DNA of 64,000 nucleotides from a virus. Taxonomy: Duplodnaviria; Caudoviricetes. Location of the stretch: IMG/VR virus record IMGVR_UViG_3300032030_000024, positions 59,591 to 123,590 of that record; one strand, written 5' to 3'. Shown here in pieces: positions 1 to 64,000 of this stretch. The stretch's first letter is position 1. Every line of letters starts with the position of its first letter. The notes beneath the pieces were generated by a model. That model did not search any database, was not told where the DNA came from, and saw only the letters and a program-made list of their open reading frames with translations. The position numbers were made by a program, and so were the translations under genes.

Positions 1-586
1 GGTACTTCAGCTCTGCGAGGTAGCCTTTGGAAAGGAGGTCTGTTATCTGGCAGTAGTATAGAACCTTGTCGAAGATGCGGGGTCTTGTGCGTGTTATGAA
101 CTCAAGGACGGAAGAGCCGTTGGATGCTTGTGTCAGGCGATAAGGCGTGGCTGTCAGCCCTATTACCCTGCGGTCTTTCCTGCGATGGATAAAACGCTCG
201 TACATCCCGCCTTTTGCTTCCACTCCGTGTGCCTCGTCCACGATAATGTATTTGAAGAGGTCGAAATCTGCTGGGTGGTTGTTCACGCTGCCTATGGTGG
301 CAAACGTGACCATTGATATTTTCTTTTGCCCTACCGAAGCGGAATACATGGTGCTGATACCTTTCTCCACCTTCTCCATCTTGTCGTGGTTTTGTTGTAA
401 GATTTCACGGCTGGGACAGAAGATAAGGATTGGTGCTCCGAGCCTGTGGGCTATGTCGGCTATCAAGACAGACTTTCCGCTGCCAGTGGGCATGATAATG
501 AGACCGTTACCATCTGTAGTGCTTTGCAGGAATGTCACGGCAGCGTCCGATGCTGCTTTTTGGTATTCACGCAGTACAATAGCCAT
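1..586 (-). CDS. SF2 DEAD/DEAH-box helicase (runs off window edge)
   Basis: Manual translation, absent from ORF track: MAIVLREYQ...MPTGSGKS (Walker A)...IIVDEAH (motif II)...GLTATP (motif III). Confidence 0.9.
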   Translation of the reverse strand, partial: MAIVLREYQKAASDAAVTFLQSTTDGNGLIIMPTGSGKSVLIADIAHRLGAPILIFCPSREILQQNHDKMEKVEKGISTMYSASVGQKKISMVTFATIGSVNNHPADFDLFKYIIVDEAHGVEAKGGMYERFIHRRKDRRVIGLTATPYRLTQASNGSSVLEFITRTRPRIFDKVLYYCQITDLLSKGYLAELKY

Positions 587-587
587 A

Positions 588-1280
588 TCACCAAGCAGTC
601 ATGTTTTTTATCTGTTTTCGGCAATGAGCGCAAAGCTGTTCGTTGGTTGGTACGGCTTCGCGCTTTGCATCGAACTCCTGTCGCTGCAATCCCGTTGCCA
701 TGTCGTAGGTGATGAATGTCTTGGCGATAAAGGCATCATCCTTGCGTTCCCCGAGAAGTACTCCGTCGTTGATGCTTAGGCAGATGTTGTCGTGCCCGTT
801 GTAGCGGACGGAGCGCCCGACGAACTGACTGCCTTCCGTTTCCTCCCCGTAGCCGTTGTTGGTGAAGTACTGCTTCATCAGCTCTATGCCCGTCTTGTAC
901 GTGTTGATGCGTTCTCTGTACCGTTTCCACATGTGGGCGGTAAACACCATCCTGTCCATGAAGTGCATCCAGTTCAGCTTCTGCGTGTATGCGGTAAGGC
1001 CAGCAGGTGTGTGCTGCAATGCGAGTATGCACATGCCGTTCTGCTTCAGGTACTTCCTGCCGTATGCAGCAGCCATGACAAGGTAGCTGTTCTTGCGCGG
1101 TGACGTGTACTGCCACCACACGGTCATGGGGAAACGCGCACATTTCAGTGCCCGCTTCTTCATGTCCTCGCGCTTGTGCACCCACCACCCTGAGACGTTG
1201 TCCCTGTCGGCTTCAAGCTCCCGGAACACCTCTGCGGTTGTCATCGTGTCTACTATCATGGTCTTGGCATTTGTTTCCAC
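588..1280 (-). CDS. hypothetical phage protein
   Basis: 230-aa ORF tightly coupled to both neighbours. Confidence 0.7.
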   Translation of the reverse strand: METNAKTMIVDTMTTAEVFRELEADRDNVSGWWVHKREDMKKRALKCARFPMTVWWQYTSPRKNSYLVMAAAYGRKYLKQNGMCILALQHTPAGLTAYTQKLNWMHFMDRMVFTAHMWKRYRERINTYKTGIELMKQYFTNNGYGEETEGSQFVGRSVRYNGHDNICLSINDGVLLGERKDDAFIAKTFITYDMATGLQRQEFDAKREAVPTNEQLCAHCRKQIKNMTAW

Positions 1281-1993
1281 TCCCTGCCGTCGAGCAGTGA
1301 GCCGTTCTTATACTTAGACCGCTTCACTCCGTCCTCGCCCCATGCGCCCCATTGCTTGAAGAAGAAATCAACGAAGTTGCGCTGGCAGGCATCACGGAGG
1401 GTACGGAACCACTCTACGGGCGTTCTGCGGGCATTTGTGCCGCTTTCACCACCTGTTATAACCCAATCAATGCCACGGAGGTTTATGCCCCACAAATCGC
1501 CCAGCAATGGCTCACAGCTCAAGAATCGCACCTTCGCGCCATTTATGTTTCTGAGGTGGTTGATGCGGTCGAAATGCTTGTCACTCTCGCACGTCACACC
1601 GAGCCAGACATTCGTCGGAACACCGCGTAGCGGGTTGAAGTATTCAGCCATGCGTTCAGCCCGTTTAGTCAGTATCTGATAGGTATGCTGTGGCGTGTTG
1701 CGTATCACGTCCATTACCTTGTCGATATATTCAAAGGGCACGTCCTCGTGGAAAAGGTCGCCCATAGAACACACGAACACCATGCGGGGCTTCTTCCACT
1801 TATACGGCTCGTTAATGCACTCTGGGTGAAGCGTTACCTTGAAACCGTTCTTGTACTTTTCCTTGCTTGCTGGCATGGCCTGTAGCCGCTTCGCCATTAC
1901 CTCGGCGTAGCAGTTGCGACAGGCTTCGCTGACCTTAGAACAGCCCGATATAGGATTCCATACAGATTCAGTCCATTCGATTTTTGTTGCCAT
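1256..1993 (-). CDS. DUF5131 / phage Gp37Gp68 family protein (radical-SAM-like)
   Basis: TKIEWT..WNPISGCSKVSEACRNCYAE, FVCSMGDLFH, FLSCEPLLG, WVITGGESG, FFFKQWG. Confidence 0.9.
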   Translation of the reverse strand: MATKIEWTESVWNPISGCSKVSEACRNCYAEVMAKRLQAMPASKEKYKNGFKVTLHPECINEPYKWKKPRMVFVCSMGDLFHEDVPFEYIDKVMDVIRNTPQHTYQILTKRAERMAEYFNPLRGVPTNVWLGVTCESDKHFDRINHLRNINGAKVRFLSCEPLLGDLWGINLRGIDWVITGGESGTNARRTPVEWFRTLRDACQRNFVDFFFKQWGAWGEDGVKRSKYKNGSLLDGREWKQMPRP

Positions 1994-2017
1994 ATTGATA
2001 TGCGTAATATTTTGATG

Positions 2018-2025
2018 CAAAGGTA
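2018..2025 (-). promoter_or_regulatory. Bacteroidetes sigmaA -7 promoter element (TACCTTTG)
   Basis: Matches TAnnTTTG just upstream of the DUF5131 start in an AT-rich intergenic region. Confidence 0.7.
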
Positions 2026-2142
2026 CAAAAAATATCCCAAAAATTTAATAAACAAATATAATTCTGTGCTAAACATTCTTAATATGCGCATACAAGCGCA
2101 TATTAGAACACCATTTTTACATTTTACTTATTATTTAAAGGG

Positions 2143-2436
2143 TTAAAATATTGATGTTAACTTGTTATTTTCGGCATCATGCCCAGTTAGATAGCACCAC
2201 TCAAACTCATTGAATGGGAAATACTCATTGTGTGTCATCTTCCCAATAGGATTACCATTATATACAAATCCATATCTAAATGCAGGATCAGTCTCACTCA
2301 TATACCACATCAGGATAAAATAGCCCATTCTCAATGAAATTCTACTCTTGGCTCTAACCAGTACTTCAGCAGCCTCACACTGTGGTAACTCTTCAGGATA
2401 ATGATACCACTTGATTTCTTTTGTTTCAGTTCTCAT
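2143..2436 (-). CDS. hypothetical protein
   Basis: 97-aa ORF in co-oriented run. Confidence 0.6.
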   Translation of the reverse strand: MRTETKEIKWYHYPEELPQCEAAEVLVRAKSRISLRMGYFILMWYMSETDPAFRYGFVYNGNPIGKMTHNEYFPFNEFEWCYLTGHDAENNKLTSIF

Positions 2437-2448
2437 AATTCTTATTGT

Positions 2449-2691
2449 TTAAAGGGTTAGTCTTTTATCTGCGGGAAGCGAATGGTAGTAGGCATAGTCC
2501 GTACATTGATGGACGTACTCAAGAATCATCGTCTGTTTTTCTGTAGGACTTTCGGCTTTAGCCGCCTCTGCCCATTCCTTTCGCATCTGCCAGTACTCGT
2601 CAGACCGCTTGCGACCTAACAGGTGGTTGCCCGTCTCGTTGTCGTATGCTACTTGTAACAGCAGCTCTCTTTCTTTTTTGGTTAGTTCCAT
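2449..2691 (-). CDS. hypothetical protein
   Basis: 80-aa ORF in co-oriented run. Confidence 0.6.
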   Translation of the reverse strand: MELTKKERELLLQVAYDNETGNHLLGRKRSDEYWQMRKEWAEAAKAESPTEKQTMILEYVHQCTDYAYYHSLPADKRLTL

Positions 2692-2695
2692 ATTT

Positions 2696-3130
2696 CTATA
2701 AGATTTTATCTAATGCGTATTCGATAGCTTTCTCGCATGCTTCCTCGTAAGTGTCGCAGTGCTCGTCAAGGCCGTTATTGAGATAACTGGTCAGTATCTG
2801 GTACTTGCAATGGGGCAGCGGCTTGATGAACGGCACCCAATGGTAGTATGGCTTTGGATTCCGCTTTATTCCATCGCAGAAGCACTTGTACTCGGCATGG
2901 ATGTGGAGCAAGCGCTCTTCGCGTAGCCAGCTTACTATGCTATATAATGGTATTCGCATTGGATTTACATAAACAATACCGTCATAGCCTTTTCGTAAAA
3001 CCATGTCGGTAAGCTTTTCTCCTGCACAACGGGTGTACTTGTCATTGCGCACGTCCCTTACAAGGATTGTTTCAAAACGGCTTACGATGCAATCGTTTTC
3101 GTCTATTTCCAAACAAATTTTCTGTCTCAT
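2696..3130 (-). CDS. hypothetical protein
   Basis: 144-aa ORF, ATGA overlap with upstream gene. Confidence 0.6.
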   Translation of the reverse strand: MRQKICLEIDENDCIVSRFETILVRDVRNDKYTRCAGEKLTDMVLRKGYDGIVYVNPMRIPLYSIVSWLREERLLHIHAEYKCFCDGIKRNPKPYYHWVPFIKPLPHCKYQILTSYLNNGLDEHCDTYEEACEKAIEYALDKIL

Positions 3131-3465
3131 ACACTTTCATTGCTTAATTTGATTACAAAATACTCTACTCCAGGCTCTGCGCCCCATTCGGGCTTCCCTG
3201 TACCAATCATAATTTCCTTAATCTTCTTCACCATGTGACTGTCGGCATCATCCTGCCTTGGATAGCCGAGGGTGAAGTGAGCGTGAGTGTAGCCTTTCAC
3301 GTTGCAAGACTGATAGTTGTTTCTGTACGAGAAAAGAGCATATTCAATTCCGAGCAGCCTCTTGCACCAATACGGCGTAATATTGCGGTATTCTTCGGGC
3401 TTCTCACCGCTGCGAATCATATCATACCATTTCCGCTTTAATGGCAGGTGCAGTTCTTTATTCAT
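3127..3465 (-). CDS. ASCH/PUA-like domain protein
   Basis: LHLPLKRKWYDMIRSGEKPEEYR motif (GxKxxExR); paralogue at 63609-63986. Confidence 0.7.
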   Translation of the reverse strand: MNKELHLPLKRKWYDMIRSGEKPEEYRNITPYWCKRLLGIEYALFSYRNNYQSCNVKGYTHAHFTLGYPRQDDADSHMVKKIKEIMIGTGKPEWGAEPGVEYFVIKLSNESV

Positions 3466-3468
3466 ACG

Positions 3469-3663
3469 CTAATCCTCCTCAACAATTAGTTTCTTTGGGC
3501 TATTCTCATATTTCACTTCTGGATATAAATCTGAGGGGATATGCTTCAAAAAGCTTTCTTCGTCTTTCTCGTCAATAAACTCACCTGTTCCATGTACTTT
3601 CACAGGCTTGTTTTTATAGAGATACAAACTACCGTTATCGTCTCTTGCAATCCAAATGTTCAT
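3469..3663 (-). CDS. hypothetical protein
   Basis: MNIWIARDDNGSLYLY..KP start, a common small phage protein pattern. Confidence 0.6.
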   Translation of the reverse strand: MNIWIARDDNGSLYLYKNKPVKVHGTGEFIDEKDEESFLKHIPSDLYPEVKYENSPKKLIVEED

Positions 3664-3665
3664 AT

Positions 3666-3962
3666 TCAGCCCTCCTTTTGAAAAATATGTCTTACAAAAT
3701 CTACGACCTTCTTTTCCACCTGTTGCATGGTTATCAGTTCGCCCAGCTCTTCCTTTGTGGCGAGAGCGAAGCAATGCAACTGTTCGTTGTATTCTCGCAT
3801 AAGGCTCTCTACCGTGTCACAGCCAGCAATGCGGATCGTCGCACCGTTCCATCTGAGGAACACGTCCTCGCGCATCTCTCTTGCCTTTGCGATAAGCTCT
3901 GGAAGAACAAGGTCTATGCTCTTGTCGCCAACTTGTCCTTCAAATAATACTCTCTGTCTCAT
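3666..3962 (-). CDS. hypothetical protein
   Basis: 98-aa ORF in co-oriented run. Confidence 0.55.
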   Translation of the reverse strand: MRQRVLFEGQVGDKSIDLVLPELIAKAREMREDVFLRWNGATIRIAGCDTVESLMREYNEQLHCFALATKEELGELITMQQVEKKVVDFVRHIFQKEG

Positions 3963-4237
3963 ACGCTTTTTTGTGTTACAATAACTTTGTCCCCACCTTC
4001 CAAAGGTGACAGGCCATTCTCTTTTCGCAATTCATTGACCGTCCTGTCCTTTGAGCAATACCAAGCAAAGAAAGCAAGGCCGAGCATTCCGCTTAATCCT
4101 CTAAACGCCTTGAACGGCTCGCTTTTTTCGCTCATAGTTCTTTATTGTCTGTTTCTTTTACGAACCTGTCAACGCTCTCAGCATCATACGATAGCACTAA
4201 GCCTACTGGATAAATTTCATTCTCGTAGTATTTCATA

Positions 4238-5497
4238 TCATTTTGCGTTTAGCCTTTCCTTCAACCTTGTGTTTCTCTTCGTCACCGTCTGGTTCTTCAC
4301 CGCCATAGCAAGAGCCTTCTTGCAACCGATGATAATACACAGCTTCTTTGCCCGCGTAATACCCGTATAGACGAGGTTCCGCTGAAGCATGATGAAGTGG
4401 GGCATCATCAGCGGCATGACAACCACAGGGTACTCGCTGCCCTGCGACTTGTGGATGGTGCAGGCGTAGGAGAGGGTCAGCTCGCCAAGCTCGTTCTTCT
4501 CGTATTCCACAAGCCCCGTGTCGAAGCGCACCGTGAGCGTGTTCTCCTCGGTGTCGACGCTCTCCACCGTGCCGATGTCACCGTTGAAAACACCCTTATC
4601 GTAGTTGTTCCGTATCTGCATCACCTTGTCGTCCTTGCGGTACTTGTTCGCCCCGCTCTGTAGGCAGTCACCCACGGGGTTGATGGCCTCCTGCAAGGCT
4701 GCGTTAAGGCTTATAGAGCCTACTACGCTCTTCCGCATGGGAACGAGCACCTGAATGTCACCGATGCCGTAGCCGTAAGCCTTGGGGATGCGGTTCTTCA
4801 CGATGTTCACTATCTCCGCAGCGGCGTGTTCCGGGTCTTCGTCCTTGATGAAGAAGAAGTCACCTTCTTTGTCATTGCTCACGTCGGGGAACTCTCCACG
4901 GTTCACCTTGTGGGCGTTGGTGACGATACGGCTGGTGAGAGCCTGTCGGAAGATGCGGGTGAGCCTAACGACAGGCACTGCCCCGCTGTCGATGATGTCA
5001 CGCAGGACGTTGCCTGCCCCCACGCTTGGCAGCTGGTCGATGTCACCCACAAGGATAAGCCGCATTTCGGCGGGAACGGCCTTCAGCAGCGAGTTCATCA
5101 GCAGAATGTCTATCATGCTCGACTCGTCCACTATCAGCACGTCACCGTCCAGCGGGTTCGCCTCGTTGCGCCCGAAGCCGCCCTTGGGGTTGAACTCCAG
5201 CAGGCGGTGGATGGTCTTTGCCTCCTTCCCCGTGGCCTCGCTCATGCGTTTGGCGGCGCGTCCCGTCGGTGCGGCGCAGACGATTTGCAATTTGAACGAT
5301 TCAAAAGCCGCAATAATACCGAGAAGCGTTGTAGTCTTACCTGTGCCGGGATTGCCCGTCAGCACCATCACCTTCGAGCGCAGAGCCTCCTTGATGGCGG
5401 CTACCTGTACGTCGTCATACGTGATGCCCGTTTCCTCGGAAATCTTGCCGATGTCAAGCTGGTGCAAGGGAAGGGTGGTGGTTTGTTTGTTTGGCAT
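4238..5497 (-). CDS. recD2: RecD2-like SF1B helicase, C-terminal (motor) half
   Basis: LTGNPGTGKTT, APTGRAAKR, TIHRLL, IVDESSM, VGDIDQLPSVGAG, LTRIFRQ, TIHKSQGSEY, YTGITRAK. Confidence 0.92.
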   Translation of the reverse strand: MPNKQTTTLPLHQLDIGKISEETGITYDDVQVAAIKEALRSKVMVLTGNPGTGKTTTLLGIIAAFESFKLQIVCAAPTGRAAKRMSEATGKEAKTIHRLLEFNPKGGFGRNEANPLDGDVLIVDESSMIDILLMNSLLKAVPAEMRLILVGDIDQLPSVGAGNVLRDIIDSGAVPVVRLTRIFRQALTSRIVTNAHKVNRGEFPDVSNDKEGDFFFIKDEDPEHAAAEIVNIVKNRIPKAYGYGIGDIQVLVPMRKSVVGSISLNAALQEAINPVGDCLQSGANKYRKDDKVMQIRNNYDKGVFNGDIGTVESVDTEENTLTVRFDTGLVEYEKNELGELTLSYACTIHKSQGSEYPVVVMPLMMPHFIMLQRNLVYTGITRAKKLCIIIGCKKALAMAVKNQTVTKRNTRLKERLNAK

Positions 5498-5517
5498 AGT
5501 CTGATTGATGTTGCGGT

Positions 5518-5970
5518 TTACTTCTTATTCTGAATCTGAATCAATGCCAGCTCCCTGTCAAGCAATTTCACCTCTTCGATGGTTTCAAGCTTGTGACTTG
5601 GATGCGAACAGAATGTCTCAATGGCCTTCTCGATCGTCTCAGCAGCCACAAGCCGCTTGTTCACCTTGTAGACGTAGCCAAGATAGTGAGACGCTTGCTC
5701 CTTCGGTTCTTCATTGACTCTTTGCGTTTCATCCTCAATAAATCCCATCTTTAGGCCAGTTCCAACAATATCGTGTTCGATGGCAGTCACACAGATGTCA
5801 TTATCCTGTGTGTTGAGGATATACACGTTGTTGCCGTCCCAGAATCGGAACACCACGACCAAATCCTTCATGTAAGCCTTGTCCGGGAATCCCGGAGGCG
5901 TTACCGACATTCCATCTTTGAAGTCAACAATGTCGCCGACCTCAAACTTATAACTTCCTTTTTCTTTCAT
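5518..5970 (-). CDS. hypothetical protein inserted between recD2 halves
   Basis: 150-aa ORF with KFEVGDIV start motif; AT-richer than flanks. Confidence 0.65.
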   Translation of the reverse strand: MKEKGSYKFEVGDIVDFKDGMSVTPPGFPDKAYMKDLVVVFRFWDGNNVYILNTQDNDICVTAIEHDIVGTGLKMGFIEDETQRVNEEPKEQASHYLGYVYKVNKRLVAAETIEKAIETFCSHPSHKLETIEEVKLLDRELALIQIQNKK

Positions 5971-5973
5971 AGT

Positions 5974-6345
5974 TCAGTTCTCCTTTTTTAGCTCTGCTTC
6001 TATTTTCGCTATCTCTTTTTTCAGTCGTTCTACCTGTTCTTTTTTGGCTACCTCGGAAGGACACGAAACGATCCTAATCTCAAAGTTTTTCCCTTTGTTT
6101 CTCCACTCGATTTTGTCATTCGTATGCTCCCACTGCATTCTCTCAATCACCTTCTTGGCAATCATCTTGTTTTCCTGTGGTGAGTCATAATGGTCAACGA
6201 TGCGAACCCAGATGCCTATGTTGTCATACATTTTCTGAATGTATGTGTCAACGTAGCGTGTCGTGCGACCGCTATACCTTCTGCCGAGTTCTAAGACTTG
6301 CATCCTTAACTCATGGGCTCTGTATTTTTTCTCAATCCTATCCAT
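5974..6345 (-). CDS. hypothetical protein inserted between recD2 halves
   Basis: 123-aa ORF with C-terminal coiled coil; AT-richer than flanks. Confidence 0.65.
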   Translation of the reverse strand: MDRIEKKYRAHELRMQVLELGRRYSGRTTRYVDTYIQKMYDNIGIWVRIVDHYDSPQENKMIAKKVIERMQWEHTNDKIEWRNKGKNFEIRIVSCPSEVAKKEQVERLKKEIAKIEAELKKEN

Positions 6346-6370
6346 TGCACTTTTATTTGGTTATAATACT

Positions 6371-7252
6371 TCATTCACTCCCCATCAGCGTTCTCAGCTT
6401 ATTCGCCACCCCGCACTCCGCGTAGTAGTACATCGGGAGGTAGATAGCCTCACCGTCAATAATTAGGCTGTTGTCCGCAATCATGCCACGGAGGGCTTCA
6501 CCGAGGGGCTGCCCGTCGGCCTGTAGCAGTTCCGTGGCCGCTTTCGTCAGCTGCCCGCTCTCAGCGAAGCAGTGGCCGTCGGTGGCCAGCAGGTTGAGGG
6601 TGTAGAGGATGCCCGCCCGCAGCCTCCGTGGGTCGTTCTTGCCGTAGCCCAGCGTGGAAGCTATCGCGTCGGCCATCTTGAAGCCTATGCCGAAGATGTC
6701 GTCAGCGAGGCAATAGGGGTTCTCCTTCACCTTTTGAATGCTGTCCTTCCCGTACTCCTTGTATATCTTCACCGCGTATGCCGGGCTGACCCCGTGGCCT
6801 TGCAGGAACACCATCACGTCCTTCACGCCCCGCTGCTTCTGCCACGAAGCCTTTATCTTTTCTATGCGCTTCTTGCCGATGCCCTCCACATCCGCGAGCC
6901 TTTCAGGGTGCTTCTCTATCACGTCGAAGGTCTGTAGACCGAAGTGCGCTACAATGTTTCTTGCATGCGTCCTGCCGATGCCCTGTATAAGTCCGCTGCC
7001 GAGGTACTTCTCCATGCCGAGCAGCGTTGCGGGAAGCTCCTCGTGCCACGACACAGCCGCGAACTGCCGCCCGTACTTCTTGTCGTTGCGCCAGTCGCCA
7101 TCGATGACGAGGGTGCTGCCCACGCCCACCTCCACGAACGTCCCCACGACCGTCTGCCAGCCCATATCTTCAACGTCTACCTGTAGGACGGAATAACCGT
7201 TGTCGGGGTTGGAGAATACTATTTGTTGCACTACGGCTTTTATTGTTTCCAT
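6371..7252 (-). CDS. recD2: RecD2-like helicase, N-terminal (OB + HhH) half
   Basis: IVFSNPDNGYSV, KYGRQF, YLGSGLIQGIG, VEGIGKKR, ENPYCLADDIFGIGFKMAD. Confidence 0.9.
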   Translation of the reverse strand: METIKAVVQQIVFSNPDNGYSVLQVDVEDMGWQTVVGTFVEVGVGSTLVIDGDWRNDKKYGRQFAAVSWHEELPATLLGMEKYLGSGLIQGIGRTHARNIVAHFGLQTFDVIEKHPERLADVEGIGKKRIEKIKASWQKQRGVKDVMVFLQGHGVSPAYAVKIYKEYGKDSIQKVKENPYCLADDIFGIGFKMADAIASTLGYGKNDPRRLRAGILYTLNLLATDGHCFAESGQLTKAATELLQADGQPLGEALRGMIADNSLIIDGEAIYLPMYYYAECGVANKLRTLMGSE

Positions 7253-7372
7253 TTTTGTTTTGTTTCTGTATTCCTGTATTCTGCATGACAATTGCCACAC
7301 CATTCAGTATCACCGTTTACGTAAGCCACACAAAGCTCGCACTCACCTTTGGCATAAGCATAAGCACTCATA

Positions 7373-7669
7373 CTATTCAGTTTTGTCGTTGTACCTTACC
7401 ACTACTCCAGGATGCTCCACATGGTCTACATTCGGCTCAAAATGCACTTTTCCGCTGTGCAAAGTGACGTCATGCAACTTGTTACTGTCGCCGTTGCAGT
7501 TGATATACAGCTCCCTGTCCCAGTACAGGTTGAAGTCGGGAACCTTCTGGCTCACCTCGTATATGAGGGCGTTTATCTTGTCCTTGTCCTCCGTACCCTT
7601 TATGGGAATGAGGGCGTTCAGCTGCTTGCACAGCGGCTTCATAAGCCTGTCGTAGTCTCGTCGGTTCAT
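7373..7669 (-). CDS. hypothetical protein
   Basis: 98-aa ORF with ATGA-type coupling. Confidence 0.6.
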   Translation of the reverse strand: MNRRDYDRLMKPLCKQLNALIPIKGTEDKDKINALIYEVSQKVPDFNLYWDRELYINCNGDSNKLHDVTLHSGKVHFEPNVDHVEHPGVVVRYNDKTE

Positions 7670-8100
7670 AACTTATCTAATTTGAATCTGTAACACTTGT
7701 CATTCTCGTAGTGGCTACTGCACCATTCGCTGTTGCTCGTCGTGCCGAAGCGGTGCTGGCAGCGGTCGCAGCACGGGCCGCAGAACTTCTGCTTGCGCGT
7801 CACCGTTGGCGGCATCATGTCGAGGTATGGCCGTGCCATGATTTCAAACGTCCGCTCGTCAACGGGTTTGTCGTTGACGGCCTTGTAGTCACCATTCTCG
7901 AAAGCGGCCATCAAATAAACTTCCTCTATCTCATCATCGAAAGGTTCGCCCTGCTTGGGGTGCGCAGTGGTCAGCACCATGTCGCGCTCGGCATCATAGC
8001 CGCGAATCTCGAAATATTCTATATCGGAATCGAACGTCGGTCGGAAGCGTCGGCCTACAACATCGGCATACTCAGCCACCTTGTCTTTTTGTTCTTTCAT
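7666..8100 (-). CDS. hypothetical protein, C-terminal Cys cluster
   Basis: First gene after the promoter at 8130; CCDRCQH...C...C. Confidence 0.6.
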   Translation of the reverse strand: MKEQKDKVAEYADVVGRRFRPTFDSDIEYFEIRGYDAERDMVLTTAHPKQGEPFDDEIEEVYLMAAFENGDYKAVNDKPVDERTFEIMARPYLDMMPPTVTRKQKFCGPCCDRCQHRFGTTSNSEWCSSHYENDKCYRFKLDKL

Positions 8101-8129
8101 ACTCGTCTTATTAAGTGCTTAATATGATA

Positions 8130-8210
8130 CAAAGGTACGAAATATATGCAATATATGCAAACCAATAATCATTATTTAGCATATATGCCGCATATTTAGC
8201 TTTAGGTAGC
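8130..8210 (-). promoter_or_regulatory. promoter (-7 TACCTTTG, -33 TTTG) with upstream GCTAAA box and ATATGC repeats
   Basis: + strand caaaggta at 8130-8137 and tttagctttaggtagc at 8195-8210. Confidence 0.7.
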
Positions 8211-8215
8211 ATATC

Positions 8216-8428
8216 CTACCACAGCGACAGCGAAATGGGGTCGTGTTTGTGCCATTTCCACTCCTTTTCCGGGTGCTTCTCCCTGTACCTCCGCTGGCAT
8301 TTCTTGCAATAAGACTGGAGCCCGTCAGCGGAAGAACGGCTGGAGTAGAAGTTGAAAGCCTCCAGCTCCTTTCCGCATGACGGGCATCGCTTCGTTTTTA
8401 CGCTTTGAAAGAGGTCAGAAATCGGCAT
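8216..8428 (-). CDS. small zinc-finger protein
   Basis: KRCPSCGK...FY...DGLQSYCKKC. Confidence 0.65.
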   Translation of the reverse strand: MPISDLFQSVKTKRCPSCGKELEAFNFYSSRSSADGLQSYCKKCQRRYREKHPEKEWKWHKHDPISLSLW

Positions 8429-9038
8429 CAGGGTACTCTACGTCTTTCTTTTCGGGGTAGGGAAAATCACAGCCCCATAGCTCCATCATCATCTTGCGGT
8501 TGTTCTCATCGCTCGACCATACGTCCGTGCAGTCGGGTATTTCCTCGCCCTTGGCCAGCATAAACGTCTGTGTGGCCTCGTTCCACGTATAGGTGAGGTA
8601 GTAGCCCGCAAGGGCAATCTTGAACGTCTCTGAGCCTTTCAGCTTCGTCTCGATGATGCCCTGCTTCACCTCGGCGGCGTATGCGTACACCTCCTGCAAG
8701 GCGGCTGCATAGCGTTCCTCGGCCTCCTTCTTCATGCGCTTCGCCTCCTCCAAGGCTTCTTCAAGCTCGCGCTTGCGCTGGGGTAGGGTGTTCTCCACAA
8801 GTACGCAGTATTCCTCACGGATGGCACGTTTCTCGAAGTCATCCATCCTGCGCTCCACATACTCGTTCTCGGGGAATACGGCGGTGAACTTCGCACCGAT
8901 GTACCTCATTGCGTCTCTCTTTGTCTGTGCCCCCTCCACGGCCTTGAAGTCCAGCTCTAAGGGGAACTCCTCGCGCACCACGTCGGTAAGGACGTACTCA
9001 GGCTGCGCAGGAGCATAAGTTTCCAAATCTTGTTTCAT
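8415..9038 (-). CDS. hypothetical phage protein with coiled coil
   Basis: 207-aa ORF overlapping downstream gene. Confidence 0.7.
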   Translation of the reverse strand: MKQDLETYAPAQPEYVLTDVVREEFPLELDFKAVEGAQTKRDAMRYIGAKFTAVFPENEYVERRMDDFEKRAIREEYCVLVENTLPQRKRELEEALEEAKRMKKEAEERYAAALQEVYAYAAEVKQGIIETKLKGSETFKIALAGYYLTYTWNEATQTFMLAKGEEIPDCTDVWSSDENNRKMMMELWGCDFPYPEKKDVEYPDADF

Positions 9039-9039
9039 A

Positions 9040-9538
9040 CTATTCGTAATTAATAAAATTTTCCACGTCCATATAGTCTATGCCGAAGTTTTCAGCACAT
9101 TTCTTGTCCGAGTCAGAGAACTGTCCTTCTTTGCCGCTTGCATCGCCTATCATAAGGCAATCCTCTTTTGTGTAATCCCTTCCAAGCCATTCATCCCATG
9201 CTTCCTGTAGCATCCCCGGATTTGGTTTTCTACGCGGGTCGGAATCCTCTAAAGATTTACAATAATAAGAGTAGCACGATATGCCAGTATATTGCGAAAT
9301 AAAATACTTTATTGCAAGTAGTTTCGCGTTAAAATCCGTCTCTGTTATATATTGCGGAATACCACCTTGGTTTGTAACGATGTTGACACAAACAAGGTCT
9401 TTCGCTATTATTTTGATTTTGTCAAGCACTTCTTTCCTAATACGGAAATCAGTACAATCTTCAGTAAATGTTTTTTCCGCTTGCTGTTTTTATTAAAGTG
9501 CCGTCTAAGTCGGCAAACAATACTTTATACTTTTTCAT
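9040..9538 (-). pseudogene. HAD-IIIA phosphatase (polynucleotide 3'-phosphatase/GmhB-like) with +1 frameshift in A6 run at 9471-9476
   Basis: MKKYKVLFADLDGTLIKTASGK (motif I) is in a different frame from TNQGGI, RKPNPGM, MIGDA..SD; deleting one A gives a continuous ORF. Confidence 0.8.
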
Positions 9539-9549
9539 TGTTTTTTGTT

Positions 9550-10002
9550 TTACATATATTCCACATAGCTTTCTATAACCTTCTGAGCGTGAAGCAAAGC
9601 CTCCTGTTCGTTAGGATTCGGCAAATACACACCTACCTCGGAGCTTGAAAACGCACGAAACCTGTCAATTGCAAGACTCATTTCAGCCGTGTCCAAGAAT
9701 CGGGTACTACGGAGCGTCTCTATTTCCATAGACTTGCCGCTTTTTCCGATATTCTTCTTGTTGCAGAATATTTCGGGGTTGCACATCTTCTTGAACACTT
9801 GTTCCTTAACATCGTCGAGTGTCATGCCCGTTTCGGCAGCGAATAAGCCCAAAATGACATGAAGGTATGCGTTTTGGGCCATCGTCCTCTGCGGGTGCTT
9901 CTTCTTCAGCTCCACGACACCCTCCTTGGCGGCAAGAAGGGAATCGACACGCTCACGCATCTTCTGCCTGTCGTAAGGATTACTCAACACATAGATTGCC
10001 AT
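9550..10002 (-). CDS. NinB/Orf-like recombination protein
   Basis: RTMAQNAYLH...K..FK...RSTRFLDTAEMSLAIDRF..F....GVYLP. Confidence 0.7.
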   Translation of the reverse strand: MAIYVLSNPYDRQKMRERVDSLLAAKEGVVELKKKHPQRTMAQNAYLHVILGLFAAETGMTLDDVKEQVFKKMCNPEIFCNKKNIGKSGKSMEIETLRSTRFLDTAEMSLAIDRFRAFSSSEVGVYLPNPNEQEALLHAQKVIESYVEYM

Positions 10003-10005
10003 AGA

Positions 10006-10476
10006 CTACCCTCCCTGTCTTTTTTCACCGACATACATACTTCCGTTGACGATGATACCAGGCCATCGGCTTTCCTCGTCTACTTCTATCGTAACGGCTT
10101 GTTTTGCCTGCTCGAAAAGTTCTTGCAAACAACGCTTCTTTGCCTCCTTTACCATAAAGTCAACGGTGTACCTGGGAGGGCAGGGCATACCGTTACGATG
10201 TGCTATCTCTTCCTGCATCCTTGCCTCGCATACGTCACTCTCACTAAGATAAATCCGACTTTCAACCTTTACTGCGCAGAAGGTCGCTTCCTCGATGTAG
10301 ATTGGCTGGTGTTCCGTTCTTGCGTAATACTCTATCGGATAGAAATAGTTGCTTGCCCTTTCAAGCCATTTGCCAAGTGCTTTCTTCCAAAGCGGTTTAA
10401 CGTCTTGACCATCCAATACGCAAGCCACCATGTAAAGCACTCCGCAAACGATACAGATTATTCCGAATGTTGTCAT
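10006..10476 (-). CDS. hypothetical protein with N-terminal TM helix
   Basis: Hydrophobic N-terminus; 156 aa. Confidence 0.6.
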   Translation of the reverse strand: MTTFGIICIVCGVLYMVACVLDGQDVKPLWKKALGKWLERASNYFYPIEYYARTEHQPIYIEEATFCAVKVESRIYLSESDVCEARMQEEIAHRNGMPCPPRYTVDFMVKEAKKRCLQELFEQAKQAVTIEVDEESRWPGIIVNGSMYVGEKRQGG

Positions 10477-10477
10477 A

Positions 10478-10759
10478 CTACAAAGCAGATAGTCTTATCT
10501 TCTGAACGTATGTAATCTCGCCGTCATACCCGCGCAGCTTCAGCTCCTCCATAAGCTGACGCGGCGTGTACTTCGCAAGCGGACGGTCAGGGTTGGCCAT
10601 CTGCCCCTTCTTCCGAAGATACGGTAGCCGCTTGTTTTCAGTGAGACAGCGCTTACACAGGTGCGAATGACCGTCACTTGCATTCTTGTTAGCGGGGAAC
10701 TCCGACAGCGGAAGATACTCGCCACACTTCTTGCATTTCTTTCCTTCCATGTTGCTCAT
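10478..10759 (-). CDS. zinc-finger protein
   Basis: KKCKKCGEYLPLSEF...DGHSHLCKRC. Confidence 0.65.
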   Translation of the reverse strand: MSNMEGKKCKKCGEYLPLSEFPANKNASDGHSHLCKRCLTENKRLPYLRKKGQMANPDRPLAKYTPRQLMEELKLRGYDGEITYVQKIRLSAL

Positions 10760-10772
10760 TGGTTATTAGTTA

Positions 10773-10802
10773 AGGACTGCCCGCCTTTCAGCAAGGCAGT
10801 CC
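10773..10802 (-). terminator. stem-loop after SSB gene
   Basis: ggactgcc...ggcagtcc inverted repeat in intergenic gap. Confidence 0.45.
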
Positions 10803-10811
10803 GTGGGTACG

Positions 10812-11396
10812 TTAAAATGGTAACTGCGAGTCGTCCTGTGCGTTATTCTGCGGTGCAGGTGCAGCCTGTGGTACAGTGGTAGGAGCAGGTGCAGGAGCAG
10901 GTGCTGCCTGTACGGGTGCGGGTGCAGTTGGAGCCTGCGGTGCTTGGGGAGCCTGTGCGACTTGCCCACCGTCCACGCGCTCGATGCCGAAGCCTATCAC
11001 GTCGTTGAAGTATTTGCCCTGATACTCTCGACCCGTCAAGCGGAACTTCACCTCCACCTTCTCACCGACGGCAAAGCCGTTGAGGTCATCACAGTGCTTC
11101 TGCGTGAAGCTCAACTGCACGTAGTTCTCAATCTTCGTCCCGTCATCGGGGTTGTAGCGGGAACAGTCAAGGACAAGCTCGCGCTTCAGGAACTCGTTGC
11201 CTGTCTTGGATACGTTCACCGTCTGTCCGACGGCCTTTATCGTGCCTGTCACGCTGTTGCCCGCAGCGCTCTGCTTCAGAATGTTCAGCGTTGCGGAAAC
11301 GAGGCCGTTCAGGGCTTGGTTGTTAAGCTGGTTAAGCATACTTGCAAGGCCGCTCTGCTTGCAAGCCTCACGGAATTTTAATTCAATGTTTGCCAT
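10812..11396 (-). CDS. DUF3127 single-stranded DNA-binding protein
   Basis: FLKRELVLD..., GEKVEVKFRLTGREYQGKYFN, Pro/Ala-rich linker, acidic DDSQLPF tail. Confidence 0.85.
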   Translation of the reverse strand: MANIELKFREACKQSGLASMLNQLNNQALNGLVSATLNILKQSAAGNSVTGTIKAVGQTVNVSKTGNEFLKRELVLDCSRYNPDDGTKIENYVQLSFTQKHCDDLNGFAVGEKVEVKFRLTGREYQGKYFNDVIGFGIERVDGGQVAQAPQAPQAPTAPAPVQAAPAPAPAPTTVPQAAPAPQNNAQDDSQLPF

Positions 11397-11536
11397 ATTT
11401 GTTTTACTTTAATACTTTTAGAATAATCTTCCATCCACTTGTCGCAGTGTTCCACTCTTGGGTGGTTATCTTACCCAGCGACAAAGCATTAAAAAGCTTC
11501 TCGACCACTTCGGTAGTTTTTATTGTATTTGCCATA

Positions 11537-12418
11537 TTAAGCTGCTTTTTTCTCACCACCTAAGATTTTTTCGTCTTTTATGAGGTGCCTATTGTTAATA
11601 AGGAACTGCGCGAACTGCTGACATATCCCGCGCAGCATCTTCGTACTACGCTCGTGGTCGTAGGTATATACCTCTGGGTACATGTCACCGTAGAGCAGAG
11701 GGGAACGCGTCGTACCGCCCTTCATGGCGAAGGCAGTGAACTCGAACGCCGTAATGTCCGTACACTTGCCGCTCTCAATCAAGGCGTAGGGGTACACATG
11801 CTGCTGCCAATACTTGGCATACTTGCCGAACTCATACCTGCTCGTGGTCTTTAGGTCATAGACCATATCACCGCGCACATAGTCGGGATAGCCGTACAGG
11901 AGCACCGTGCCGTAATCGGTCTCAATGGGAGCCTCGACGTATATCTGACACAGGGAATCCTCAAAGTACTTCGCGAGCTGCTTGCAGAACTCGATGTCGA
12001 AGTAGAACTCGTTGTCGCCCTTCTTGGCGTATATGCACGGCTGCTTGATTGTCTCAAACCACCGCTCGTAGGCCAGCGGCTTGTTGTTCACCATGTCCCA
12101 AGCACCATCCTCGCACATCTTCTCGAAGGATGCGAGCGTCTTTACCTTGATGTCATCCCGTGTGCTCTTGGTACGCATGACGATGCAGTCCACCACCTCA
12201 TTCAAACATGAGCCCCGGTCAGCTGCTTCGCTCTCAAAGGGCACTCTGTTGATTTTATCAATGAGTTCTTGGAACTGCTTCTGCTCGTACTCCTCGCACG
12301 TCAACGAGGGTTCTTCGGTCGAACCGAAGAACTTCTCGTATAACACGTCGCTGTCGAGGAAATCCTGAAAAGATTGCAACAGCGATGGTGTAAACTTGAA
12401 AGCAAACTGCTTGTTCAT
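11537..12418 (-). CDS. PD-(D/E)XK nuclease (Cas4/RecB-like exonuclease)
   Basis: YGYPDYV...YDLKTT, Q..VY motif; lies beside annealase/SSB genes. Confidence 0.65.
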   Translation of the reverse strand: MNKQFAFKFTPSLLQSFQDFLDSDVLYEKFFGSTEEPSLTCEEYEQKQFQELIDKINRVPFESEAADRGSCLNEVVDCIVMRTKSTRDDIKVKTLASFEKMCEDGAWDMVNNKPLAYERWFETIKQPCIYAKKGDNEFYFDIEFCKQLAKYFEDSLCQIYVEAPIETDYGTVLLYGYPDYVRGDMVYDLKTTSRYEFGKYAKYWQQHVYPYALIESGKCTDITAFEFTAFAMKGGTTRSPLLYGDMYPEVYTYDHERSTKMLRGICQQFAQFLINNRHLIKDEKILGGEKKAA

Positions 12419-13398
12419 GCTACAGCCTCGTATTTATTGTCGATAGCGTTGAACTTCAGCCCAAGCTCGCCACACTTGGCGGCAAGCAGCTTCTCAGTAC
12501 GCAGCTTGGAATCCCACACGTGCTTGGCGTAGGTCTCAATCTTCTCAAAGACCTTGTTGGCACTCTCGGCATCCTTCACCTCGGCAATGCCCTTGCCAAA
12601 GGAATCAAGCAGTTTGTCGTATGTCGCACGGGTGTTGGCCGTATTCTTCAAGTTACCCTCGAAGATGGCAAACACATTTGTCAGGAAGTTATTCTCACCG
12701 ATGATATTGCCCTGTTCGTCAATATTGGTGGCAACGGCATGAACAGGAGGCAGGTTGCAGGTGTTCTTGCCGTAGAACTTCTGCGTCGGCGACCAGCTCA
12801 CGGTACGGTCAACGATGATAACGTGCTTGCCGTCCTTCGTGGCCTCGTAGGAGAACGACTGCATATATCCGACAAGGTCAAGCTCCTTGATAAGGTCACC
12901 AGCGGAACTACCGCCGATTTCGGGACGGATAACCTTTATCTCGCCCTCCTTCTCCTCACGCTCATGGGCTACAAACACAAGGTGCTTGCCCATGATAGCT
13001 ACACGCTTAAGGAAATTGATGAACATACTCTTGCGGACACCGTAGCCTTGCAGGGTCAGCGAACCGTCTGCCTTGCCATACTTCGGCTGGCTCTTGATGA
13101 TGTCGGCTCCCATGTAGTCGAGCATCTTGCCTGCCGTGTCGATTACGATGGTATCGCAGGGAAACTCGCCCTTCTCAATTTCTGCGAGGGCATCATTTAC
13201 CTGTGTCCAGTTCTCCACCTGCAAGGTAGGAACTTGGAAAGCACCGTTCACGCGCTGCACACCGCCGTCAAAGTCCAAGAGGACAGGGTTTGGAGCGGAA
13301 AGTGCCAATGATGACTTGCCAACACCAGGTTGACCGTAAATCAAGGCTTTTACCTTGGGGCTGACCTTCAAGTCAGCGGGCTTACTAAAAAGACTCAT
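12415..13398 (-). CDS. AAA_24 / Sak4-like ATPase
   Basis: ALIYGQPGVGKSSLA, LDFDGG, IVIDTAG, FVAHE. Confidence 0.85.
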   Translation of the reverse strand: MSLFSKPADLKVSPKVKALIYGQPGVGKSSLALSAPNPVLLDFDGGVQRVNGAFQVPTLQVENWTQVNDALAEIEKGEFPCDTIVIDTAGKMLDYMGADIIKSQPKYGKADGSLTLQGYGVRKSMFINFLKRVAIMGKHLVFVAHEREEKEGEIKVIRPEIGGSSAGDLIKELDLVGYMQSFSYEATKDGKHVIIVDRTVSWSPTQKFYGKNTCNLPPVHAVATNIDEQGNIIGENNFLTNVFAIFEGNLKNTANTRATYDKLLDSFGKGIAEVKDAESANKVFEKIETYAKHVWDSKLRTEKLLAAKCGELGLKFNAIDNKYEAVA

Positions 13399-13431
13399 AA
13401 TACATTAAAAATTAAAGGGTGAAACCTAAGT

Positions 13432-13977
13432 TTATTGAAAAATATTGTTGTCTTTCGCATACTTCACGAACTCCGCACGGTTTCTCGCGCCAACCTTGAT
13501 ATAAGAGGTGCTGACATGCCGTTTGACCGTGTTCGGGGAAAGGTACAGCTCGCTTGCTATCTCCGCATTGCTGCGCCCCTCGCATACGAGCCGCATGACG
13601 CGTTTCTCGGCCTCACTGAGCCGCGAATCCATCTTAGGCATACAGATGATGCCCTCATACTGACACTCACCACGTAGAGGGCAGGAAACGCGCTCAAAGT
13701 TGAACGCACCGCAGTCTATGTCCTCCTTGGTGTGGTCGAGCGTACCGAAGTTGCACTTGCAGAACCGTCGCGCACGTAGATATTTATAATAAGGTATGTT
13801 AAAGGAACTGCTCCTGTAGCAGTCCTCTAAAGCCTTCGCTGCCTGCGGGTACATGTCACCCACCTCGTCCAGCAGCTCGCTCACAATCTGCGAACCCTCC
13901 TCAAGGCGGGAAGCACCGTTGGCATCCTTGTACCATACCTCGGTATCGTCCGTGTAGAACTCAATCACTCGCTCCAT
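13432..13977 (-). CDS. LuxR-type HTH transcriptional regulator
   Basis: LSEAEKRVMRLVCEGRSNAEIASELYLSPNTVKRHV. Confidence 0.85.
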   Translation of the reverse strand: MERVIEFYTDDTEVWYKDANGASRLEEGSQIVSELLDEVGDMYPQAAKALEDCYRSSSFNIPYYKYLRARRFCKCNFGTLDHTKEDIDCGAFNFERVSCPLRGECQYEGIICMPKMDSRLSEAEKRVMRLVCEGRSNAEIASELYLSPNTVKRHVSTSYIKVGARNRAEFVKYAKDNNIFQ

Positions 13978-14192
13978 AGCTCATCCTCATCTATGCCAGT
14001 CAGCTTCACAAGTACCTTAACATCCGCATACGTATGCGGACGTATGCCATATAAGCACCAATTCCGAACCGTCTGCTCAGACTTGCCCGTCTGCGCCATA
14101 ACCTCGCTGATAAAGGCTTGGAGAGGCGTTTTCTGCTCGGAAAGCTGCCTGAAGTAGCACTTTAGGGTCATTTTTTCTTTTTTTTTCTCCAT
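13965..14192 (-). CDS. Cro-like HTH protein
   Basis: TGKSEQTVRNW; divergent from CI-like gene. Confidence 0.6.
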   Translation of the reverse strand: MEKKKEKMTLKCYFRQLSEQKTPLQAFISEVMAQTGKSEQTVRNWCLYGIRPHTYADVKVLVKLTGIDEDELWSE

Positions 14193-14326
14193 TTTATTTG
14201 ATTATAAAATTATTTTTACTACTTTTGTGCTCGATAATAAATATTTTTATGCAAAGGTATAAACAATATGCGTGATATGCAAGCAAATGCGCATATATTT
14301 AGCTTTATTTAATAAATAAATACATC
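14193..14326. promoter_or_regulatory. divergent promoter/operator region (genetic switch)
   Basis: TACTTTTG (+, 14220-14227) and TACCTTTG (-, 14252-14259), with ATATGC/GCATAT repeats. Confidence 0.7.
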
Positions 14327-14722
14327 ATGGAGTTTAGATTAAAGGATTTTAGGGAGGCGCAAAAAAAATTCCAGTCGGACATGGCCGCTGTCCTTGGGAT
14401 AAACCAGTCTAACGTATCGCGTATGGAACTGAAGGGCGTATGCATCATTTCTTACCAGCAATACAAGGCATTGTGCGATAATTTCGGGAAGGAGGCCGTT
14501 GAAAAGTTCGTGGTGAGGGATAACGAGCAGGCCGTGGTTGTTGCCAACAACAAGAACGAGGGAAACGGTACGCAGGACAACAGCGTGAACATAAGCGACG
14601 CAGACGCGATGGCCGTAATCCACACGCAGGCGAAAGCGTTGTCCGACGCTCTCAGGAAACAGTCGGAACAGGCCGACCGTATGATGACCTTGCTGGAGAA
14701 ACTAACGGAGAAGCTGTCATGA
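14327..14722 (+). CDS. XRE-family HTH repressor (CI-like)
   Basis: RLKDFREAQKKFQSDMAAVLGINQSNVSRME. Confidence 0.75.
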   Translation: MEFRLKDFREAQKKFQSDMAAVLGINQSNVSRMELKGVCIISYQQYKALCDNFGKEAVEKFVVRDNEQAVVVANNKNEGNGTQDNSVNISDADAMAVIHTQAKALSDALRKQSEQADRMMTLLEKLTEKLS

Positions 14723-15000
14723 GCAGGAACATCGGTGACACAGAGACGGCAATTGCCGACAGGTTCTTCTACGCCATTGAAGAGCTGCACAGGCGCAGGG
14801 TCATTCGCGGGCTACAGACCTTCACACGCAGGCACGGGCTGAACTACGGCAACATGAACACCCTTAAGAACAACCGCGAGAGACATTCCGTGAAGACGGA
14901 GTATCTATCATGGCTGGCACAGGACTACGGTGTGTCGTGTGAGTGGCTTCTGCTCGGTAACGGGGAAATGTTCGTGGAGGGCTCACCTGCCCTTTATTGA
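14719..15000 (+). CDS. HTH-like DNA-binding protein
   Basis: YGVSCEWLLLGNGEMF tail typical of phage XRE-like proteins. Confidence 0.6.
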   Translation: MSRNIGDTETAIADRFFYAIEELHRRRVIRGLQTFTRRHGLNYGNMNTLKNNRERHSVKTEYLSWLAQDYGVSCEWLLLGNGEMFVEGSPALY

Positions 15001-15261
15001 CAGCAGCTCGTTCTCGTCAAAGTACACGCATCCCCCAATATGCCGTGTGTGCAGTATTCCCGCCTTGGCATAAGCGTCGATGGTCGGGAGTGAGCGGCCT
15101 ATCAGACGTGCCGCGTCCTTCCTTCGCACAAGAACTGGCGGCTTCGCCTTGACGCGCTCGTAGAACTCCTGCATACGCTTATCCACGGCACGGCTGACCA
15201 TAGCCTCTATGTCTGCAAGGGTAGCGCCTTGTATAAGTACGGCATTGCTAATATTATCCAT
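14983..15261 (-). CDS. excisionase-like HTH_17 protein
   Basis: LVRRKDAARLIGRSLPTIDAYAKAGIL...IGG.VYF; near integrase, own promoter at 15282-15289. Confidence 0.75.
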   Translation of the reverse strand: MDNISNAVLIQGATLADIEAMVSRAVDKRMQEFYERVKAKPPVLVRRKDAARLIGRSLPTIDAYAKAGILHTRHIGGCVYFDENELLSIKGR

Positions 15262-15591
15262 ATCTTTGCTTTTATTTTCCGCAAAGGTATGCGAAAATAT
15301 GCTGCATATAACAAATATATGCAAAGATTTAATCAAAATTTGCTGTTTAGTATTTTGTAGACAAATATATTTAACGTTTCGAGCGTCATACCCTTGTAAA
15401 CCCAGCATTTGGACGGTGACTCAGTCGCCCCAGCCTTACGGGTTGCCTCCATGATGGTACACACCTCCCCGTTGAAAATCACAAGGCCGTCAACGGTGGT
15501 GGTGACAAACACCTTCGGATTCCGTCGCAGGGACAGATGCCTGTCCGCGCCTATAGCCTGTATGGGCGCATCAGGAGCAATGGAGGCGAAC

Positions 15592-16842
15592 TTACACATT
15601 CCCGCTCTCCCTCCAGTGCTTGGCCAGCAGCTCCGCATGCTCCTCGCGCGTTACCTTTATGTATTTCAGGAATGCCGCCTCCGTCCTGTGCCCTGTAATG
15701 GCCATGATGGAAATGGATGGGAAGCCTGACTTGTACAGGTTCGTGGCAAAGCTGCGCCTTGCGGTATGGGCAGACACAAGCTGCCATTTCTCATAGTTGG
15801 TGGTTATGCGCCGCCCGCCCTTCGTGATGGACTTCTGAACCACCGTCCTTATCCTTGCCGCCTTGCAGACAAGCTTCACATACTCGTTGAACTTCTGGTT
15901 GCTGATGACCCTCGGCAGTTTCCCGTCGTACCTGTCCCATATCCTCCTGAACTCAGGATGCACGGGTATGACAACGGGCTTGTCGGTCTTATGCTGCCTG
16001 AGCGTTATCATGTCACCCGATATGTTCACGGGGCTAAGGCTTGACAGGTCGGAGAAGCGCAAGCCCGTCCAGCAGTCGGCGATGAAGAGGTCACGCACCC
16101 TCTCCAGCTTCGGATGCCGCCGCAGGTTACAACGTGCCACCCTGCCAAGCTCCTCGCCGTCAAGGGCAACGGTGTCGCTCTCCTCCGCAATGGCACGGAA
16201 GGACTTGTATTTGATGTTATCAGTAAGCCCACGGCTGTATGCGGCCTCCATCAGGGCTTTCAGGAAGGTGATCTTGTTCCCGATGGTGTTCGTCGCGAGG
16301 TTGAGCGACTGAAGGTAAGCCACGAAGTCCTCGTAGAAGTTCATGTCTATCTTGTCAAACTCAAGACGTACCTTCCTGTCCCTCTCATACTCCTCAATAT
16401 AATATAATGTACGCGCGTACTCACGCTTGCCTTTATAGCTTATCGTCTGACCCCCTCTCTGCCCGTTGAGCCTCGTATCGCAAAGCTTAATATAGTAGTT
16501 GAAGAAGGAATGGAAGTCGTCGTTGGACTGCTTCTTCTTGAAATGCCTGTCTAAGAGCTCTTTGAGCGCATCCTTGTTGAGCGGCAGGCCGTCGCGCGAC
16601 GCATCTATTATATACTGCTCTATCAGTGTGCCGATGGCAGACAGCGCGGAATTGACCTCGTCCGTGTACCTGCAATAGCGTGAGGGCTTCACCCGCATGC
16701 GCTCCGCATCCCAGAACAGTGCCTCCACCTTAAGCGGGGTGGCATAGCATAGCTTCTCATTCCGTCCGAAACGGTATGATATATATATCGTCTGCGGCAA
16801 CTCCTGTTCGGGTTGCCTTATCAAGAACTTAATGTTTGCCAT
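15592..16842 (-). CDS. int: tyrosine integrase (Bacteroidetes type with SAM-like domain)
   Basis: TGLRFSD, HKT, HTARRSFAT, GH, YIK catalytic R-K-H-R-H-Y set. Confidence 0.95.
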   Translation of the reverse strand: MANIKFLIRQPEQELPQTIYISYRFGRNEKLCYATPLKVEALFWDAERMRVKPSRYCRYTDEVNSALSAIGTLIEQYIIDASRDGLPLNKDALKELLDRHFKKKQSNDDFHSFFNYYIKLCDTRLNGQRGGQTISYKGKREYARTLYYIEEYERDRKVRLEFDKIDMNFYEDFVAYLQSLNLATNTIGNKITFLKALMEAAYSRGLTDNIKYKSFRAIAEESDTVALDGEELGRVARCNLRRHPKLERVRDLFIADCWTGLRFSDLSSLSPVNISGDMITLRQHKTDKPVVIPVHPEFRRIWDRYDGKLPRVISNQKFNEYVKLVCKAARIRTVVQKSITKGGRRITTNYEKWQLVSAHTARRSFATNLYKSGFPSISIMAITGHRTEAAFLKYIKVTREEHAELLAKHWRESGNV

Positions 16843-16879
16843 AAGAGATATTCCTGCGGCAAAGATAGCAAAAAAAAAG

Positions 16880-17119
16880 CTGTTCCGTTTTTGTTCCGCT
16901 AAATTTTGGTTTTTCTTTCTTTTTTTTAATTTTTATTGGTATCTTTGCAACACCAAAAATGTGGAAAACCGCCCTATTTACGGGATTTTCACAAAAATTG
17001 GCAAAGTATTGAAAAAGCAGGTGGGAGTCCTGTCACCTCGACAACAGAAAATACGTAAGTGGCTGACAAACATAGCGTTAGCCACTTTTCTTTTGCCTCT
17101 CTGTTCCGTTTTTGTTCCG
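16880..17119. repeat. integrase arm-type sites: identical 19-mer CTGTTCCGTTTTTGTTCCG at 16880-16898 and 17101-17119
   Basis: Perfect direct repeat of a tandem TGTTCCG pair flanking the att core. Confidence 0.75.
17017..17043 (+). other. attP core resembling the 3' end of a tRNA-Pro (T-arm + acceptor strand)
   Basis: GCAGG-TGGGAGT-CCTGT-CACCTCG-ACA: T-stem, degenerate T-loop, acceptor strand; lies between integrase and lysis cassette. Confidence 0.7.
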
Positions 17120-17196
17120 TTTGACTGTTAATATTTGTTACAAACCCTATCTTACACTCTCTTTTCTCCGTTGCCGTAGAGCAGGCAGATGACAAC

Positions 17197-17234
17197 AAAA
17201 AACGGGGTGGCTGTCCGTCACGGATGGCCACCCG
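17197..17234 (-). terminator. intrinsic terminator of tail/lysis operon
   Basis: GGTGGCTGTCCGT/ACGGATGGCCACC stem followed by a U-run on the minus strand. Confidence 0.75.
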
Positions 17235-17340
17235 GCACCTAACTAAAAAAAATAAAAACACTCGATTCCTGCCGCCGCAGGGAAACAATAAAAACACCTA
17301 ATACTAACATTCTATAAAAGCAAACATTCATGCGCGATGG

Positions 17341-17853
17341 TTAAGGTGGCAGATTATAGGTGATGCCAATTCCGAGGCCGGGCTGCAAGCCCCTCGGTGT
17401 GATGTAAAAGCCGCCCTGCAAGCCGAGCGACCATTTTTTCGCTGATTCCATCGAAACGGTCTTCGTCACATAGACGGTCTGCCTGTAGGTGCGTATGCTG
17501 TCGAGCCGTGCGCTGTAGCCGCTGACCCACGCGGTGTATGTGGTGTCGTCGGTGTAGGTTGTCTGCGTGATGGGCACGATGATGGAGTCGCCCGATGCGT
17601 AGAGGCTGTCGGGCTGCAAGGTTACTAACACGGTGTCGTGCAGGATGACAGGCTTCCTTATGACATGGGTGATGACGGAGTCTTTCACGGGCACGGGCTT
17701 GTCAACGAAGAGGGTGTCGGTCACGCGCAGCGTGTCCGTGGATGTCGTTGGGGTGATGCCTGCTCTCTCACACTTCAGGAGAAACAGGTGTGCGACCATC
17801 ATCAGGAATGCCCCGATGACGATGCCTTCGAAGAATCTGCTTCTGTGTTCCAT
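17341..17853 (-). CDS. lysis-associated membrane protein (DUF6808-like, putative spanin equivalent)
   Basis: N-terminal TM, DT-rich repeats, YTAWVSGY..LDSI, C-terminal beta-hairpin GLGIGITYN; directly after endolysin. Confidence 0.65.
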   Translation of the reverse strand: MEHRSRFFEGIVIGAFLMMVAHLFLLKCERAGITPTTSTDTLRVTDTLFVDKPVPVKDSVITHVIRKPVILHDTVLVTLQPDSLYASGDSIIVPITQTTYTDDTTYTAWVSGYSARLDSIRTYRQTVYVTKTVSMESAKKWSLGLQGGFYITPRGLQPGLGIGITYNLPP

Positions 17854-17865
17854 AGTCGTTTTTCG

Positions 17866-18567
17866 TTACTGGTTGTTGATGTATCTTAATATCCCCTCCA
17901 CATGAATACGCGTGATGGCATGTCTGCCTTCGTCGGAGAGCAGGAAGTCTGTGTCGCGGACGTTGTCCATGAACAGGTTCTCAGTGAGCACGGCAGGGCA
18001 TGCGGTCTTGCGGATGACGTAGAGGTCGGCCTCTAAGTCACGGTCGCCGTCGCTCATATCCATGCGGAAGGGTGTCTGTTTCTCGCCGTATTCGCCCTTG
18101 CGCTTCCCCTCGTCCATGAGCAGGACGTAGGGCTTCAGGTTGGTGAAGGCAGCGTCGTAGAGGCATTCGGCAAGACGGTCGGCACGGGTCTTGCCGCGCG
18201 ACGTGTAGCAGCACCAGCCGCCAGCGTCGCGCCAGCGTGTACCGTCGCCTGCGGCATTGAGGTGGATGCTCACGTATAGGCAGTTCTCCTTCCCGTGGTA
18301 GTCACACCAGGCGTTCACGCGCTGTACACGGTAGGACAGCTCCTTAGACTGCTCCGCTCCATAGCCTGCCTTCTGCCGTGCCTGCGTCCATTCGGGCTTC
18401 GGCTCCAGCGGCTCGTAGTCGACGAGCACATCATGGCCGTAGCTTGTAAGTATGGCCTTGCAGTCGGTGACAATCTCACGACCGTAGACGGCCTCGCGCA
18501 GCCGCCCGTCGGGACTCTGCTTGCCAGGGGTGCTGCCAAGGTGGGGTGTTCCGAGGATGATCTTCAT
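17866..18567 (-). CDS. endolysin, N-acetylmuramoyl-L-alanine amidase (Amidase_3)
   Basis: H...TPGKQSPDG.LRE, VSIHLNAA, CPAVLTENLFMDN. Confidence 0.9.
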   Translation of the reverse strand: MKIILGTPHLGSTPGKQSPDGRLREAVYGREIVTDCKAILTSYGHDVLVDYEPLEPKPEWTQARQKAGYGAEQSKELSYRVQRVNAWCDYHGKENCLYVSIHLNAAGDGTRWRDAGGWCCYTSRGKTRADRLAECLYDAAFTNLKPYVLLMDEGKRKGEYGEKQTPFRMDMSDGDRDLEADLYVIRKTACPAVLTENLFMDNVRDTDFLLSDEGRHAITRIHVEGILRYINNQ

Positions 18568-19034
18568 TCTGCTGCCTCCTTTCCCTGTCCTTTGGTCAGT
18601 GCTACGGTCAGCGCCTTGGCAATGATGTCGGCCAGCTCGTTCTTGTCTATCATGTGGCTTGCGGCTGCAACGATGGCCTCTGCCTTGCGCCGCTGCTTCT
18701 GCTCGGCCTTTTCATAGACGCTCCACAGCTCGATGCCGCAAAGGATGATGGCCAGCAGCAGCGTGACGCAGGGAACGAGGTAGTCCGCATCGGAAAACTG
18801 CCACAGGCCGAAGTGAAGCATCACGTCGATGCAGGTGGAGATAAGCAGGATACCTTCATAGATGAGGAACTTCGTCAGTGTGCGCGAGAGCCCGTAGCTT
18901 GTGTGCGCATCGCCCATGAGCGTTGCCTTGCGCCATCCTGACACGAGGTCTACGCCCATTGCCACAATGACCAGCAGCATGGCCACGACTGCTATCATAA
19001 GCAGAGAGCCGAGAGAGAAAATTAGTTCTTTCAT
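18564..19034 (-). CDS. holin
   Basis: Three TM segments, DLVSGWRKA..S.GL.RT..K, IELWSVYE; precedes endolysin. Confidence 0.8.
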   Translation of the reverse strand: MKELIFSLGSLLMIAVVAMLLVIVAMGVDLVSGWRKATLMGDAHTSYGLSRTLTKFLIYEGILLISTCIDVMLHFGLWQFSDADYLVPCVTLLLAIILCGIELWSVYEKAEQKQRRKAEAIVAAASHMIDKNELADIIAKALTVALTKGQGKEAAE

Positions 19035-19056
19035 TTCAGTGTATATGTTTTGACAG

Positions 19057-19164
19057 TTATTCCGTTTCGTTTGCCGCCTGTCCGTCGTTCCTGCCGTTGG
19101 AACTCCGCGACGCATTGGCTGCTGCCTTTGCTGCCTTCATTATCCGTCGTCTGAACTCGCTCAT
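19057..19164 (-). CDS. 35-aa stub with MSEFRRRIM N-terminus (possible truncated tail-appendage gene)
   Basis: Manual translation MSEFRRRIMKAAKAAANASRSSNGRNDGQAANETE; fills the gap between tail gene and holin. Confidence 0.45.
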   Translation of the reverse strand: MSEFRRRIMKAAKAAANASRSSNGRNDGQAANETE

Positions 19165-19176
19165 ACCCGTTCCTGT

Positions 19177-19773
19177 TTAGAAGGCCGCATAGACGGCGTT
19201 GTTGTTGATGATGCTAATCTCATAGGTCTTTTCACCCTCGAACGTCGGTGCCTCGCCGCCAGCCCATCTCACGCCAGCGGGAAGCGTCAGCGTGAAGGGA
19301 GTGGTAACGACACGAACCCGCAGCATGTACTCGTTGACCTTTCCTGACACGCCAGCGTTGAACGCAACGGTAAGCGAGGTCATGCCCTCCGTGTCGGTGT
19401 CCCATGTGTTCAGCACGTTCGGGTCGATGGTCACGTTGTTCGTGGGCTGCGGTACGACGGGCGTAGCCATGTCTTCGGGCGTGATGTGAGAGGCGGCTGC
19501 GATGGCAAGTGCACGGATGCGAGCCTGTATGAATCGGACGGGAATGCCGCTGTTGTCTACCTCCGCAAGAGGGATGGTTGTGCTGTTTTCGTTGAGCTCG
19601 CTGTCTGCGATGAGGGGCACTTCACCGTCCGAGCCGTTGTCCTCAAGCGGTGCGGCCATCTCCTGTAGCACCGAACGAACAATACGGGCGATGTCCTGCG
19701 GGGACTGTTCAATTAGCTCGGTGATGTATGCGTCGAGCTCTGCTGTTGTCTGTGGAAATGTTCTTTCTGCCAT
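19177..19773 (-). CDS. tail-associated protein (putative fibre/adaptor)
   Basis: C-terminal TLTLPAGVRWAGGEAPTFEGEKTYEISIINN pattern; end of tail module. Confidence 0.6.
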   Translation of the reverse strand: MAERTFPQTTAELDAYITELIEQSPQDIARIVRSVLQEMAAPLEDNGSDGEVPLIADSELNENSTTIPLAEVDNSGIPVRFIQARIRALAIAAASHITPEDMATPVVPQPTNNVTIDPNVLNTWDTDTEGMTSLTVAFNAGVSGKVNEYMLRVRVVTTPFTLTLPAGVRWAGGEAPTFEGEKTYEISIINNNAVYAAF

Positions 19774-19789
19774 ATTTTATTTTTTTGTT

Positions 19790-22700
19790 TTATAATGCAA
19801 GCCAGTACCATGTGGTGACGTTGCTTTGCGTGAGAGGGACGGACATAAAGTCTCGCGTGTAGCCCGCGTTGACGGTCACGTTGCCCATTGGCGTGTCAGA
19901 CCTGACTCCTATCAGTGCGAGTCCTTCAAACATAAAACGGTTCCTGCCTTCTGTCTCTATGACCGATATGCTGTCTGTCGTTCGCTGATTGAAGACATGC
20001 ACGAGCATGCCGTGGAAGTCCTCTGGCCGGGGAAGTGCCACAAGTATGTTGTTGTCCTGTGACTTGAACCCGCTGCCCCTGACATAGACCATCTGGCTGT
20101 TGTAGGAGCACGGGATGCAGCAGTAGGGCTGTGTCAGGTCGCTTGCAAAGGTGCTCACATCCAGTTGGTAGCCCCAGCTTTCTATTTGACGGAAAGACAC
20201 GTAGCCGCCTTGGAATGTGCCTGGCACCGTACCCCCACCATCACGAACAATGGCCGTGAAACCTGACAGGTCGGTGACATAGAACCACTGTCCCTTGCCG
20301 TCGTCGTTGTCGAAGTTATGGTAGTTCACCATCCCCCACCACTGGCATGCAGGACGGAAGAGGTCGGTCGCCTTGACAGACCCTTCAAACACACCGTCTA
20401 CGGCATGCAGCGTACCCGTAGTGGGGTCGATGCTTATCTTTCCGCTGACCGTTCCTGCCGTGTTCGTAAACGTCACTTTATCACCGCGCAGCTCGACGGT
20501 CTGGCGGTCGATGTCAACACCTGTCGAGCCAAGGTCGCTCTTCACGGCAAGTGTAATCCTGTCGGCTGTCTGCTTGATGACCGACGATACCTCTTCCTGT
20601 GACACAACAAACTCCGTGGCGTTCACTCCGACCTCCAACTGCGGGTAGCGTAGCTTTGGCGTGTTGATGTTGATGTAAACACTTATAGTGCCTGTGCCCG
20701 TGATTTGGAATGTCACCGTTTTGCGCTTGCCGCTCGTTGTTGGCTTGAACACGGCGGGCTGCTCCTGATAATGGCTTGGGTCAAAGACATAGATATTCAC
20801 GCTGCCCGTTGTCTCGCCCTCGAAAGACAGGGTGTAGTCTGTTCCTTTCTGTAAGGTGATGAGCGGGCTGCTGACGTGCTTGTCGTTGATAGAGGTGTCG
20901 CATACGAAGAAGCTGTCATCATCAACACTTACTGGCACAATCTGATGTGTCGGGAACGTGTGGCTTGACTCGCTTCTCCACTTGTCGCCTGTGAGCACTC
21001 CCGTCAGCAGGTTCTTCCCCTCCTTCAGCTGTCGCACCTCGGCTGTGATGCCGTCCATCGTCACCTTGAGGCTTGACTTGGCTTCGTCTACGAGACCACG
21101 GTCTTCCCAACCCGTCTGTGTGGCCACATACAGATGCCCGTTGACATCGAGCACATAACCGTCGCCAAGACTTGCCGAAAGAGACTCGTAGACGGGCAGC
21201 GTGATTTCCCCGCCCTGACTGCTTCCTGCCGCCGTACAGCGGAGCAGGTGAGTACCCGTGGCCGTCCATGAGGCGTATTTCACAAGCAGGATGTCGCCCA
21301 CTCTGCCCGTCGTGATGTATGGTGTGTCGGGACGGAAGTCTACCGCCGTGCCTTTCTCAACAACGTTATACAGCTTTTCCGTTGCGCCTCCTGTGGTCTC
21401 AATCTCGAACGAGGGTGCGACGAACCTGTTGCCGGCCACGGGGCTTATTCTCGTGCGCTCACATCCTTCAAGACTCCACCGTGGCACTATGCCGTCGTCA
21501 TAGCCCACACCCAACAGCTCGCGGATGCAGGGGGCTTCGCTGCCCACCGTCTCAATAGTAATCAAGTTTGACAGCTCCCGGTTCAGGTAGTTGCCGAAGC
21601 AGGCGATGCTGTCACCTGCCGACGGACGGTCGCTGCCCGTGTCGTAAAACGGGCTTGTGTTGGCCAGGTCGATATAGTGATGTCCCAGTCCGTCGTCGAG
21701 CACCTTCGTCAGCTTCGTGTACGTCTGCCGTGTCACGTTCTCTCCCTTGGCTGTCACTGCTCGCCAGTAGTACTTGCTCTGGGTGGCCGTGCTGCCTGCC
21801 TCGCCCGTATGGGTGCCGTCGGGCGATGCTGCCACGTCATACGTCTGACAGCGGGCCATCATGCCCGTCTGCCAGGTGTTGATGGTGCGCGTCGTGCCGT
21901 CGTCGGCCTTCAGCCAGCAGCGGAAGATGCTCACCTGTGCCCAGTCTTCGTCTGTCATCGTAGAACGGAACAGCTTGCGCCTTGACAGCAGCTTGTTCTG
22001 AAGCGACAACGGGACGAGACGAAGCACCCAAGGCACACTCAGGTATTCGTAGCCCAACACCGTCTCGGTGTACACGTCTACCTCCCCCGGCACAGGTGCC
22101 AGCTTGATATAGTCTACCTCCTCGATGATTGATGCAGCAGGGGAAAAGGCGTAGTTGCCGCCAATGGCCACCATTTTACGCACCTCCACTTCGTTGAACA
22201 TAGCCTTCTTGCGCACAAAGAGCTTGTCAACCACCAATCGTGAACTGTCCGAACCGTCATCATCCGTCAGCTGCCAGCCCGTGCCGAACATTGAGTCACC
22301 GCCAGAGAAGCCGATGCTCTGGATGGTGCGGGTGAGGATGCTCTGTGCCACACGGAGTATGCCGCCTATAACGCCGCTCTCCGTCACCTCAAGCCCTAAG
22401 CCCTTTGTCTGCCCAGACGCGTCGGTCGTCGTGCCGCTTCCCGCACCTGTGGCCTTCAGCGAGCGCACCGTGGCATCACCGTCGGCACTGATGCCGAAGA
22501 GGTTCTGTGCCTTCACCCACAAGCCTCGCAGGAAGCCTATGGTACCCTCAGTAGTATCATCATACAGCTTTGAGAGAAACCGTGGCGTGACCCAGTTAGA
22601 GACAATCATGCGGATGTAGCTGTCTGACACCACCGTGCCAACGCTCATGTTACCAGAGACGATGGCCTCTACGTTCTCCTTTGTCTTCGTCTGACTGCCC

Positions 22701-24817
22701 TTTAAGACCTCGTTGCCAACGGATATTTCCTGCTCGAACTCATAATCGAGCTTCGTGACGAGCTTCATCACCCTTGTTTCAAGGATATGTGCCGAGCGGT
22801 CTTGGCTATCCATGTCGAGGCCATCGTCAAAGAACACCTTCTGTCCGATGAATAGGTTGGGGTTGGCCGTGTGGAATGCTACGGGGTTGCTCTTGACCGT
22901 GTACGTGTTCCTGTCCTTTGTCAGCTTCGTGATGTACTCCATTGTCTTGCTCGCAAGCTCTGCCTGTGCAGCTGTCTCGACCTCACGCCCCATAGCGACA
23001 TTGTAGAGATTCACCTTGTTGCCGAAGAGTGACGGACGGCTGTTGTCCCTGCTATCTCCCTTTGGGATGATTCCCTGTGCTATGGTAGACGGGATGATTA
23101 CCGTGTCATTCTGCCCAAACTCTACCTCGTAGTCGTGCGAGCTGATAACGGCACGTCTGCCTGTTATGGCATCGAGCACTCCCGTGTCACCGTCTTCCGT
23201 CGGTTCCTCGTTGGCCTTTCTCACATAGTTAGACCCTTCAATCCCCATGTATCTGACAGGGAAGCCGTAGTGCCCGTTGCCGTCGCCTGCACCCAATCCT
23301 GCAAGTGGCGTGCTCTCGGCATACTCATATATGTCTGCCCCGTTAGCATCAGTACCTGTCTTCACCTTGTAGTTGTTCGGCTGGAAAGCCACGACAGGCT
23401 TCTTGCCGTCAATTATCTGGCTTACCCTGTTCTCTTTCGGGAACTTGGTAATGTCGATGTTGTCGATGAACTCAAGACCGGCGCCTATACGTAACAGAGC
23501 CACAAAGCTATTATACGCACCTGCATTGCTGGCTCTGTCAACATAGAACCGCAGGCTGTTGCTGACAAGAAAAAAGGGAATATTTATCCCCTTTACGGTT
23601 ACGGTGCTGTCTGCGACCCTCAGCTTAAACCATAAGCCAACCATCCCATCCGTGTATCGAATGTCCGTGAACACAGTCACACCGTTTGTACCTTCTGTGA
23701 ACGACACAACACTTCCTACGGCATATTCGCTGATGGCGTAGTCACTCCACGCAACGGCCTCCCCCTGAGCATTCTTCGTTGGGACGGCAAGACGGAAGTA
23801 CCACTTTGCATAACGCAGGTAGTGCTCCGTCCCGTCATCATCGGTGTACGACACGACCTTGTTGCCGTTGTCGTCTGTTAGGTAGCACTCCCTGTACTTG
23901 ACATCGTACACATACATATCCATTCTTGGGTACACATCTTCGAGGATAAGCGGCTTCAGGAACAGCTTTCCCGTGAAGTTGTCCTTGCTTACCTCGTGAC
24001 CCTTTCCGTCCGTATAGATGATGCCGTCAGGGTACACCTCGCGGTTGAGGGACAGCCTCACGTCGCTCTGCACAAGCTCCTGGCTTGCCGTCCTTCGCAG
24101 GATGTTCCGTGTGCTTCCCTGCGGCTCAAAGGCATTCCAGTAGCCTTCTTTCGAATTTCGCATGGACGGGACGCTAACATTCCAGCCAGCGGTCAGCGTT
24201 GGTGTGGCAAGGCCGTTGTCAAGGGATATATGGCCGAAGTATAGCGTTTTCTCCTCCCATCCGATATGCCATTCGCATTCACATATATTGGCCACCGTGC
24301 TAAGTGCGGAAAGGATGTCGGTCGAATCGAAGTTGGCAGTGATAACCCTGTCATCAAAATCTTTCAGGACTACACCGAACTCATCTACGCCATTGAGCGA
24401 GAGCTCCCTGTTTATTGCGGGGATGACGAAGCCGTTTAGCAGCGAAGAGACGGAGCCTGTGAACGGCCAGTCTATCTTGTCGATGTCGTTGTCCTGCGTG
24501 TCTTTCACCGCCACGCGGAACGTGACCTTTCCAAGATACATCTTCGGATGATGGAAATGGGGTTCATAGTGCCATTCTGCCTCCGACTGCTGTTCAGGCT
24601 CATACGGCTCTAAGAGGGAGTATTGTATGCCGTCATCGTAGGGGATGACATACGCATCGACAGGAATGGTTCTCTTCTCTGTGTCACTCCATGACAGCTT
24701 CACGAAGTCGGACTTCATCAGCTCCTCTTCGTGTTCTGCCTCCTGAAGGACTGGCACTGCCCATTCCTGCACCGTGCCATTCTCCTTGTAGTATATCTTT
24801 ATCGTGCTCGTCCTCAT
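19790..24817 (-). CDS. large tail tip / central fibre (baseplate hub + host-binding domains)
   Basis: 1675 aa after TMP and Dit-like gene; beta-rich; LVVDKLFVRKKAMF, NLL...(CBM-like)...QLEVG.NATEF motifs. Confidence 0.8.
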   Translation of the reverse strand: MRTSTIKIYYKENGTVQEWAVPVLQEAEHEEELMKSDFVKLSWSDTEKRTIPVDAYVIPYDDGIQYSLLEPYEPEQQSEAEWHYEPHFHHPKMYLGKVTFRVAVKDTQDNDIDKIDWPFTGSVSSLLNGFVIPAINRELSLNGVDEFGVVLKDFDDRVITANFDSTDILSALSTVANICECEWHIGWEEKTLYFGHISLDNGLATPTLTAGWNVSVPSMRNSKEGYWNAFEPQGSTRNILRRTASQELVQSDVRLSLNREVYPDGIIYTDGKGHEVSKDNFTGKLFLKPLILEDVYPRMDMYVYDVKYRECYLTDDNGNKVVSYTDDDGTEHYLRYAKWYFRLAVPTKNAQGEAVAWSDYAISEYAVGSVVSFTEGTNGVTVFTDIRYTDGMVGLWFKLRVADSTVTVKGINIPFFLVSNSLRFYVDRASNAGAYNSFVALLRIGAGLEFIDNIDITKFPKENRVSQIIDGKKPVVAFQPNNYKVKTGTDANGADIYEYAESTPLAGLGAGDGNGHYGFPVRYMGIEGSNYVRKANEEPTEDGDTGVLDAITGRRAVISSHDYEVEFGQNDTVIIPSTIAQGIIPKGDSRDNSRPSLFGNKVNLYNVAMGREVETAAQAELASKTMEYITKLTKDRNTYTVKSNPVAFHTANPNLFIGQKVFFDDGLDMDSQDRSAHILETRVMKLVTKLDYEFEQEISVGNEVLKGSQTKTKENVEAIVSGNMSVGTVVSDSYIRMIVSNWVTPRFLSKLYDDTTEGTIGFLRGLWVKAQNLFGISADGDATVRSLKATGAGSGTTTDASGQTKGLGLEVTESGVIGGILRVAQSILTRTIQSIGFSGGDSMFGTGWQLTDDDGSDSSRLVVDKLFVRKKAMFNEVEVRKMVAIGGNYAFSPAASIIEEVDYIKLAPVPGEVDVYTETVLGYEYLSVPWVLRLVPLSLQNKLLSRRKLFRSTMTDEDWAQVSIFRCWLKADDGTTRTINTWQTGMMARCQTYDVAASPDGTHTGEAGSTATQSKYYWRAVTAKGENVTRQTYTKLTKVLDDGLGHHYIDLANTSPFYDTGSDRPSAGDSIACFGNYLNRELSNLITIETVGSEAPCIRELLGVGYDDGIVPRWSLEGCERTRISPVAGNRFVAPSFEIETTGGATEKLYNVVEKGTAVDFRPDTPYITTGRVGDILLVKYASWTATGTHLLRCTAAGSSQGGEITLPVYESLSASLGDGYVLDVNGHLYVATQTGWEDRGLVDEAKSSLKVTMDGITAEVRQLKEGKNLLTGVLTGDKWRSESSHTFPTHQIVPVSVDDDSFFVCDTSINDKHVSSPLITLQKGTDYTLSFEGETTGSVNIYVFDPSHYQEQPAVFKPTTSGKRKTVTFQITGTGTISVYININTPKLRYPQLEVGVNATEFVVSQEEVSSVIKQTADRITLAVKSDLGSTGVDIDRQTVELRGDKVTFTNTAGTVSGKISIDPTTGTLHAVDGVFEGSVKATDLFRPACQWWGMVNYHNFDNDDGKGQWFYVTDLSGFTAIVRDGGGTVPGTFQGGYVSFRQIESWGYQLDVSTFASDLTQPYCCIPCSYNSQMVYVRGSGFKSQDNNILVALPRPEDFHGMLVHVFNQRTTDSISVIETEGRNRFMFEGLALIGVRSDTPMGNVTVNAGYTRDFMSVPLTQSNVTTWYWLAL

Positions 24818-24819
24818 AT

Positions 24820-25299
24820 CTATCCTTGTTGTGCTTCCGTCCTGTCCGCTGGGTTCGGCTCGTTCAGCCGCAGCGAGAACTTCGCCATTTCCTGCATGAA
24901 CTCAGAGAACTGCGAACAGCTCTCATACGTCATGTGGAACACCTTTCCGCTCACATAGCCGCTCTTGATGTCAATGAACTGCCTGTCAAGCACCTGCTCA
25001 CAGAAACTGTTGTACCGCTGCCAGAACACAGCCTTGCTCTTCGCATGTACGTGCATCTCAAGGGACACGTTGCGCTCGTCCTTCTTTACGTATGTCTGTG
25101 AAGAGACGACCCGCTTCCCGTCCTGTATGCGACTTTTGTTCTCCACGGGCGCTTTCATCGGTGCCGGAGTTATGAGCTCCGACAATGAAGCATCGGTAAA
25201 AGAGACGCCCCATGTGTCGTATGCATCCACCCACCCGTTGACGTTGCCCGTGATGGATGACGTTGCGCTCGTCTTGATGTATAGTTCTCCCCTTGCCAT
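24820..25299 (-). CDS. distal-tail-like protein
   Basis: DAYDTWGV...K..VENKSR..DGKR...L.EPNPADR; position right after TMP. Confidence 0.65.
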   Translation of the reverse strand: MARGELYIKTSATSSITGNVNGWVDAYDTWGVSFTDASLSELITPAPMKAPVENKSRIQDGKRVVSSQTYVKKDERNVSLEMHVHAKSKAVFWQRYNSFCEQVLDRQFIDIKSGYVSGKVFHMTYESCSQFSEFMQEMAKFSLRLNEPNPADRTEAQQG

Positions 25300-25301
25300 T
25301 C

Positions 25302-28300
25302 CTATGCCTCCTGTAATTGCTTGTAGATGTTCGTCAGCTTCGTGTCAAAGCTCTCGTAGTGTTCCTTCATCACCTTCAGCATCGTCTCGCGTGTGCCGTT
25401 GGCCTGTATGGTGAGGTTGCGCAGCTCGTTGAAGGAGCCTTGGAAGCCCGCCTGCATCGTCTGTAGGTTCTGTAATATCAGCTCACTTGTGGCACGGCCT
25501 TGCTCGAAGAGTGCCGTGTGGCCAAGCAGTATTCCTGCAAGAGCGTCTGCCTGCTCGTAGGTGATGTTCTGTGCGGAGTTGACCGTGGCAGACTGCTGCT
25601 TCGTCACCTCGTCGAGTTCTTGTATCACTCCAGCCTCCTGTAGTTCCCTTACCTTGTCAGTGGCACTCTCCAGAGTCTTGCTGTAGGCGTTGTAGAAGGT
25701 CTTGTTTGCATTGTCAATGGCCTGCCGCCTTTTATTCTCGTCTTCGATATTGTTTGCTTTTTCTACTTCCTTAGCCCACGTGTCGTACTCTTTTTCAAGT
25801 TCTTCCCTCAACTTCTGGCCTACGATGTTATTAATCATCATACGGTTTATCATCTTCTGCCAGCTTTCCGCTATATCGTCAAACACGTCCTCTGCCCCGT
25901 CTGCCATGTCGTAGAGAGCGTTCATGAAGTCATTGAAGATATTCTCTGCCGTTGTACCGAGAAGCTGTTCGTTGAGCTGGTCTTTCAGCTTCTTGATGTC
26001 CTCATAGCTGTCAGCCCACTCTGTTACGGCCTTGGCTATCTGACCGTTGTCGTAAGAGTCCTTACGCATCAGCTCATACCACACTTTCTGCAATTCCGGT
26101 GTTTCTCGTATCCTGCTGAGAATTTCTGCTCCCTGGCCATTCTCAAGGCCACCGAGATAGTCAAAGAAGTTCTGCCACGATGTACCTTTGAACGTTCCGT
26201 ACCCGTTGGCCTCCATCCATTTTTTTAGCGTGTCTACATATCCGTGTCGAACCTCACCACCGAACGTACGCCAGTCCTCACCACCGTTCTTGTTACGATG
26301 CCACCACTCAGAGTGACGACCACCGTAATCACTGTTGCCTGCCGACAAGACATTTTCCTTGTAGTAGTACTGCTGTTCTTCGAGCAGTTTCTCTATTCCC
26401 TTTGCCGTTTCGACAGCCGACATGCCATACGATTCAGACAGCGTATCGGTCATTCGCTTTACGGAGTCGTTGATGATTTCAAGCTTGCCCATCAACTCCT
26501 TCCGATAGTCCATAATGTCCTCTGCGTTGCTCCGATTCCCAAGCCACGTGTCTAAGCCGCCAAACGTGATAGCATTGCCGACGCTTTGCAGAAGCCCACC
26601 GACGCCATCTGTTATGATTGAGCTCAAAGCGTTGAACAGATTGGCAGGAAGGTCAAAGATTGCTTGCACGAGGTTCCCAATTGATTTGAGAATGCTGTTC
26701 ACAAGGTCACTCAGCCATTCAAACGATATAAGTTCGGTCATCGAGTCAAGGATTCCCGTCACCATCCCCTTGATAGAGTTGGCGAGATTGAGTATAAGCT
26801 CTGGCACCTGCAAGAAGAATCCAACGGAGCTTGACAGCAGACCTTCCATCGTGCCGCCCATGCCACCAAGGAGCTCTTTGACATCAAAAAGGGTTTTTTC
26901 CATGCTTGTGCCGAATGCGCTGACAAGCTGGTTGTCGGCCTGCGCCTGATTGATATCACCGCCAGCCACGGCCTCGGCAAGCTCTTGCTGCATCTGCTCA
27001 AAGCCGATGTTTCCTTTCAGCCTCTCAGCCATATCCTCTGCGGTCTTTTTGTTGACATCGCCGATGAACCTGCTAATATCGCTGGAAGCACTTTGCAAAC
27101 TATTGAACCCTTTCGTTCCTGCCCAGGGCGAATCTTTCAGGGCAACATCGAGCTTTGATACGTAATTGACAACGGCATCGCTCGCCTGATTCAGTGCCGT
27201 ACCAAAGTTCCTAACGTCCTCCTGCGCTTCAACAACGGATGCGCTTGCCTTGTCGAACGCCTCTTTCATCTTGGCCTCGCTGTCCGTGCCTTTCGCCTGC
27301 TCATATTGGGACTTTGCGGACTGCTCTTCCCTCTGAGCCGTTTCAAGACGGGTCACGGCATTGTTGAAGTTTATCATAGCAGCCGCGAGGTCGGTCATTG
27401 CAGCATCTTCCGAACCAAGATAGCTTCTCAGCTCTGACATCAGCTGCACCACCTTCTCCTGATTCTCCGCACCGCTTTTCTGGAACTCGTCGGTCTTGGT
27501 ATAAGACTGAAGACGGCTCATCATTTCCTGCATCATCTGCTTCGACATTGCACCAATGCCACCAAAAAGCGCCTTCCAGTCTATATCTTTCGATATATTC
27601 TCAAAAGTCAACTGCCCTTGTATCTTCTGCAGTTCCTTTGTGTACTTCAATGCTGCGCCCTCGTTCTTTTCAGCACGTGCAGCACTTATCTTATCCTCGT
27701 ACTCCTCGGTAATAAGCATTCGCTGCTGTTCGAGTGTGCCGTATTCCTTCAAGTAGTCTCGCATGGACTGCAAGCGTTCGCGTGTCAGCGCTGCGTTCGT
27801 CTTTGCGGCCTCGCTTGCCTGCTTCTTCAGGAACTCGCGTAGCATTGCGTTCTCCTGCTCGGTAAGATTTGACACGTTCAGGCTTTCTAACGTCCTGAAC
27901 GTCCCTTCAAGCTGTGACGGGTCAATGGTGTCAAGGCTCTGCTGTATCTTCCTGATGGCAGCAATGGCAGGGTCGGGGTCGATGGTGTTGTAGAGCTCCT
28001 GTATTCTCTCTATCTTGTCCGTGGGAAGGTCTGTCAGCTGTTCGTGCAGCTTCTGTAGCTGTGCATCGGGCACGGGGATGTCTACGGCTATCACAAGTTT
28101 CTTCTCGTCAGCTTCGAGAATATTGTCTGCACCTTCAAGCGAATTGCCGATATAATCCTCCAGCTCCTTCTGTGAGAGCACCGTGCCGTCGGGTAGGATA
28201 GGGGTGACAAGGATCTCGTGGGACTTCCCGTACTTATCCATAACCTCGTAGGATGATGAGAACACGGTAGCGATACCGTCGCCTGCGTCCGTCCATCCTT

Positions 28301-31300
28301 TCCTGACAAGCTCTGCGGCATCTATCAGCGGACGGGCAAGCACATCGACGTTGCCGTTGCCGAACTGCTGCTGTAAGGCATCCATGATATCGCCCTTGCC
28401 GAACGTGCGGAGCATCTGCTTCTCTGCGTCCTGTACGGATTCGAGGGAGTTGCGCACAAGCCCCTGCCAGCCGCCCTTTCCCTCGGCTGTCAGCTCGAAG
28501 GGCGTGACGTTCTGCTTGCCCTTGTTGGCGGTCTCGTAGGCGGTCTTGCGGTCTTGGTAGATTTTCTTGTAGATGTCCTCTTCCTGCCGCTTGATGTCCT
28601 CTATGGTGCGCATGTGCTGTGCCTCCCGCTCAGCCCTCTCTCGCTCTGCGGCAGACTTTATCCCCGCAATCCTCGCATCCTCACGGGCACGCTCCGCGTC
28701 ACCCTCCAGCTTCACCATCTCCTCGGTGTGCTTCTGAGCCTGCTGCTTCTCCTTGACCTGTGCGGCGGCACGCTGTTTGGCGAGCTCCGAACCTTTCTTC
28801 ATCAGCTGCTCAACGTCCTTGTAACGCTGCTTCAGTTCCTCATACTCCTTCTGTGTGAGGTTAGAGAAATCTATAGTGCCATCATCGCTTTGTCCTTTGC
28901 CACTTAGAAAACGATTGTATTCGGCCATCCGTTTCTTCTGATCCTTTTCTGCTTCGGCTTTCCAATACTTCGTGGATGTAGGAGTGGAGCTGCCTGTTGA
29001 GCTGCTGTCGATATTTGACTGAGCCGTTTTTCCTTCTGTCTTTCCTCGCTCTGATATATCCGTGCCGTCAGTATTCTCACCTTTTTGTATTATGCCAGCC
29101 ATTTCCAAGAGCTTCTTCACCCATCCGGAGACTTTGCCAGTGATGTTTACAAGAATGTTTGCGTCAAACGGATTCTTACAAATATCTAACAACTTTGTTT
29201 TGAGGTCATCGATGTATTGCAGCTGTTCCTGCTTGCGCTGAATCTCCAATTCAAGCGGACGGGCTTCGTTCTCGTCTTTAGCATCTTCTAACTTTTTGCT
29301 TAACTCGTCTATATCATCCTGTATTTTCTTCTTCGCATTGTCAATATCTTCCTCAACGCTTTGGGACGTTATTCCGTATGCTTCGGCTATCTCTTCTGCG
29401 CTGCGACCGCCTTCACCGCTCATTTCGGCAAACTCCTTCCGTGCTGCACCGAGACGATTCATAAACTCCTGTGCAAGGTCGTCTATTTTTTCGTAGTCCT
29501 TCCCTATCTTAACAAGAGCTTGGTCACCCAGCTGGATGTTTTCTATTTTTCGGTTTATTCGCACTACTACTTCCGTATCTCCTGCCTCTATGAGCTTCAT
29601 AATGCTCTCGTATGAGTCAAGGTCTTTTATGGCCTTCTCCCACTTTACCCGTATCTCGGCCTTTCTACTGCCAGATGCTTTGTCCATCTGATTGCCGAGT
29701 TCTTCTACTTTTTCTTTTGCCTTTTGTATCTGCTCCTGAAATTGTGACTTATATTTGTTGGATATTTCAGAAACCTGTGAGTCAATTTCAGACTGATTCC
29801 TCTTGATTTCTTCTATTTTCCCACCTATTTTAGGCAACAAGCCATCTATTTCAAGAAGACGTAGCTGTATTGCACCAGCCTCCCCCGTTGGGTCTTGCTC
29901 TTTAAGAGATTCCCTTTCATTTTTAAGATTACGCAGTTCTTCTTCGTACTGCTTTAAGCTCTCAATATTTTCCTTTGTTTTGTTGTCGAGTGGTGTTATT
30001 TCAGAATACAAAGACTTAAGAACATCAGTAGCTGTGTTACTGACTTCTGGGGAAGAAAAACCGTTCTTGAATCCTGCAATAATCCCATTTTCTGCTCCTT
30101 CTATCAGTTTATCTTGTAACTCATTAGCCGCATCTGTCGCTTGACGGTCGAAGAAGTCGCTTAAATCTGTTGTACTGCCAATGTCATCTTTCAGAGACTT
30201 CGCCCATTCCTCGCCAAGATTGTGTTTCTCAGCCATAGCGTCAATTCGCCTATCTGCATCATGGAAGAAAGCGATTCCTGCATCCTTATATTTTTCCTGC
30301 AACTCTTGAACAGCCTCATAACGACGTTGCTCCCACGACTTCATCTCTTCTTCAGAACTACGGCTTATCAACGCTTCTATTCGTTCAGATGACATTCCTT
30401 TAAGTTCTTCCATCGAATAGTTTGCAAAGATTCCACGCAATTGTATAAGCTTTTTATAGGCTTCCGTCTGAGCTATCAAAGAAGCGGTATTGCTTTGAAT
30501 AATGCTAATATTGCTCCGTATCTCACCTTCCTGGTTTTTCAATTGCTCTGCATATTCAGCTGCTGTATCGTTGAGTAGTTTCTGTGATTCCGCTGCCGTC
30601 AATTGACTATCATGGTAGGCGTAGCAAGCATAAGCTAAAGCACCCAATGCGGCCACGACAAGGGCGTATGGATGCGCCGCCATGACTGCTTGCAATCTTT
30701 GCTGTGCCAATGCCAATAGCTGTGTGGCCGAAGCATTCTTTGTCTTTTCAACCGTGTTAAGCCTTGTTCCTGCCGTGTTAGCAGCTTCCGATGCCGTCTC
30801 TGCTATCTTTGCGGCCATTTCACGCTTGGTTGCCAGTTCACTCGCTTTTATAGCAGCCGCGTTGAATGATTTCCAAGCAGCCGATGCTTTCTCTAATGCA
30901 TTGTTGGCTATAAGTGCAGCACGATATATTCCGTATGCTACTACTACATCTTTTATGGTATTAATAATCTTCTGCCAGTTCTCCAGCAAATAGTCAAGTG
31001 CGGAATTGGCTTTTTCAGCCCCCCAGTCAAGTAGTTCATCACTGACAAAGTTTCCGCGACCTTCTGCCATTGCGCTCTGCAATTTGAGCCACTTCACAAA
31101 GACTCCTTCGAACTTCTGGCCGATTTCCTCGTACATTGCGGCGAGGTTATCCTCCAACTGTCCGGACTCTGCGCTAATGTTATCCATCATTGACAGCATG
31201 AGGTTGTGGAACATACCGCCCTCACCTGTTACCTTGTCGAGAACCTTGTTAAGCTGATCAAAGGAAATGGTAGTACCAGACACGGTTTCACCCATATCAC

Positions 31301-33077
31301 GCAACACGTCCTTAATCATTACACCCTTCACAGCCCATTGTTGAATACCTCGTGCATCTACCACACCAGTAGCCTTGGCGCGGTTATAAGCATCGACAAG
31401 TTCCATCAGCGAGCCATGTGTGCCTGTTGCGACATTGGAAAGCTGGTCAAGACGCGGGATGATAGTATCGACGTTGTGACCATAGGAAATCATCTGCTGA
31501 GAGGCTTTTGCCAAGTCCGAGAACTCGGACATATTGTAGTAGGCATAATCCTTCAGCTTGGCGGTGAACTCAGCACCCTTTTCTGCACTGCCGAGGAATA
31601 CCTTCATAGATGATTCGATGTCCTGAAAATATTCTCGCCACTCACGGGCTTTTTCAAAGAAGTCCTTTAGTTCGTTAAGCCCGAGCCCGATGCCTGCAAT
31701 GGCTGCTACTTTTCCTACAAGCTCCTTTGCTTGGCTGGTTACGGCGTTTGCGATGTCCGGCCCGTCCGGTGATCCGCCTGCACCACTTTTGTTTATATCA
31801 TTGCTCAGTTTCTGTACCTCGCTGACGGCATCCTTCCGCTCTGCCTTGAACTTGGAGAGACTATTTGAACATTCATCAAGCTGTTTCTGCAACCTGTCAA
31901 CCTCTTCCCGTGCCTTAGTGATGGCTACGGGGTCTTGGGCTTCGGCAAGCTGCTGTTTGGCTTTCTTTAATGACTCTTCAAGTGCATCGTAACGCTGCTG
32001 GTTCAGCTCTACCGCTTTATTCATGTCATAGAGCTTTTCTAATGCGCTTTCCACTTTCTTTGCAAGGTCTGAACCAAGTACTTCTGCCGCATGGCGTGCC
32101 GCTTCATCCAACGCACGGAACTCCTCTTGATTCTTTGCCAGCTCTTCTTGTAGGCTGTTCAGCTTCGGCAAGTCTATGTCATTGTCGGGCATAGACTGAA
32201 TCTGTGCTTTCAAGTCCTCTATCGTTCTCGCCAGTTCGTGATAACGGTTGAATACATCCTCACTGATAAATATTTTTGTGGCCGTTGACTCTGCCGTGTC
32301 CGCGAATCCCTTATATACATTATTAAGTTCTTCCACGGAGTGCTTCATCTGCTCGGTGCGGGCGTTTGACTCCGCAATCAGCGCGTCACAGGTTTGTACC
32401 TGTGCATTGCTGTCCTCCCAAGCCTTAGTCCAGTTGGCCACGGCCTCGCGACCACTTTCCAACAGGGCAATGTCTGCCTCGTCGTAGAATCCTTCTGCTG
32501 CACCGTTGTATTTCTTGCTTAGCCGTTCCTCATACGCTTCAAGCTTTGCCTTGTTACGGTTGATACCCTCGGCATTGATGTTGCGCTGCTGCTCTGCGGC
32601 TGCTTTCTGCTGTTCCAAAACGGTAAGGATGTCGGCTTCAAGTTTTAGACGCTGCTCTAATGCTGGTATGGCTGCTATGGTCGATGTGTTGCCAAGTGGG
32701 GCTTCTGTTGTCTTTATATCGTTAAGGATTGTGGATAGCTCGGTAGCAAACTTCTGAAACTTCGCTTTTGGGCGTTCCGTTGAATTTGCGAAATCGTCCA
32801 TCGCTTTCTTAATCCTGTCACGGGCTGCATCAGCAGCATCGCCAGCGAGACCGATGTTTCCAACAAGCTTACTGAAAACATTGGCTATCGACTGTGCCCT
32901 GCGCTCGAAAACCTCAGTTTGGCCACCGTCTGCCATGCGCTTGAACACATTACCAATGTCACCGCCGGCCTTCTTAACGAAAGCAGACATCCTGTTGACA
33001 GCACCAGAAATGGCGTTGAATGACTTTACAATCGGGTCGTGATTTGATATAATATCAAATTTTATTCCTATCGGCAT
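25302..33077 (-). CDS. tape measure protein
   Basis: 2591 aa, mostly helical/coiled coil; TMP motifs LGSAEKG, EGGMFHNLM; upstream of tail genes. Confidence 0.9.
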   Translation of the reverse strand: MPIGIKFDIISNHDPIVKSFNAISGAVNRMSAFVKKAGGDIGNVFKRMADGGQTEVFERRAQSIANVFSKLVGNIGLAGDAADAARDRIKKAMDDFANSTERPKAKFQKFATELSTILNDIKTTEAPLGNTSTIAAIPALEQRLKLEADILTVLEQQKAAAEQQRNINAEGINRNKAKLEAYEERLSKKYNGAAEGFYDEADIALLESGREAVANWTKAWEDSNAQVQTCDALIAESNARTEQMKHSVEELNNVYKGFADTAESTATKIFISEDVFNRYHELARTIEDLKAQIQSMPDNDIDLPKLNSLQEELAKNQEEFRALDEAARHAAEVLGSDLAKKVESALEKLYDMNKAVELNQQRYDALEESLKKAKQQLAEAQDPVAITKAREEVDRLQKQLDECSNSLSKFKAERKDAVSEVQKLSNDINKSGAGGSPDGPDIANAVTSQAKELVGKVAAIAGIGLGLNELKDFFEKAREWREYFQDIESSMKVFLGSAEKGAEFTAKLKDYAYYNMSEFSDLAKASQQMISYGHNVDTIIPRLDQLSNVATGTHGSLMELVDAYNRAKATGVVDARGIQQWAVKGVMIKDVLRDMGETVSGTTISFDQLNKVLDKVTGEGGMFHNLMLSMMDNISAESGQLEDNLAAMYEEIGQKFEGVFVKWLKLQSAMAEGRGNFVSDELLDWGAEKANSALDYLLENWQKIINTIKDVVVAYGIYRAALIANNALEKASAAWKSFNAAAIKASELATKREMAAKIAETASEAANTAGTRLNTVEKTKNASATQLLALAQQRLQAVMAAHPYALVVAALGALAYACYAYHDSQLTAAESQKLLNDTAAEYAEQLKNQEGEIRSNISIIQSNTASLIAQTEAYKKLIQLRGIFANYSMEELKGMSSERIEALISRSSEEEMKSWEQRRYEAVQELQEKYKDAGIAFFHDADRRIDAMAEKHNLGEEWAKSLKDDIGSTTDLSDFFDRQATDAANELQDKLIEGAENGIIAGFKNGFSSPEVSNTATDVLKSLYSEITPLDNKTKENIESLKQYEEELRNLKNERESLKEQDPTGEAGAIQLRLLEIDGLLPKIGGKIEEIKRNQSEIDSQVSEISNKYKSQFQEQIQKAKEKVEELGNQMDKASGSRKAEIRVKWEKAIKDLDSYESIMKLIEAGDTEVVVRINRKIENIQLGDQALVKIGKDYEKIDDLAQEFMNRLGAARKEFAEMSGEGGRSAEEIAEAYGITSQSVEEDIDNAKKKIQDDIDELSKKLEDAKDENEARPLELEIQRKQEQLQYIDDLKTKLLDICKNPFDANILVNITGKVSGWVKKLLEMAGIIQKGENTDGTDISERGKTEGKTAQSNIDSSSTGSSTPTSTKYWKAEAEKDQKKRMAEYNRFLSGKGQSDDGTIDFSNLTQKEYEELKQRYKDVEQLMKKGSELAKQRAAAQVKEKQQAQKHTEEMVKLEGDAERAREDARIAGIKSAAERERAEREAQHMRTIEDIKRQEEDIYKKIYQDRKTAYETANKGKQNVTPFELTAEGKGGWQGLVRNSLESVQDAEKQMLRTFGKGDIMDALQQQFGNGNVDVLARPLIDAAELVRKGWTDAGDGIATVFSSSYEVMDKYGKSHEILVTPILPDGTVLSQKELEDYIGNSLEGADNILEADEKKLVIAVDIPVPDAQLQKLHEQLTDLPTDKIERIQELYNTIDPDPAIAAIRKIQQSLDTIDPSQLEGTFRTLESLNVSNLTEQENAMLREFLKKQASEAAKTNAALTRERLQSMRDYLKEYGTLEQQRMLITEEYEDKISAARAEKNEGAALKYTKELQKIQGQLTFENISKDIDWKALFGGIGAMSKQMMQEMMSRLQSYTKTDEFQKSGAENQEKVVQLMSELRSYLGSEDAAMTDLAAAMINFNNAVTRLETAQREEQSAKSQYEQAKGTDSEAKMKEAFDKASASVVEAQEDVRNFGTALNQASDAVVNYVSKLDVALKDSPWAGTKGFNSLQSASSDISRFIGDVNKKTAEDMAERLKGNIGFEQMQQELAEAVAGGDINQAQADNQLVSAFGTSMEKTLFDVKELLGGMGGTMEGLLSSSVGFFLQVPELILNLANSIKGMVTGILDSMTELISFEWLSDLVNSILKSIGNLVQAIFDLPANLFNALSSIITDGVGGLLQSVGNAITFGGLDTWLGNRSNAEDIMDYRKELMGKLEIINDSVKRMTDTLSESYGMSAVETAKGIEKLLEEQQYYYKENVLSAGNSDYGGRHSEWWHRNKNGGEDWRTFGGEVRHGYVDTLKKWMEANGYGTFKGTSWQNFFDYLGGLENGQGAEILSRIRETPELQKVWYELMRKDSYDNGQIAKAVTEWADSYEDIKKLKDQLNEQLLGTTAENIFNDFMNALYDMADGAEDVFDDIAESWQKMINRMMINNIVGQKLREELEKEYDTWAKEVEKANNIEDENKRRQAIDNANKTFYNAYSKTLESATDKVRELQEAGVIQELDEVTKQQSATVNSAQNITYEQADALAGILLGHTALFEQGRATSELILQNLQTMQAGFQGSFNELRNLTIQANGTRETMLKVMKEHYESFDTKLTNIYKQLQEA

Positions 33078-33100
33078 GGCTGTTATCCTAAAATATGCCG

Positions 33101-33200
33101 CAAATTTAGTAAAAACTATTTAGTAAATAAACGTTCTAACGCATATTAACTTTTTTTTTGCTTAAAGACAATTGGGGAAATGGAAAAGTTTTTATTTTTG
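33101..33200. promoter_or_regulatory. divergent -7 elements for TMP operon (-, TAAATTTG 33101-33108) and membrane gene (+, TATTTTTG 33193-33200)
   Basis: TAnnTTTG matches in AT-rich gap. Confidence 0.55.
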
Positions 33201-33212
33201 CAAATAAAAAAA

Positions 33213-33455
33213 ATGAAAATTCTAAAAGTTATCTCCGTATTGATTTTCTTGTGTAGCATTGCTTCTATTTGGTTCTTTGTTATGTTTTTGGGTACTATAG
33301 GGAAAAGCCGAGAAACCAACGATTTCCTTTACTTCGCAGTTTCCCTTGTAGCAACGATTCATTTGTGTGTGTGCTACTATGTCACAATGGCTTGTCTCAT
33401 TTACATCGACAAGAATAAAGAGCATTCACTTTCAAAAATCAAAATTGAAGAGTAA
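33213..33455 (+). CDS. small 2-TM membrane protein (moron-like)
   Basis: Two hydrophobic helices, AT-rich, opposite strand to flanks. Confidence 0.55.
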   Translation: MKILKVISVLIFLCSIASIWFFVMFLGTIGKSRETNDFLYFAVSLVATIHLCVCYYVTMACLIYIDKNKEHSLSKIKIEE

Positions 33456-33882
33456 CTATGGATCTCAACGCTCACACTTGGCGGCTCTTCAAGGAGCACC
33501 CGGACGGACAGGCGGTGATAAAGCTGAAAACGATGAGAATTGGCAGAAATGGCGCTCTTTAATAGCTTTCCCTTGTATAAAAGTATTGGGTAACTAAGCA
33601 TTATGCAGACGAACCGATGGTTGATATTTGACCCTTACGCCGCGAGCCACAGCCCGCTATCCATAACGGATGAAGGCCGAAAGATGATGCAAAGGCTTGG
33701 CGTGGCAGGAAACCTTGCACCGCCCCCTTTTGTGTAAAAGCTGCCAACAACCTGTCTGTCAGCCGCCATCGCCCGCAATACAGGCTCGTTTCGTTTTATG
33801 GGGTCTGTTTTGCTTCTGTCGGCCTTTCGGCATTCGGTTGAACAACTATGCCACCGCAAGTGTTTCTCGCCGACGTGCGGCC

Positions 33883-34128
33883 TCATTTTCGCATAGACAC
33901 CTCGCAGTAGTAGTCGCACCCGTCCTTGGCGCGTATCTTCATAATGAAGCCTTTTGCAGAAGGGGTCTCAAAGATGTCGTGTACCTCCCAGCCCTGCTCC
34001 ACCTGTAAGTCCTTCACCTTGTCAATCATCGCCCTGAAAGCCTGTTCGTTTGTCAGAGGCAGGCTCTCGTATTTCTTCGGACTTACCCGTGCGCTGAAAA
34101 TGATATTCTTGATTACTAACTGTGCCAT
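33883..34128 (-). CDS. hypothetical protein
   Basis: 81-aa ORF downstream of promoter at 34298. Confidence 0.5.
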   Translation of the reverse strand: MAQLVIKNIIFSARVSPKKYESLPLTNEQAFRAMIDKVKDLQVEQGWEVHDIFETPSAKGFIMKIRAKDGCDYYCEVSMRK

Positions 34129-34297
34129 ATCCGTACCTCCTGTTTCTATTTATTGATATATGCTTCGTAACCTCTGTGGCTTGACGTGTGACGGATGTCA
34201 AACAAGGTAGCCTTTGCGAATGCGATACTGTTCTGTCTCTTCATACTCATTGTGCCGCTTACCTTATCGCGGTCGGGTTCTAAGGGTTTTGTTGGTA

Positions 34298-34378
34298 CAA
34301 AGATACAAAAAGGACGGCAATGGTGCAAGTATTTTATCTCTCTTTAGCTTAACCCACCGACCTTTAGCTTTAGTTAGC
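34298..34378 (-). promoter_or_regulatory. promoter (-7 TATCTTTG) with upstream GCTAAA box
   Basis: + strand caaagata 34298-34305 and tttagctttagttagc 34363-34378. Confidence 0.65.
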
Positions 34379-34460
34379 GAAAATCGGGCTGGCACGGCAC
34401 TAACAATGCAATAAGACATACCGGCCAGCCCGCTTACAATGAACTAAAGAAAGAAAAGAA

Positions 34461-34778
34461 TCAAGTTTCGTTCGTACCCGTCATCCACTTGCCGTTCTTC
34501 TTCAGCCTGCGGACGCGGTTATAGACGCTGTTGGCATCCGCACACTTCAGCCGCCTTGCGATATACTCTGCCGTGTAGGTTCCCCAAAGCTTCATCAGCA
34601 CGGCATCCTCCTCCGCAGTCCACTTATGGATGCGGTGGAGGTTCATGGCCGCGCAATGGTTCCGCACGGCCTCGTATGACCGTCCGAGAGCCAAGGCGAT
34701 ATCACCGATGCTCATATCCGAGAAGTGCTCCTTGATGTAGGCCTTCTCAGCCTTTGTTATTCCGTCAGTCCATCCCAT
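34461..34778 (-). CDS. Myb/SANT-like tandem HTH protein
   Basis: Two T.AE...(L/I)....IA..L.R/K....V repeats (KWTAEEDAVL). Confidence 0.65.
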   Translation of the reverse strand: MGWTDGITKAEKAYIKEHFSDMSIGDIALALGRSYEAVRNHCAAMNLHRIHKWTAEEDAVLMKLWGTYTAEYIARRLKCADANSVYNRVRRLKKNGKWMTGTNET

Positions 34779-34781
34779 AGG

Positions 34782-35999
34782 CTAAAACTTCTTGTGGTTA
34801 AGCAGCTCGTCCTTTGTCATCACGTCCTCCCACGGGAAGAAGCGCATGCCGTCCTTGGTGTACGGTGTGCGTCCGAAGTGGCCGTAGGCGGCTGTCGGCT
34901 CGTAGATGGGATTCTTCAGGTGAAGCATCTGCTCGATGCCCCACGGCGTGAGGTCGAAGTGTTCCTTGATGAACTGTGCCGTATACTCGTCCTTCCATCC
35001 GTGCGACCACGTCCCGAAGGTGTCAACGCAGATGCTCACAGGCTCTGCCACACCGATAGCGTAGGCCAGCTGAATCTGCATCTTCTCAGCGATTCCGTTG
35101 GCCACGAAGTTCTTTGCCAGATAGCGGGCTGCATTGGCAGCGGAACGGTCTACCTTAGACGAGTCCTTGCCCGAAAAGGCGCCGCCACCGTGAGCAGCAT
35201 GTCCCCCGTAGGTGTCAACGATAATCTTCCTTCCCGTCAGTCCCGTGTCACCTGCTGGCCCGCCGATGACGAACTTTCCCGTCGGATTGACGTGGTAGGT
35301 GATGTTGTCGTTGAACAGCTTCAGCACCCGCCCGTCGGTAATCTTCGCCTTGACATAGGGGATGAGCGTGTTGATGACATCATGCCGTATCTGTTCCTGC
35401 ATGGCCTTGTCGGAGCCGAAATCGTCATGCTGTGTGCTCACTACGATGGTGTCAATGCGTGACGGCTTGCCCGTCACGTCATACTCCACCGTCACCTGAC
35501 TCTTCGCATCGGGACGCAGGTAGCGCATCAGCATGCCTTCCCTGCGAATCTCCGCAAGTGCCTGTACTATCCTTGTGGCAAGGTAGTGCTCCACGGGCAT
35601 GAAGGTGTCCGTCTCGTTGGTGGCATAGCCGAACATCAAGCCCTGGTCACCAGCCCCCTGCAAGCGTCCAAGGTCGGAGGTCGTTCCACGGTCAATGTCG
35701 GGCGACTGCTCGTGTATGGCGGTGAGTATTCCGCAGCTGTCTGCCTCGAAGCCGTACTCAGGCTTGGTGTAGCCTATCCTGCGGATGGTGTTCCTTACTA
35801 CGGTGGGCACGTCGACGTATGCCGTCGAGCTGACCTCTCCAGCCACAATCACCTGACCCGTCGTCACCAACGTCTCTACTGCCACATGCGCCTCCCTGTC
35901 CTGAATGAGGAACGCATCAAGGATGGCATCGGAGCACGCATCACAGCACTTGTCTGGATGCCCCTCGCTAACGCTTTCTGATGTAAATAGTTTCTTCAT
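34782..35999 (-). CDS. metK: S-adenosylmethionine synthetase
   Basis: [66 protein letters not shown]. Confidence 0.98.
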
Positions 36000-36019
36000 A
36001 CTTTTTGTGTTTTTGTAAT

Positions 36020-36268
36020 CTATTCTTTAATAAAGTCGATATATTCAACTGTTATCCTGTCGGCATCAACATCCTCGCGGAGCAGCTTGTGCAGCTTGGC
36101 AGGCGGAAACGCAGACTTCCATCGGAGAGGACAGAACACGGTGTAGTTTGCCCCTTTCTCCGTAAGGTCATCAAGGCGGTACGGAAAACCGTAGTTCGAC
36201 ACGAAACCGCTTGTTTCCTGCTTGAACCTTTTCAGCTCATCGGGATTGTTGATGTTAATCTTTCTCAT
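36020..36268 (-). CDS. hypothetical protein (paralogue of C-terminal part of 60411-60869)
   Basis: MRKININNP...[12 protein letters not shown] shared almost residue for residue. Confidence 0.7.
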
Positions 36269-36836
36269 ATACTTTGAGCTTGCTCCGCTTCTTGGTTTCC
36301 ATGATATACATTCCTTCGGTGGCCTCCAATGCAAGACCTTTTTCAATGAGACCACGATAGTCAAAATAATGAGCATTAAGCCAATCAAAAATTTCGATTG
36401 ATGAAATTAGCTCGTCATACCAAATCGTCCTTGTTTCTGTACTGCAAACCCCATCGTCAAATATAACGTCAATATAATCACTTGTAACTTTTACAGATAA
36501 AATATCTTTAATATTATGTAAAATAGCAATCTCCTTTGCCTCTTCTTCAGTCATACTTGACATTTGGCGGAGATATGGTTTAACTTCGCTCAAATAAACT
36601 TGTATAGAAAGATAGTCTTCTCTGTCAGTCCAAAAGTCCAACAAAATACCATCTAATTCATCTACTTCAATTCTGCTTAATTCTCTTGGAGTGTTTGTGT
36701 CATCGCCATTAATGTGACAAAGAACTTTATAAGGCAATCTTGCACAAAGGTCTTTTAATTTTAGTTTTTTATATTCTTGTGTCATATTATTCTCCTTTCT
36801 GTACTTTAAGCCCAAGTTCAAAGAAATGCTTGGCAA
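36255..36836 (-). CDS. hypothetical phage protein
   Basis: KDLCARLPY, KPYLR.MSSMTEEE, DWLNAHYFDYRGLIEKGLALEA pattern. Confidence 0.7.
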   Translation of the reverse strand: MPSISLNLGLKYRKENNMTQEYKKLKLKDLCARLPYKVLCHINGDDTNTPRELSRIEVDELDGILLDFWTDREDYLSIQVYLSEVKPYLRQMSSMTEEEAKEIAILHNIKDILSVKVTSDYIDVIFDDGVCSTETRTIWYDELISSIEIFDWLNAHYFDYRGLIEKGLALEATEGMYIMETKKRSKLKVYEKD

Positions 36837-37140
36837 AATTAATCATTTCATCTTTAGTCATTGTTGCACTTTCAAGACAATCTATAGTAATCTTTGAAGA
36901 AAGATTCCAATATTCGTGAAGCATAAAATCCAAATCCACATCTTTCACTTCAAGGGTGTTATCAAGAATTTCTAATACATCACGGTGAGCAACAGCCTTA
37001 GCATACCAATAGTCACCGTCAGTAATTTTAGCCCTTTTAACGCATTCATTATAACACTTCTCTATCTCCTTTACTAAAACGGATTTTTTGATATATTCTT
37101 CCATAACTAGGTATCTTTTAAAAATGTTACTATTACCCAA
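36787..37140 (-). CDS. hypothetical protein
   Basis: FAKHFFELGL..QKGE tail; AT-rich block; true start may be the internal MEEYI. Confidence 0.6.
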   Translation of the reverse strand: MGNSNIFKRYLVMEEYIKKSVLVKEIEKCYNECVKRAKITDGDYWYAKAVAHRDVLEILDNTLEVKDVDLDFMLHEYWNLSSKITIDCLESATMTKDEMINFAKHFFELGLKVQKGE

Positions 37141-37193
37141 GCACTACAAATAATAAATACACACGCTGTAATACACTCTGTTATTGTCATACC

Positions 37194-37427
37194 TTACTCT
37201 CCTTTCAAAAAGTTTTTAAAGTCCTCAATTTTATTATCTATCCCTGGTGCAAGAAAATGATTTGTAACATATTTTATAGCCTTCTCAATAAAGGCATCTG
37301 TTCTGGTGTATTCAATATCGTGGTCATCAATCCTTTTAGTGTTAATAGGAGACCCATCAAAATCTACATAATCAGGAAATGTGGAATCTACTACATAAAT
37401 CTTCTCAGGTGCTTCGTTTGCTTTCAT
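37194..37427 (-). CDS. hypothetical protein
   Basis: MKANEAPEKIY...DIEYTRTDAFIEKA. Confidence 0.6.
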   Translation of the reverse strand: MKANEAPEKIYVVDSTFPDYVDFDGSPINTKRIDDHDIEYTRTDAFIEKAIKYVTNHFLAPGIDNKIEDFKNFLKGE

Positions 37428-37645
37428 ACTTTGTCAAATTTTCTAATAAACCAATACAAATCCTTTAATTTATCTTGAAACTCCTCTCTATCTTCATCGG
37501 AAATCAAGTTACAAAGTTGAGCATAACATTCCTCTTCTATATCATTAAGATGGGTAGGGGAGGTAATGTCATTACTATGTTTCCAAAAGTCTTGTTGACT
37601 ATGAATAACATCACACAAATATTGTTGGATTTTGTTTGCTTTCAT
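37424..37645 (-). CDS. hypothetical protein
   Basis: 73 aa, 4-nt overlaps with both neighbours. Confidence 0.55.
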   Translation of the reverse strand: MKANKIQQYLCDVIHSQQDFWKHSNDITSPTHLNDIEEECYAQLCNLISDEDREEFQDKLKDLYWFIRKFDKV

Positions 37646-39360
37646 AACTTTATTAATTTCTTCAATTGATCTAACAATCCTTCTAACTCTTCTGTATAAT
37701 AGACATAGGGTACACTATTTATTGCCCATTTTAAAGCAGCTATCTGTTCATCACTCGGCTTCCAAGTGTATCTGTCTTTGATTGATTTGAGCCAAGAAAG
37801 AAACCTATCATAAGTCGCAAGGTCATAATCTGGAGCATTATTTTTGTTTGCCTCAATCTCGTCAATTATTCCTTGAAGATTTTTCTCATCCTCTTCACTC
37901 CAAGCAGGCTTCTGTGGTACGAGTTCCCATAAACATTCTTCATCAAAATCACAGATAAACAAGTCTTCTGACCAATATCCTTTTTCGTCAATTTTTGTAA
38001 TAGTCAGAGATTTTTCATTGGCAGTTTTTATTTCATCGCCTTCCCTAAATTTTGGAATAATAATGATAGGCTTCTGTTCAACAAGTTCTAACTTATCTTG
38101 AGTTGAGATAGGAAGTTTTGCATAACCACAGATATACTCAGTATCTGTGATTTCAGTTATAGTCCCACTACACTTATGATTTTTATAACGAACCTTATCA
38201 CCAATATGAAAAATAGGAGTAACAATCTTCTTCAATTCTTTCTTCTTAAAGTCAAAGGTATATCCAGCATCAGCTATTACCTTTTCAAGTTTGTCACGCT
38301 GTTCTTTGGTTGCAGGATGATAATCATTGTCTTTATCTGGTTCACCAAAGGGTACAAGTTTAAGCATATTTTCCTCGATGGCTTGTACTATACCATCTTT
38401 GATTCCCATAAAGATAAATGTACAACCATTATGCACAAGCACATCGCCATTCTTTGCGTCTTTGGTAATGTCCCATAAACGAGCACTATAAGAAGAGAAA
38501 GGAATACCTTGTTCGGTATCTAACAGATAGGCATCGTTGGTAATTTCGACTATTCTGCCCATACAGTAATCATTTACTATAAAGTCACCAATCTTAAACT
38601 TTGGTTCAACCTTATCTGTAGACTTCTGTTTATATTGCTTTTCAAGCCAAGATAAAATATCCTTTACTTTCATTGAGAACTTTTCTGTTCCCCATGTTGC
38701 TTCTTCATTGTCATCATAATAGAATTTCATTCCATTTATTAGACATTTTATTACATCATTACTCTCAGAATTACATTGTGAATGTTGCATATTGCAGTTA
38801 TTCCAGCCATCATAATAACCCTTACAGTACTCTTCAGAACATCCTGATAAATCTACTTCATGATGACAAAAATTAGGCTTCTGCTCACCATGCTTTTCAA
38901 GTTTCTTCTTTATATAAGTATATATCCTATCCCAATCACCACTAACTAAGGCATTTTCAATATCCTCACATTCCATGTTGGAAAGACACATATTACCTTC
39001 TGCTGAGTTATAATCTATCCAAGTGATAAGATGTGTAGCAGCCCCCATTAGAACACCTCGTGCAAACTCATCCCTATTGATAGTTTCATTTGTATCACCT
39101 TGCTTTTCAAGCCAAGCAAGAATATTATTGGTTGGTATTCCATAGAATGTCTTAACACCACATGCTTCTTGTACTTTGTATTTTTTGAAATAACCAATCA
39201 ATACTTCCCTTATCCTCTCATCCTCATTGAGTTCGGGGAGTATTTTTCTAACGTCATCAGCAAAGATTGTTCCGCTTTCCTTGACAGTATTCAAGTTAAG
39301 TATCACGGCAAATTTTTCAATGACCTCGTCATAGGCTTTTGCTTTTTCTTCTATTGTCAT
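37642..39360 (-). CDS. modular low-GC phage protein with repeated WLEKQ / PKF..GD / QKP units
   Basis: 572 aa; repeated short motifs plus WSEEDEK and WKPSDEQ. Confidence 0.75.
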   Translation of the reverse strand: MTIEEKAKAYDEVIEKFAVILNLNTVKESGTIFADDVRKILPELNEDERIREVLIGYFKKYKVQEACGVKTFYGIPTNNILAWLEKQGDTNETINRDEFARGVLMGAATHLITWIDYNSAEGNMCLSNMECEDIENALVSGDWDRIYTYIKKKLEKHGEQKPNFCHHEVDLSGCSEEYCKGYYDGWNNCNMQHSQCNSESNDVIKCLINGMKFYYDDNEEATWGTEKFSMKVKDILSWLEKQYKQKSTDKVEPKFKIGDFIVNDYCMGRIVEITNDAYLLDTEQGIPFSSYSARLWDITKDAKNGDVLVHNGCTFIFMGIKDGIVQAIEENMLKLVPFGEPDKDNDYHPATKEQRDKLEKVIADAGYTFDFKKKELKKIVTPIFHIGDKVRYKNHKCSGTITEITDTEYICGYAKLPISTQDKLELVEQKPIIIIPKFREGDEIKTANEKSLTITKIDEKGYWSEDLFICDFDEECLWELVPQKPAWSEEDEKNLQGIIDEIEANKNNAPDYDLATYDRFLSWLKSIKDRYTWKPSDEQIAALKWAINSVPYVYYTEELEGLLDQLKKLIKL

Positions 39361-39477
39361 AGTTATTTGTTTTTAAGTTCTTGTAAAATATTCCATAATG
39401 TATTTGCTATTGAAACAAGAGAGCATGCTATAAATATTAAACATGCCACTATGATTACTAACATAATTGTACTCATA

Positions 39478-39867
39478 TCACAACATTTTAAGTTCATGTA
39501 ACTTTTCTATTATAGCCACACAAGCATCAACTGGATTGTCTTTAACTTCATATATTGTCTCGCCATCATATTGTACCATTGCATTCCATCTTCCATCCCT
39601 TAATATATTCAGACTAATTGGTAAAACATCAAGCAATGCTGCAAGGCTCCAACATGGTAATTCTGCATCATATTCATTGGCAGAGAAGTTGGGATTTTTT
39701 ACGAGAAAATCCTTTGGGTACGGAATTTCATCGTAACCTCCATCATACATTCTATCAGAATAATCATAAGGTGCTATATAACCATATCTCATATCAGCAG
39801 TATTTACATCAAGTCCAAGTTCAATTAGTTTCTTGGATTGTTTTATCGAAGTACAAATCTTACTCAT
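39478..39867 (-). CDS. hypothetical protein (paralogue of 55741-56262)
   Basis: TSI.QS..L.ELGLD..TADM...P.WSL..LL...P shared. Confidence 0.7.
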   Translation of the reverse strand: MSKICTSIKQSKKLIELGLDVNTADMRYGYIAPYDYSDRMYDGGYDEIPYPKDFLVKNPNFSANEYDAELPCWSLAALLDVLPISLNILRDGRWNAMVQYDGETIYEVKDNPVDACVAIIEKLHELKML

Positions 39868-39892
39868 ACCCTTTTATGTCTAAATTTTGATG

Positions 39893-39970
39893 CAAAGATA
39901 CGAATTAAATGTTATGTGTGCAAATTTTATCAGAAGATTATTGCATATTTAGCATATTTTTGTATCTTTG
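39893..39970. promoter_or_regulatory. divergent promoters (TATCTTTG on both strands) with GCATAT repeats
   Basis: caaagata 39893-39900; tatctttg 39963-39970. Confidence 0.7.
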
Positions 39971-40016
39971 CAGCAAAAATGGTATTTGATTACTAAATAT
40001 ACATCAGGATGGCATT

Positions 40017-41447
40017 ATGATTGACATTGACGAGATTCTTTCCAACACCAACCCTTCGGAAGTAATCACGCAGCTGAAGCGACGCACGACGCTCGCCCCC
40101 AACTGGCCGCTGCTTGTGAAAGACTACGAACCAAAACTACACAAGATTTACAAGGACACGCAGGGACGCAAGGACAAAATCCACGAGGACGGAACGCGCG
40201 ACCTTGCCGCACGTCTTGCCGTCGGGCTTGAGCAGCTGCTGACGAAGCGCATGACGGAGTTTACCTTCGCCATTCCCGTAAAGCGCACCTACACTGGCAC
40301 CGAGACAAATGAGCGGAAGGCCATCGCCAAGGCCATAGAGCGCATCTACGCCGTGGCGCACATCGACAGCGAGAACAAACGGCGCGGGCTAAACTACTTT
40401 GCAGGCTGCGAGGCGCTGACAATATGGTACACCAAGCGAGAGCGGCACAACCTTTACGGCTTCCCCTGTGACTTCAAGCTGAAATGCAAGACATTCTCCC
40501 CGATGGATGACACGAAGCTCTACCCACTGATTGACGAGTACGGGGAAATGTACGCCATGAGCTTTGAGTACCGCAAGCGGGTGAAGGACGAGTGGGTGAC
40601 GTTCTTTGAGACCTACACCAAAGACCGCCACTACGTCTGGCGCAACGGTGAAAAGGCCGAGTGGGAGGAGGTGCTTGACGGTGAGCAGTTCGACATCGGG
40701 AAGATTCCCGCCGTATATATCTACCGTCCGCGTCCCATCTGGGACGGCCTGTGCCGTCTGCGCGAGGACATAGAGTACACCATCAGCCGCAACAGCGACG
40801 TGCTTGCCTACAACTGCGCCCCCATCCTGAAGGTGGCTGGCTCCATCGTCGGTGAGGAAAACAAGGGCGAGACGCGGCGCGTCTACCGTGTCATGGAGGG
40901 CGGCGATGTAAGCTACGTGTCGTGGGCACAGAGCATTGCGGCCTTGGAATACCACATTAGGACGCTGCTGAACCTCTTCTTCATGCAGGCACAGATTCCC
41001 GACATCAGCTTCGAGAATATCCGCAACCTCGGCAATATCGGCTACGATGCAAGAAAGATGCTGTTCACCGATGCACACATGAAGGTTGGCGACGAAAGCG
41101 GTGCGTGGATAGAGTTCCTTGAGCGTGAGGGCAACGTCATCAAGGCTTTCTTGAAGAAGCTCAACCTGAATTTCCGCGAGGAGGACATCGATGCCGTGCA
41201 GATAGAGCACACCATCACGCCGTTCATTCAGGAGGATGATATGCTGAACATCAACAAGTGGAAAACTGCGGGCGGTGACGTGCCGCTCGTCAGTCCCTTG
41301 GAGGCTATCAGCAACGCTGGCCTTTCGGACAACCCCGAAAAGACCTACGCCGACATCCTTTCCTATCAGATGATGCAGGCAGCGGCAAAGAACCCGCAGC
41401 CCGAAGGAGGCGGTGGCGAGGGAAGCGGTGAAGGTGTGGCAGAATAA
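40017..41447 (+). CDS. phage portal protein (SPP1 gp6-like)
   Basis: 476 aa; GKIPAVY, LYPLIDEYG.M.A, PDISFE, ARKMLF.DA..K; size and motifs fit Bacteroidales phage portals. Confidence 0.8.
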   Translation: MIDIDEILSNTNPSEVITQLKRRTTLAPNWPLLVKDYEPKLHKIYKDTQGRKDKIHEDGTRDLAARLAVGLEQLLTKRMTEFTFAIPVKRTYTGTETNERKAIAKAIERIYAVAHIDSENKRRGLNYFAGCEALTIWYTKRERHNLYGFPCDFKLKCKTFSPMDDTKLYPLIDEYGEMYAMSFEYRKRVKDEWVTFFETYTKDRHYVWRNGEKAEWEEVLDGEQFDIGKIPAVYIYRPRPIWDGLCRLREDIEYTISRNSDVLAYNCAPILKVAGSIVGEENKGETRRVYRVMEGGDVSYVSWAQSIAALEYHIRTLLNLFFMQAQIPDISFENIRNLGNIGYDARKMLFTDAHMKVGDESGAWIEFLEREGNVIKAFLKKLNLNFREEDIDAVQIEHTITPFIQEDDMLNINKWKTAGGDVPLVSPLEAISNAGLSDNPEKTYADILSYQMMQAAAKNPQPEGGGGEGSGEGVAE

Positions 41448-41448
41448 A

Positions 41449-41479
41449 AACGGGGAGTGGCTAATGGTCGCTCCCCGTT
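41449..41479. terminator. terminator between convergent genes
   Basis: AACGGGGAGTG...CGCTCCCCGTT stem. Confidence 0.75.
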
Positions 41480-41494
41480 CCTATTACGCTTCGT

Positions 41495-41836
41495 TTATAA
41501 GCACATTTCAGACACCATTTCCATTTCTGCAAGCTCCGAACGCAGCACCTTGACCTTTGCAAGCAGCGTCCTGTATAACTGCTCATGCTTCAGCAGGTCA
41601 GCCCAGCGGGTCTCGTTCTTCGGGTCTTTGCGCTGAACAAAGGAAATGAGGTTTGCAAGGTGGCTGTCTTCCAGCCTGTAGATTGGTATGTGCTGCCCGT
41701 CCTTTGTCACCCAGTCGGGGTATTTATAGCGGTTCTTCTCATACGACCTCATCCATTCTTCGTACTCATCTATAGACCACGCCACGGGAACCTTGTGGTC
41801 GTAGAACCTGCCAATCTCTTCGTCAATGAAGCTCAT
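41495..41836 (-). CDS. hypothetical protein
   Basis: WVTKDG..I.I..L.D.HL.N.I pattern. Confidence 0.6.
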   Translation of the reverse strand: MSFIDEEIGRFYDHKVPVAWSIDEYEEWMRSYEKNRYKYPDWVTKDGQHIPIYRLEDSHLANLISFVQRKDPKNETRWADLLKHEQLYRTLLAKVKVLRSELAEMEMVSEMCL

Positions 41837-42008
41837 AGTCTTACCTTTGTAGAATACTTGCTGCCTTTCTTATGGTCTCAATCTCCGAAGGGGAATAGTT
41901 ACGACACTCGCCGTACTCTTCTTCAAAGAGGTACGACACAATCTTGCTTGACAGCTTGTTGCCTTGCGGACACCTTGCGTTTTTGGTGCTGATTCTGATG
42001 CCCATAGG

Positions 42009-42305
42009 TCATCCCTCCTTCTGTTCTTTAAGCTCCCCCAGATACTCGTTGAGTGCCTTCGCCTCACCGTCAGCCCAGATATGACCCATCCAGCCCTCGG
42101 CCTCCCTTGTGTAGCTCTCGTAGCAGTCCACTTCAATGTCCGAGTCCTCAAAGGCTTCGTCAAGTTCGTCTGACATTTCTTCGTAGATGTCATCAATGTT
42201 GTTTCTCACTATTTCAGCAGCCTCCTTGGGAGTGTCTGCCTCCACATACACCGTTGCGTACTTGGCGATTGTCACCGCCACGATACTGTTTGTTCTCTTG
42301 CTCAT
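42009..42305 (-). CDS. hypothetical acidic protein
   Basis: VYVEADTPKEA motif. Confidence 0.6.
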   Translation of the reverse strand: MSKRTNSIVAVTIAKYATVYVEADTPKEAAEIVRNNIDDIYEEMSDELDEAFEDSDIEVDCYESYTREAEGWMGHIWADGEAKALNEYLGELKEQKEG

Positions 42306-42330
42306 AGTCTTATAATTCTCTTAAATCCAA

Positions 42331-43236
42331 TTATATCATGTTCATGCGCTCCTCGTATATTCTATCCACGTCCATCTCCCACGACAGCCCCATACGCTCA
42401 AGCATGTCCTCAAGTTCTGGCAGCGTCTTCTTACCGAAATTGCGGATATTAAGCACATCCTTTCTTTTGAGCCTGCACAGGTCGCCAACGGTCTTGATAC
42501 CTTCAGCTTTCATGCAGTTCAATGCGCGGACGCTCAGTCCACAGTCCGTCAGCTGCAAGGAAAGGTTTCTGCATATCTCGTCGTGCTCCTCCATGTACTT
42601 CTTGCAGTCCTCATAGGTCTTTTTGCACCCGTCCTCGTCTGCTTTCTCGTACTTGGCAAGGCGTACTTTCTGCACGTTGATGACCTGCTTCAATACTTCG
42701 TTGTCGGCATACAGCCTTCGCATTTCGGCAAAGATCTCCTCTATCTTCGTCAGCCGCTGGCTCTTGCGGATGGCTTTCTCCACGAGCATACGGACACGGT
42801 CGCGGGTCAGACCGTATTTTTCTCCGATTGCCTCAAGGGTCATGCCGTTGAGAAAATCGGTCAGTGTCTCTGCCTCTCGGTCGTTCAGCTCTCCGTAGAG
42901 TTGCAGCATGCGTACCATTATGCGGAAGAAGTCGCTGCGTATGGCTGCACCCGTCATCAGGTTCAGGTAACGCCGCTGCATCTTCTCCTCGTAGCGCTGC
43001 TGCTCCCTCTGCCTGTACTCTTCGCAGACCTCGTCACGCAGCCTTTCGAGCCGCTGCTGTGCGGCATTGATTTCTTCTGCCGTATCTTGCAGGGCATTGA
43101 CGGTGTCTTCGTCAATATACCTTGCCCTGCCAACCGTCCTGAACTCGATGTAGCCTTTCTCCATCCAGTTACGCAGCGATTGTGCCGTCATGCCGAACCG
43201 CTGTGCCGTCTCTATTATACTTAGTAACTTGCCCAT
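42331..43236 (-). CDS. HTH + sigma70 region 4 + RNA polymerase alpha-CTD fusion regulator
   Basis: AQRFGMTAQSLRNWMEKG; GMTLEAIGEKYGLTRDRVRMLVEKAIRK; LSVRALNCMKAEGIKTVGDL...IRNFGKKTLPELEDML. Confidence 0.85.
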   Translation of the reverse strand: MGKLLSIIETAQRFGMTAQSLRNWMEKGYIEFRTVGRARYIDEDTVNALQDTAEEINAAQQRLERLRDEVCEEYRQREQQRYEEKMQRRYLNLMTGAAIRSDFFRIMVRMLQLYGELNDREAETLTDFLNGMTLEAIGEKYGLTRDRVRMLVEKAIRKSQRLTKIEEIFAEMRRLYADNEVLKQVINVQKVRLAKYEKADEDGCKKTYEDCKKYMEEHDEICRNLSLQLTDCGLSVRALNCMKAEGIKTVGDLCRLKRKDVLNIRNFGKKTLPELEDMLERMGLSWEMDVDRIYEERMNMI

Positions 43237-43385
43237 TTCTGTTGCGTCATTTTGCCCTTTGCTTTGCCCGTGTCCGCTTTTCATGCCGTCGGTGGCACAG
43301 TTGGCCGTCTACGTTGCAGAAGCCTCTCCTGCGGCCTCGGTAAGCCTGAAAGCCCAATATCCCTGTTACCGTTTTGTCTTAAATG

Positions 43386-43700
43386 TTATGCAGCCTCACC
43401 GTACTTTGAGAAGGTGATGTCAACGAAGCCGAAGTCATCGCAGTAGAAGGTCGTGCCGTCGATGATGACTATGTCGCTCACCGAAAGGCTGTGACCTTTG
43501 TAGCCTTCGGGCTTGCGCCCTTGCAGCTTCATATACACGTCCTCTGCATCCTCTATATCAAGACTACCCGACCAGACGAGGCTGTACTCTTCAAGGCTTA
43601 TCTCCAGCCCCATGTCTTTCAAGAGGTCTATCGGTGCGAACATTTTGTAGCGTGTGCTGGTGTTCTGCTCGTTCAGCTGCAGTACTGTTACCTGCTTCAT
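43386..43700 (-). CDS. YodL-like protein
   Basis: PEGYKGHSLSVSDIV......YCDDFGF. Confidence 0.8.
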   Translation of the reverse strand: MKQVTVLQLNEQNTSTRYKMFAPIDLLKDMGLEISLEEYSLVWSGSLDIEDAEDVYMKLQGRKPEGYKGHSLSVSDIVIIDGTTFYCDDFGFVDITFSKYGEAA

Positions 43701-43762
43701 ACTCTTGGTGGCCTGTTGTGCGCCCGGCCTTGGTGTCTAAGGGGGTTTCGTTTTCGTTGATG

Positions 43763-43843
43763 CAAAGGTACGAAAAATGTTTTTAACGTGCAAATTACTT
43801 AGCTTTAGTTAGCTACTGGCGGGCGACTTTAGCTTTGGTTAGC
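43763..43843 (-). promoter_or_regulatory. promoter (-7 TACCTTTG) with two TTAGCTTT(A/G)GTTAGC boxes
   Basis: caaaggta 43763-43770; boxes at 43799-43813 and 43828-43843. Confidence 0.7.
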
Positions 43844-43847
43844 TTCG

Positions 43848-44693
43848 TCAGCCGAACAAGTCCATCTGTATCGCCGACACGTTGCGCTTCTTTGGCGGGG
43901 CAGGGGTGTAATCCTTTTCATATACCCATTTATATCCCCTTGCGTGCTTTATCTTTCCGTTACAGCAACTTATAATCATAGGACGCGGAGCTTTAATACT
44001 TTCAGCTGCATATTTAGATGACGGATATGTTGCTATATAGTTTCCATCCATATCCAGCTGCACAACGTTATAAGCCTTTTCTGTAAACTTGGCACTACGG
44101 GACGCAGCTGAGTCAGCTATCTTCTTCTTTATCCTTTCCTTTGCTACTGCATAAAGAGCATCGTCTTTATACCTCCAAAAGAAACCATAAGCCTTCCTTC
44201 TATTACCAATACAACAGTCACATATATGCCCTGCATCTGCATTTATCGCTTCTGCTGCTATGTGCATAGAGGCGTATTCCGCTATAAACTCCCCGTTGAG
44301 CGTAAATTGCAATACGGCCATATTCTGCTTCTCTTTTATCCTTTGGATTCTTGTCCCGTAATTGCAGTTGTATTTATGTGTACACCATTCAAGATTCTCT
44401 ACACAATTATTCATAGGGTTCTCGTCTAAGTGATTTATTTCCTCTCCATCTTGTGGTGGACGTATAAATGCTGTTGCAACCAAACGTGCAGGAATATATC
44501 TCCTCGCTTTACCATTCTTGCTTAATTCCACTACAATGCGGTCATTGCTTTGCCTATGGTCTATTCTTTGTTTCACCATCTTTCCACCAAACATCTGACC
44601 GTGAACCATTCTTGGTATTGACCAAATATTACCTTTGTTACTTATTTTATATATTCCCTCGTAACCTTCAATATCTTTCCAAATTTCTTCCAT
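43848..44693 (-). mobile_element. NUMOD4-HNH-NUMOD1 homing endonuclease
   Basis: EIWKDIEGYEGIYKISNKG; INHLDENPMNNCVENLEWCTHKYN; two VxQ..L.G.....Y.S..A repeats; AT-rich. Confidence 0.9.
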
Positions 44694-44694
44694 A

Positions 44695-45303
44695 TCAAAA
44701 TAAACTTAGTTGTAGTGTTTGCTGGATTGGTTTCTTGTTTGTAGGTGTAATAAAGATATTTTTGAAAATGTAATACAAGGGCGAAATTGTGATGCTGTTG
44801 CCTGCAAGACGGTACTGCGCACTTTTGGAAATACCACAGTTCTCTATCGTATCGATATCCTTTTCAGAAACTCCTTGAAGTCTGAAAACCTCTCTTGTTG
44901 TAAGCTTACGAATCCTCATGCTTAAAGGACAGATGTCCGCAAGAAAGCGCAGCAGCTCCCCGCGTGACCACGATCCCCTGTTTTCCACGGTGAAGAGAAC
45001 ACCCGTAACAATACCGTAGGCTGCACCGCTCTTGATGCCCCACGACCGTATGATGTCCGCGAGCTGCCGCCGTGCCTCCGGGGAGAACTCAGCTTCCGTG
45101 GTGTCGGTGAAAGCCTCCTGTACACCGTCTGGCATTGCCGTGCCACGGGGATACACGAACCTCGGACAGTCCAGCCGGAGGGCTATGGGGAACGCCACTT
45201 TGAACAGCTTCAGTGCCTCGTTGTCAACTTTGTCCTGTCCGTACTTCCTTCTCAGCGCACGGTAGACGATGCGCACCTGTCTGTGAAAATCATTCTGTCT
45301 CAT
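44695..45303 (-). CDS. C5-cytosine DNA methyltransferase, C-terminal subunit (motifs IX-X) with extra N-terminal domain
   Basis: RIRKLTTREVFRLQG (IX), QYRLAGNSI (X), QLSLF end. Confidence 0.85.
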   Translation of the reverse strand: MRQNDFHRQVRIVYRALRRKYGQDKVDNEALKLFKVAFPIALRLDCPRFVYPRGTAMPDGVQEAFTDTTEAEFSPEARRQLADIIRSWGIKSGAAYGIVTGVLFTVENRGSWSRGELLRFLADICPLSMRIRKLTTREVFRLQGVSEKDIDTIENCGISKSAQYRLAGNSITISPLYYIFKNIFITPTNKKPIQQTLQLSLF

Positions 45304-45308
45304 GCTAT

Positions 45309-45494
45309 TTATTCCGTTTCAAAAGTCAAAAATACCTTTATATGTCCTGCGGTCGTTACGGTCGGGCTTTCGTTCCTTGGATTGGTTATCTGCCACTCTG
45401 CAACACCGCGCTTATCAAATGTGTCGCCCTGAAAGCATCTGATGTCACCGTTGGGCATCCGCTTGAACCGTATGTTGTCGCTCCTTCTGCTCAT
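45309..45494 (-). CDS. TRD-like mini-protein 7 (61 aa)
   Basis: MSRRSDNIRF...NESPTVTTAGHIKVFLTFETE. Confidence 0.7.
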   Translation of the reverse strand: MSRRSDNIRFKRMPNGDIRCFQGDTFDKRGVAEWQITNPRNESPTVTTAGHIKVFLTFETE

Positions 45495-45685
45495 TCCGTA
45501 AAATATATCTCCGCTATCATACAATCTTTTGTTGCGAATGTTGTAATAGTCTGCGCTATCCTTCCAAGCAGTACGCCGTACTTGCCCTTGGAGAACGTAG
45601 CCCCGTGGTCGCCGTGCCTGTGCCTGCGCCGCTTCTCTTCCTGCGTCCTGTCACGCCCTACTGCCCTTGCGTCATGCGGTTTCAT
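45491..45685 (-). CDS. TRD-like mini-protein 6 (64 aa)
   Basis: MKPHDAR...IAQTITTFATKDCMIAEIYFTE. Confidence 0.7.
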   Translation of the reverse strand: MKPHDARAVGRDRTQEEKRRRHRHGDHGATFSKGKYGVLLGRIAQTITTFATKDCMIAEIYFTE

Positions 45686-45827
45686 AGGTCATCATCACTT
45701 TAGGTTCGACACCGCTGTGTGCTCCGCATCCGAGGCACGGGCAAACGCCACTTACATTCAGCACCGTTCCGTTCTGACGGCTGGCATACACATAGCCTTC
45801 CACGAGTATCTTGTCATTCTGTCTCAT
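45672..45827 (-). CDS. TRD-like mini-protein 5 (51 aa, below ORF-track cutoff)
   Basis: MRQNDKILVEGYVYASRQNGTVLNVSGVCPCLGCGAHSGVEPKVMMTYETA. Confidence 0.7.
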   Translation of the reverse strand: MRQNDKILVEGYVYASRQNGTVLNVSGVCPCLGCGAHSGVEPKVMMTYETA

Positions 45828-45975
45828 ACACCACCATCGCCCCCGTTGCGCCCCAGTCGTTCTGATGCAGGTAGTTCGCCACGGACATTTTATACATATT
45901 TGCCTTGATGGTTCTGCACGTCCCGTCCGCTTCGGGGTTACACCCGCGTTTCCAGCTATTCCTACTCTGTCTCAT
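45814..45975 (-). CDS. TRD-like mini-protein 4 (53 aa)
   Basis: MRQSRNSWKRGCNPEADGTCRTIKANMYKMSVANYLHQNDWGATGAMVVYETE. Confidence 0.7.
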   Translation of the reverse strand: MRQSRNSWKRGCNPEADGTCRTIKANMYKMSVANYLHQNDWGATGAMVVYETE

Positions 45976-46135
45976 ATACAATCGCACAACACATTTTTGG
46001 AAAATGGGCAACCGTCAGCATATTCGCCACTCCGATAAGTCCTCCGTAGCTTGCCGTGATGGTCGGTGCAACGCCATCGGCTGTTGTGGGCAGTCCACGC
46101 TTCCGATATGGGGGTGGGAGTTTATTCGGTCTCAT
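45962..46135 (-). CDS. TRD-like mini-protein 3 (57 aa, below ORF-track cutoff)
   Basis: MRPNKLPPPYRKRGLPTTADGVAPTITASYGGLIGVANMLTVAHFPKMCCAIVYETE. Confidence 0.7.
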   Translation of the reverse strand: MRPNKLPPPYRKRGLPTTADGVAPTITASYGGLIGVANMLTVAHFPKMCCAIVYETE

Positions 46136-46271
46136 ATATAGTCATTACGCTTGTGGCGGCACTCGGAGTATCGCCTTGCAGGTCGTAGAATCCCCATCCG
46201 CTGCGCTCGTAGCTGCACTTGATAGTCCTCGCACAGCCGTTTGGCGCGTTAAAAGCCTCACTCCGTCTCAT
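46122..46271 (-). CDS. TRD-like mini-protein 2 (49 aa)
   Basis: MRRSEAFNAPNGCARTIKCSYERSGWGFYDLQGDTPSAATSVMTIYETE. Confidence 0.7.
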   Translation of the reverse strand: MRRSEAFNAPNGCARTIKCSYERSGWGFYDLQGDTPSAATSVMTIYETE

Positions 46272-46416
46272 ATATGAGCAAGCATTTGGGGCAGTTTCCG
46301 TGCCCTGCGGTATGGCAGGGAGAGACACCGTTAACATACACAACCACGCCGTCCTGACTACTGCTGATACTGCCAGCATAGAGCACATTGTCGCTAATCC
46401 TCCCATTCATCATCAT
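46258..46416 (-). CDS. TRD-like mini-protein 1 (52 aa)
   Basis: MMMNGRISDNVLYAGSISSSQDGVVVYVNGVSPCHTAGHGNCPKCLLIYETE. Confidence 0.7.
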   Translation of the reverse strand: MMMNGRISDNVLYAGSISSSQDGVVVYVNGVSPCHTAGHGNCPKCLLIYETE

Positions 46417-47155
46417 CCCATAAAGAGCCTTGCATGGCATCGGCAGAATCCTTGTTCCCGTCCTCCTCCATGCTCTTTTCAGCAAACCGACTAAGCATGG
46501 TATCACTTAAAAAATAACTCTCATCAACATCGTCTTCCAGCACATCGGCAAGGCATTTCTCCAACTTGAACGGAAGCGGGAACTCGTAGCCTTGGTCAAC
46601 ATCACGTCTGATGCTCACAACAAAGACCCGATCACGGTGCTGCGGCACTCCATACTGGGATGAATCGAGCACCTGCCAGTAGTTGTCGTAGCCGTAGCTT
46701 TCCAATATACGTAACCACTCCTGGAAGTCCTTGTAGAATTTCTGCTGGGTCAAAGCCTTTACATTCTCTAAAAGCAAGTACGATGGCCGCTTCTCTGCTA
46801 TGGCCTTCTCACATTCCCATAACAATGAGCTGCGAGTCCCAGAGCCGCGTTTCAGACCAGCCTGTACGCCCGCCGCCGAAATATCAGTACAAGGAAAGGA
46901 ATATGTGAACACGTCAAAGTCGGGCACCTCGCTCCATGATATTTTGCTTATATCTCCAAACTGCTTGTCTTTCGCATTGGGAAAGAGGGCATCGTGAGCT
47001 GTGTTTGCAGCATCGTCTATCTCACTCCAGCCGACCAGTTCGTAATCGAAATCGGGAAAGTTTTCTCGCAGCCTGTTCATCGAGAGGCACTGACTGTCAT
47101 ACCCAGAGAATGCGGTAAAGACTTTAAGCGGATTGTCCTTGTTGTATTCCATCAT
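46394..47155 (-). CDS. C5-cytosine DNA methyltransferase, N-terminal catalytic subunit (motifs I-VIII)
   Basis: FTAFSGYDSQ (I, variant), WSEID, SFPCTD (IV, catalytic PC), LENVK (VI), YGVPQHRDRVF (VIII), L.DVLE.DVDE.Y.LS. Confidence 0.92.
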   Translation of the reverse strand: MMEYNKDNPLKVFTAFSGYDSQCLSMNRLRENFPDFDYELVGWSEIDDAANTAHDALFPNAKDKQFGDISKISWSEVPDFDVFTYSFPCTDISAAGVQAGLKRGSGTRSSLLWECEKAIAEKRPSYLLLENVKALTQQKFYKDFQEWLRILESYGYDNYWQVLDSSQYGVPQHRDRVFVVSIRRDVDQGYEFPLPFKLEKCLADVLEDDVDESYFLSDTMLSRFAEKSMEEDGNKDSADAMQGSLWDDDEWED

Positions 47156-47157
47156 CG

Positions 47158-47478
47158 TTACTCCCCTGACTTCTCCTCAAACTCCTTCACCAACCTGTCG
47201 TAGCTTTCCCGTGCCTTCTTCTCGGCAAAGTCGAGGTTGGTGTCATAGGTGATGGAGCGCAGTCCGCTCTCGTTGCCGTCCTCGCTGCGCCTTCCGTGGA
47301 TGTTCACCGTGACGGAGGCGGTGTAGATGGGCTTGCCTTCCGCGTCCTTGTTCTCATTCGACTTCAGCCAGTCAAAAACCTCAAGTGCATCCTCGCACTT
47401 GGCGATACGGTCGAGCAGACCCTTGTTCCCCTCGTCCTTACCAAACTTCCTTGCTCTTTTAAATTCCTGATATTTCAT
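47158..47478 (-). CDS. hypothetical protein
   Basis: 106-aa ORF coupled to the MTase gene. Confidence 0.6.
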   Translation of the reverse strand: MKYQEFKRARKFGKDEGNKGLLDRIAKCEDALEVFDWLKSNENKDAEGKPIYTASVTVNIHGRRSEDGNESGLRSITYDTNLDFAEKKARESYDRLVKEFEEKSGE

Positions 47479-47646
47479 ACTGTTATAATTGTTTCTATTT
47501 GTTGTTTAATTCCGTTCCAATCCCTTCGCTGTGTCAGGCATGCGCTCTTTATCATGGCATGCAGCGAACGGAGGTCGTTCTCGTCCATATAGTTCAGACA
47601 GAACGCTTTATTCTCCAAATTCAGCAAATGTTGTATGACCATCGTT

Positions 47647-48414
47647 TTATCGTATTAGTTTGTTCACTTCCTTCTTCACCTTGTCAACATACCCCTCTGT
47701 CATTTCGATGAAGTTCACGCATCGCTTCTTTGAGAGGGCGTAAATGAGCAGCGGGTTGTGCACCACGGCGATAATCTGCGTGTGCGGCTTGTGGAAGGAC
47801 AAGATGGCCTTTATATGCCCAATGTTCTCAAGCGACAGGTTCCTGTCAGGCTCGTCCATGAGGACTGTCCACTCGTCATCGCACGTCACGCGGTGCTTCT
47901 CCGTATAGTCAAAGTAAGGTGCTGCCCATCCTCCCCTGAACTGCCCGTAGTCAAAGGTCAGCCCGGCATCCTTGCTGAACATATACTGGAACAGCGAGTT
48001 CAGTGCAATCACCACTCCCTCGCCTGTGGAAGAAGACTTCTGGCCGACAAGAGCCGCGAAGTCATGTCGGCTCATCATTGCCTCTTCACCGACGCGCTCC
48101 CCGCTGTGGCAGAGCCTGAAAGTGTTCTTCGTGTAGTCGGCATAGGCATCCACACCGTCGGGAACTTTGTCGCCAAATCCCATGACTCGGCTGACATTGC
48201 TGTTGTAGGTTCCGCGCTCGCACCTGCTGTACCCCACCATGAGATAATCCTCCATAAGCCTCAGGAGCGTTGTCTTTCCGCTTCCGTTCTCGCCGACGAT
48301 GACGTTCACACCGGGCTTGAAGCAGTATTCCTTCCCGTTGGCGAAGCTCTTCAGCTCGGACAAGTACCCGACAGGCGAACGCCTGTTGTCCCTTATGGCC
48401 ACCTTTGTTATCAT
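47647..48414 (-). CDS. ABC/AAA_21-type ATPase
   Basis: VIVGENGSGKTT, SSTGE signature-like, VLMDEPD, H-loop VHNP. Confidence 0.85.
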   Translation of the reverse strand: MITKVAIRDNRRSPVGYLSELKSFANGKEYCFKPGVNVIVGENGSGKTTLLRLMEDYLMVGYSRCERGTYNSNVSRVMGFGDKVPDGVDAYADYTKNTFRLCHSGERVGEEAMMSRHDFAALVGQKSSSTGEGVVIALNSLFQYMFSKDAGLTFDYGQFRGGWAAPYFDYTEKHRVTCDDEWTVLMDEPDRNLSLENIGHIKAILSFHKPHTQIIAVVHNPLLIYALSKKRCVNFIEMTEGYVDKVKKEVNKLIR

Positions 48415-48535
48415 TGTCTATAAAACGTGCGCACCCTCGAAAGTACTGCTACTACTCCGAAGGTGCGCCACTTAACCTTATTCTTTATTTTCTCTTATGG
48501 CAACGGGTAGCAGCCGTTTGTCTTGTTCGTGGGTG

Positions 48536-48659
48536 CAAAATTACATAGAAATATTTAAAGACAAAACATTATATATGCTAAATATGCAAAAGAGATTATT
48601 AAAATAGTTTAAATAACAAATATATATGCTTATCATATCAAATATATTGCATACCTTTG
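48536..48659. promoter_or_regulatory. major divergent promoter region, AT-rich, ATATGC repeats (possible origin-proximal region)
   Basis: caaaatta 48536-48543 (-) and tacctttg 48652-48659 (+) at the strand-switch point. Confidence 0.65.
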
Positions 48660-48776
48660 CATCTGCAAACGTGTGGTGGCGAATGCGTCATTGTAGACTT
48701 TTAGCTCGGATGAGTTTCAAGTATATACGTAAGAAAAACCGCAAGAGACCACCACCTCTTGTGGTTTTTGTTGTTT

Positions 48777-49589
48777 ATGAAGAATATAAGACGGAGGATA
48801 ATAAATGACATTGAAGGCAGTCCGCTCAAACAGAGGGCGGTGGCCTTTGCATTGCTCTTGAAGGAACTGACCAAGGACTCCTCCGTTATCCACAACTACA
48901 CCGTGAACAAAGTTTGTCAGATGACAAGGGTTGAGTGCCAAAAGAACAAGAAGAACAGACGTGGCTTTACCATGATGCATGCCAAGACTGTCAGCAAGTA
49001 CGTTGACGTGCTGATAAAGATGGGGCTGGTTTATATCGACGGTAAGGGAAACCTGTTCCTAAAGAAAATGGCCTCCGACAACAAGCACAGGAATCTCAAC
49101 ATATCCAAGTTCATGATTGACAAGACCAAGAATATCTACAACCAGATAAGAGACCTCATATTCCTGCTCGTACAGGCACAAAAGGACTTCATCAATAGTC
49201 TCCTTCGACTGCGCAAAGAGCCGACACCAGATGTCGACTTGAAAAAGGTGCGCAGGCTCTGCAAGAAGTGCTGCGATGACCCTAATGCCGAATACAAGGA
49301 ATATGGGGTCTCTTACCGTCGTATAGCAAGGTCGGTGGGCTGCTGTGCAAGGACAGCGGTGAACGTCGTGAACGATGCCATAAAACGGAACTGGTGTACC
49401 AAGACCAACAACTGTGAACGTATACCCATCCAAGGTGCCAACTTTGATGAGCTGCCAGGGTTCACTTTCCTCAGTAGGGGCTATGGATACATCATCCGTT
49501 CCAACACGTACACTCTTGCCCGTGCGTGGTCGAGTGCGCTGGTTGCGGATGCTTCGCGGGTGTGCGCTAAGAGGTATGGTATTTTATAA
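48777..49589 (+). CDS. basic winged-helix protein, possible replication initiator
   Basis: Two HTH-like segments (KTVSKYVDVLIKMGLV; SYRRIARSVGCCARTA); first gene of rightward arm. Confidence 0.45.
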   Translation: MKNIRRRIINDIEGSPLKQRAVAFALLLKELTKDSSVIHNYTVNKVCQMTRVECQKNKKNRRGFTMMHAKTVSKYVDVLIKMGLVYIDGKGNLFLKKMASDNKHRNLNISKFMIDKTKNIYNQIRDLIFLLVQAQKDFINSLLRLRKEPTPDVDLKKVRRLCKKCCDDPNAEYKEYGVSYRRIARSVGCCARTAVNVVNDAIKRNWCTKTNNCERIPIQGANFDELPGFTFLSRGYGYIIRSNTYTLARAWSSALVADASRVCAKRYGIL

Positions 49590-49614
49590 TTACGGAAAAA
49601 AGTGAAGGTGAAAA

Positions 49615-49812
49615 ATGGAGGTAGGTGATGAGTTTGAATACAACGGCAAAAGGTACGTTGTAGAAAAGGAAAAATCAGAATTTTCCTGTGACGGATGTGT
49701 TATAGGTGTAATATTGTCAAAAGGCCAGCATGGTTGCGGAGCGAGGAGTACAGATAAGATATTCGGTAGTTGCAAGCACGACCATGTTATTTTCAAATAC
49801 AAGAAAGCATAG
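49615..49812 (+). CDS. small Cys-rich hypothetical protein
   Basis: EVGDEFEYNG...CDGC. Confidence 0.55.
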   Translation: MEVGDEFEYNGKRYVVEKEKSEFSCDGCVIGVILSKGQHGCGARSTDKIFGSCKHDHVIFKYKKA

Positions 49813-49816
49813 GCAC

Positions 49817-50059
49817 ATGGAAATACGCTTCATAGACGGCTGTACGGCCAAGGTTGTCGAGGTTGACGGCGTGGAGTACGACAACAGCGACAAGGAGCGC
49901 GACACGGCCATCAGAAAGGCTCTGGCGGGCTTTGTGACAACACAGTACGACATCATACCGCTGCTCGCGTTTATCGCGGAGCACTACGGGTATGCAGAAG
50001 ACCCCGTGAAGTGTCAGCAGTGCGGGGAATGGATAGAGGAATATCAAATAGACATTTGA
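49817..50059 (+). CDS. hypothetical protein with CxxC
   Basis: ORF in co-oriented run. Confidence 0.55.
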   Translation: MEIRFIDGCTAKVVEVDGVEYDNSDKERDTAIRKALAGFVTTQYDIIPLLAFIAEHYGYAEDPVKCQQCGEWIEEYQIDI

Positions 50060-50064
50060 ATAAC

Positions 50065-50547
50065 ATGAGCAACAACGAGAAGAAACTTGAGCGCATCACA
50101 GCGCTATTGGAAGAGATGGGGCTTGGCTACAAGCGTAACCACCACAGCAGGTTTAATGACGTGGACATCGACATCTACGTGCCGAAGTACCGCATCGCCG
50201 TGTTCGACGGACAGACACAGGAGAAGTTCGACAAGGTGAAAGGAAAGTACGCACCCCTGTTCGTCAGGGATGAGGAGACGGAGGACTTCGTCATTGAGAA
50301 GATGGTCAACCTCCTTGGCCAGCGTGAGAAGAAGCTGCAACGGCTTCTGGAGAACTTGGAGAAGCGCAAGGCCAACCTCATCTACGCCGAGGAGTGCGAG
50401 CGCAGGCATCAGGAGAGGCTTGCAAGGCGTGAGGCTGCACAGGCGGCACAGGCCGAGCGCAGGCGCATCAGGGAGGAGAAGGCCGCTGCCAAGGCAAAGG
50501 CTGAACGACCGAAGAGAAAAAGGATAGTACGTTACGAGAAAGTGTAG
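50065..50547 (+). CDS. hypothetical protein (degenerate PD-(D/E)XK-like N-terminus, coiled-coil tail)
   Basis: DIDIYVPKYRIAVFDG. Confidence 0.55.
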   Translation: MSNNEKKLERITALLEEMGLGYKRNHHSRFNDVDIDIYVPKYRIAVFDGQTQEKFDKVKGKYAPLFVRDEETEDFVIEKMVNLLGQREKKLQRLLENLEKRKANLIYAEECERRHQERLARREAAQAAQAERRRIREEKAAAKAKAERPKRKRIVRYEKV

Positions 50548-50555
50548 GAGGAGCT

Positions 50556-50915
50556 ATGAACGGAAAAGAACTGTACTTTGTGAACGGCTACGGCATAAAG
50601 GTGAAGAAGTGCTGCGCGTCATGCAGCCACATGCAGCCAGACCACAAGACACGCATCTGCCTGAACGGAGAGGGCACGGTGTCCCCGAAGTCCTACTGCC
50701 TCGACTGGGAGCTCCGCAAGGGGCTCGACAACGCAGGGAAGGGCAACGGCAGCGTGAAGACAGACGGCTACCTGCAACACTGCCTCGGCATACTTGAAGA
50801 AGACAATGCGAAGGCCATCGAGTGCGCACAGAAGAAGGTAGCGTTCAGGAGGCGGACACTGGAGAACATACGCACGGCATACAGGGAAAAGCACGGTGAC
50901 ATATACGCTCTATGA
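50556..50915 (+). CDS. Cys-rich hypothetical protein
   Basis: CCASCSH...C...C. Confidence 0.6.
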   Translation: MNGKELYFVNGYGIKVKKCCASCSHMQPDHKTRICLNGEGTVSPKSYCLDWELRKGLDNAGKGNGSVKTDGYLQHCLGILEEDNAKAIECAQKKVAFRRRTLENIRTAYREKHGDIYAL

Positions 50916-51742
50916 AGAAGAACTCATATACCTCATTCGGCTACATCGAGGACGATTCCAAGCTCGCCTTGATGTTCAACGCCATCATGAAGCGGCTGTC
51001 CCCCATGCGCATGCTCTGCGCCCCCGTGTCGTTCCGCAAGGAAGAGAGCATCGCCGGCTTTCAGGATGAGAAGTTCTGCGACTTCTGCCGCTACGAGCTG
51101 TGGATGCACTCGGTCGTCGACCGCCTGAACCGATGGCAGGAAAGGCTGTGCGACTACTTCGTGGAGTACGGCGGCTCGTGGAAGTACTACGCTGCAAGCA
51201 ACAGGCTCTCAAGCATCAGCGAGTACGGTGGCGAGGGCAGCGACTACGATGCTGGCGGCATCATACGCACGGAAGGGCTCACGGATGACGAATACGAGCC
51301 GTACACCATCGTCCGCGAGCTCTACGGTGAGGACTGTATCGACATCGTGCAGGACACGCTTCCCCAAGACCTTAACGGCCTGTGCTCCGACCTTGTGGCC
51401 AACTCACGCATAGACATACTGAAGGGACTCAGGGAGGTGTTCGGGAAGAACGTGCAGGCATTCCATCAGGACGAGAACGGCGAAATGAAGCCGCTGTCAC
51501 AGGAGGAGCACGACCTTGACATGGTGTCGGGACAGGTGGCCGCAGAGGATGACTCCAAACGACTCATGGGCGTAATCGGATGTATGCACGGCATCTTCCA
51601 CATCATCCGTTCCTGCAAGTACAACGACGACAACACGGAGCTGCTGCAAATGGTGCAGGACGCTTCCGCAGGAATGCTTGCGCTCGACTGGAACGTCATG
51701 GAGAACGTGATGAAGCAATACAGGGACAAATACGTAAAGTGA
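50912..51742 (+). CDS. hypothetical protein
   Basis: 276-aa ORF, ATGA overlap. Confidence 0.65.
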   Translation: MKKNSYTSFGYIEDDSKLALMFNAIMKRLSPMRMLCAPVSFRKEESIAGFQDEKFCDFCRYELWMHSVVDRLNRWQERLCDYFVEYGGSWKYYAASNRLSSISEYGGEGSDYDAGGIIRTEGLTDDEYEPYTIVRELYGEDCIDIVQDTLPQDLNGLCSDLVANSRIDILKGLREVFGKNVQAFHQDENGEMKPLSQEEHDLDMVSGQVAAEDDSKRLMGVIGCMHGIFHIIRSCKYNDDNTELLQMVQDASAGMLALDWNVMENVMKQYRDKYVK

Positions 51743-51779
51743 TTTTCAAATAACATGTCTTACTAAAAAACGAAAACAA

Positions 51780-52112
51780 ATGGAAGTAACAGTAGTTGAA
51801 CTTTTGAACCAGATGGCAGTAGCCATCCCGTCAATCCTCGTAGGAACGCAAATCATCACAGCCGCTGTGCACGGCGCGTTCAGTATCAAGGACAAGAACG
51901 TCGTCCATGCTATCTCATGGATTGTCGCCACGCTGGTCGGCCTCGGCTTCGTGGCCTTCAACGGCCTCGACTTCGGACTGCCCGCAGCGTGGAACTATGT
52001 CGTGGGCGGCATCTGCGGTGTCATCGTCGGCGGTGCATCCAACGGTGTGTACGACTGGCCGCTGGTGGGCAAGATTCTCGATGCCGTAACGTTAGTGTTC
52101 ACGAGAAAATGA
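51780..52112 (+). CDS. 3-TM membrane protein, holin-like
   Basis: Three hydrophobic helices, G..SNGVYD motif; followed by hairpin near 52120-52150. Confidence 0.55.
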   Translation: MEVTVVELLNQMAVAIPSILVGTQIITAAVHGAFSIKDKNVVHAISWIVATLVGLGFVAFNGLDFGLPAAWNYVVGGICGVIVGGASNGVYDWPLVGKILDAVTLVFTRK

Positions 52113-52170
52113 AAGGGCAGGATGTGGCATCGGGAAACGGTGTCACATCCTGACACCATTGCCAATAGCG

Positions 52171-52587
52171 ATGAGAACCGTCTACACAAGCGTTGAGGGG
52201 CTGCACCTGCCAGGCATAGAGGTGAAGGACGTGAGAGATCTGCCGCCGATGAAGCGGGAATGGGTCGCGGCCACGATGAAGCGGCTGATGCATAACACCG
52301 TCCTGCCTGAGCGCGTCGCGGCGAAGATGACAGCTGCGTTCGAGACGAAGCCCATACGACAGGCGTTCTTCATGATACGCAAGCGGTGCTACTTCCTTGA
52401 CTTCTTCCTGACGCAGTACATGGTTGCCGTGGAGATAGACGGCTCGGTGCACAGGCTGACGAAAGAGCACGACCGCAGGCGCGACGCGGACTTCCGCAGC
52501 ATCGGCATACGCACCATACGCATCAGGAACAAGGACGTGATGGAAGGCAGGTTCTACGAGAAACTTTTCAAACGCCTTTATCTATGA
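52171..52587 (+). CDS. DUF559 / Vsr-like endonuclease domain protein
   Basis: YFLDFF....VAVEIDGSVH....HDRRRD..FRSIGIRTIRIRN. Confidence 0.8.
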   Translation: MRTVYTSVEGLHLPGIEVKDVRDLPPMKREWVAATMKRLMHNTVLPERVAAKMTAAFETKPIRQAFFMIRKRCYFLDFFLTQYMVAVEIDGSVHRLTKEHDRRRDADFRSIGIRTIRIRNKDVMEGRFYEKLFKRLYL

Positions 52588-52720
52588 ACAGAGACTACAC
52601 CTACTGCAAGGGAAAGGGCTGTGCACTCCGCGTGAGGTGCAGACGGTACACCGAGGGACGGAACGTCCCGACAACCGGTTTCGGGTGGTGGTTAGAACAG
52701 TGTGATGAAGAAACAAGGGA

Positions 52721-52951
52721 ATGTTACGACGAGCTATGAGCATAATATCTTTTTTCAAGAGAGACCGCACGAAAGAGGCTACCGCTGCCGCACAGAACCT
52801 CTTTCAGGTTAAGGAACATGGCGGCGAGCTGTGGATGACATACGACGGATGGCTTGTCTGTCCGTGCTCCATGATGAAGGACGAACCCGTTGATGCCGTC
52901 ACGAGAATGAGACAACTTTACATATCACGCGAATCATACAACAGACAGTAA
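52721..52951 (+). CDS. hypothetical protein
   Basis: ORF in co-oriented run. Confidence 0.5.
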   Translation: MLRRAMSIISFFKRDRTKEATAAAQNLFQVKEHGGELWMTYDGWLVCPCSMMKDEPVDAVTRMRQLYISRESYNRQ

Positions 52952-53307
52952 TGAAACATAGAATAGCAGCATGGCTGGTCGGCATCGCAAGACGGCTTGA
53001 CCCGCAGAAAAAGTATGAGTTTATCGAGCAGTACGAACCCGTGCAGCTCGGAGTAGGCTACCACATCAGCAAGCAGGACGTGCGGAAGTTCCGCAAGACG
53101 CACGAGGAGTACACCTCGCACCGCAAGGGGCTTGACGCACTCGTCGGGGACACGAAGCAGGTCATAATTGGAAACATCGCAGCAGGGCTCGTGGAGAAAG
53201 GACTGCTGACGTTCAAGGTGAAGAGGTCGCTATGGACTGCCACCGTGGAAGGAAAGGTCGTTGTGTATGCCAAGAAGAAGGAAGCTGGAGAAGAGACCGC
53301 TGACTGA
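52951..53307 (+). CDS. hypothetical protein
   Basis: 118 aa, TAATG coupling. Confidence 0.6.
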   Translation: MKHRIAAWLVGIARRLDPQKKYEFIEQYEPVQLGVGYHISKQDVRKFRKTHEEYTSHRKGLDALVGDTKQVIIGNIAAGLVEKGLLTFKVKRSLWTATVEGKVVVYAKKKEAGEETAD

Positions 53308-53890
53308 CCTCTTCGGCACGTGCATAGGCTACGAGTGCCCTGTAAGGGGAATAAAGCTCGTGGAGTGCGACAAGGCACAGGCTGACAGGATCATCGAGAA
53401 ACACCATTACTCCCACAAGGCTACGCCCAATGCCTTCGTCTCAATGGTGGTGTGGTACGGTGGGAAGGTCAACGGTGCCTTGTCTTGCGGCTACGGCATC
53501 AGACCAGCCATCAAGGAAGGGTTCAACCCTGACGAGGTGCGCGAGTTCGACCGTATGTGGCTCAGTGATGACATGCCGAAGTTCTCGGAAACGATTGTCC
53601 TCAGCCTCTTTCACCACTACCTCCGTGCAGCCCACCCCGAAGTGAAGGTGCTGATAAGCTATGCCGATACCTCCGTCGGGAACACAGGGACGATATACCG
53701 TGCCGCCAACTACACGCTCATAGACCGCTTGAAGGTGGACTTCTACCAGACGGCCACAGGAGAGAGAATACACCCCGTCTCAATGTGGCATCGCCACGGA
53801 ACAAGGGTATGGGACTTCCTACAGAAGGAATATCCGGGCATCACCCATATAACCAACGGAGAGCAGCTTAAATTCATAAAATACCTTTGA
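53261..53890 (+). CDS. Mom-like (GNAT fold) DNA adenine-modification protein
   Basis: HHYSH, EFDRMWL.D..PK.SE, ISYAD..GNTGTIYRAANY resemble phage Mu Mom family motifs. Confidence 0.75.
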   Translation: MCMPRRRKLEKRPLTDLFGTCIGYECPVRGIKLVECDKAQADRIIEKHHYSHKATPNAFVSMVVWYGGKVNGALSCGYGIRPAIKEGFNPDEVREFDRMWLSDDMPKFSETIVLSLFHHYLRAAHPEVKVLISYADTSVGNTGTIYRAANYTLIDRLKVDFYQTATGERIHPVSMWHRHGTRVWDFLQKEYPGITHITNGEQLKFIKYL

Positions 53891-53891
53891 C

Positions 53892-54092
53892 ATGCCACCA
53901 AGAAAGAAAGCCCCTATCAGTGAAGAGATACACTACTGCCGTGAATGCGCCCATGTAACCCCTGTCATGGCGTTCAACACGCTTACCGTCCACGGACAGC
54001 TGCCGACACTCGGACGCTGCCATTACTGGACGCAGAGCAGGTCTGTGCTGCTCTCTGAAAGGGCGTGTGACCACTACAAGAAGAAGATATGA
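53892..54092 (+). CDS. small Cys-rich protein
   Basis: CRECAH...GRC...AC. Confidence 0.55.
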   Translation: MPPRKKAPISEEIHYCRECAHVTPVMAFNTLTVHGQLPTLGRCHYWTQSRSVLLSERACDHYKKKI

Positions 54093-54143
54093 ACACGCCC
54101 ACATTATATATAATATGCGCAAAATGCGGCCTGAAATGTGTCT

Positions 54144-54218
54144 AAAAGCTAAAGATATGCCATATATGCAAAATAGAGCTAACATATTTGCATAATAAAG
54201 ACTTAATTTGTACCTTTG
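54144..54218 (+). promoter_or_regulatory. promoter (-33 TTTG, -7 TACCTTTG) with GCTAAA box and ATATGC repeats
   Basis: gctaaa 54148-54153; tacctttg 54211-54218. Confidence 0.75.
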
Positions 54219-54280
54219 TATCAACCAAACGAAACAACCCTTTTAAACCGGGCGGCCAGGGTTATAGCCGCGAGACGAGT

Positions 54281-54610
54281 ATGAAGACAAAGAACCAGCA
54301 CCTCAGCGAGATTTTTACCCTTGCCTGGCAGTTCGTGAAAAAGAATGGTTTCACCATGAGCGAGGCACTGAAGCAGGCATGGCAGAACTATAAGCTGCGC
54401 TGTGCCATGATACAGAGAATCGTGAAGTTCTACTTCGTCAAGGTGGATGGATCTACCCGCGAGGCATACGGTACTTTAAGAGCCGACATGCTGCCCACTA
54501 CCACGGGTGACGGACGCAAGCCGAATCCAACCGTACAGGTCTACTTCGACACCGAGAAACAAGAGTTCAGGTGTTTTAAGAAGGCTAACCTCATGAGAAT
54601 CGCATACTAA
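54281..54610 (+). CDS. WYL_2 / DUF2693 SH3-like beta-barrel protein
   Basis: SEALKQAW, VKFYFVKVDGSTREAYGTL, YFDTEKQEFRCFKKANL. Confidence 0.8.
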   Translation: MKTKNQHLSEIFTLAWQFVKKNGFTMSEALKQAWQNYKLRCAMIQRIVKFYFVKVDGSTREAYGTLRADMLPTTTGDGRKPNPTVQVYFDTEKQEFRCFKKANLMRIAY

Positions 54611-54792
54611 CCCCTTTAAACCCATTTCAGCTATGAATACCCTGAAAGCAATATGCAACGTCTTTGACAAGGACATCGCCACCGAGAACTTCACCAAGAG
54701 AGAGTTTGTAATCTTCGGCATCAAAGTCCCGCTCGCCCTCATAGCAGCCTGCGTGTTGGCCGATTACCTGTTCAACCGATAACTATACCACT

Positions 54793-55098
54793 ATGGAGAG
54801 AATAACGCTTACAGAGGCACAGAAAGCCCGAATAATGGCAAGCCTTGCCGAGTACCACGACGAGAGCGGACGCTTCGACATTGACATCGACCTTGACGGC
54901 AACCTGACCGTCAACGCCAAGGGCAGGGTGGAGATAGAGACCGAGACCGAGTACGACTACTACGGGCTTGTGTACGACATATTCGAGACAAGCCGATACG
55001 CAGAGGTGGAGCTGACCGCCTATGACGAGGACGGCAACGAGTACGAGGTAGATGCCGACACAAAGAATAAGACCACACAATACCTGAACGCAGCATGA
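54793..55098 (+). CDS. acidic hypothetical protein
   Basis: 101 aa, D/E-rich. Confidence 0.6.
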   Translation: MERITLTEAQKARIMASLAEYHDESGRFDIDIDLDGNLTVNAKGRVEIETETEYDYYGLVYDIFETSRYAEVELTAYDEDGNEYEVDADTKNKTTQYLNAA

Positions 55099-55295
55099 GA
55101 CAGAAACAATACAACAGGACGGCATCGGACTACGCCGAGAAGATAAAGAAGATGGGCTATTCCATCAGTTTTAACTGGACTGACCCCAACGGTGGCTTCT
55201 ACGAGGACGTGACGGTTCGCGGTGACTTGTGGAGAGGCTACGGCACGGAGTTTCCGACACCCCGCAAGGCTTACGAGTACATACGACAGCATTAA
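55095..55295 (+). CDS. hypothetical protein
   Basis: ATGA-coupled 66-aa ORF. Confidence 0.55.
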   Translation: MRQKQYNRTASDYAEKIKKMGYSISFNWTDPNGGFYEDVTVRGDLWRGYGTEFPTPRKAYEYIRQH

Positions 55296-55337
55296 AGGTA
55301 ACGGTGGTCTAACCAGCCGCCACAAAAACTTAAAGAT

Positions 55338-55577
55338 ATGAATATCATTACCAAGTACAACGAAGGCGACGCGGTGTATACCATCGACACCAACTCCCTT
55401 AAAGTGAAAGGATTTGTGGTGAAGCGCATCACCACCTACACGACAAAAGGCGAAACAAGCGTCACGCTCTACGACAGCGAGTCCTACACAGGCAACGGGT
55501 ATCCGGAGAACAAGTGCTTCGCGAGCGAGAAGGAGCTGCTTGAGTTCATCACCACGATAGACGAGCCGACGGTATGA
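55338..55577 (+). CDS. hypothetical protein
   Basis: ITKYNEGDAVY...FASEKELL. Confidence 0.6.
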   Translation: MNIITKYNEGDAVYTIDTNSLKVKGFVVKRITTYTTKGETSVTLYDSESYTGNGYPENKCFASEKELLEFITTIDEPTV

Positions 55578-55740
55578 AGCCTTACAGACACTTCGAGCTG
55601 ACCATTAAGGAGAAGGGTGGGGCAGTGCTCCATCCATCCTACATGGGATGCGTGGACGAGAAGTTCCTTGTGGACTTCTTCGGACTGAACGACCCGAACG
55701 TAGAATCATACGAAATAAACGAAATAAAACACTAACCTAT

Positions 55741-56262
55741 ATGCAGGTAACAAGTATTGAACAGAGCAGATGGCTTGTCGAGCTTGGGCTTGACTGCAAG
55801 ACCGCTGATATGGCTTGGTACATAAATCCGACTGAGCCTAAGACTGAGCTGCTGACAGAGTATTCCGAAACGGTGGCCTCTCTTTTCAAGAAATCCAGAT
55901 CCGCTTGCGAGCATATTCCCGCATGGTCGCTGTCACGGCTGCTTGAACTGATGCCGACAAGGTATCAGATGACGCAAAGCAGCAAAGGCAAGGTGCAGCT
56001 GATGCTCTTAACCGTCCATCGCAAGGACTACTACGAGAACGAGCTTAAAGCGGCATACACCATGATATGCTGGCTGCTTGAGAACGACCTGTTCGACGCA
56101 GAGAAACTGAAGAACTATGTTTCCACAATCCACTGCTGCTTCTGCGGCAAGGAGATAAAAGGAAAAGAGGCGCACAGCGCACAGCCCGTAAGGGACGATG
56201 TCTGCTGCCTGTCATGTAACAATACAATTGTCGTACCCGAAAGAATCAAATTAGTAAAATAA
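55741..56262 (+). CDS. hypothetical protein with C-terminal Zn-finger (paralogue of 39478-39867)
   Basis: TSIEQS..L.ELGLD..TADM; CCFCGK...CCLSCN. Confidence 0.65.
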   Translation: MQVTSIEQSRWLVELGLDCKTADMAWYINPTEPKTELLTEYSETVASLFKKSRSACEHIPAWSLSRLLELMPTRYQMTQSSKGKVQLMLLTVHRKDYYENELKAAYTMICWLLENDLFDAEKLKNYVSTIHCCFCGKEIKGKEAHSAQPVRDDVCCLSCNNTIVVPERIKLVK

Positions 56263-56263
56263 T

Positions 56264-57349
56264 ATGGCACACAACTTAGAGAACAACAACGGTGTATATT
56301 CCTTTGCCGAGAACGGTAGGATAGAACGTGCATGGCACGGGCTGGGACAGGTCTTTGACCGCCCGATGACCGTAAAGGAGGCATTGGAGGCTTCACACGC
56401 AGACTACGAGGTGACGCTTCAGAACGTAATGATGATAACGCCCGCAATCGCCGATGCAATGAAAGGTGGCAGCGTTCCCGCAGACCTTATCCTTGACGCG
56501 CTCATAGAGGGCAAGAAGGCCACCATGCGCACGGACAAGAACACTGCCCTTGGCATCGTCAGCGATTCCTACGGCATCGTTCAGAACCCTGACGCGTTTA
56601 CCTTCATCGACACCCTCTGCACGGGAGGGCTGACCGACCACAAGCCAGTCATCGAGTGCGCGGGTGTCCTCGGCCACGGTGAACGGGTCTTCATAACGGC
56701 AAAGTTCCCCGAAGAGGTCATCCTCGACAACAAGGGCGACGACCGCGTAGAAATGTACATGGTGTTCACCACCTCCCATGACGGCACGGGCAGCGTGAAA
56801 TGCATGGTAACAAATGTGCGCGTGTGCTGCCAAAATACGCTAAACTTTGCGATGCGACATAATACGGGCAGGATTTCGTTCCGTCACTCCACTAACGTAA
56901 TGTCGAACCTTGACTTGCTGAACAAAGAAAACGCTGAGTTTGTGTATAAGACACTTGGTGTTTACAATATTTACCAGAAGTCTTTTAAGGAGTCGCTTGA
57001 ACACCTTAGAAACATCAAAATCTCCGAGCGTGACCTTGATAATATTATCGCTGAACTTACCTTTTCCGAAGAAACGAAGAAGGTGTTTTTAGAAACGAGA
57101 AATATTGAACATGATGACATACCTACACGAAGCCGTAATATATTTATTGGGATGAAAGAGGCTATTCAAGGTGGCATAGGTCAGGACTTAATCGAAAGTG
57201 GAAACGGTCTATGGGCTATCAACGGTGTAACCACATTCTACCAAAACAGCGTTAACTTCAAGAATGAAGAGGCAAAATTCCAAAGTATTATGGATGGTAA
57301 TGTATATAGAAAGGTTCAAAAGGCTTATGACTTATTAACTGTGTTGTAA
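56264..57349 (+). CDS. DUF932/DUF945 phage/plasmid-like protein
   Basis: MAHNLE, AWHGLG, GIVSDSY.IVQN, TSHDGTGS, VRVCCQNTL, LWAINGVT. Confidence 0.88.
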   Translation: MAHNLENNNGVYSFAENGRIERAWHGLGQVFDRPMTVKEALEASHADYEVTLQNVMMITPAIADAMKGGSVPADLILDALIEGKKATMRTDKNTALGIVSDSYGIVQNPDAFTFIDTLCTGGLTDHKPVIECAGVLGHGERVFITAKFPEEVILDNKGDDRVEMYMVFTTSHDGTGSVKCMVTNVRVCCQNTLNFAMRHNTGRISFRHSTNVMSNLDLLNKENAEFVYKTLGVYNIYQKSFKESLEHLRNIKISERDLDNIIAELTFSEETKKVFLETRNIEHDDIPTRSRNIFIGMKEAIQGGIGQDLIESGNGLWAINGVTTFYQNSVNFKNEEAKFQSIMDGNVYRKVQKAYDLLTVL

Positions 57350-57363
57350 AGAAGGTTAAGAAT

Positions 57364-57888
57364 ATGAACATAATTCAAAAGAAGTTTAGTATTATTGCTG
57401 AGATATGGGACACTTGTATGAAGGTGATGGATATGGAAGTCCAAGAAGGCGAGTATTGCGAGTTTAGTTTTGACCTCGGCTATTTTCAAAAATATTGGAA
57501 AGACACAAATTTTGACTACAATAATTCATTGCCGTATATTAAAAACACGATAAATAATAGTTTTTATCATTTTAACGGTCTGGATTTTGCTTCCAACGGT
57601 CAATGTACGTTTGTATTTTTGAAATCAATAGCAGAAACACATAACTATCTTGGTGCATACAAACTCCGTAAGCCTATCAGGATGCCTGACTTTAGTGCTA
57701 TTGATTTAGATATACACTTGCTCCGTTCTATTGCAGATTGGCTGCATGACCAGTGGGACGGGTATGAATTATGGCGTTTTGAAAACGATAAAAAGTACAT
57801 CCGTAAAAGGCTAAGAAAATGCGAGGTCGATATTTTGAATGACGAGCCTGCAAGCATTATTGACCCAAGTTTTAAGGAGAACGGCTGA
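57364..57888 (+). CDS. hypothetical protein (AT-rich)
   Basis: 174-aa ORF. Confidence 0.6.
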   Translation: MNIIQKKFSIIAEIWDTCMKVMDMEVQEGEYCEFSFDLGYFQKYWKDTNFDYNNSLPYIKNTINNSFYHFNGLDFASNGQCTFVFLKSIAETHNYLGAYKLRKPIRMPDFSAIDLDIHLLRSIADWLHDQWDGYELWRFENDKKYIRKRLRKCEVDILNDEPASIIDPSFKENG

Positions 57889-58095
57889 TGGAGAACTGAC
57901 CGATGCCCCGATACCGAATACAACACCGATACCCTTGCTACCCCGGTGGCGGCTGCATCCCCTACGACGGCTACTTCGTGCAGGTGCTACAAGAGGGATT
58001 CTTCACCGACAAGTGGGTTGACGTCAAAGGCTTCGGTGACAGAGAGAGCGCAGAGAAATTATTAAAAGCATTAGAATAAGAGCAATAATACGATT

Positions 58096-58593
58096 ATGAT
58101 AGAAAAAGTATTGAACGAAACGAGCGTCACACCAAAGATTACGTTGACGCAGGATGAGTACAACAGGCTCGTTTCACTGGCAAAGGCAAAAGCCAAACAG
58201 ATTGAGGAACGGGCAGTGGAATACTACAAGAAGAACGGTGTGTGCAGCATCCATATCGACGCTTACGTCCGTGAGCAGAACGGCGGCTGCGACGAGATTG
58301 CCGACACGTTCCGCTTCGACTGCCAGCCGAGGTACGGCTATGTTACGCCATCGGACGAGTACGAGCCGAACCCCTTTGCCATCGACAGCGCGACACGGCA
58401 GCGCATCATGAAGTTTGCCGCCAGCTATGCCACGTCGGCCTTCTACCGCAAGTTCGGCAAGCAGCTCATGCACATCAACAATGCCATGCGGTACGAGCGC
58501 CGTGCCTACCGCGAATGGGTGATGAACCTCGCACTGGCGCTGACAGGATGGCTCTTGGCTACACTGCTGCTTATAGCCGTGATATTGAAATAA
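58096..58593 (+). CDS. hypothetical protein with C-terminal TM helix
   Basis: Hydrophobic C-terminus. Confidence 0.6.
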   Translation: MIEKVLNETSVTPKITLTQDEYNRLVSLAKAKAKQIEERAVEYYKKNGVCSIHIDAYVREQNGGCDEIADTFRFDCQPRYGYVTPSDEYEPNPFAIDSATRQRIMKFAASYATSAFYRKFGKQLMHINNAMRYERRAYREWVMNLALALTGWLLATLLLIAVILK

Positions 58594-58611
58594 AAAAGGA
58601 CTAATACGATT

Positions 58612-58824
58612 ATGGGACACGTTCAAGCACCAGACATTCCGCCACCACATAGGCGGTACACATTACACTACGTCCACCGCATTTGCATCGACAAGCGGTT
58701 TGACGATTGGATTCCACGATGGGAGAAGATAGACTTCAAGACACTAAGAGAGGCGCGTGAATACCTGACCATCGCAGGTGAAAACGCCTACATCATCGAC
58801 AACGTAACGAAACAAAAAGTATAA
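58612..58824 (+). CDS. hypothetical protein
   Basis: 70-aa ORF in co-oriented run. Confidence 0.5.
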   Translation: MGHVQAPDIPPPHRRYTLHYVHRICIDKRFDDWIPRWEKIDFKTLREAREYLTIAGENAYIIDNVTKQKV

Positions 58825-58830
58825 GGAACT

Positions 58831-59613
58831 ATGGCAAAAGAAGAAAAGGTAATTACCCCAAGTCAGTATTTCGACTTCCTTAAAGGGGCAAAAAAGACTA
58901 TCACGACGGAGGCGCTGAAAAGCTCATACGACGTGTTTCTGAAATTGGCAGAGAAGTATAACAAGCTGGGGCAGGTGGAGTCGATGAAGAAACTCTGCTT
59001 TCTTGCAGATACGCTCATCAAGGAGGAAAAGCTCATTGAGATGGGCATCAACACTTACGTCTATAAGGATACTATTGAGGACTACATCGAGCACGTGGCC
59101 GACAAGACGGTAAAGATTGTGGAGTTGTCGCGCTACATGAGGGAAGTGCCCGATGAACTGGTTGAGACCGTTCAGAAGTCAAAGGAATTGTTCGACGAGT
59201 TCTATGTGGTCTTCACGGACTACACGGGAAAGGAAGAGCGCAAGGTGGAGAAGGAACGCCGCGAAAAAGACCCGATACTCTTTGGCGTGTTCAAGACGAA
59301 CCGCAACGTGGCCGACCGATTCTATTTCCTCGGCGACTGGGTGGACGAATACTGCGACCTGACGCTTGACAAGATGGTTGAGGAGTACAAGGAGAAGAAA
59401 GGCGAGACACCTGTCATTAAGACCGAGGTTCCCAAGACGGGCGAGGAACTGCTGCAAATCTTGAAGACGTATAAGATTGAGGAAAAGAAGGAAGACAGCT
59501 ATATCAGCGCCCCAGAGGGTCAGCAGTTGCCAATCGCAACCTACATCACGTCTGGCTCAGCCGAGAAGAAACCATCGTTCTTTGACAAAATCCGCAGTAT
59601 CTTCAAGAAGTAG
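58831..59613 (+). CDS. conserved hypothetical phage protein
   Basis: KDPILFG...YFLGDWVDEYCDLTLD motif. Confidence 0.7.
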   Translation: MAKEEKVITPSQYFDFLKGAKKTITTEALKSSYDVFLKLAEKYNKLGQVESMKKLCFLADTLIKEEKLIEMGINTYVYKDTIEDYIEHVADKTVKIVELSRYMREVPDELVETVQKSKELFDEFYVVFTDYTGKEERKVEKERREKDPILFGVFKTNRNVADRFYFLGDWVDEYCDLTLDKMVEEYKEKKGETPVIKTEVPKTGEELLQILKTYKIEEKKEDSYISAPEGQQLPIATYITSGSAEKKPSFFDKIRSIFKK

Positions 59614-59616
59614 GCT

Positions 59617-60012
59617 ATGCTCGACCAAAGGATTGACCTCACGGAAAACCGCGATTTCAGCCAGCCACAGCAGCGGGTTATCGCTATCGGTGCCGTCATC
59701 GACAATGAGTTCGTGACCTGCGACGAGTACGAGGCCATCGCAAAACACAAAAGCATATTTGGTCGCAGGCATCGCAACGAGAAAGGCAAAATCTTCGGCA
59801 AGACCGACGAAGACCTTATGGAGGAAATGAGGTCGCAATGTCAGAAATGCGGCAAGCCGTTCAGACTTCCTTGGCAGAAGCAATTCGGCTTGTGCGATGA
59901 ATGCGACAGAGAGGTCGATTACGAATTTCGGGAGTTTCCGTGGCAGGTTCATCAGCCCGTCATCAGAAGATTGGGCGATGTCGGCCAAGGCAATCTGTTC
60001 GATTTGAGATAA
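59617..60012 (+). CDS. hypothetical Zn-binding protein
   Basis: CQKCG...CDEC. Confidence 0.6.
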   Translation: MLDQRIDLTENRDFSQPQQRVIAIGAVIDNEFVTCDEYEAIAKHKSIFGRRHRNEKGKIFGKTDEDLMEEMRSQCQKCGKPFRLPWQKQFGLCDECDREVDYEFREFPWQVHQPVIRRLGDVGQGNLFDLR

Positions 60013-60107
60013 TGTCCCACTCCCAATAATCCTTTTATTATCTTCGCAAACAGAAACGGCACGGCGAAAGCCAAAGCCAGACCACATTCAACAACAACAA
60101 AGACGAT

Positions 60108-60407
60108 ATGAAACTACTCACGAAGAAAAAGCAAGAGAGGCTGATGAGCGACCTGCTGGACATCTACCTGATGGGCAGCGACGCACTGAAGGCCATAGGC
60201 ACCCGTCAGCCGATGGACCCCGTGCAGGCCCTGCACCGGCAGCAGAAGATGACCAGCGCGGCAATGGACGCTGCCAACATCATCCGGGGCTTATATGGCA
60301 ACCGCCTGCTCATGGAGGCCGGCAGGCAAAAGCAGCAGCTGGAGCAGCAGCACGGCTTCACGCTGAAACTGAAGGACGAAATTCCGTTCTATCAATTTAA
60401 AGGTTAA
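60108..60407 (+). CDS. hypothetical protein
   Basis: 99-aa ORF. Confidence 0.55.
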   Translation: MKLLTKKKQERLMSDLLDIYLMGSDALKAIGTRQPMDPVQALHRQQKMTSAAMDAANIIRGLYGNRLLMEAGRQKQQLEQQHGFTLKLKDEIPFYQFKG

Positions 60408-60410
60408 GAT

Positions 60411-60869
60411 ATGACGATAAAAAGACTTTTATTGACTATATTTATAGGCGACAGGGAGAAATGGAGAGAGTTGAACGAAGCCTTGAAACTTGCAGCAAAG
60501 AGTTTGATAAGATATTTGGTATATTATTTCAGTATGTATCAAAACTATTTCATAAAAAAGAACGAAATGAGAAAGATAAACATCAATAACCCAGAAGAAC
60601 TGAAGAAGTTCAAAATGGAAACAATGGGCTTTGTATCAAGCTATGGTTTTCCATATAGGCTTGATGACCTCACAGAAAATGGTGCTAATTACACCATATT
60701 CTGTCCTCTCCGCTGGAAGTCGGCATTCTCGCCAGCCAAGTTGCATAAACTACTGCGTGAGGACGTGGATGCTGACAGGATAACAGTTGAATATATTGAC
60801 TTCGTTAAGGAAACAGAACTTAGTCACTCAAAAGTGACCAAGAAAAGTGACCAAGATTTATTAACTTAA
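60411..60869 (+). CDS. hypothetical protein (contains paralogue of 36020-36268 from nt 60567)
   Basis: [16 protein letters not shown]...[12 protein letters not shown]. Confidence 0.6.
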   Translation: MTIKRLLLTIFIGDREKWRELNEALKLAAKSLIRYLVYYFSMYQNYFIKKNEMRKININNPEELKKFKMETMGFVSSYGFPYRLDDLTENGANYTIFCPLRWKSAFSPAKLHKLLREDVDADRITVEYIDFVKETELSHSKVTKKSDQDLLT

Positions 60870-60880
60870 AAAATAAGATT

Positions 60881-61093
60881 ATGACAAAAGTAGATACTGA
60901 CAAATTCATCGCCCTGCTGATTGAAACCTATTGCCATCGCATGGGCATTGACAGGACTTTGGTTACTACTATTCTCGATGACGTGCTTGAAAAGATGGGC
61001 TTCAAGGTTGATAACGGAGAAATTGTAGAATTAACTCGAAAAGAAGAGTCCAATCTACCTGATTTTGAAAGGGTACTCAGCAATGTAAAATAA
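60881..61093 (+). CDS. hypothetical protein
   Basis: 70-aa ORF. Confidence 0.5.
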   Translation: MTKVDTDKFIALLIETYCHRMGIDRTLVTTILDDVLEKMGFKVDNGEIVELTRKEESNLPDFERVLSNVK

Positions 61094-61415
61094 AAAATGG
61101 AGAAATTGTTATAAGATTACTAAAGAGCAAACTATGGTAAAAATTACTGAAGGATGCCTGACCGATGGAAGCAAAGGAAATAATATAAAGGATTGAAGAG
61201 ATTATGAAAGCAAAGGGACAAAGACCCAGATGTGGCGATTGCTCTCACTTACGAGAGAAAACCGTGAGCGACGTTGGCTCCGTGCTATGGTGCGACATTC
61301 CGAACGGCAACCGCAAGGTGAGCCGTGACCAGGTGTTCTCATACGTCAGCAGACGGGGCGAGGAGGAAGTGATTGTATTGTAGTTAAAAGGTAAATAAAT
61401 TAAATTAAAGGCGAT

Positions 61416-62207
61416 ATGTTGATAAAACTTACAAGTAAATGCTCGATGATGTGTCCGCATTGCATGGAGGACGCACAGGAAACGGGACTGATGATGACGC
61501 TTGACACGTTCAAGCAGACCGTGAAGTTCGGCACGTATATAGGCAATAGCCATTTCGTTCTATCAGGTGGCGAACCGACGGAGAACGAGCACATCACCGA
61601 AATGTGCGAATGGATGGAGCTGGCTACCGGCTGCAACTTTACAATCGTGTCAAACGGCATGTGGCTGAAGGACGAGCGCAAACGTCAGCGCATCGAGTGG
61701 ATAAGCCATCTGATTTGTTATCTCGGTATGCAGGTATATACCAACAAGCAATGGTATAAGGAATACGACTATGTGGTGAGCCATAAGCACGAATACGAGA
61801 AGTACAACAAAGTGATTGTCGATGCCGACTCTCACATCTTCATGCAAGACCTCGGACGTGCAAAGACAAACCCCGATGCACAAAAGGAGATAGAGCAGAA
61901 CCCGCAATTCATGTCGTGTCTAAACGCTACCCTTGTGGCTATTCAGAAAGCCGATCCGCAGGAGTTTGGTATCACGATGATGCTGCACCGCCAGTTCTGC
62001 AAGCCGTCGGTGGATTGCGAGGGCAACGTCCACATGAGCGAAAGCCGCCTGTGTCCGTCAGTTGGCAATGTCAATACCGACAACTTTGCCGACATCTGGC
62101 AGCGGATGCGCGAGTTCCGTCCGTGCGGTCACTGCAAGCAGTATCGGAAGTTCATGGAAAGCCCCCGTGCCGACATCGCCGCAGCGAGAGCCGTAATGGG
62201 GTTATAG
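61416..62207 (+). CDS. radical SAM enzyme with SPASM/twitch-like C-terminus
   Basis: CSMMCPHC (CxxxCxxC), SGGEPT, SNG, C...GNV...IW...CGHC. Confidence 0.85.
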   Translation: MLIKLTSKCSMMCPHCMEDAQETGLMMTLDTFKQTVKFGTYIGNSHFVLSGGEPTENEHITEMCEWMELATGCNFTIVSNGMWLKDERKRQRIEWISHLICYLGMQVYTNKQWYKEYDYVVSHKHEYEKYNKVIVDADSHIFMQDLGRAKTNPDAQKEIEQNPQFMSCLNATLVAIQKADPQEFGITMMLHRQFCKPSVDCEGNVHMSESRLCPSVGNVNTDNFADIWQRMREFRPCGHCKQYRKFMESPRADIAAARAVMGL

Positions 62208-62250
62208 TAAGAGCAGAAAATAACTTAAAAGAAAATAATAAATTGGCGAT

Positions 62251-63084
62251 ATGTTAAAACCAGGTAAGAGACAACTGAGAGACATCACCGATCAAGAACT
62301 TCGAGTGATTGTTGAAATGAGTGGTCACTATGGCCACAAGGACTATTGGGGTAACTTCACGATTACGGACATCGACCGTAACATGTTTAGTAACACCATC
62401 GTAATTGACTACGAACAGACGCGCATCAGCGACGGCGAGAAATCGCTTACCGTGATGTTCTTCGAATACAACGCGCTTTCGTATCATGTGGACTACCGCT
62501 ACCCGTACAGCCGCAGTACGCAGTCCGAGAGCATAACAGAGCATCCGAAGATGCTGCTGTGGCTGCTGAATCAGGACTTCGACCTGCTGAGTATGCTGAC
62601 GGAGAGACCCGTGGCCGTGCATCTGTCGCAGTCGTATCATACAATGGGATTCCTTGTCGGTCACGGACATTGCGGTTGCTTCAAGATGGACACGATGAAG
62701 TTCTTCGGCCCCGACGAGCGCGAGAAAGCAGAGGAATACATGAAGGAGCGCAGAGAGGACAAGGACTACGTTCACGCATTCCGAGTGCTCGACATGAACG
62801 AGCGCGAACCCGACTTCATGCCAAAGGAGAAGCACTACGAGCGCATGGAGCATTGCATCGGCATCGAGCAAGACAAGGTGAAGGACGGGCTCTACAAAGC
62901 CTTCCGCAACGGCTCATGTTATAATGAGTGCGTCCCCGAATGGGAAGACCTCGTTCGCAACGGCTATGCCAAGCGGTGGGGCGAGATAGGCCAGACGATA
63001 TTCTACGGAGTGACACAAAAAGGCTTCGAGGCCATCGCCCGTCGTTGGGGTGTCCGCATTAGGTATGAAATAGAGGTAGGTTGA
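62251..63084 (+). CDS. hypothetical protein
   Basis: 277-aa ORF. Confidence 0.65.
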   Translation: MLKPGKRQLRDITDQELRVIVEMSGHYGHKDYWGNFTITDIDRNMFSNTIVIDYEQTRISDGEKSLTVMFFEYNALSYHVDYRYPYSRSTQSESITEHPKMLLWLLNQDFDLLSMLTERPVAVHLSQSYHTMGFLVGHGHCGCFKMDTMKFFGPDEREKAEEYMKERREDKDYVHAFRVLDMNEREPDFMPKEKHYERMEHCIGIEQDKVKDGLYKAFRNGSCYNECVPEWEDLVRNGYAKRWGEIGQTIFYGVTQKGFEAIARRWGVRIRYEIEVG

Positions 63085-63087
63085 CGT

Positions 63088-63384
63088 ATGAACAACATGT
63101 ATATTTCTTCTGCAAAGAAGGACGAAGCCGTTGAGAACTTTGTCAAAGGCAAGAGGAAGGAACTGGAGAAGATGATTCCCGGATTTGTCGATGACAGGAA
63201 GTTTACTGATATTGTGCTGAACTTCTACGAGAGAGGAATAAGGGACGGCGTTCAAATGATGATGGAGCGGATGACGGATATTATTGCGGCAAGAAACGCA
63301 ACTCATGTCTCAGCCCAAATGTCAGAGACATCGGCGAGTGGTAAGTTAAATGATGCTTTTAACGAGAAAGACAGGGAGGACTGA
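63088..63384 (+). CDS. hypothetical protein
   Basis: 98-aa ORF. Confidence 0.55.
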   Translation: MNNMYISSAKKDEAVENFVKGKRKELEKMIPGFVDDRKFTDIVLNFYERGIRDGVQMMMERMTDIIAARNATHVSAQMSETSASGKLNDAFNEKDRED

Positions 63385-63389
63385 GCGAT

Positions 63390-63605
63390 ATGAGAGACGA
63401 GAATGCGAATGCCAACTGCATCGACTGGGAGCAGCGTAGGTATGAGATTGCGAAGGAGATGATGCCGCAGGTGTTTCATGAACTGACGGTGGCATTGAAT
63501 GCCGGTGCCAGAGTGGAAAATGTGGAAGGCAAGACCCCGATGGAAGCAACGGCAGAACGTGCCGTGTGGTACGCCGATGCACTTATTGAAGAACTAAAGA
63601 AATAA
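63390..63605 (+). CDS. conserved small phage protein
   Basis: IDWEQRRYEIAKE...AVWYADALIEELKK. Confidence 0.7.
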   Translation: MRDENANANCIDWEQRRYEIAKEMMPQVFHELTVALNAGARVENVEGKTPMEATAERAVWYADALIEELKK

Positions 63606-63608
63606 TCT

Positions 63609-63986
63609 ATGGAACAGAAACCAATCAAAATCCTGCATCAGCCACTGAAGGCTAAGTGGTACCGGATGATAGAGACTGGCGAGAAGCCGGAAGAATACCG
63701 GGAGGCAACACCATATTGGTGCAAGAGATTCTGTGGATTTAACACACTGCTGTTTTCCTTTCGTAACGGCTACGAGGACATCAACAAGGCGGGCTACACC
63801 CACGTCCAGTTCTCCCTCGGCTACCCGAAGAAGGACGATGAGTCGCGCCGCATGACCTTCGAGTTGAAAGGCATCGAGTACCGCGAGGGTCGTGAGGAAT
63901 GGGGAGCGGAGAAAGGCAAGAAATACCTCGTCGAAGTACTGGGCCGACGCACCACGCTCGACGGGACAAAACTATGGGAGGACTGA
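63609..63986 (+). CDS. ASCH/PUA-like domain protein (paralogue of 3127-3465)
   Basis: PLKAKWYRMIETGEKPEEYRE.TPYWCKR. Confidence 0.7.
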   Translation: MEQKPIKILHQPLKAKWYRMIETGEKPEEYREATPYWCKRFCGFNTLLFSFRNGYEDINKAGYTHVQFSLGYPKKDDESRRMTFELKGIEYREGREEWGAEKGKKYLVEVLGRRTTLDGTKLWED

Positions 63987-64000
63987 ACGATGACCAGCAA

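Follow-up and report, generated by a model that had tools for sequence, protein, structure and literature searches.

A 124-kb phage carries one C5-cytosine DNA methyltransferase (MTase) that is encoded in nine pieces, two catalytic parts and seven mini-ORFs, and this arrangement raises the question of whether the locus is a broken gene or an enzyme supplied in parts. A sequence-only reading of the window (the whole 64,000-nucleotide stretch of phage DNA that was analysed) had proposed that the mini-proteins are target-recognition domains (TRDs) that act as plug-in subunits. Every sequence-level prediction of that proposal held; binding, activity, the seven specificities and a role in anti-restriction remain inference.

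Two kinds of enzyme provide the background to this question. The multispecific C5-MTases of temperate Bacillus phages, M.SPRI, M.phi3TI, M.rho11sI and M.H2I, were reportedly described by Trautner et al. (1996, EMBO J; as cited in PMC12707154). Multispecific MTases of Bacillus phages are orphan enzymes in which a single catalytic core carries several tandem, independently acting TRDs of about 40–60 aa between motifs VIII and IX, and they are presumed to protect against several host restriction systems. In addition, M.AquI and M.EcoHK31I are natural C5-MTases formed from separate polypeptides, M.AquI being cut in the variable region such that motifs I–VIII are on one chain and motifs IX–X on the other (PMC3404938).

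Results

Organization of the locus

The nine ORFs lie at 44695-47155 on the minus strand, change frames along the array, and each have their own stop and ATG. In minus-strand order they run from the N-core (47155-46394) through seven tiled mini-ORFs to the C piece (45303-44695). The features are as follows, with module lengths counted from ATG starts, dN/dS measured against a relative (L001) whose N-core is 83% identical, and matches referring to the profile of each module family.

46394..47155, minus strand: N-core subunit, 253 aa, C5-MTase motifs I–VIII
46258..46416, minus strand: m1, 52 aa from the first of three ATGs or 50 aa from the third; core SPCHT, tail LLIYETE; dN/dS 0.21; matches variable regions of single-chain L024 and L050
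46122..46271, minus strand: m2, 49 aa; core ARTIK, tail MTIYETE; ATG within the m1 Tyr-Glu codons, 11 nt ahead of the m1 stop; dN/dS 0.13; match in L050 and L051
45962..46135, minus strand: m3, 57 aa; core APTIT, tail AIVYETE; ATG at -11; dN/dS 0.12; matches in L051, L050 and L039
45814..45975, minus strand: m4, 53 aa; core CRTIK, tail MVVYETE; ATG at -11; dN/dS 0.16; match in single-chain L050 (E 9e-15)
45672..45827, minus strand: m5, 51 aa; core CPCLG, tail MMTYETA; ATG at -11; dN/dS 0.27; matches in L050, L085 and L011
45491..45685, minus strand: m6, 64 aa; basic helical head RTQEEKRRRH, core AQTIT, tail EIYFTE; ATG at -11; dN/dS 0.07; matches in L053 (E 3e-24), L051 (E 1.5e-18) and single-chain L080 (E 3e-15)
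45309..45494, minus strand: m7, 61 aa; core SPTVT, tail LTFETE; ATGA overlap with the m6 stop; dN/dS 0.14; match in the fused C piece of L051
45303-44695, minus strand: C piece, motifs IX–X and an N-terminal helical domain
44920..45303, minus strand: N-terminal domain of the C piece (aa 1-128), a helical bundle beginning with the junction sequence ATGAGACAGAATGA
44695..44919, minus strand: motif IX (RIRKLTTREVFRLQG), motif X (AGNSITI) and C-terminal QLSLF of the C piece; PF00145 profile 273-323
43848..44693, minus strand: HNH/NUMOD-type homing endonuclease gene directly after the C piece; blastn matches to phage HNH / I-HmuI-like endonucleases

The sequence-only reading had placed motifs I–VIII and IX–X in separate genes with seven co-oriented mini-ORFs between them, and this held exactly in both the ORFs and the PF00145 matches, as did the module lengths, tails and cores that it had listed. 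The N-core matches Pfam PF00145 with an E of 7e-44 over profile positions 7-219 of 324. The motifs that define membership (AdoMet-binding FxGxG, catalytic PC, ENV and QxRxR) are present and can be read in the translation as FSGYD, FPC, ENV and QHRDR, and the nearest solved structures are M.MpeI, M.HhaI and M.HaeIII. The N-core terminates in an acidic tail soon after motif VIII, without a TRD. The C piece reaches 24.5 bits (cut-off 22) over profile positions 273-323, with motif IX beginning at about aa 129; motifs IX (RxxTxxExxRLQGF-like) and X (GNS/A) are therefore present, but on a separate polypeptide from motifs I–VIII.

The position of this split matches that of the M.AquI type, but neither core chain carries TRD sequence and there are seven further chains. 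When set against SPR/phi3T-type multispecific MTases, the locus does not meet the criterion of a single polypeptide (nine ORFs) and does meet that of tandem TRDs, with seven modules between the coding regions for motifs VIII and IX; the latter rests on homology to segments of single-chain relatives and not to the SPR/phi3T TRDs themselves. An Rfam search over the whole window returned no intron, riboswitch or recoding element, and in a blastn search against cultured phages the HNH gene was the sole match.

Identity of the mini-proteins

Pfam gave no match to any of the seven modules, and the m5 profile found no meaningful sequence match among solved chains. Comparison with MTase variable regions, which the sequence-only reading had suggested as a check, was positive for every module family: each profile finds its match in the segment from motif VIII to motif IX of relatives that are single-chain or partly fused, the E values ranging from about 1e-6 to 3e-24. 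This homology identifies the modules as TRDs. The resemblances reported among the modules also held, in that m1 and m5 are 41% identical (E 3e-7) and m2, m3 and m4 have common family members in other phages. The m7 family is also the final one in the arrays of L008 and L016.

In these single-chain or partly fused relatives, modules end in 'hhYEP' (h, hydrophobic) immediately ahead of RIRKLT. The tail of each free module is one half of a severed strand pair, which runs '...hhYEP-xx-RIRKLT' in single-chain relatives, an interpretation that goes beyond the earlier reading.

Selection on modules and junctions

The claim that the array does not reflect pseudogene decay was also borne out. Relative to L001, dN/dS is 0.16 for the pooled modules (0.07–0.27 singly), 0.15 for the N-core and 0.20 for the C piece, while the same module DNA read in the other two frames gives 2.0 and 1.4; and the frames, starts and stops of all seven modules are kept. 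The modules are under purifying selection equal to that on the core.

Junctions were analysed for 56 modules from five phages. At 39 of the 51 junctions the following module has its ATG at -11, inside the preceding Tyr-Glu codons; within the window, five of the seven modules start 11 nt before the preceding stop, the exceptions being m7 and m1, the latter beginning with a 14-20-nt overlap of the N-core stop. At the tail Tyr, TAT outnumbers TAC by 40 to 2, compared with 126:97 for Tyr codons elsewhere (Fisher p = 3.6e-7). Of the 56 modules, 43 have R or K as their second residue, and TATGA is missing where no gene begins at -11 (m6, m7, L001 m9 and L008 m3). The embedded ATG of the next module is itself selected.

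The conserved 14-nt junction is TATGAGACNGARTRA. Its geometry varies, with offsets of -11, -8, -5, -1, +7 and +12 and use of all three stop codons, as in ordinary translational coupling. Shine-Dalgarno energies are alike for modules, long ORFs and random positions, and do not distinguish coupled from independent initiation. The frame changes by +1 at six consecutive junctions (N-core/m1 to m5/m6) and by -1 at m6/m7 and m7/C.

Distribution among relatives

The same layout occurs in independent assemblies, including L001 and L002 (from different runs) and the IMG/VR contigs L005–L010 and L016; because of this recurrence, an assembly artefact is ruled out. Relatives in IMG/VR were found by an alignment-based scan, a single-sequence scan having given none. 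The fully split layout is kept across phages and extends to lineages with 60% N-core identity, and the search for arrays of other sizes that the sequence-only reading had suggested recovered module numbers from 7 to 16. Between the window and L001 there is a clean junction-to-junction indel of two modules.

The relatives form a continuum of single-chain enzymes, some with two to three tandem TRDs, enzymes with the N-core fused to a TRD, enzymes with a TRD fused to the C piece, and fully split enzymes; in P0131 and P0140 the last TRD is fused ahead of the helical domain. Among the best 120 homologues of the N-core, almost all are N-core-only proteins of 230-300 aa. Broken copies also occur: in L035 a stop splits an otherwise single-chain gene, and in L006, L007 and L010 modules are frameshifted within homopolymer tracts. 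A tblastn search with the N-core in cultured phages found single-chain relatives (e.g., gp034 of Bacillus phage BMBphi), and no split enzyme was seen among those inspected.

The C piece and its neighbour

The helical domain of the C piece, about 125 aa long, lies at the cut and is limited to fully split enzymes; it is a second feature that the sequence-only reading had not noted. An AF2 model (pLDDT 79) has helices at residues 3-21, 23-43, 75-87, 94-108 and 114-124. An exhaustive profile search of 1.8 billion proteins yielded 31 clusters of the family at 50% identity, a word-based homologue search found only four proteins, a scan of 185,579 prokaryote genomes found a single MAG contig, and an Atlas feature search returned only its own kind. 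Foldseek with the C-piece model gave no match at E <= 0.001, and VIA-align reached a Z of at most 5.8, against generic helical bundles and below the chance level for helical models. Neither comparison returned an informative fold match; the fold is therefore unassigned, and its novelty is not shown. The domain may be a scaffold that receives the TRD, and it contacts the module in the model described below. It is not strictly required, because L019 and L085 have free TRDs next to C pieces that lack it.

The last ~20 codons of the adjoining HNH gene match the C-terminal tail of the L001 C piece, and GC content is 0.30-0.48 at the motif IX–X part versus 0.58-0.63 just upstream. The AT-rich motif IX–X part was probably imported together with the HNH gene.

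A predicted docking site

A three-chain model was made of the N-core, the C piece and m5 as partner, from alignments that we prepared ourselves; m5 was the sole module modelled. The model scored 0.87, compared with 0.51 for the best of three controls. Among solved complexes 58 of 80 attained this mark, and among mismatched pairs 2 of 110 did so. At least 93% of contacts are common to the runs, and pLDDT is at least 74 for the partner. Contacts join the m5 tail (residues 41-51) to residues 125-134 of the C piece, the m5 loop (residues 22-35) to residues 166-175 and 198-203 of the N-core, and residues 11, 24, 27, 31 and 50-57 of the helical domain to m5. The model thus predicts, in the absence of binding data, that m5 sits at the TRD position with its tail against the strand preceding motif IX. 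Docking through the tail, as the sequence-only reading had proposed, is therefore supported by a model and for m5 only, and it is possible that the model passes through its likeness to solved single-chain C5-MTases.

Discussion

A probable enzyme assembled from parts

We consider it likely that this locus encodes an orphan multispecific C5-MTase of the phage with free, translationally coupled TRD subunits, with binding, activity and specificities being inferred. The tandem TRD region of an SPR-like single chain would have been cut at each module boundary into separate genes, and one mRNA would yield nine polypeptides through termination-reinitiation coupling. The catalytic body would consist of the N-core (motifs I–VIII) and the C piece (helical domain and motifs IX–X), as in two-chain M.AquI, and would be completed by a single TRD at a time. 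The C-terminal hydrophobic-Tyr-Glu strand of that TRD is predicted to pair with the C-piece strand immediately ahead of motif IX, its central P-T/C-x loop region to lie against the motif VIII region of the N-core, and the helical domain to support the docked TRD. Up to seven holoenzymes, each with a different target, would then coexist in the cell and pre-methylate the phage DNA against many host restriction systems, and the common junction sequence would allow the clean gain, loss and exchange of modules by recombination.

The closest known systems share some of these features. The Bacillus-phage multispecific MTases are alike in having one core and tandem TRDs between motifs VIII and IX, but their TRDs are in one polypeptide, whereas those of the window are separate genes, the core is two chains, and there is an extra helical domain. 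M.AquI and M.EcoHK31I consist of two chains with a single specificity, and in M.AquI the TRD is shared out in halves between the chains; the enzyme of the window, in contrast, has nine chains and TRDs that are whole, free and multiple. Active enzyme can also form by non-covalent association of fragments when M.SssI, M.HhaI or related C5-MTases are split within or close to the variable region (PMC3404938, PMC3439449), but these are two-fragment laboratory constructs without a free TRD or a choice of modules. As a functional analogy only, the HsdS protein of Type I restriction-modification systems is a separate specificity subunit that targets a common methylase body and is varied by TRD swaps, and the hsdM and hsdS genes overlap slightly, which couples their translation (PMC3510504). 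The families are unrelated (an N6-adenine gamma-class MTase with an S subunit of ~400 aa and two TRDs), and each enzyme has one S subunit and no array of 50-aa modules. Free TRD genes were not described in the literature that we searched.

Alternative explanations

The alternative that we can least readily set aside, although we think it unlikely, is that the mini-proteins are made and selected but are not equal, interchangeable specificity subunits, with some completing the enzyme and others serving as regulators, competitive inhibitors of the docking site, or partners of a host MTase or restriction enzyme. In its favour, all seven are under selection, yet the docking model covers m5 only; seven modules must compete for one docking site; and relatives turn single modules off through homopolymer length changes, from which it follows that joint action of the modules is not needed. 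Against it, intact enzymes contain homologues of every module family as TRD segments acting in cis, the docking tail is common to all modules, and no other partner gene accompanies the array. Another possibility is that frameshifts have broken a multispecific MTase gene that is now decaying, or that the layout is an artefact of assembly. The broken copies among relatives (L035; L006, L007 and L010) could be cited in support, but this is all but excluded by the low dN/dS and the retention of frames, starts and stops at 83% N-core identity, by the recurrence of the architecture in independent assemblies and in lineages at 60% N-core identity, and by the preponderance of N-core-only proteins among the closest homologues.

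Two further explanations invoke the junctions and appear very unlikely. Programmed recoding at the 14-nt junction, by +1 frameshifting or hopping, could produce one SPR-like multispecific polypeptide from the modules, with the two core pieces perhaps included; the junction is strikingly conserved, six +1 shifts are consecutive, and single-chain multi-TRD relatives exist. The junctions nevertheless fail the criteria for programmed frameshifting: they lack a slippery site, and the Glu codon ahead of the stop cannot re-pair in the +1 frame; the frame goes -1, not +1, at m6/m7 and m7/C; offsets vary (-8, -5, -1, +7 and +12 besides -11); and the embedded new-frame ATG is selected despite not being needed for read-through. 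A full-length chain would take eight successive events, and the window contains no Rfam recoding element. Alternatively, the array could be a silent store of TRD cassettes that reach an expression site through recombination at the 14-nt repeats, in the manner of pilin-type antigenic variation; direct repeats flank each cassette, and the two-module indel between the window and L001 is clean. Because every junction carries a stop, however, recombination between junctions cannot produce an in-frame fusion of a cassette with either core piece; moreover, there is no separate expression locus, and the start codons of the 'silent' cassettes are selected.

Implications

A bolder formulation of the free-subunit reading, which we favour by only a narrow margin and in which binding and specificities are inferred, is that Type II C5-MTases can exist as three-part enzymes. 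A two-chain body would take its specificity from exchangeable, free TRD subunits of 50-60 aa that dock by a short C-terminal strand, and phage arrays of 7-16 such subunits would be built from a dual-coding stop/start junction that keeps translation coupled and allows single modules to be gained, dropped or (in relatives) turned off. The result would be a natural plug-in system for the specificity of cytosine methylation.

If this is true, the modules, at about 50 aa, would be the smallest known autonomous sequence-specific DNA-recognition units for a methyltransferase, and the enzyme would be, within the literature searched, the first natural C5-MTase with specificity from free subunits. Because each TRD could be supplied singly, the system would bear on the long-open question of how several TRDs are presented to one catalytic site, and a fixed core with swappable 50-aa modules would offer a scaffold for programmable cytosine methylation and for the pre-methylation of DNA with which restrictive bacteria are to be transformed. 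It would also explain the thousands of 'truncated' methylase genes of 230-300 aa and the unannotated 50-aa ORFs in gut and rumen phage contigs, which would then represent a large and overlooked layer of anti-restriction in phages.

Organization of the locus

Within an IMG/VR virus record of 123.6 kb, nine consecutive genes on the minus strand (47155-44695) encode the pieces of a C5 DNA methyltransferase:

47155-46394, minus strand: N-core, 253 aa; matches PF00145 profile positions 7-219, motifs I-VIII (E 7e-44)
1.09 kb between N-core and C piece, minus strand: seven ORFs, modules m1-m7, of 52, 49, 57, 53, 51, 64 and 61 aa
45303-44695, minus strand: C piece, 202 aa; PF00145 match limited to profile positions 273-323, motifs IX-X
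44695-44712, minus strand: QLSLF, the C-terminus of the C piece; Q198 and F202 nearly invariant

The N-core ends in an acidic tail just past motif VIII, and residue 129 of the C piece is the first of motif IX. The sequence-only reading had described this split, including the ORF sizes, their tails and their P-T/C-x cores, and all of this held to the residue when the sequence was re-read.

Identity, selection and recurrence of the modules

The modules are homologous to target-recognition segments (TRDs), as had been inferred. In single-chain relatives, whose cores are 56-62% identical, the stretch from motif VIII to motif IX holds one to three segments in tandem; each closes with a hydrophobic run and (Y/I/V/L)EP, and the last leads straight into RIRKLT of motif IX. 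When module profiles were searched against these relatives and partly fused C pieces, all seven window families matched the variable region (E ~1e-6 to 3e-24). Because every intermediate form exists (an N-core joined to a TRD, a C piece joined to TRDs, and free TRDs beside either), the window enzyme is the most 'atomised' member, fully taken apart, of a series starting from SPR-like multispecific enzymes.

The closest relative, L001, was recovered in a separate sequencing run; its N-core is 83% identical to that of the window, and its array shows the window's seven modules in identical order, with two extra ones.

Table. dN/dS, window vs L001
Seven modules, pooled: 0.16
Seven modules, each alone: 0.07-0.27
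N-core: 0.15
C piece: 0.20
Module DNA in the other two frames: 2.0 and 1.4

Gene integrity, selection on the modules and conservation of the layout are shown. The two additional modules were inserted or deleted whole, junction to junction, between window 45309-45330 (7 modules) and L001:6820-7130 (9 modules), and since the crossover falls within the junction repeat, the junction also serves as the recombination point through which modules are gained and lost. The split layout recurs in lineages whose N-cores are only ~60% identical, with 11 modules in L008, at least 13 in L005 and 16 in L016. In a collection of 5.8 billion proteins, nearly all of the best 120 homologues of the N-core are 230-300 aa long, the size of N-core-only genes. 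A set of 85 related loci comprises 53 single-chain enzymes, 22 with some kind of split, and 9 whose sequence stops short of where a C piece could be seen; the window's own locus is split too.

Some relatives have poly-C or poly-G tracts inside single modules, with lengths that differ between near-identical contigs and decide whether the module is in frame (L005:5937 vs L006:6937, C8 vs C6; L008:3308 vs L010:7265, C9 vs C7; L016:6741, G8). Such changes could be a per-module on/off switch or homopolymer sequencing error. The window array has no homopolymer run of 6 or more, and its corresponding tract in m3 is interrupted (CCCACCCCC). At L009:5604-5705, the place of an ordinary second module in the sister contigs L008 and L010, a short ORF carries a (Ser-Leu)n repeat (MNKAQPTLSLSLSLSL...), perhaps a simple-repeat insertion or an array rearrangement.

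Junctions and translation

For five of the seven modules, the start is an ATG embedded in the codons for Tyr-Glu of the tail before it (TATGAGACNGARTRA), so that the new frame begins 11 nt ahead of the old stop. The m7 start is an ATGA overlap, m1 and the N-core stop overlap by 14-20 nt, and the C piece starts 5 nt past the m7 stop, opening with ATGAGACAGAATGA as m5 does. In a pool of 56 modules from five phages, 39 of 51 junctions place the next ATG at -11 (others at -8, -5, -1, +7, +12 and -26), all three stop codons occur, and 43 of the 56 modules have R or K as residue 2. The tail Tyr codon is TAT rather than TAC by 40 to 2, compared with 126 to 97 for other Tyr codons of the same genes (Fisher p=3.6e-7); because TAC would preserve the protein yet abolish the ATG, the start codon itself is under selection. 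TATGA is missing wherever no gene starts at -11 (m6, m7, L001 m9 and L008 m3).

In bacteria, a ribosome that reaches a stop codon can restart at an initiation codon lying a few nucleotides before it. The rival explanation, recoding by frameshift or hop, is disfavoured: it would not need the ATG, the junction lacks a slippery site, and the frame change at m6/m7 and m7/C is -1, not +1. Given these points and the selected start, we interpret the junction as coupling translation by termination-reinitiation, a likely reading that rests on sequence alone, without expression data. Shine-Dalgarno analysis of the module starts was uninformative.

Predicted docking and the C piece

Binding of a module to the core, proposed to occur through the shared tail, is predicted by modelling and is supported but not shown. 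A three-chain model of N-core, C piece and m5 (the sole module modelled), with a separate alignment per chain, scored 0.87, the best of three controls reaching 0.51; among solved complexes 58 of 80 attain that mark, and among mismatched pairs 2 of 110. Three runs share at least 93% of contacts, and the pLDDT of m5 is at least 74. In the model, the tail of m5 (residues 41-51) contacts C-piece residues 125-134, which form the strand leading into motif IX. Its CPCLG loop region, residues 22-35, faces two N-core segments, 166-175 (motif VIII) and 198-203, and m5 also touches helical-domain residues 11, 24, 27, 31 and 50-57. Because m5 is placed at the TRD position of a normal enzyme, similarity to solved single-chain MTases may account for this pass; no solved chain has a sequence match to the m5 profile.

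Residues 1-125 of the C piece have no counterpart in single-chain relatives. Their AlphaFold model is a confident helical bundle (mean pLDDT 79) with no informative match among solved folds, and their profile finds only 31 clusters (50% identity) among 1.8 billion proteins, all C pieces. In P0131 and P0140, among others, a TRD is fused in frame immediately ahead of this domain, and the topology is therefore TRD, helical domain, motif IX. The domain is possibly a TRD scaffold, a role that stays hypothetical because free TRDs also adjoin C pieces without it. In the homologues P0131, P0140, P0125 and P0129, the last TRD joins the front of the helical domain in frame, a tail of the type ...KLVEIYET-stop having turned into ...KLVEITFNDTN-M...; these represent naturally occurring cis forms of the proposed TRD-scaffold contact.

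Directly after the C piece lies an HNH/NUMOD homing endonuclease gene on the minus strand. Over this gene and the C-piece segment holding motifs IX-X (together 43848-44920), GC drops from ~0.6 to 0.30-0.43, and the last ~20 codons of the endonuclease gene encode PAPPKKRNVSA.QMDLFG, the tail with which the C piece of L001 closes. From sequence alone, the endonuclease probably entered within the MTase 3' end, bringing a foreign motif IX-X and leaving the old tail fused to itself. Homing endonucleases appear to strike this locus repeatedly. In L001 a different HNH/NUMOD4 gene (L001:4417-5004) lies directly upstream of the N-core and overlaps its start, and is not downstream of the C piece.

Nearly all enzymes of the family, split or single-chain, end in Q-L/M-x-L-F (alignments A2 and A4). 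This corresponds to QL(S/D)LF, the motif through which bacterial proteins bind the beta sliding clamp. By that resemblance alone, without binding data, the methylase could be held at the replication clamp.

Known systems and a proposed mechanism

No description of such a system was found in the literature searched. The multispecific MTases of Bacillus phages work similarly but are single polypeptides, which the window enzyme is not; Type I enzymes with an S subunit also resemble it in working but are unrelated. M.AquI builds a comparable catalytic body from two chains (PMC3404938) and shares the split position, whereas the window system has nine chains with free, whole TRDs.

In the mechanism that we infer, a single transcript would yield nine polypeptides by coupled translation, and the catalytic body would consist of N-core and C piece, an arrangement like that of M.AquI (PMC3404938). 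Its small domain would be completed by a single free TRD at a time, through strand pairing of the hydrophobic-YE tail. Up to seven holoenzymes with differing targets may thereby methylate the phage DNA against host restriction.

Follow-up and report, generated by a model that had tools for sequence, protein, structure and literature searches.

The window, that is, the whole 64,000-nucleotide stretch of phage DNA analysed here, carries on its minus strand a locus that is predicted, from its conserved motifs, to be a C5-cytosine methyltransferase split into an N half, seven mini-genes for target-recognition domains (TRDs) and a C half. The motifs that characterize C5-methyltransferases are not united in one polypeptide in the window; the locus consists of a series of nine ORFs in shifted frames, which are as follows.

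46394..47155, minus strand: N half, 253 aa, motifs I-VIII; PF00145 match with E=7e-44 at profile positions 7-219 of 324
46258..46410, minus strand: TRD cassette 1, 50 aa, ...GVSPCHTAGHG...IYETE
46122..46271, minus strand: TRD cassette 2, 49 aa, ...GCARTIKCSY...IYETE
45962..46135, minus strand: TRD cassette 3, 57 aa, ...GVAPTITASYGG...VYETE
45814..45975, minus strand: TRD cassette 4, 53 aa, ...GTCRTIKANMYK...VYETE
45672..45827, minus strand: TRD cassette 5, 51 aa, ...GVCPCLGCGAHSG...TYETA
45491..45685, minus strand: TRD cassette 6, 64 aa, basic head, ...QTITTFATKD...IYFTE
45309..45494, minus strand: TRD cassette 7, 61 aa, ...ESPTVTTAGH...TFETE, followed by a 5-nt gap
44695..45303, minus strand: C half, 202 aa; PF00145 match at profile positions 273-323, 24.5 bits (cut-off 22)

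The N half displays the signatures of motifs I-VIII, with FSGYD, FPC, ENV and QHRDR visible for the AdoMet-binding FxGxG, the catalytic PC, ENV and QxRxR, respectively, while the C half displays those of motifs IX-X, with IRKLTTRE ... AGNSI visible for RxLTxxE ... GNS[IV]. Alignment and a structure model of the C half (pLDDT 68, N-terminal domain helical) place a conserved helical domain of ~125 aa before motifs IX-X. This extra domain is kept, according to the alignment, in all multi-cassette loci examined, and it may act as an adaptor. Cassette 1 begins within the N half, whose end it overlaps by 17 nt. All seven small ORFs can be aligned with one another over a Met-Arg/Lys head, a G..P-T-I-T-like core and a hydrophobic strand that ends in Y-E-T-E. 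When aligned with single-chain relatives, cassettes 1, 2, 4 and 5 fall between motifs VIII and IX (for cassette 1, in the fused relative L074), cassette 4 being 42 % identical to a TRD inside the fused enzyme L039, and the counterparts of cassette 6 are TRDs fused to parts with motifs IX-X; on the strength of these matches the cassettes are identified as TRDs. The type represented by cassette 6 comprises 51 cluster representatives, some of which are fused to motifs IX-X. Its AF2 model (pLDDT 82) consists of a head strand at residues 5-13, a helix and a tail strand at residues 56-60, and for this very small module neither Foldseek against the PDB (no match at E <= 0.001) nor a wide VIA-align search (nothing at Z >= 2) returned a structural counterpart.

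The cassettes are joined by a short repeated sequence that is read in two frames. At five successive junctions the upstream frame reads Y-E-T-E/A-stop and the +1 frame M-R/K, with an overlap of exactly 14 nt each; the sixth junction is of a different kind.

46258..46271, minus strand: junction 1/2, ATGAGACGGAGTGA; cassette 2 starts within the Y-E-T-E-stop of cassette 1
46122..46135, minus strand: junction 2/3, ATGAGACCGAATAA
45962..45975, minus strand: junction 3/4, ATGAGACAGAGTAG
45814..45827, minus strand: junction 4/5, ATGAGACAGAATGA, the same as the first 14 nt of the C half
45672..45685, minus strand: junction 5/6, ATGAAACCGCATGA
45491..45494, minus strand: junction 6/7, ATGA overlap, tail YFTE

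Reading both frames confirmed what the original prediction had described at these places, namely five minus-strand junctions with exact 14-nt overlaps, the use of all three stop codon types (TGA, TAA, TAG, TGA and TGA across the five), an ATGA overlap at junction 6/7 and a 5-nt gap between cassette 7 and the C half, with the tails YFTE and FETE. The ATGA junction is retained together with the pair of cassettes 6 and 7 in the relatives L001, L007 and L009. In the 64-kb window the degenerate 15-mer TATGARACNGNRTRR, which covers the junction, has five matches against 0.05 expected, a number reached in 0 of 100 shuffles, and all five (46258-46272, 46122-46136, 45962-45976, 45814-45828 and 45672-45686, minus strand) are inter-cassette junctions. 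The bare heptamer ATGAGAC is not enriched over the whole window (12 matches against 8.4 expected); the non-random part is the clustering and the full 14/15-mer rather than this heptamer. The C half also begins with ATGAGACAGAATGA (45290-45303, minus strand), identical to the start of cassette 5. Ribosome hopping to this identical 14-mer was considered and rejected, as it lies hundreds of nucleotides away, and an alternative genetic code was ruled out by the use of all three stop codons.

The split architecture is not peculiar to the window. The N half has 5,529 homologues, and among the best 120, 117 are at most 307 aa long and therefore too short for a complete enzyme. On the contigs of these homologues the same layout recurs, the N half being separated from the C half by a series of small ORFs whose frame keeps changing. 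This arrangement is widespread in gut and rumen phage contigs, where it reaches up to 17 cassettes. Nine cassettes are present in L001/L002 (83 % identical to the window), and others have at least 13 (L004; 16-17 by eye), 11 (L007), 10 (L009) and 16 (L015); with L001/L002, L004, L007/L009 and L015, independent assemblies of the same architecture span 7 to 17 cassettes. An assembly artefact was ruled out, given that the architecture occurs in independent Logan, ENA and IMG/VR assemblies and that dN/dS supports coding. Related loci were found by an alignment-based scan; a single N-half sequence as query yielded none, and a word-index search with the extra domain of the C half as query yielded only four close relatives. 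Searching the locus against deposited phages by blastn matched solely the neighbouring HNH gene, tblastn returned relatives only below 60 % identity, annotated as ordinary methyltransferases, and literature searches turned up no account of TRDs encoded as mini-ORFs of their own. Orthologous cassette types reappear in other lineages and phages, where their order and number partly differ.

Of 85 related loci (IMG/VR and others), 45 encode single-chain enzymes whose TRDs, from one to about six, are in frame. M.MpeI and M.HhaI are matched over the full length by the fused relative P0107 (333 aa). In P0128, two cassettes are joined in frame with both the tail and the Met retained ('...IYENE-MTRCN...'), while in P0126, P0132 and P0140 the preceding TRD is fused without the Met. 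Fusion also occurs towards the other end, with a cassette of P0174 attached to the helical domain and motifs IX-X, and those of P0141 and P0144 attached directly to motif IX. Such in-frame fusions involve the same cassette types, and covalent linkage therefore also works.

Across the family, the junction was sought by a scan of offsets whose sole requirements were an ATG and two frames open for 35 codons or more. Overlaps of 14 nt were the commonest, with 45 distinct junctions (a count that includes orthologues from close relatives and one spurious match within the C half), followed by 4 nt with 27, and each other offset had at most 9; with one genome per lineage, 34 true 14-nt junctions remain in four lineages. 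The family consensus is T-ATG-A-R-A-C-N-G-A-N-T-R-A. Coupled gene pairs typically share 4, 1 or 8 nt genome-wide, overlaps beyond 8 nt being rare (PMC10666635), and the dominant 14-nt class is therefore specific to this family of split methyltransferases. This rarity of overlaps above 8 nt among coupled pairs (PMC10666635) was counted against the reinitiation reading set out below.

Codon choice at the junction suggests that the start is not incidental. When cassette ends were chosen solely by the presence of Glu at -3 relative to the stop, the Tyr immediately N-terminal to it was encoded by TAT in 38 cases and by TAC in one (the tail of L010), against 53 % TAT in the bodies of the same genes (p about 7e-10). 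Where His, Asp or Asn replaces the Tyr of the junction, the codon remains NAT and the ATG survives, and the ends that have no ATG include last cassettes with a separate downstream start, such as that of the window (TTT) and that of L002 (AAC, Asn). Judged by these codon preferences, the +1-frame ATG in the junction is under selection. At position -6 all 45 junctions have a purine, although the residue encoded there in the upstream frame varies, and residue 2 of the downstream cassette accordingly stays Lys or Arg. The cassettes themselves are also under purifying selection as proteins. The comparison of dN/dS between frames that the original prediction had proposed, made on the cassettes of the window and L001, bore out coding: the value is 0.16 in their own frames, close to those of the N half (0.15) and the C half (0.20), and 2.35 and 1.36 for the same DNA in the other two frames, which argues that each cassette is a protein in its own frame. 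A silent archive of cassettes was ruled out by the dN/dS of 0.16 together with the selected start codon.

Taken together, the 14-mer, which codes in two frames, is most plausibly a start/stop overlap that links each TRD mini-gene of a multispecific split methyltransferase to the next, probably serving termination-reinitiation, a reading to which we assign a probability of about 0.65. The upstream frame of the 14-mer encodes the end of the last TRD strand, consisting of hydrophobic residues, Tyr-Glu, two further residues and the stop, and within the Tyr-Glu codons TAT-GAR the +1 frame opens the following cassette with ATG-A and then a codon for Lys/Arg. In the proposed mechanism, a ribosome that terminates one cassette would restart 11 nt upstream at the ATG of the following one. 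A single mRNA with one strong Shine-Dalgarno (SD) sequence at the N half would in this manner yield the N half, separate TRD peptides of ~50 aa and the C half, with which the free TRD peptides may then assemble. Recombination would delete, insert and homogenise cassettes at the repeated junction, as a side effect that is possibly selected.

The signals for initiation are consistent with such an arrangement. The N half carries the only strong SD of the array (GGGGAG; SD duplex energy -7.7), and the ATGs of the cassettes show a mean anti-SD duplex energy of -1.99 compared with -1.97 at random positions, with an SD core motif at 9 % of cassette starts compared with 12 % in the background. Two features of coupled gene pairs are therefore present, namely a downstream gene lacking an independent ribosome-binding site and a conserved downstream start that overlaps the upstream stop, the ATG lying 11 nt 5' of the stop in the 45 junctions. 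Short overlaps drive termination-reinitiation and are found enriched among genes for subunits of heteromeric complexes, the final 15 nt of the upstream gene being enough for coupling (PMC10666635). The selected ATG, the Lys/Arg at residue 2, the lack of an SD and the dN/dS values combine to indicate genuine initiation at the overlapped ATG, and they point to ribosomes fed from the upstream ORF; the translational coupling suggested in the original prediction is in this way supported, albeit indirectly. A start/stop overlap under selection is well supported by the codon and frame comparisons.

The unusual length of the overlap may be explained by the protein that it encodes. The TRDs of fused relatives end in the same hydrophobic strand and Glu (NYIIEP, LLYEP, YVVEP) with no start codon there, and in P0107 this strand, the counterpart by alignment of the last TRD strand in M.MpeI, is followed immediately by motif IX; the Tyr-Glu dipeptide is thus an inherited structural motif. 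It was proposed earlier that the tail peptide, and not only the DNA, is selected, and these fused ends bear that out. Since TAT-GAR contains ATG-A and the domain needs about two further residues, the stop falls 11 nt after the ATG, and the overlap would be 14 nt rather than 4 or 1 nt because the start lies within the conserved Tyr-Glu, two residues from the end of the domain. In the minor classes, where the overlap is 11 or 8 nt, the tail has one or two residues fewer.

Among the other explanations, the one that survives best holds that the junction is primarily a recombination joint, a direct repeat that permits deletion, duplication, insertion and conversion of cassettes without damage to start or stop and that is maintained by the resulting evolvability. 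All three natural and independent indels found between close relatives, the type of breakpoint comparison that the original prediction had recommended, have their breakpoints in the junction. Two cassettes of L001 are missing from the window, and the tail of the window's cassette 7, GAAACGGAATAAA, equals that of cassette 9 in L001; the single extra cassette of L007 relative to L009 lies between identical copies of a 17-nt direct repeat, TATGAGACTGATTAAGG, that contains the 14-mer; and L005 has one cassette more than L004, with breakpoints at cassette heads. Junction 23-mers are also more similar within a genome (0.457) than between genomes (0.388; permutation p < 0.0002), although this could partly stem from genome-specific codon usage, and orthologous cassette types differ in order and number among phages. 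However, neither the ATG, as reflected in the TAT/TAC bias, nor Lys/Arg at the second codon nor the constant distance to the stop is needed for recombination, and the homology that the junction offers is weak, only ~9-10 of 14 junction positions being conserved. Moreover, breakpoints in the junction are expected in any case, because indels elsewhere destroy cassettes and are removed by selection. As the primary role of the junction, recombination is thus unlikely, yet it is compatible with the start/stop overlap as a second role, and the comparison of relatives indicates that cassette gain and loss at the junction is a real process.

It is much less probable still that the repeat is a mere by-product of descent, arising from tandem duplication of an overlap-bearing unit with a constrained tail peptide and an incidental ATG. 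The cassettes are all homologous TRDs, the tail of hydrophobic strand and Glu predates the split and is present in fused relatives, and TAT-GAR creates ATG-A automatically. Nevertheless, TAC, which accounts for 47 % of Tyr codons within these genes, is used in just 1 of 39 junction tails, substitution of Tyr by His or Asp leaves the AT of the codon in place, a pyrimidine never occurs at position -6, and the pattern is kept across four diverged lineages.

The least credible explanation treats the junctions as sites of programmed +1 ribosomal frameshifting that yield fused multi-TRD chains: a +1 shift at the stop would indeed enter the frame of the next cassette, fused multi-TRD enzymes are functional architectures among the relatives, and neighbouring cassettes are naturally fused in frame in some of them, but the 45 junctions have 17 different last sense codons instead of a conserved shift-prone P-site codon, there is no SD enrichment that would indicate an SD-like stimulator upstream, the fold of the downstream 50 nt does not exceed the control (mean z -0.31 against 0.06 for cassette interiors), frameshifting has no use for an ATG although TAT outnumbers TAC by 38 to 1, up to 17 serial shifts would leave a negligible full-length yield, and the same arrays hold ATGA (-1 phase) and gapped junctions. 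Of the three roles that the original prediction had offered, translational coupling and the microhomology joint are therefore supported, the former indirectly and the latter as a process visible in the three indels and in the higher similarity of junctions within genomes, while +1 frameshifting to fused chains is not supported, given the variable last codon, the missing stimulator and the lack of excess downstream structure. The junction most likely hands ribosomes from one mini-gene to the next, and it is also the site at which the array gains and loses mini-genes.

Multispecific methyltransferases are among the classic means by which phages evade restriction, and to our knowledge they have been described only as single polypeptides. 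The nearest examples for comparison are the multispecific C5-methyltransferases of temperate Bacillus phages (SPR, phi3T, rho11s and H2 type; Trautner et al. 1996, cited in PMC12707154). Like the SPR/phi3T type, the locus of the window would be a phage enzyme with one catalytic core and several tandem TRDs of ~40-60 aa between motifs VIII and IX (seven TRD-like cassettes in this case), and it presumably serves, likewise, to shield the DNA of the phage against many restriction systems; those relatives of the window with one to six in-frame TRDs are exactly of the SPR/phi3T type. In contrast to that type, the TRDs of the window are not covalently joined and are ORFs of their own in shifted frames, with a stop, a start and a change of frame at every boundary, and the core is split into an N half and a C half, the latter with the extra helical domain of ~125 aa.

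C5-methyltransferases are able to work as separate fragments both in nature and in the laboratory: M.AquI and M.EcoHK31I are naturally split, M.AquI within the variable region, and fragment complementation is known for M.BspRI, M.BsuRI, M.HhaI and M.SssI (PMC3404938). The window resembles M.AquI and M.EcoHK31I in that its catalytic motifs lie on separate polypeptides, which are predicted to require non-covalent assembly. Those two enzymes consist of two pieces with one specificity, whereas the window would have nine pieces (up to 19 in L015) and its recognition module would be a free, exchangeable peptide; a search of the literature found no precedent for a 50-aa TRD that assembles in trans. 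In genetic organization, the cassettes are similar to coupled overlapping gene pairs, which are co-directed, have a start within the end of the upstream gene and no separate SD, and typically encode subunits of heteromeric complexes (PMC10666635, PMC6728339). Unlike the usual coupled pairs, the 14-nt overlap is dominant in this family and is serially repeated up to 10 or more times per array.

These comparisons allow a broader, tentative picture, to which we give somewhat less than an even chance, of a phage methyltransferase 'kit' in which up to 17 separately translated TRDs of ~50 aa would plug in trans, through the conserved head (Met-Arg/Lys...) and tail (...Tyr-Glu-x-x), into a shared N half and a C half with its helical adaptor, the junction doubling as a recombination joint. 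The separateness of the cassettes is perhaps not essential, and their fusions in relatives neither prove nor exclude action in trans. In its working, such a kit would recall the Type I HsdS subunit, a separate and exchangeable specificity polypeptide for a common methylase core whose TRDs are shuffled at conserved flanks. The analogy is limited to the working, as the fold and chemistry of HsdS are unrelated (N6-adenine methylation, coiled-coil scaffold) and no homology is claimed. If the kit is real, there would be cytosine methylases with a specificity-subunit logic like that of Type I systems, and phages would swap specificities via the junction.

The split, mini-gene form represents a new version of the multispecific phage C5-methyltransferase. 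For annotation, the consequences are practical: gene callers now miss or mis-start the cassettes, and the N halves resemble truncated pseudogenes, and recognition of the junction remedies both. For studies of translation, the arrays provide natural replicates, arranged in series, in which to examine reinitiation at an overlap of 14 nt, unusual in its length. Should the peptides act in trans, this would be the first C5-methylase with exchangeable specificity subunits and would provide a natural toolbox of DNA-reading modules of ~50 aa. For the phages themselves, the junction accounts for the growth and shrinkage of their specificity repertoires.

Among the 45 distinct 14-nt junctions recovered by an offset scan over related loci, a set that includes orthologues from close relatives and one spurious match within a C half, 43 contain ATGA (for example, window 46268-46271). 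Because of this ATGA, TGA is also present in the third reading frame, and all three frames are therefore closed or restarted within 14 nt at every junction. The spurious match is the start of motif IX inside the C half (window 44910-44925, minus strand), which reads M-R-I-R-K-L-T (ATGAGGATTCGTAAG) and was scored as a 14-nt junction. This start is similar to the cassette heads, M-R/K-x-I/L-K/D, and might represent their ancestor.

The first junction lacks a YE-type motif. At the C-terminus of the N half is a tail that is acidic and variable, LWDDDEWED (window 46394-46420, minus strand); a triple ATG within it begins cassette 1, giving an overlap of 17 nt in the window and of 11-35 nt in relatives. 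The related phage contig L005 carries one cassette more than L004 (L005:6412-6682), joined through a 14-nt junction with a TTG start (TTGAAACTAAGTAG). The cassette that follows the extra one lacks the usual YE tail, ending in '...KKMVLEQLV', and may be decaying.

Two features occupy the C half and its 3' flank:
44920-45303, minus strand: helical N-terminal domain of the C half, about 125 aa, ahead of motif IX
43848-44693, minus strand: HNH/NUMOD4-type endonuclease gene, directly downstream of the C half

The endonuclease ends in '...TPAPPKKRNVSAIQMDLFG' (43848-44693, minus strand), and the intact C half of L001, a related multi-cassette contig, has the same C-terminal tail ('...ITPAPPKKRNVSAVQMDLFG'). 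The C half in the window ends differently from that of L001, in '...ITPTNKKPIQQTLQLSLF' (44695-44760, minus strand). In the window, the endonuclease appears to be an insertion within the 3'-terminal part of the methyltransferase gene; in L001, a similar HNH gene is located elsewhere, upstream of the N half.

In some relatives, the last TRD is followed by a different module that they share, '...SSGTGYSQY...TWYTP...'. In P0146 this module separates the TRD from motif IX, and it forms the end of P0094, a protein comprising an N half and a TRD.

The helical domain, with the pattern DFHRxVRIVYRxxRRxYG ... W ... DIxP, is kept in all multi-cassette loci (L001, L004, L007, L009, and L015) and is absent from fused relatives such as the single-chain methyltransferase P0107. 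In the related protein P0174, a single chain comprises a TRD, then the helical domain, and then motif IX. The helical domain of the C half may act as an adaptor that receives free TRDs.
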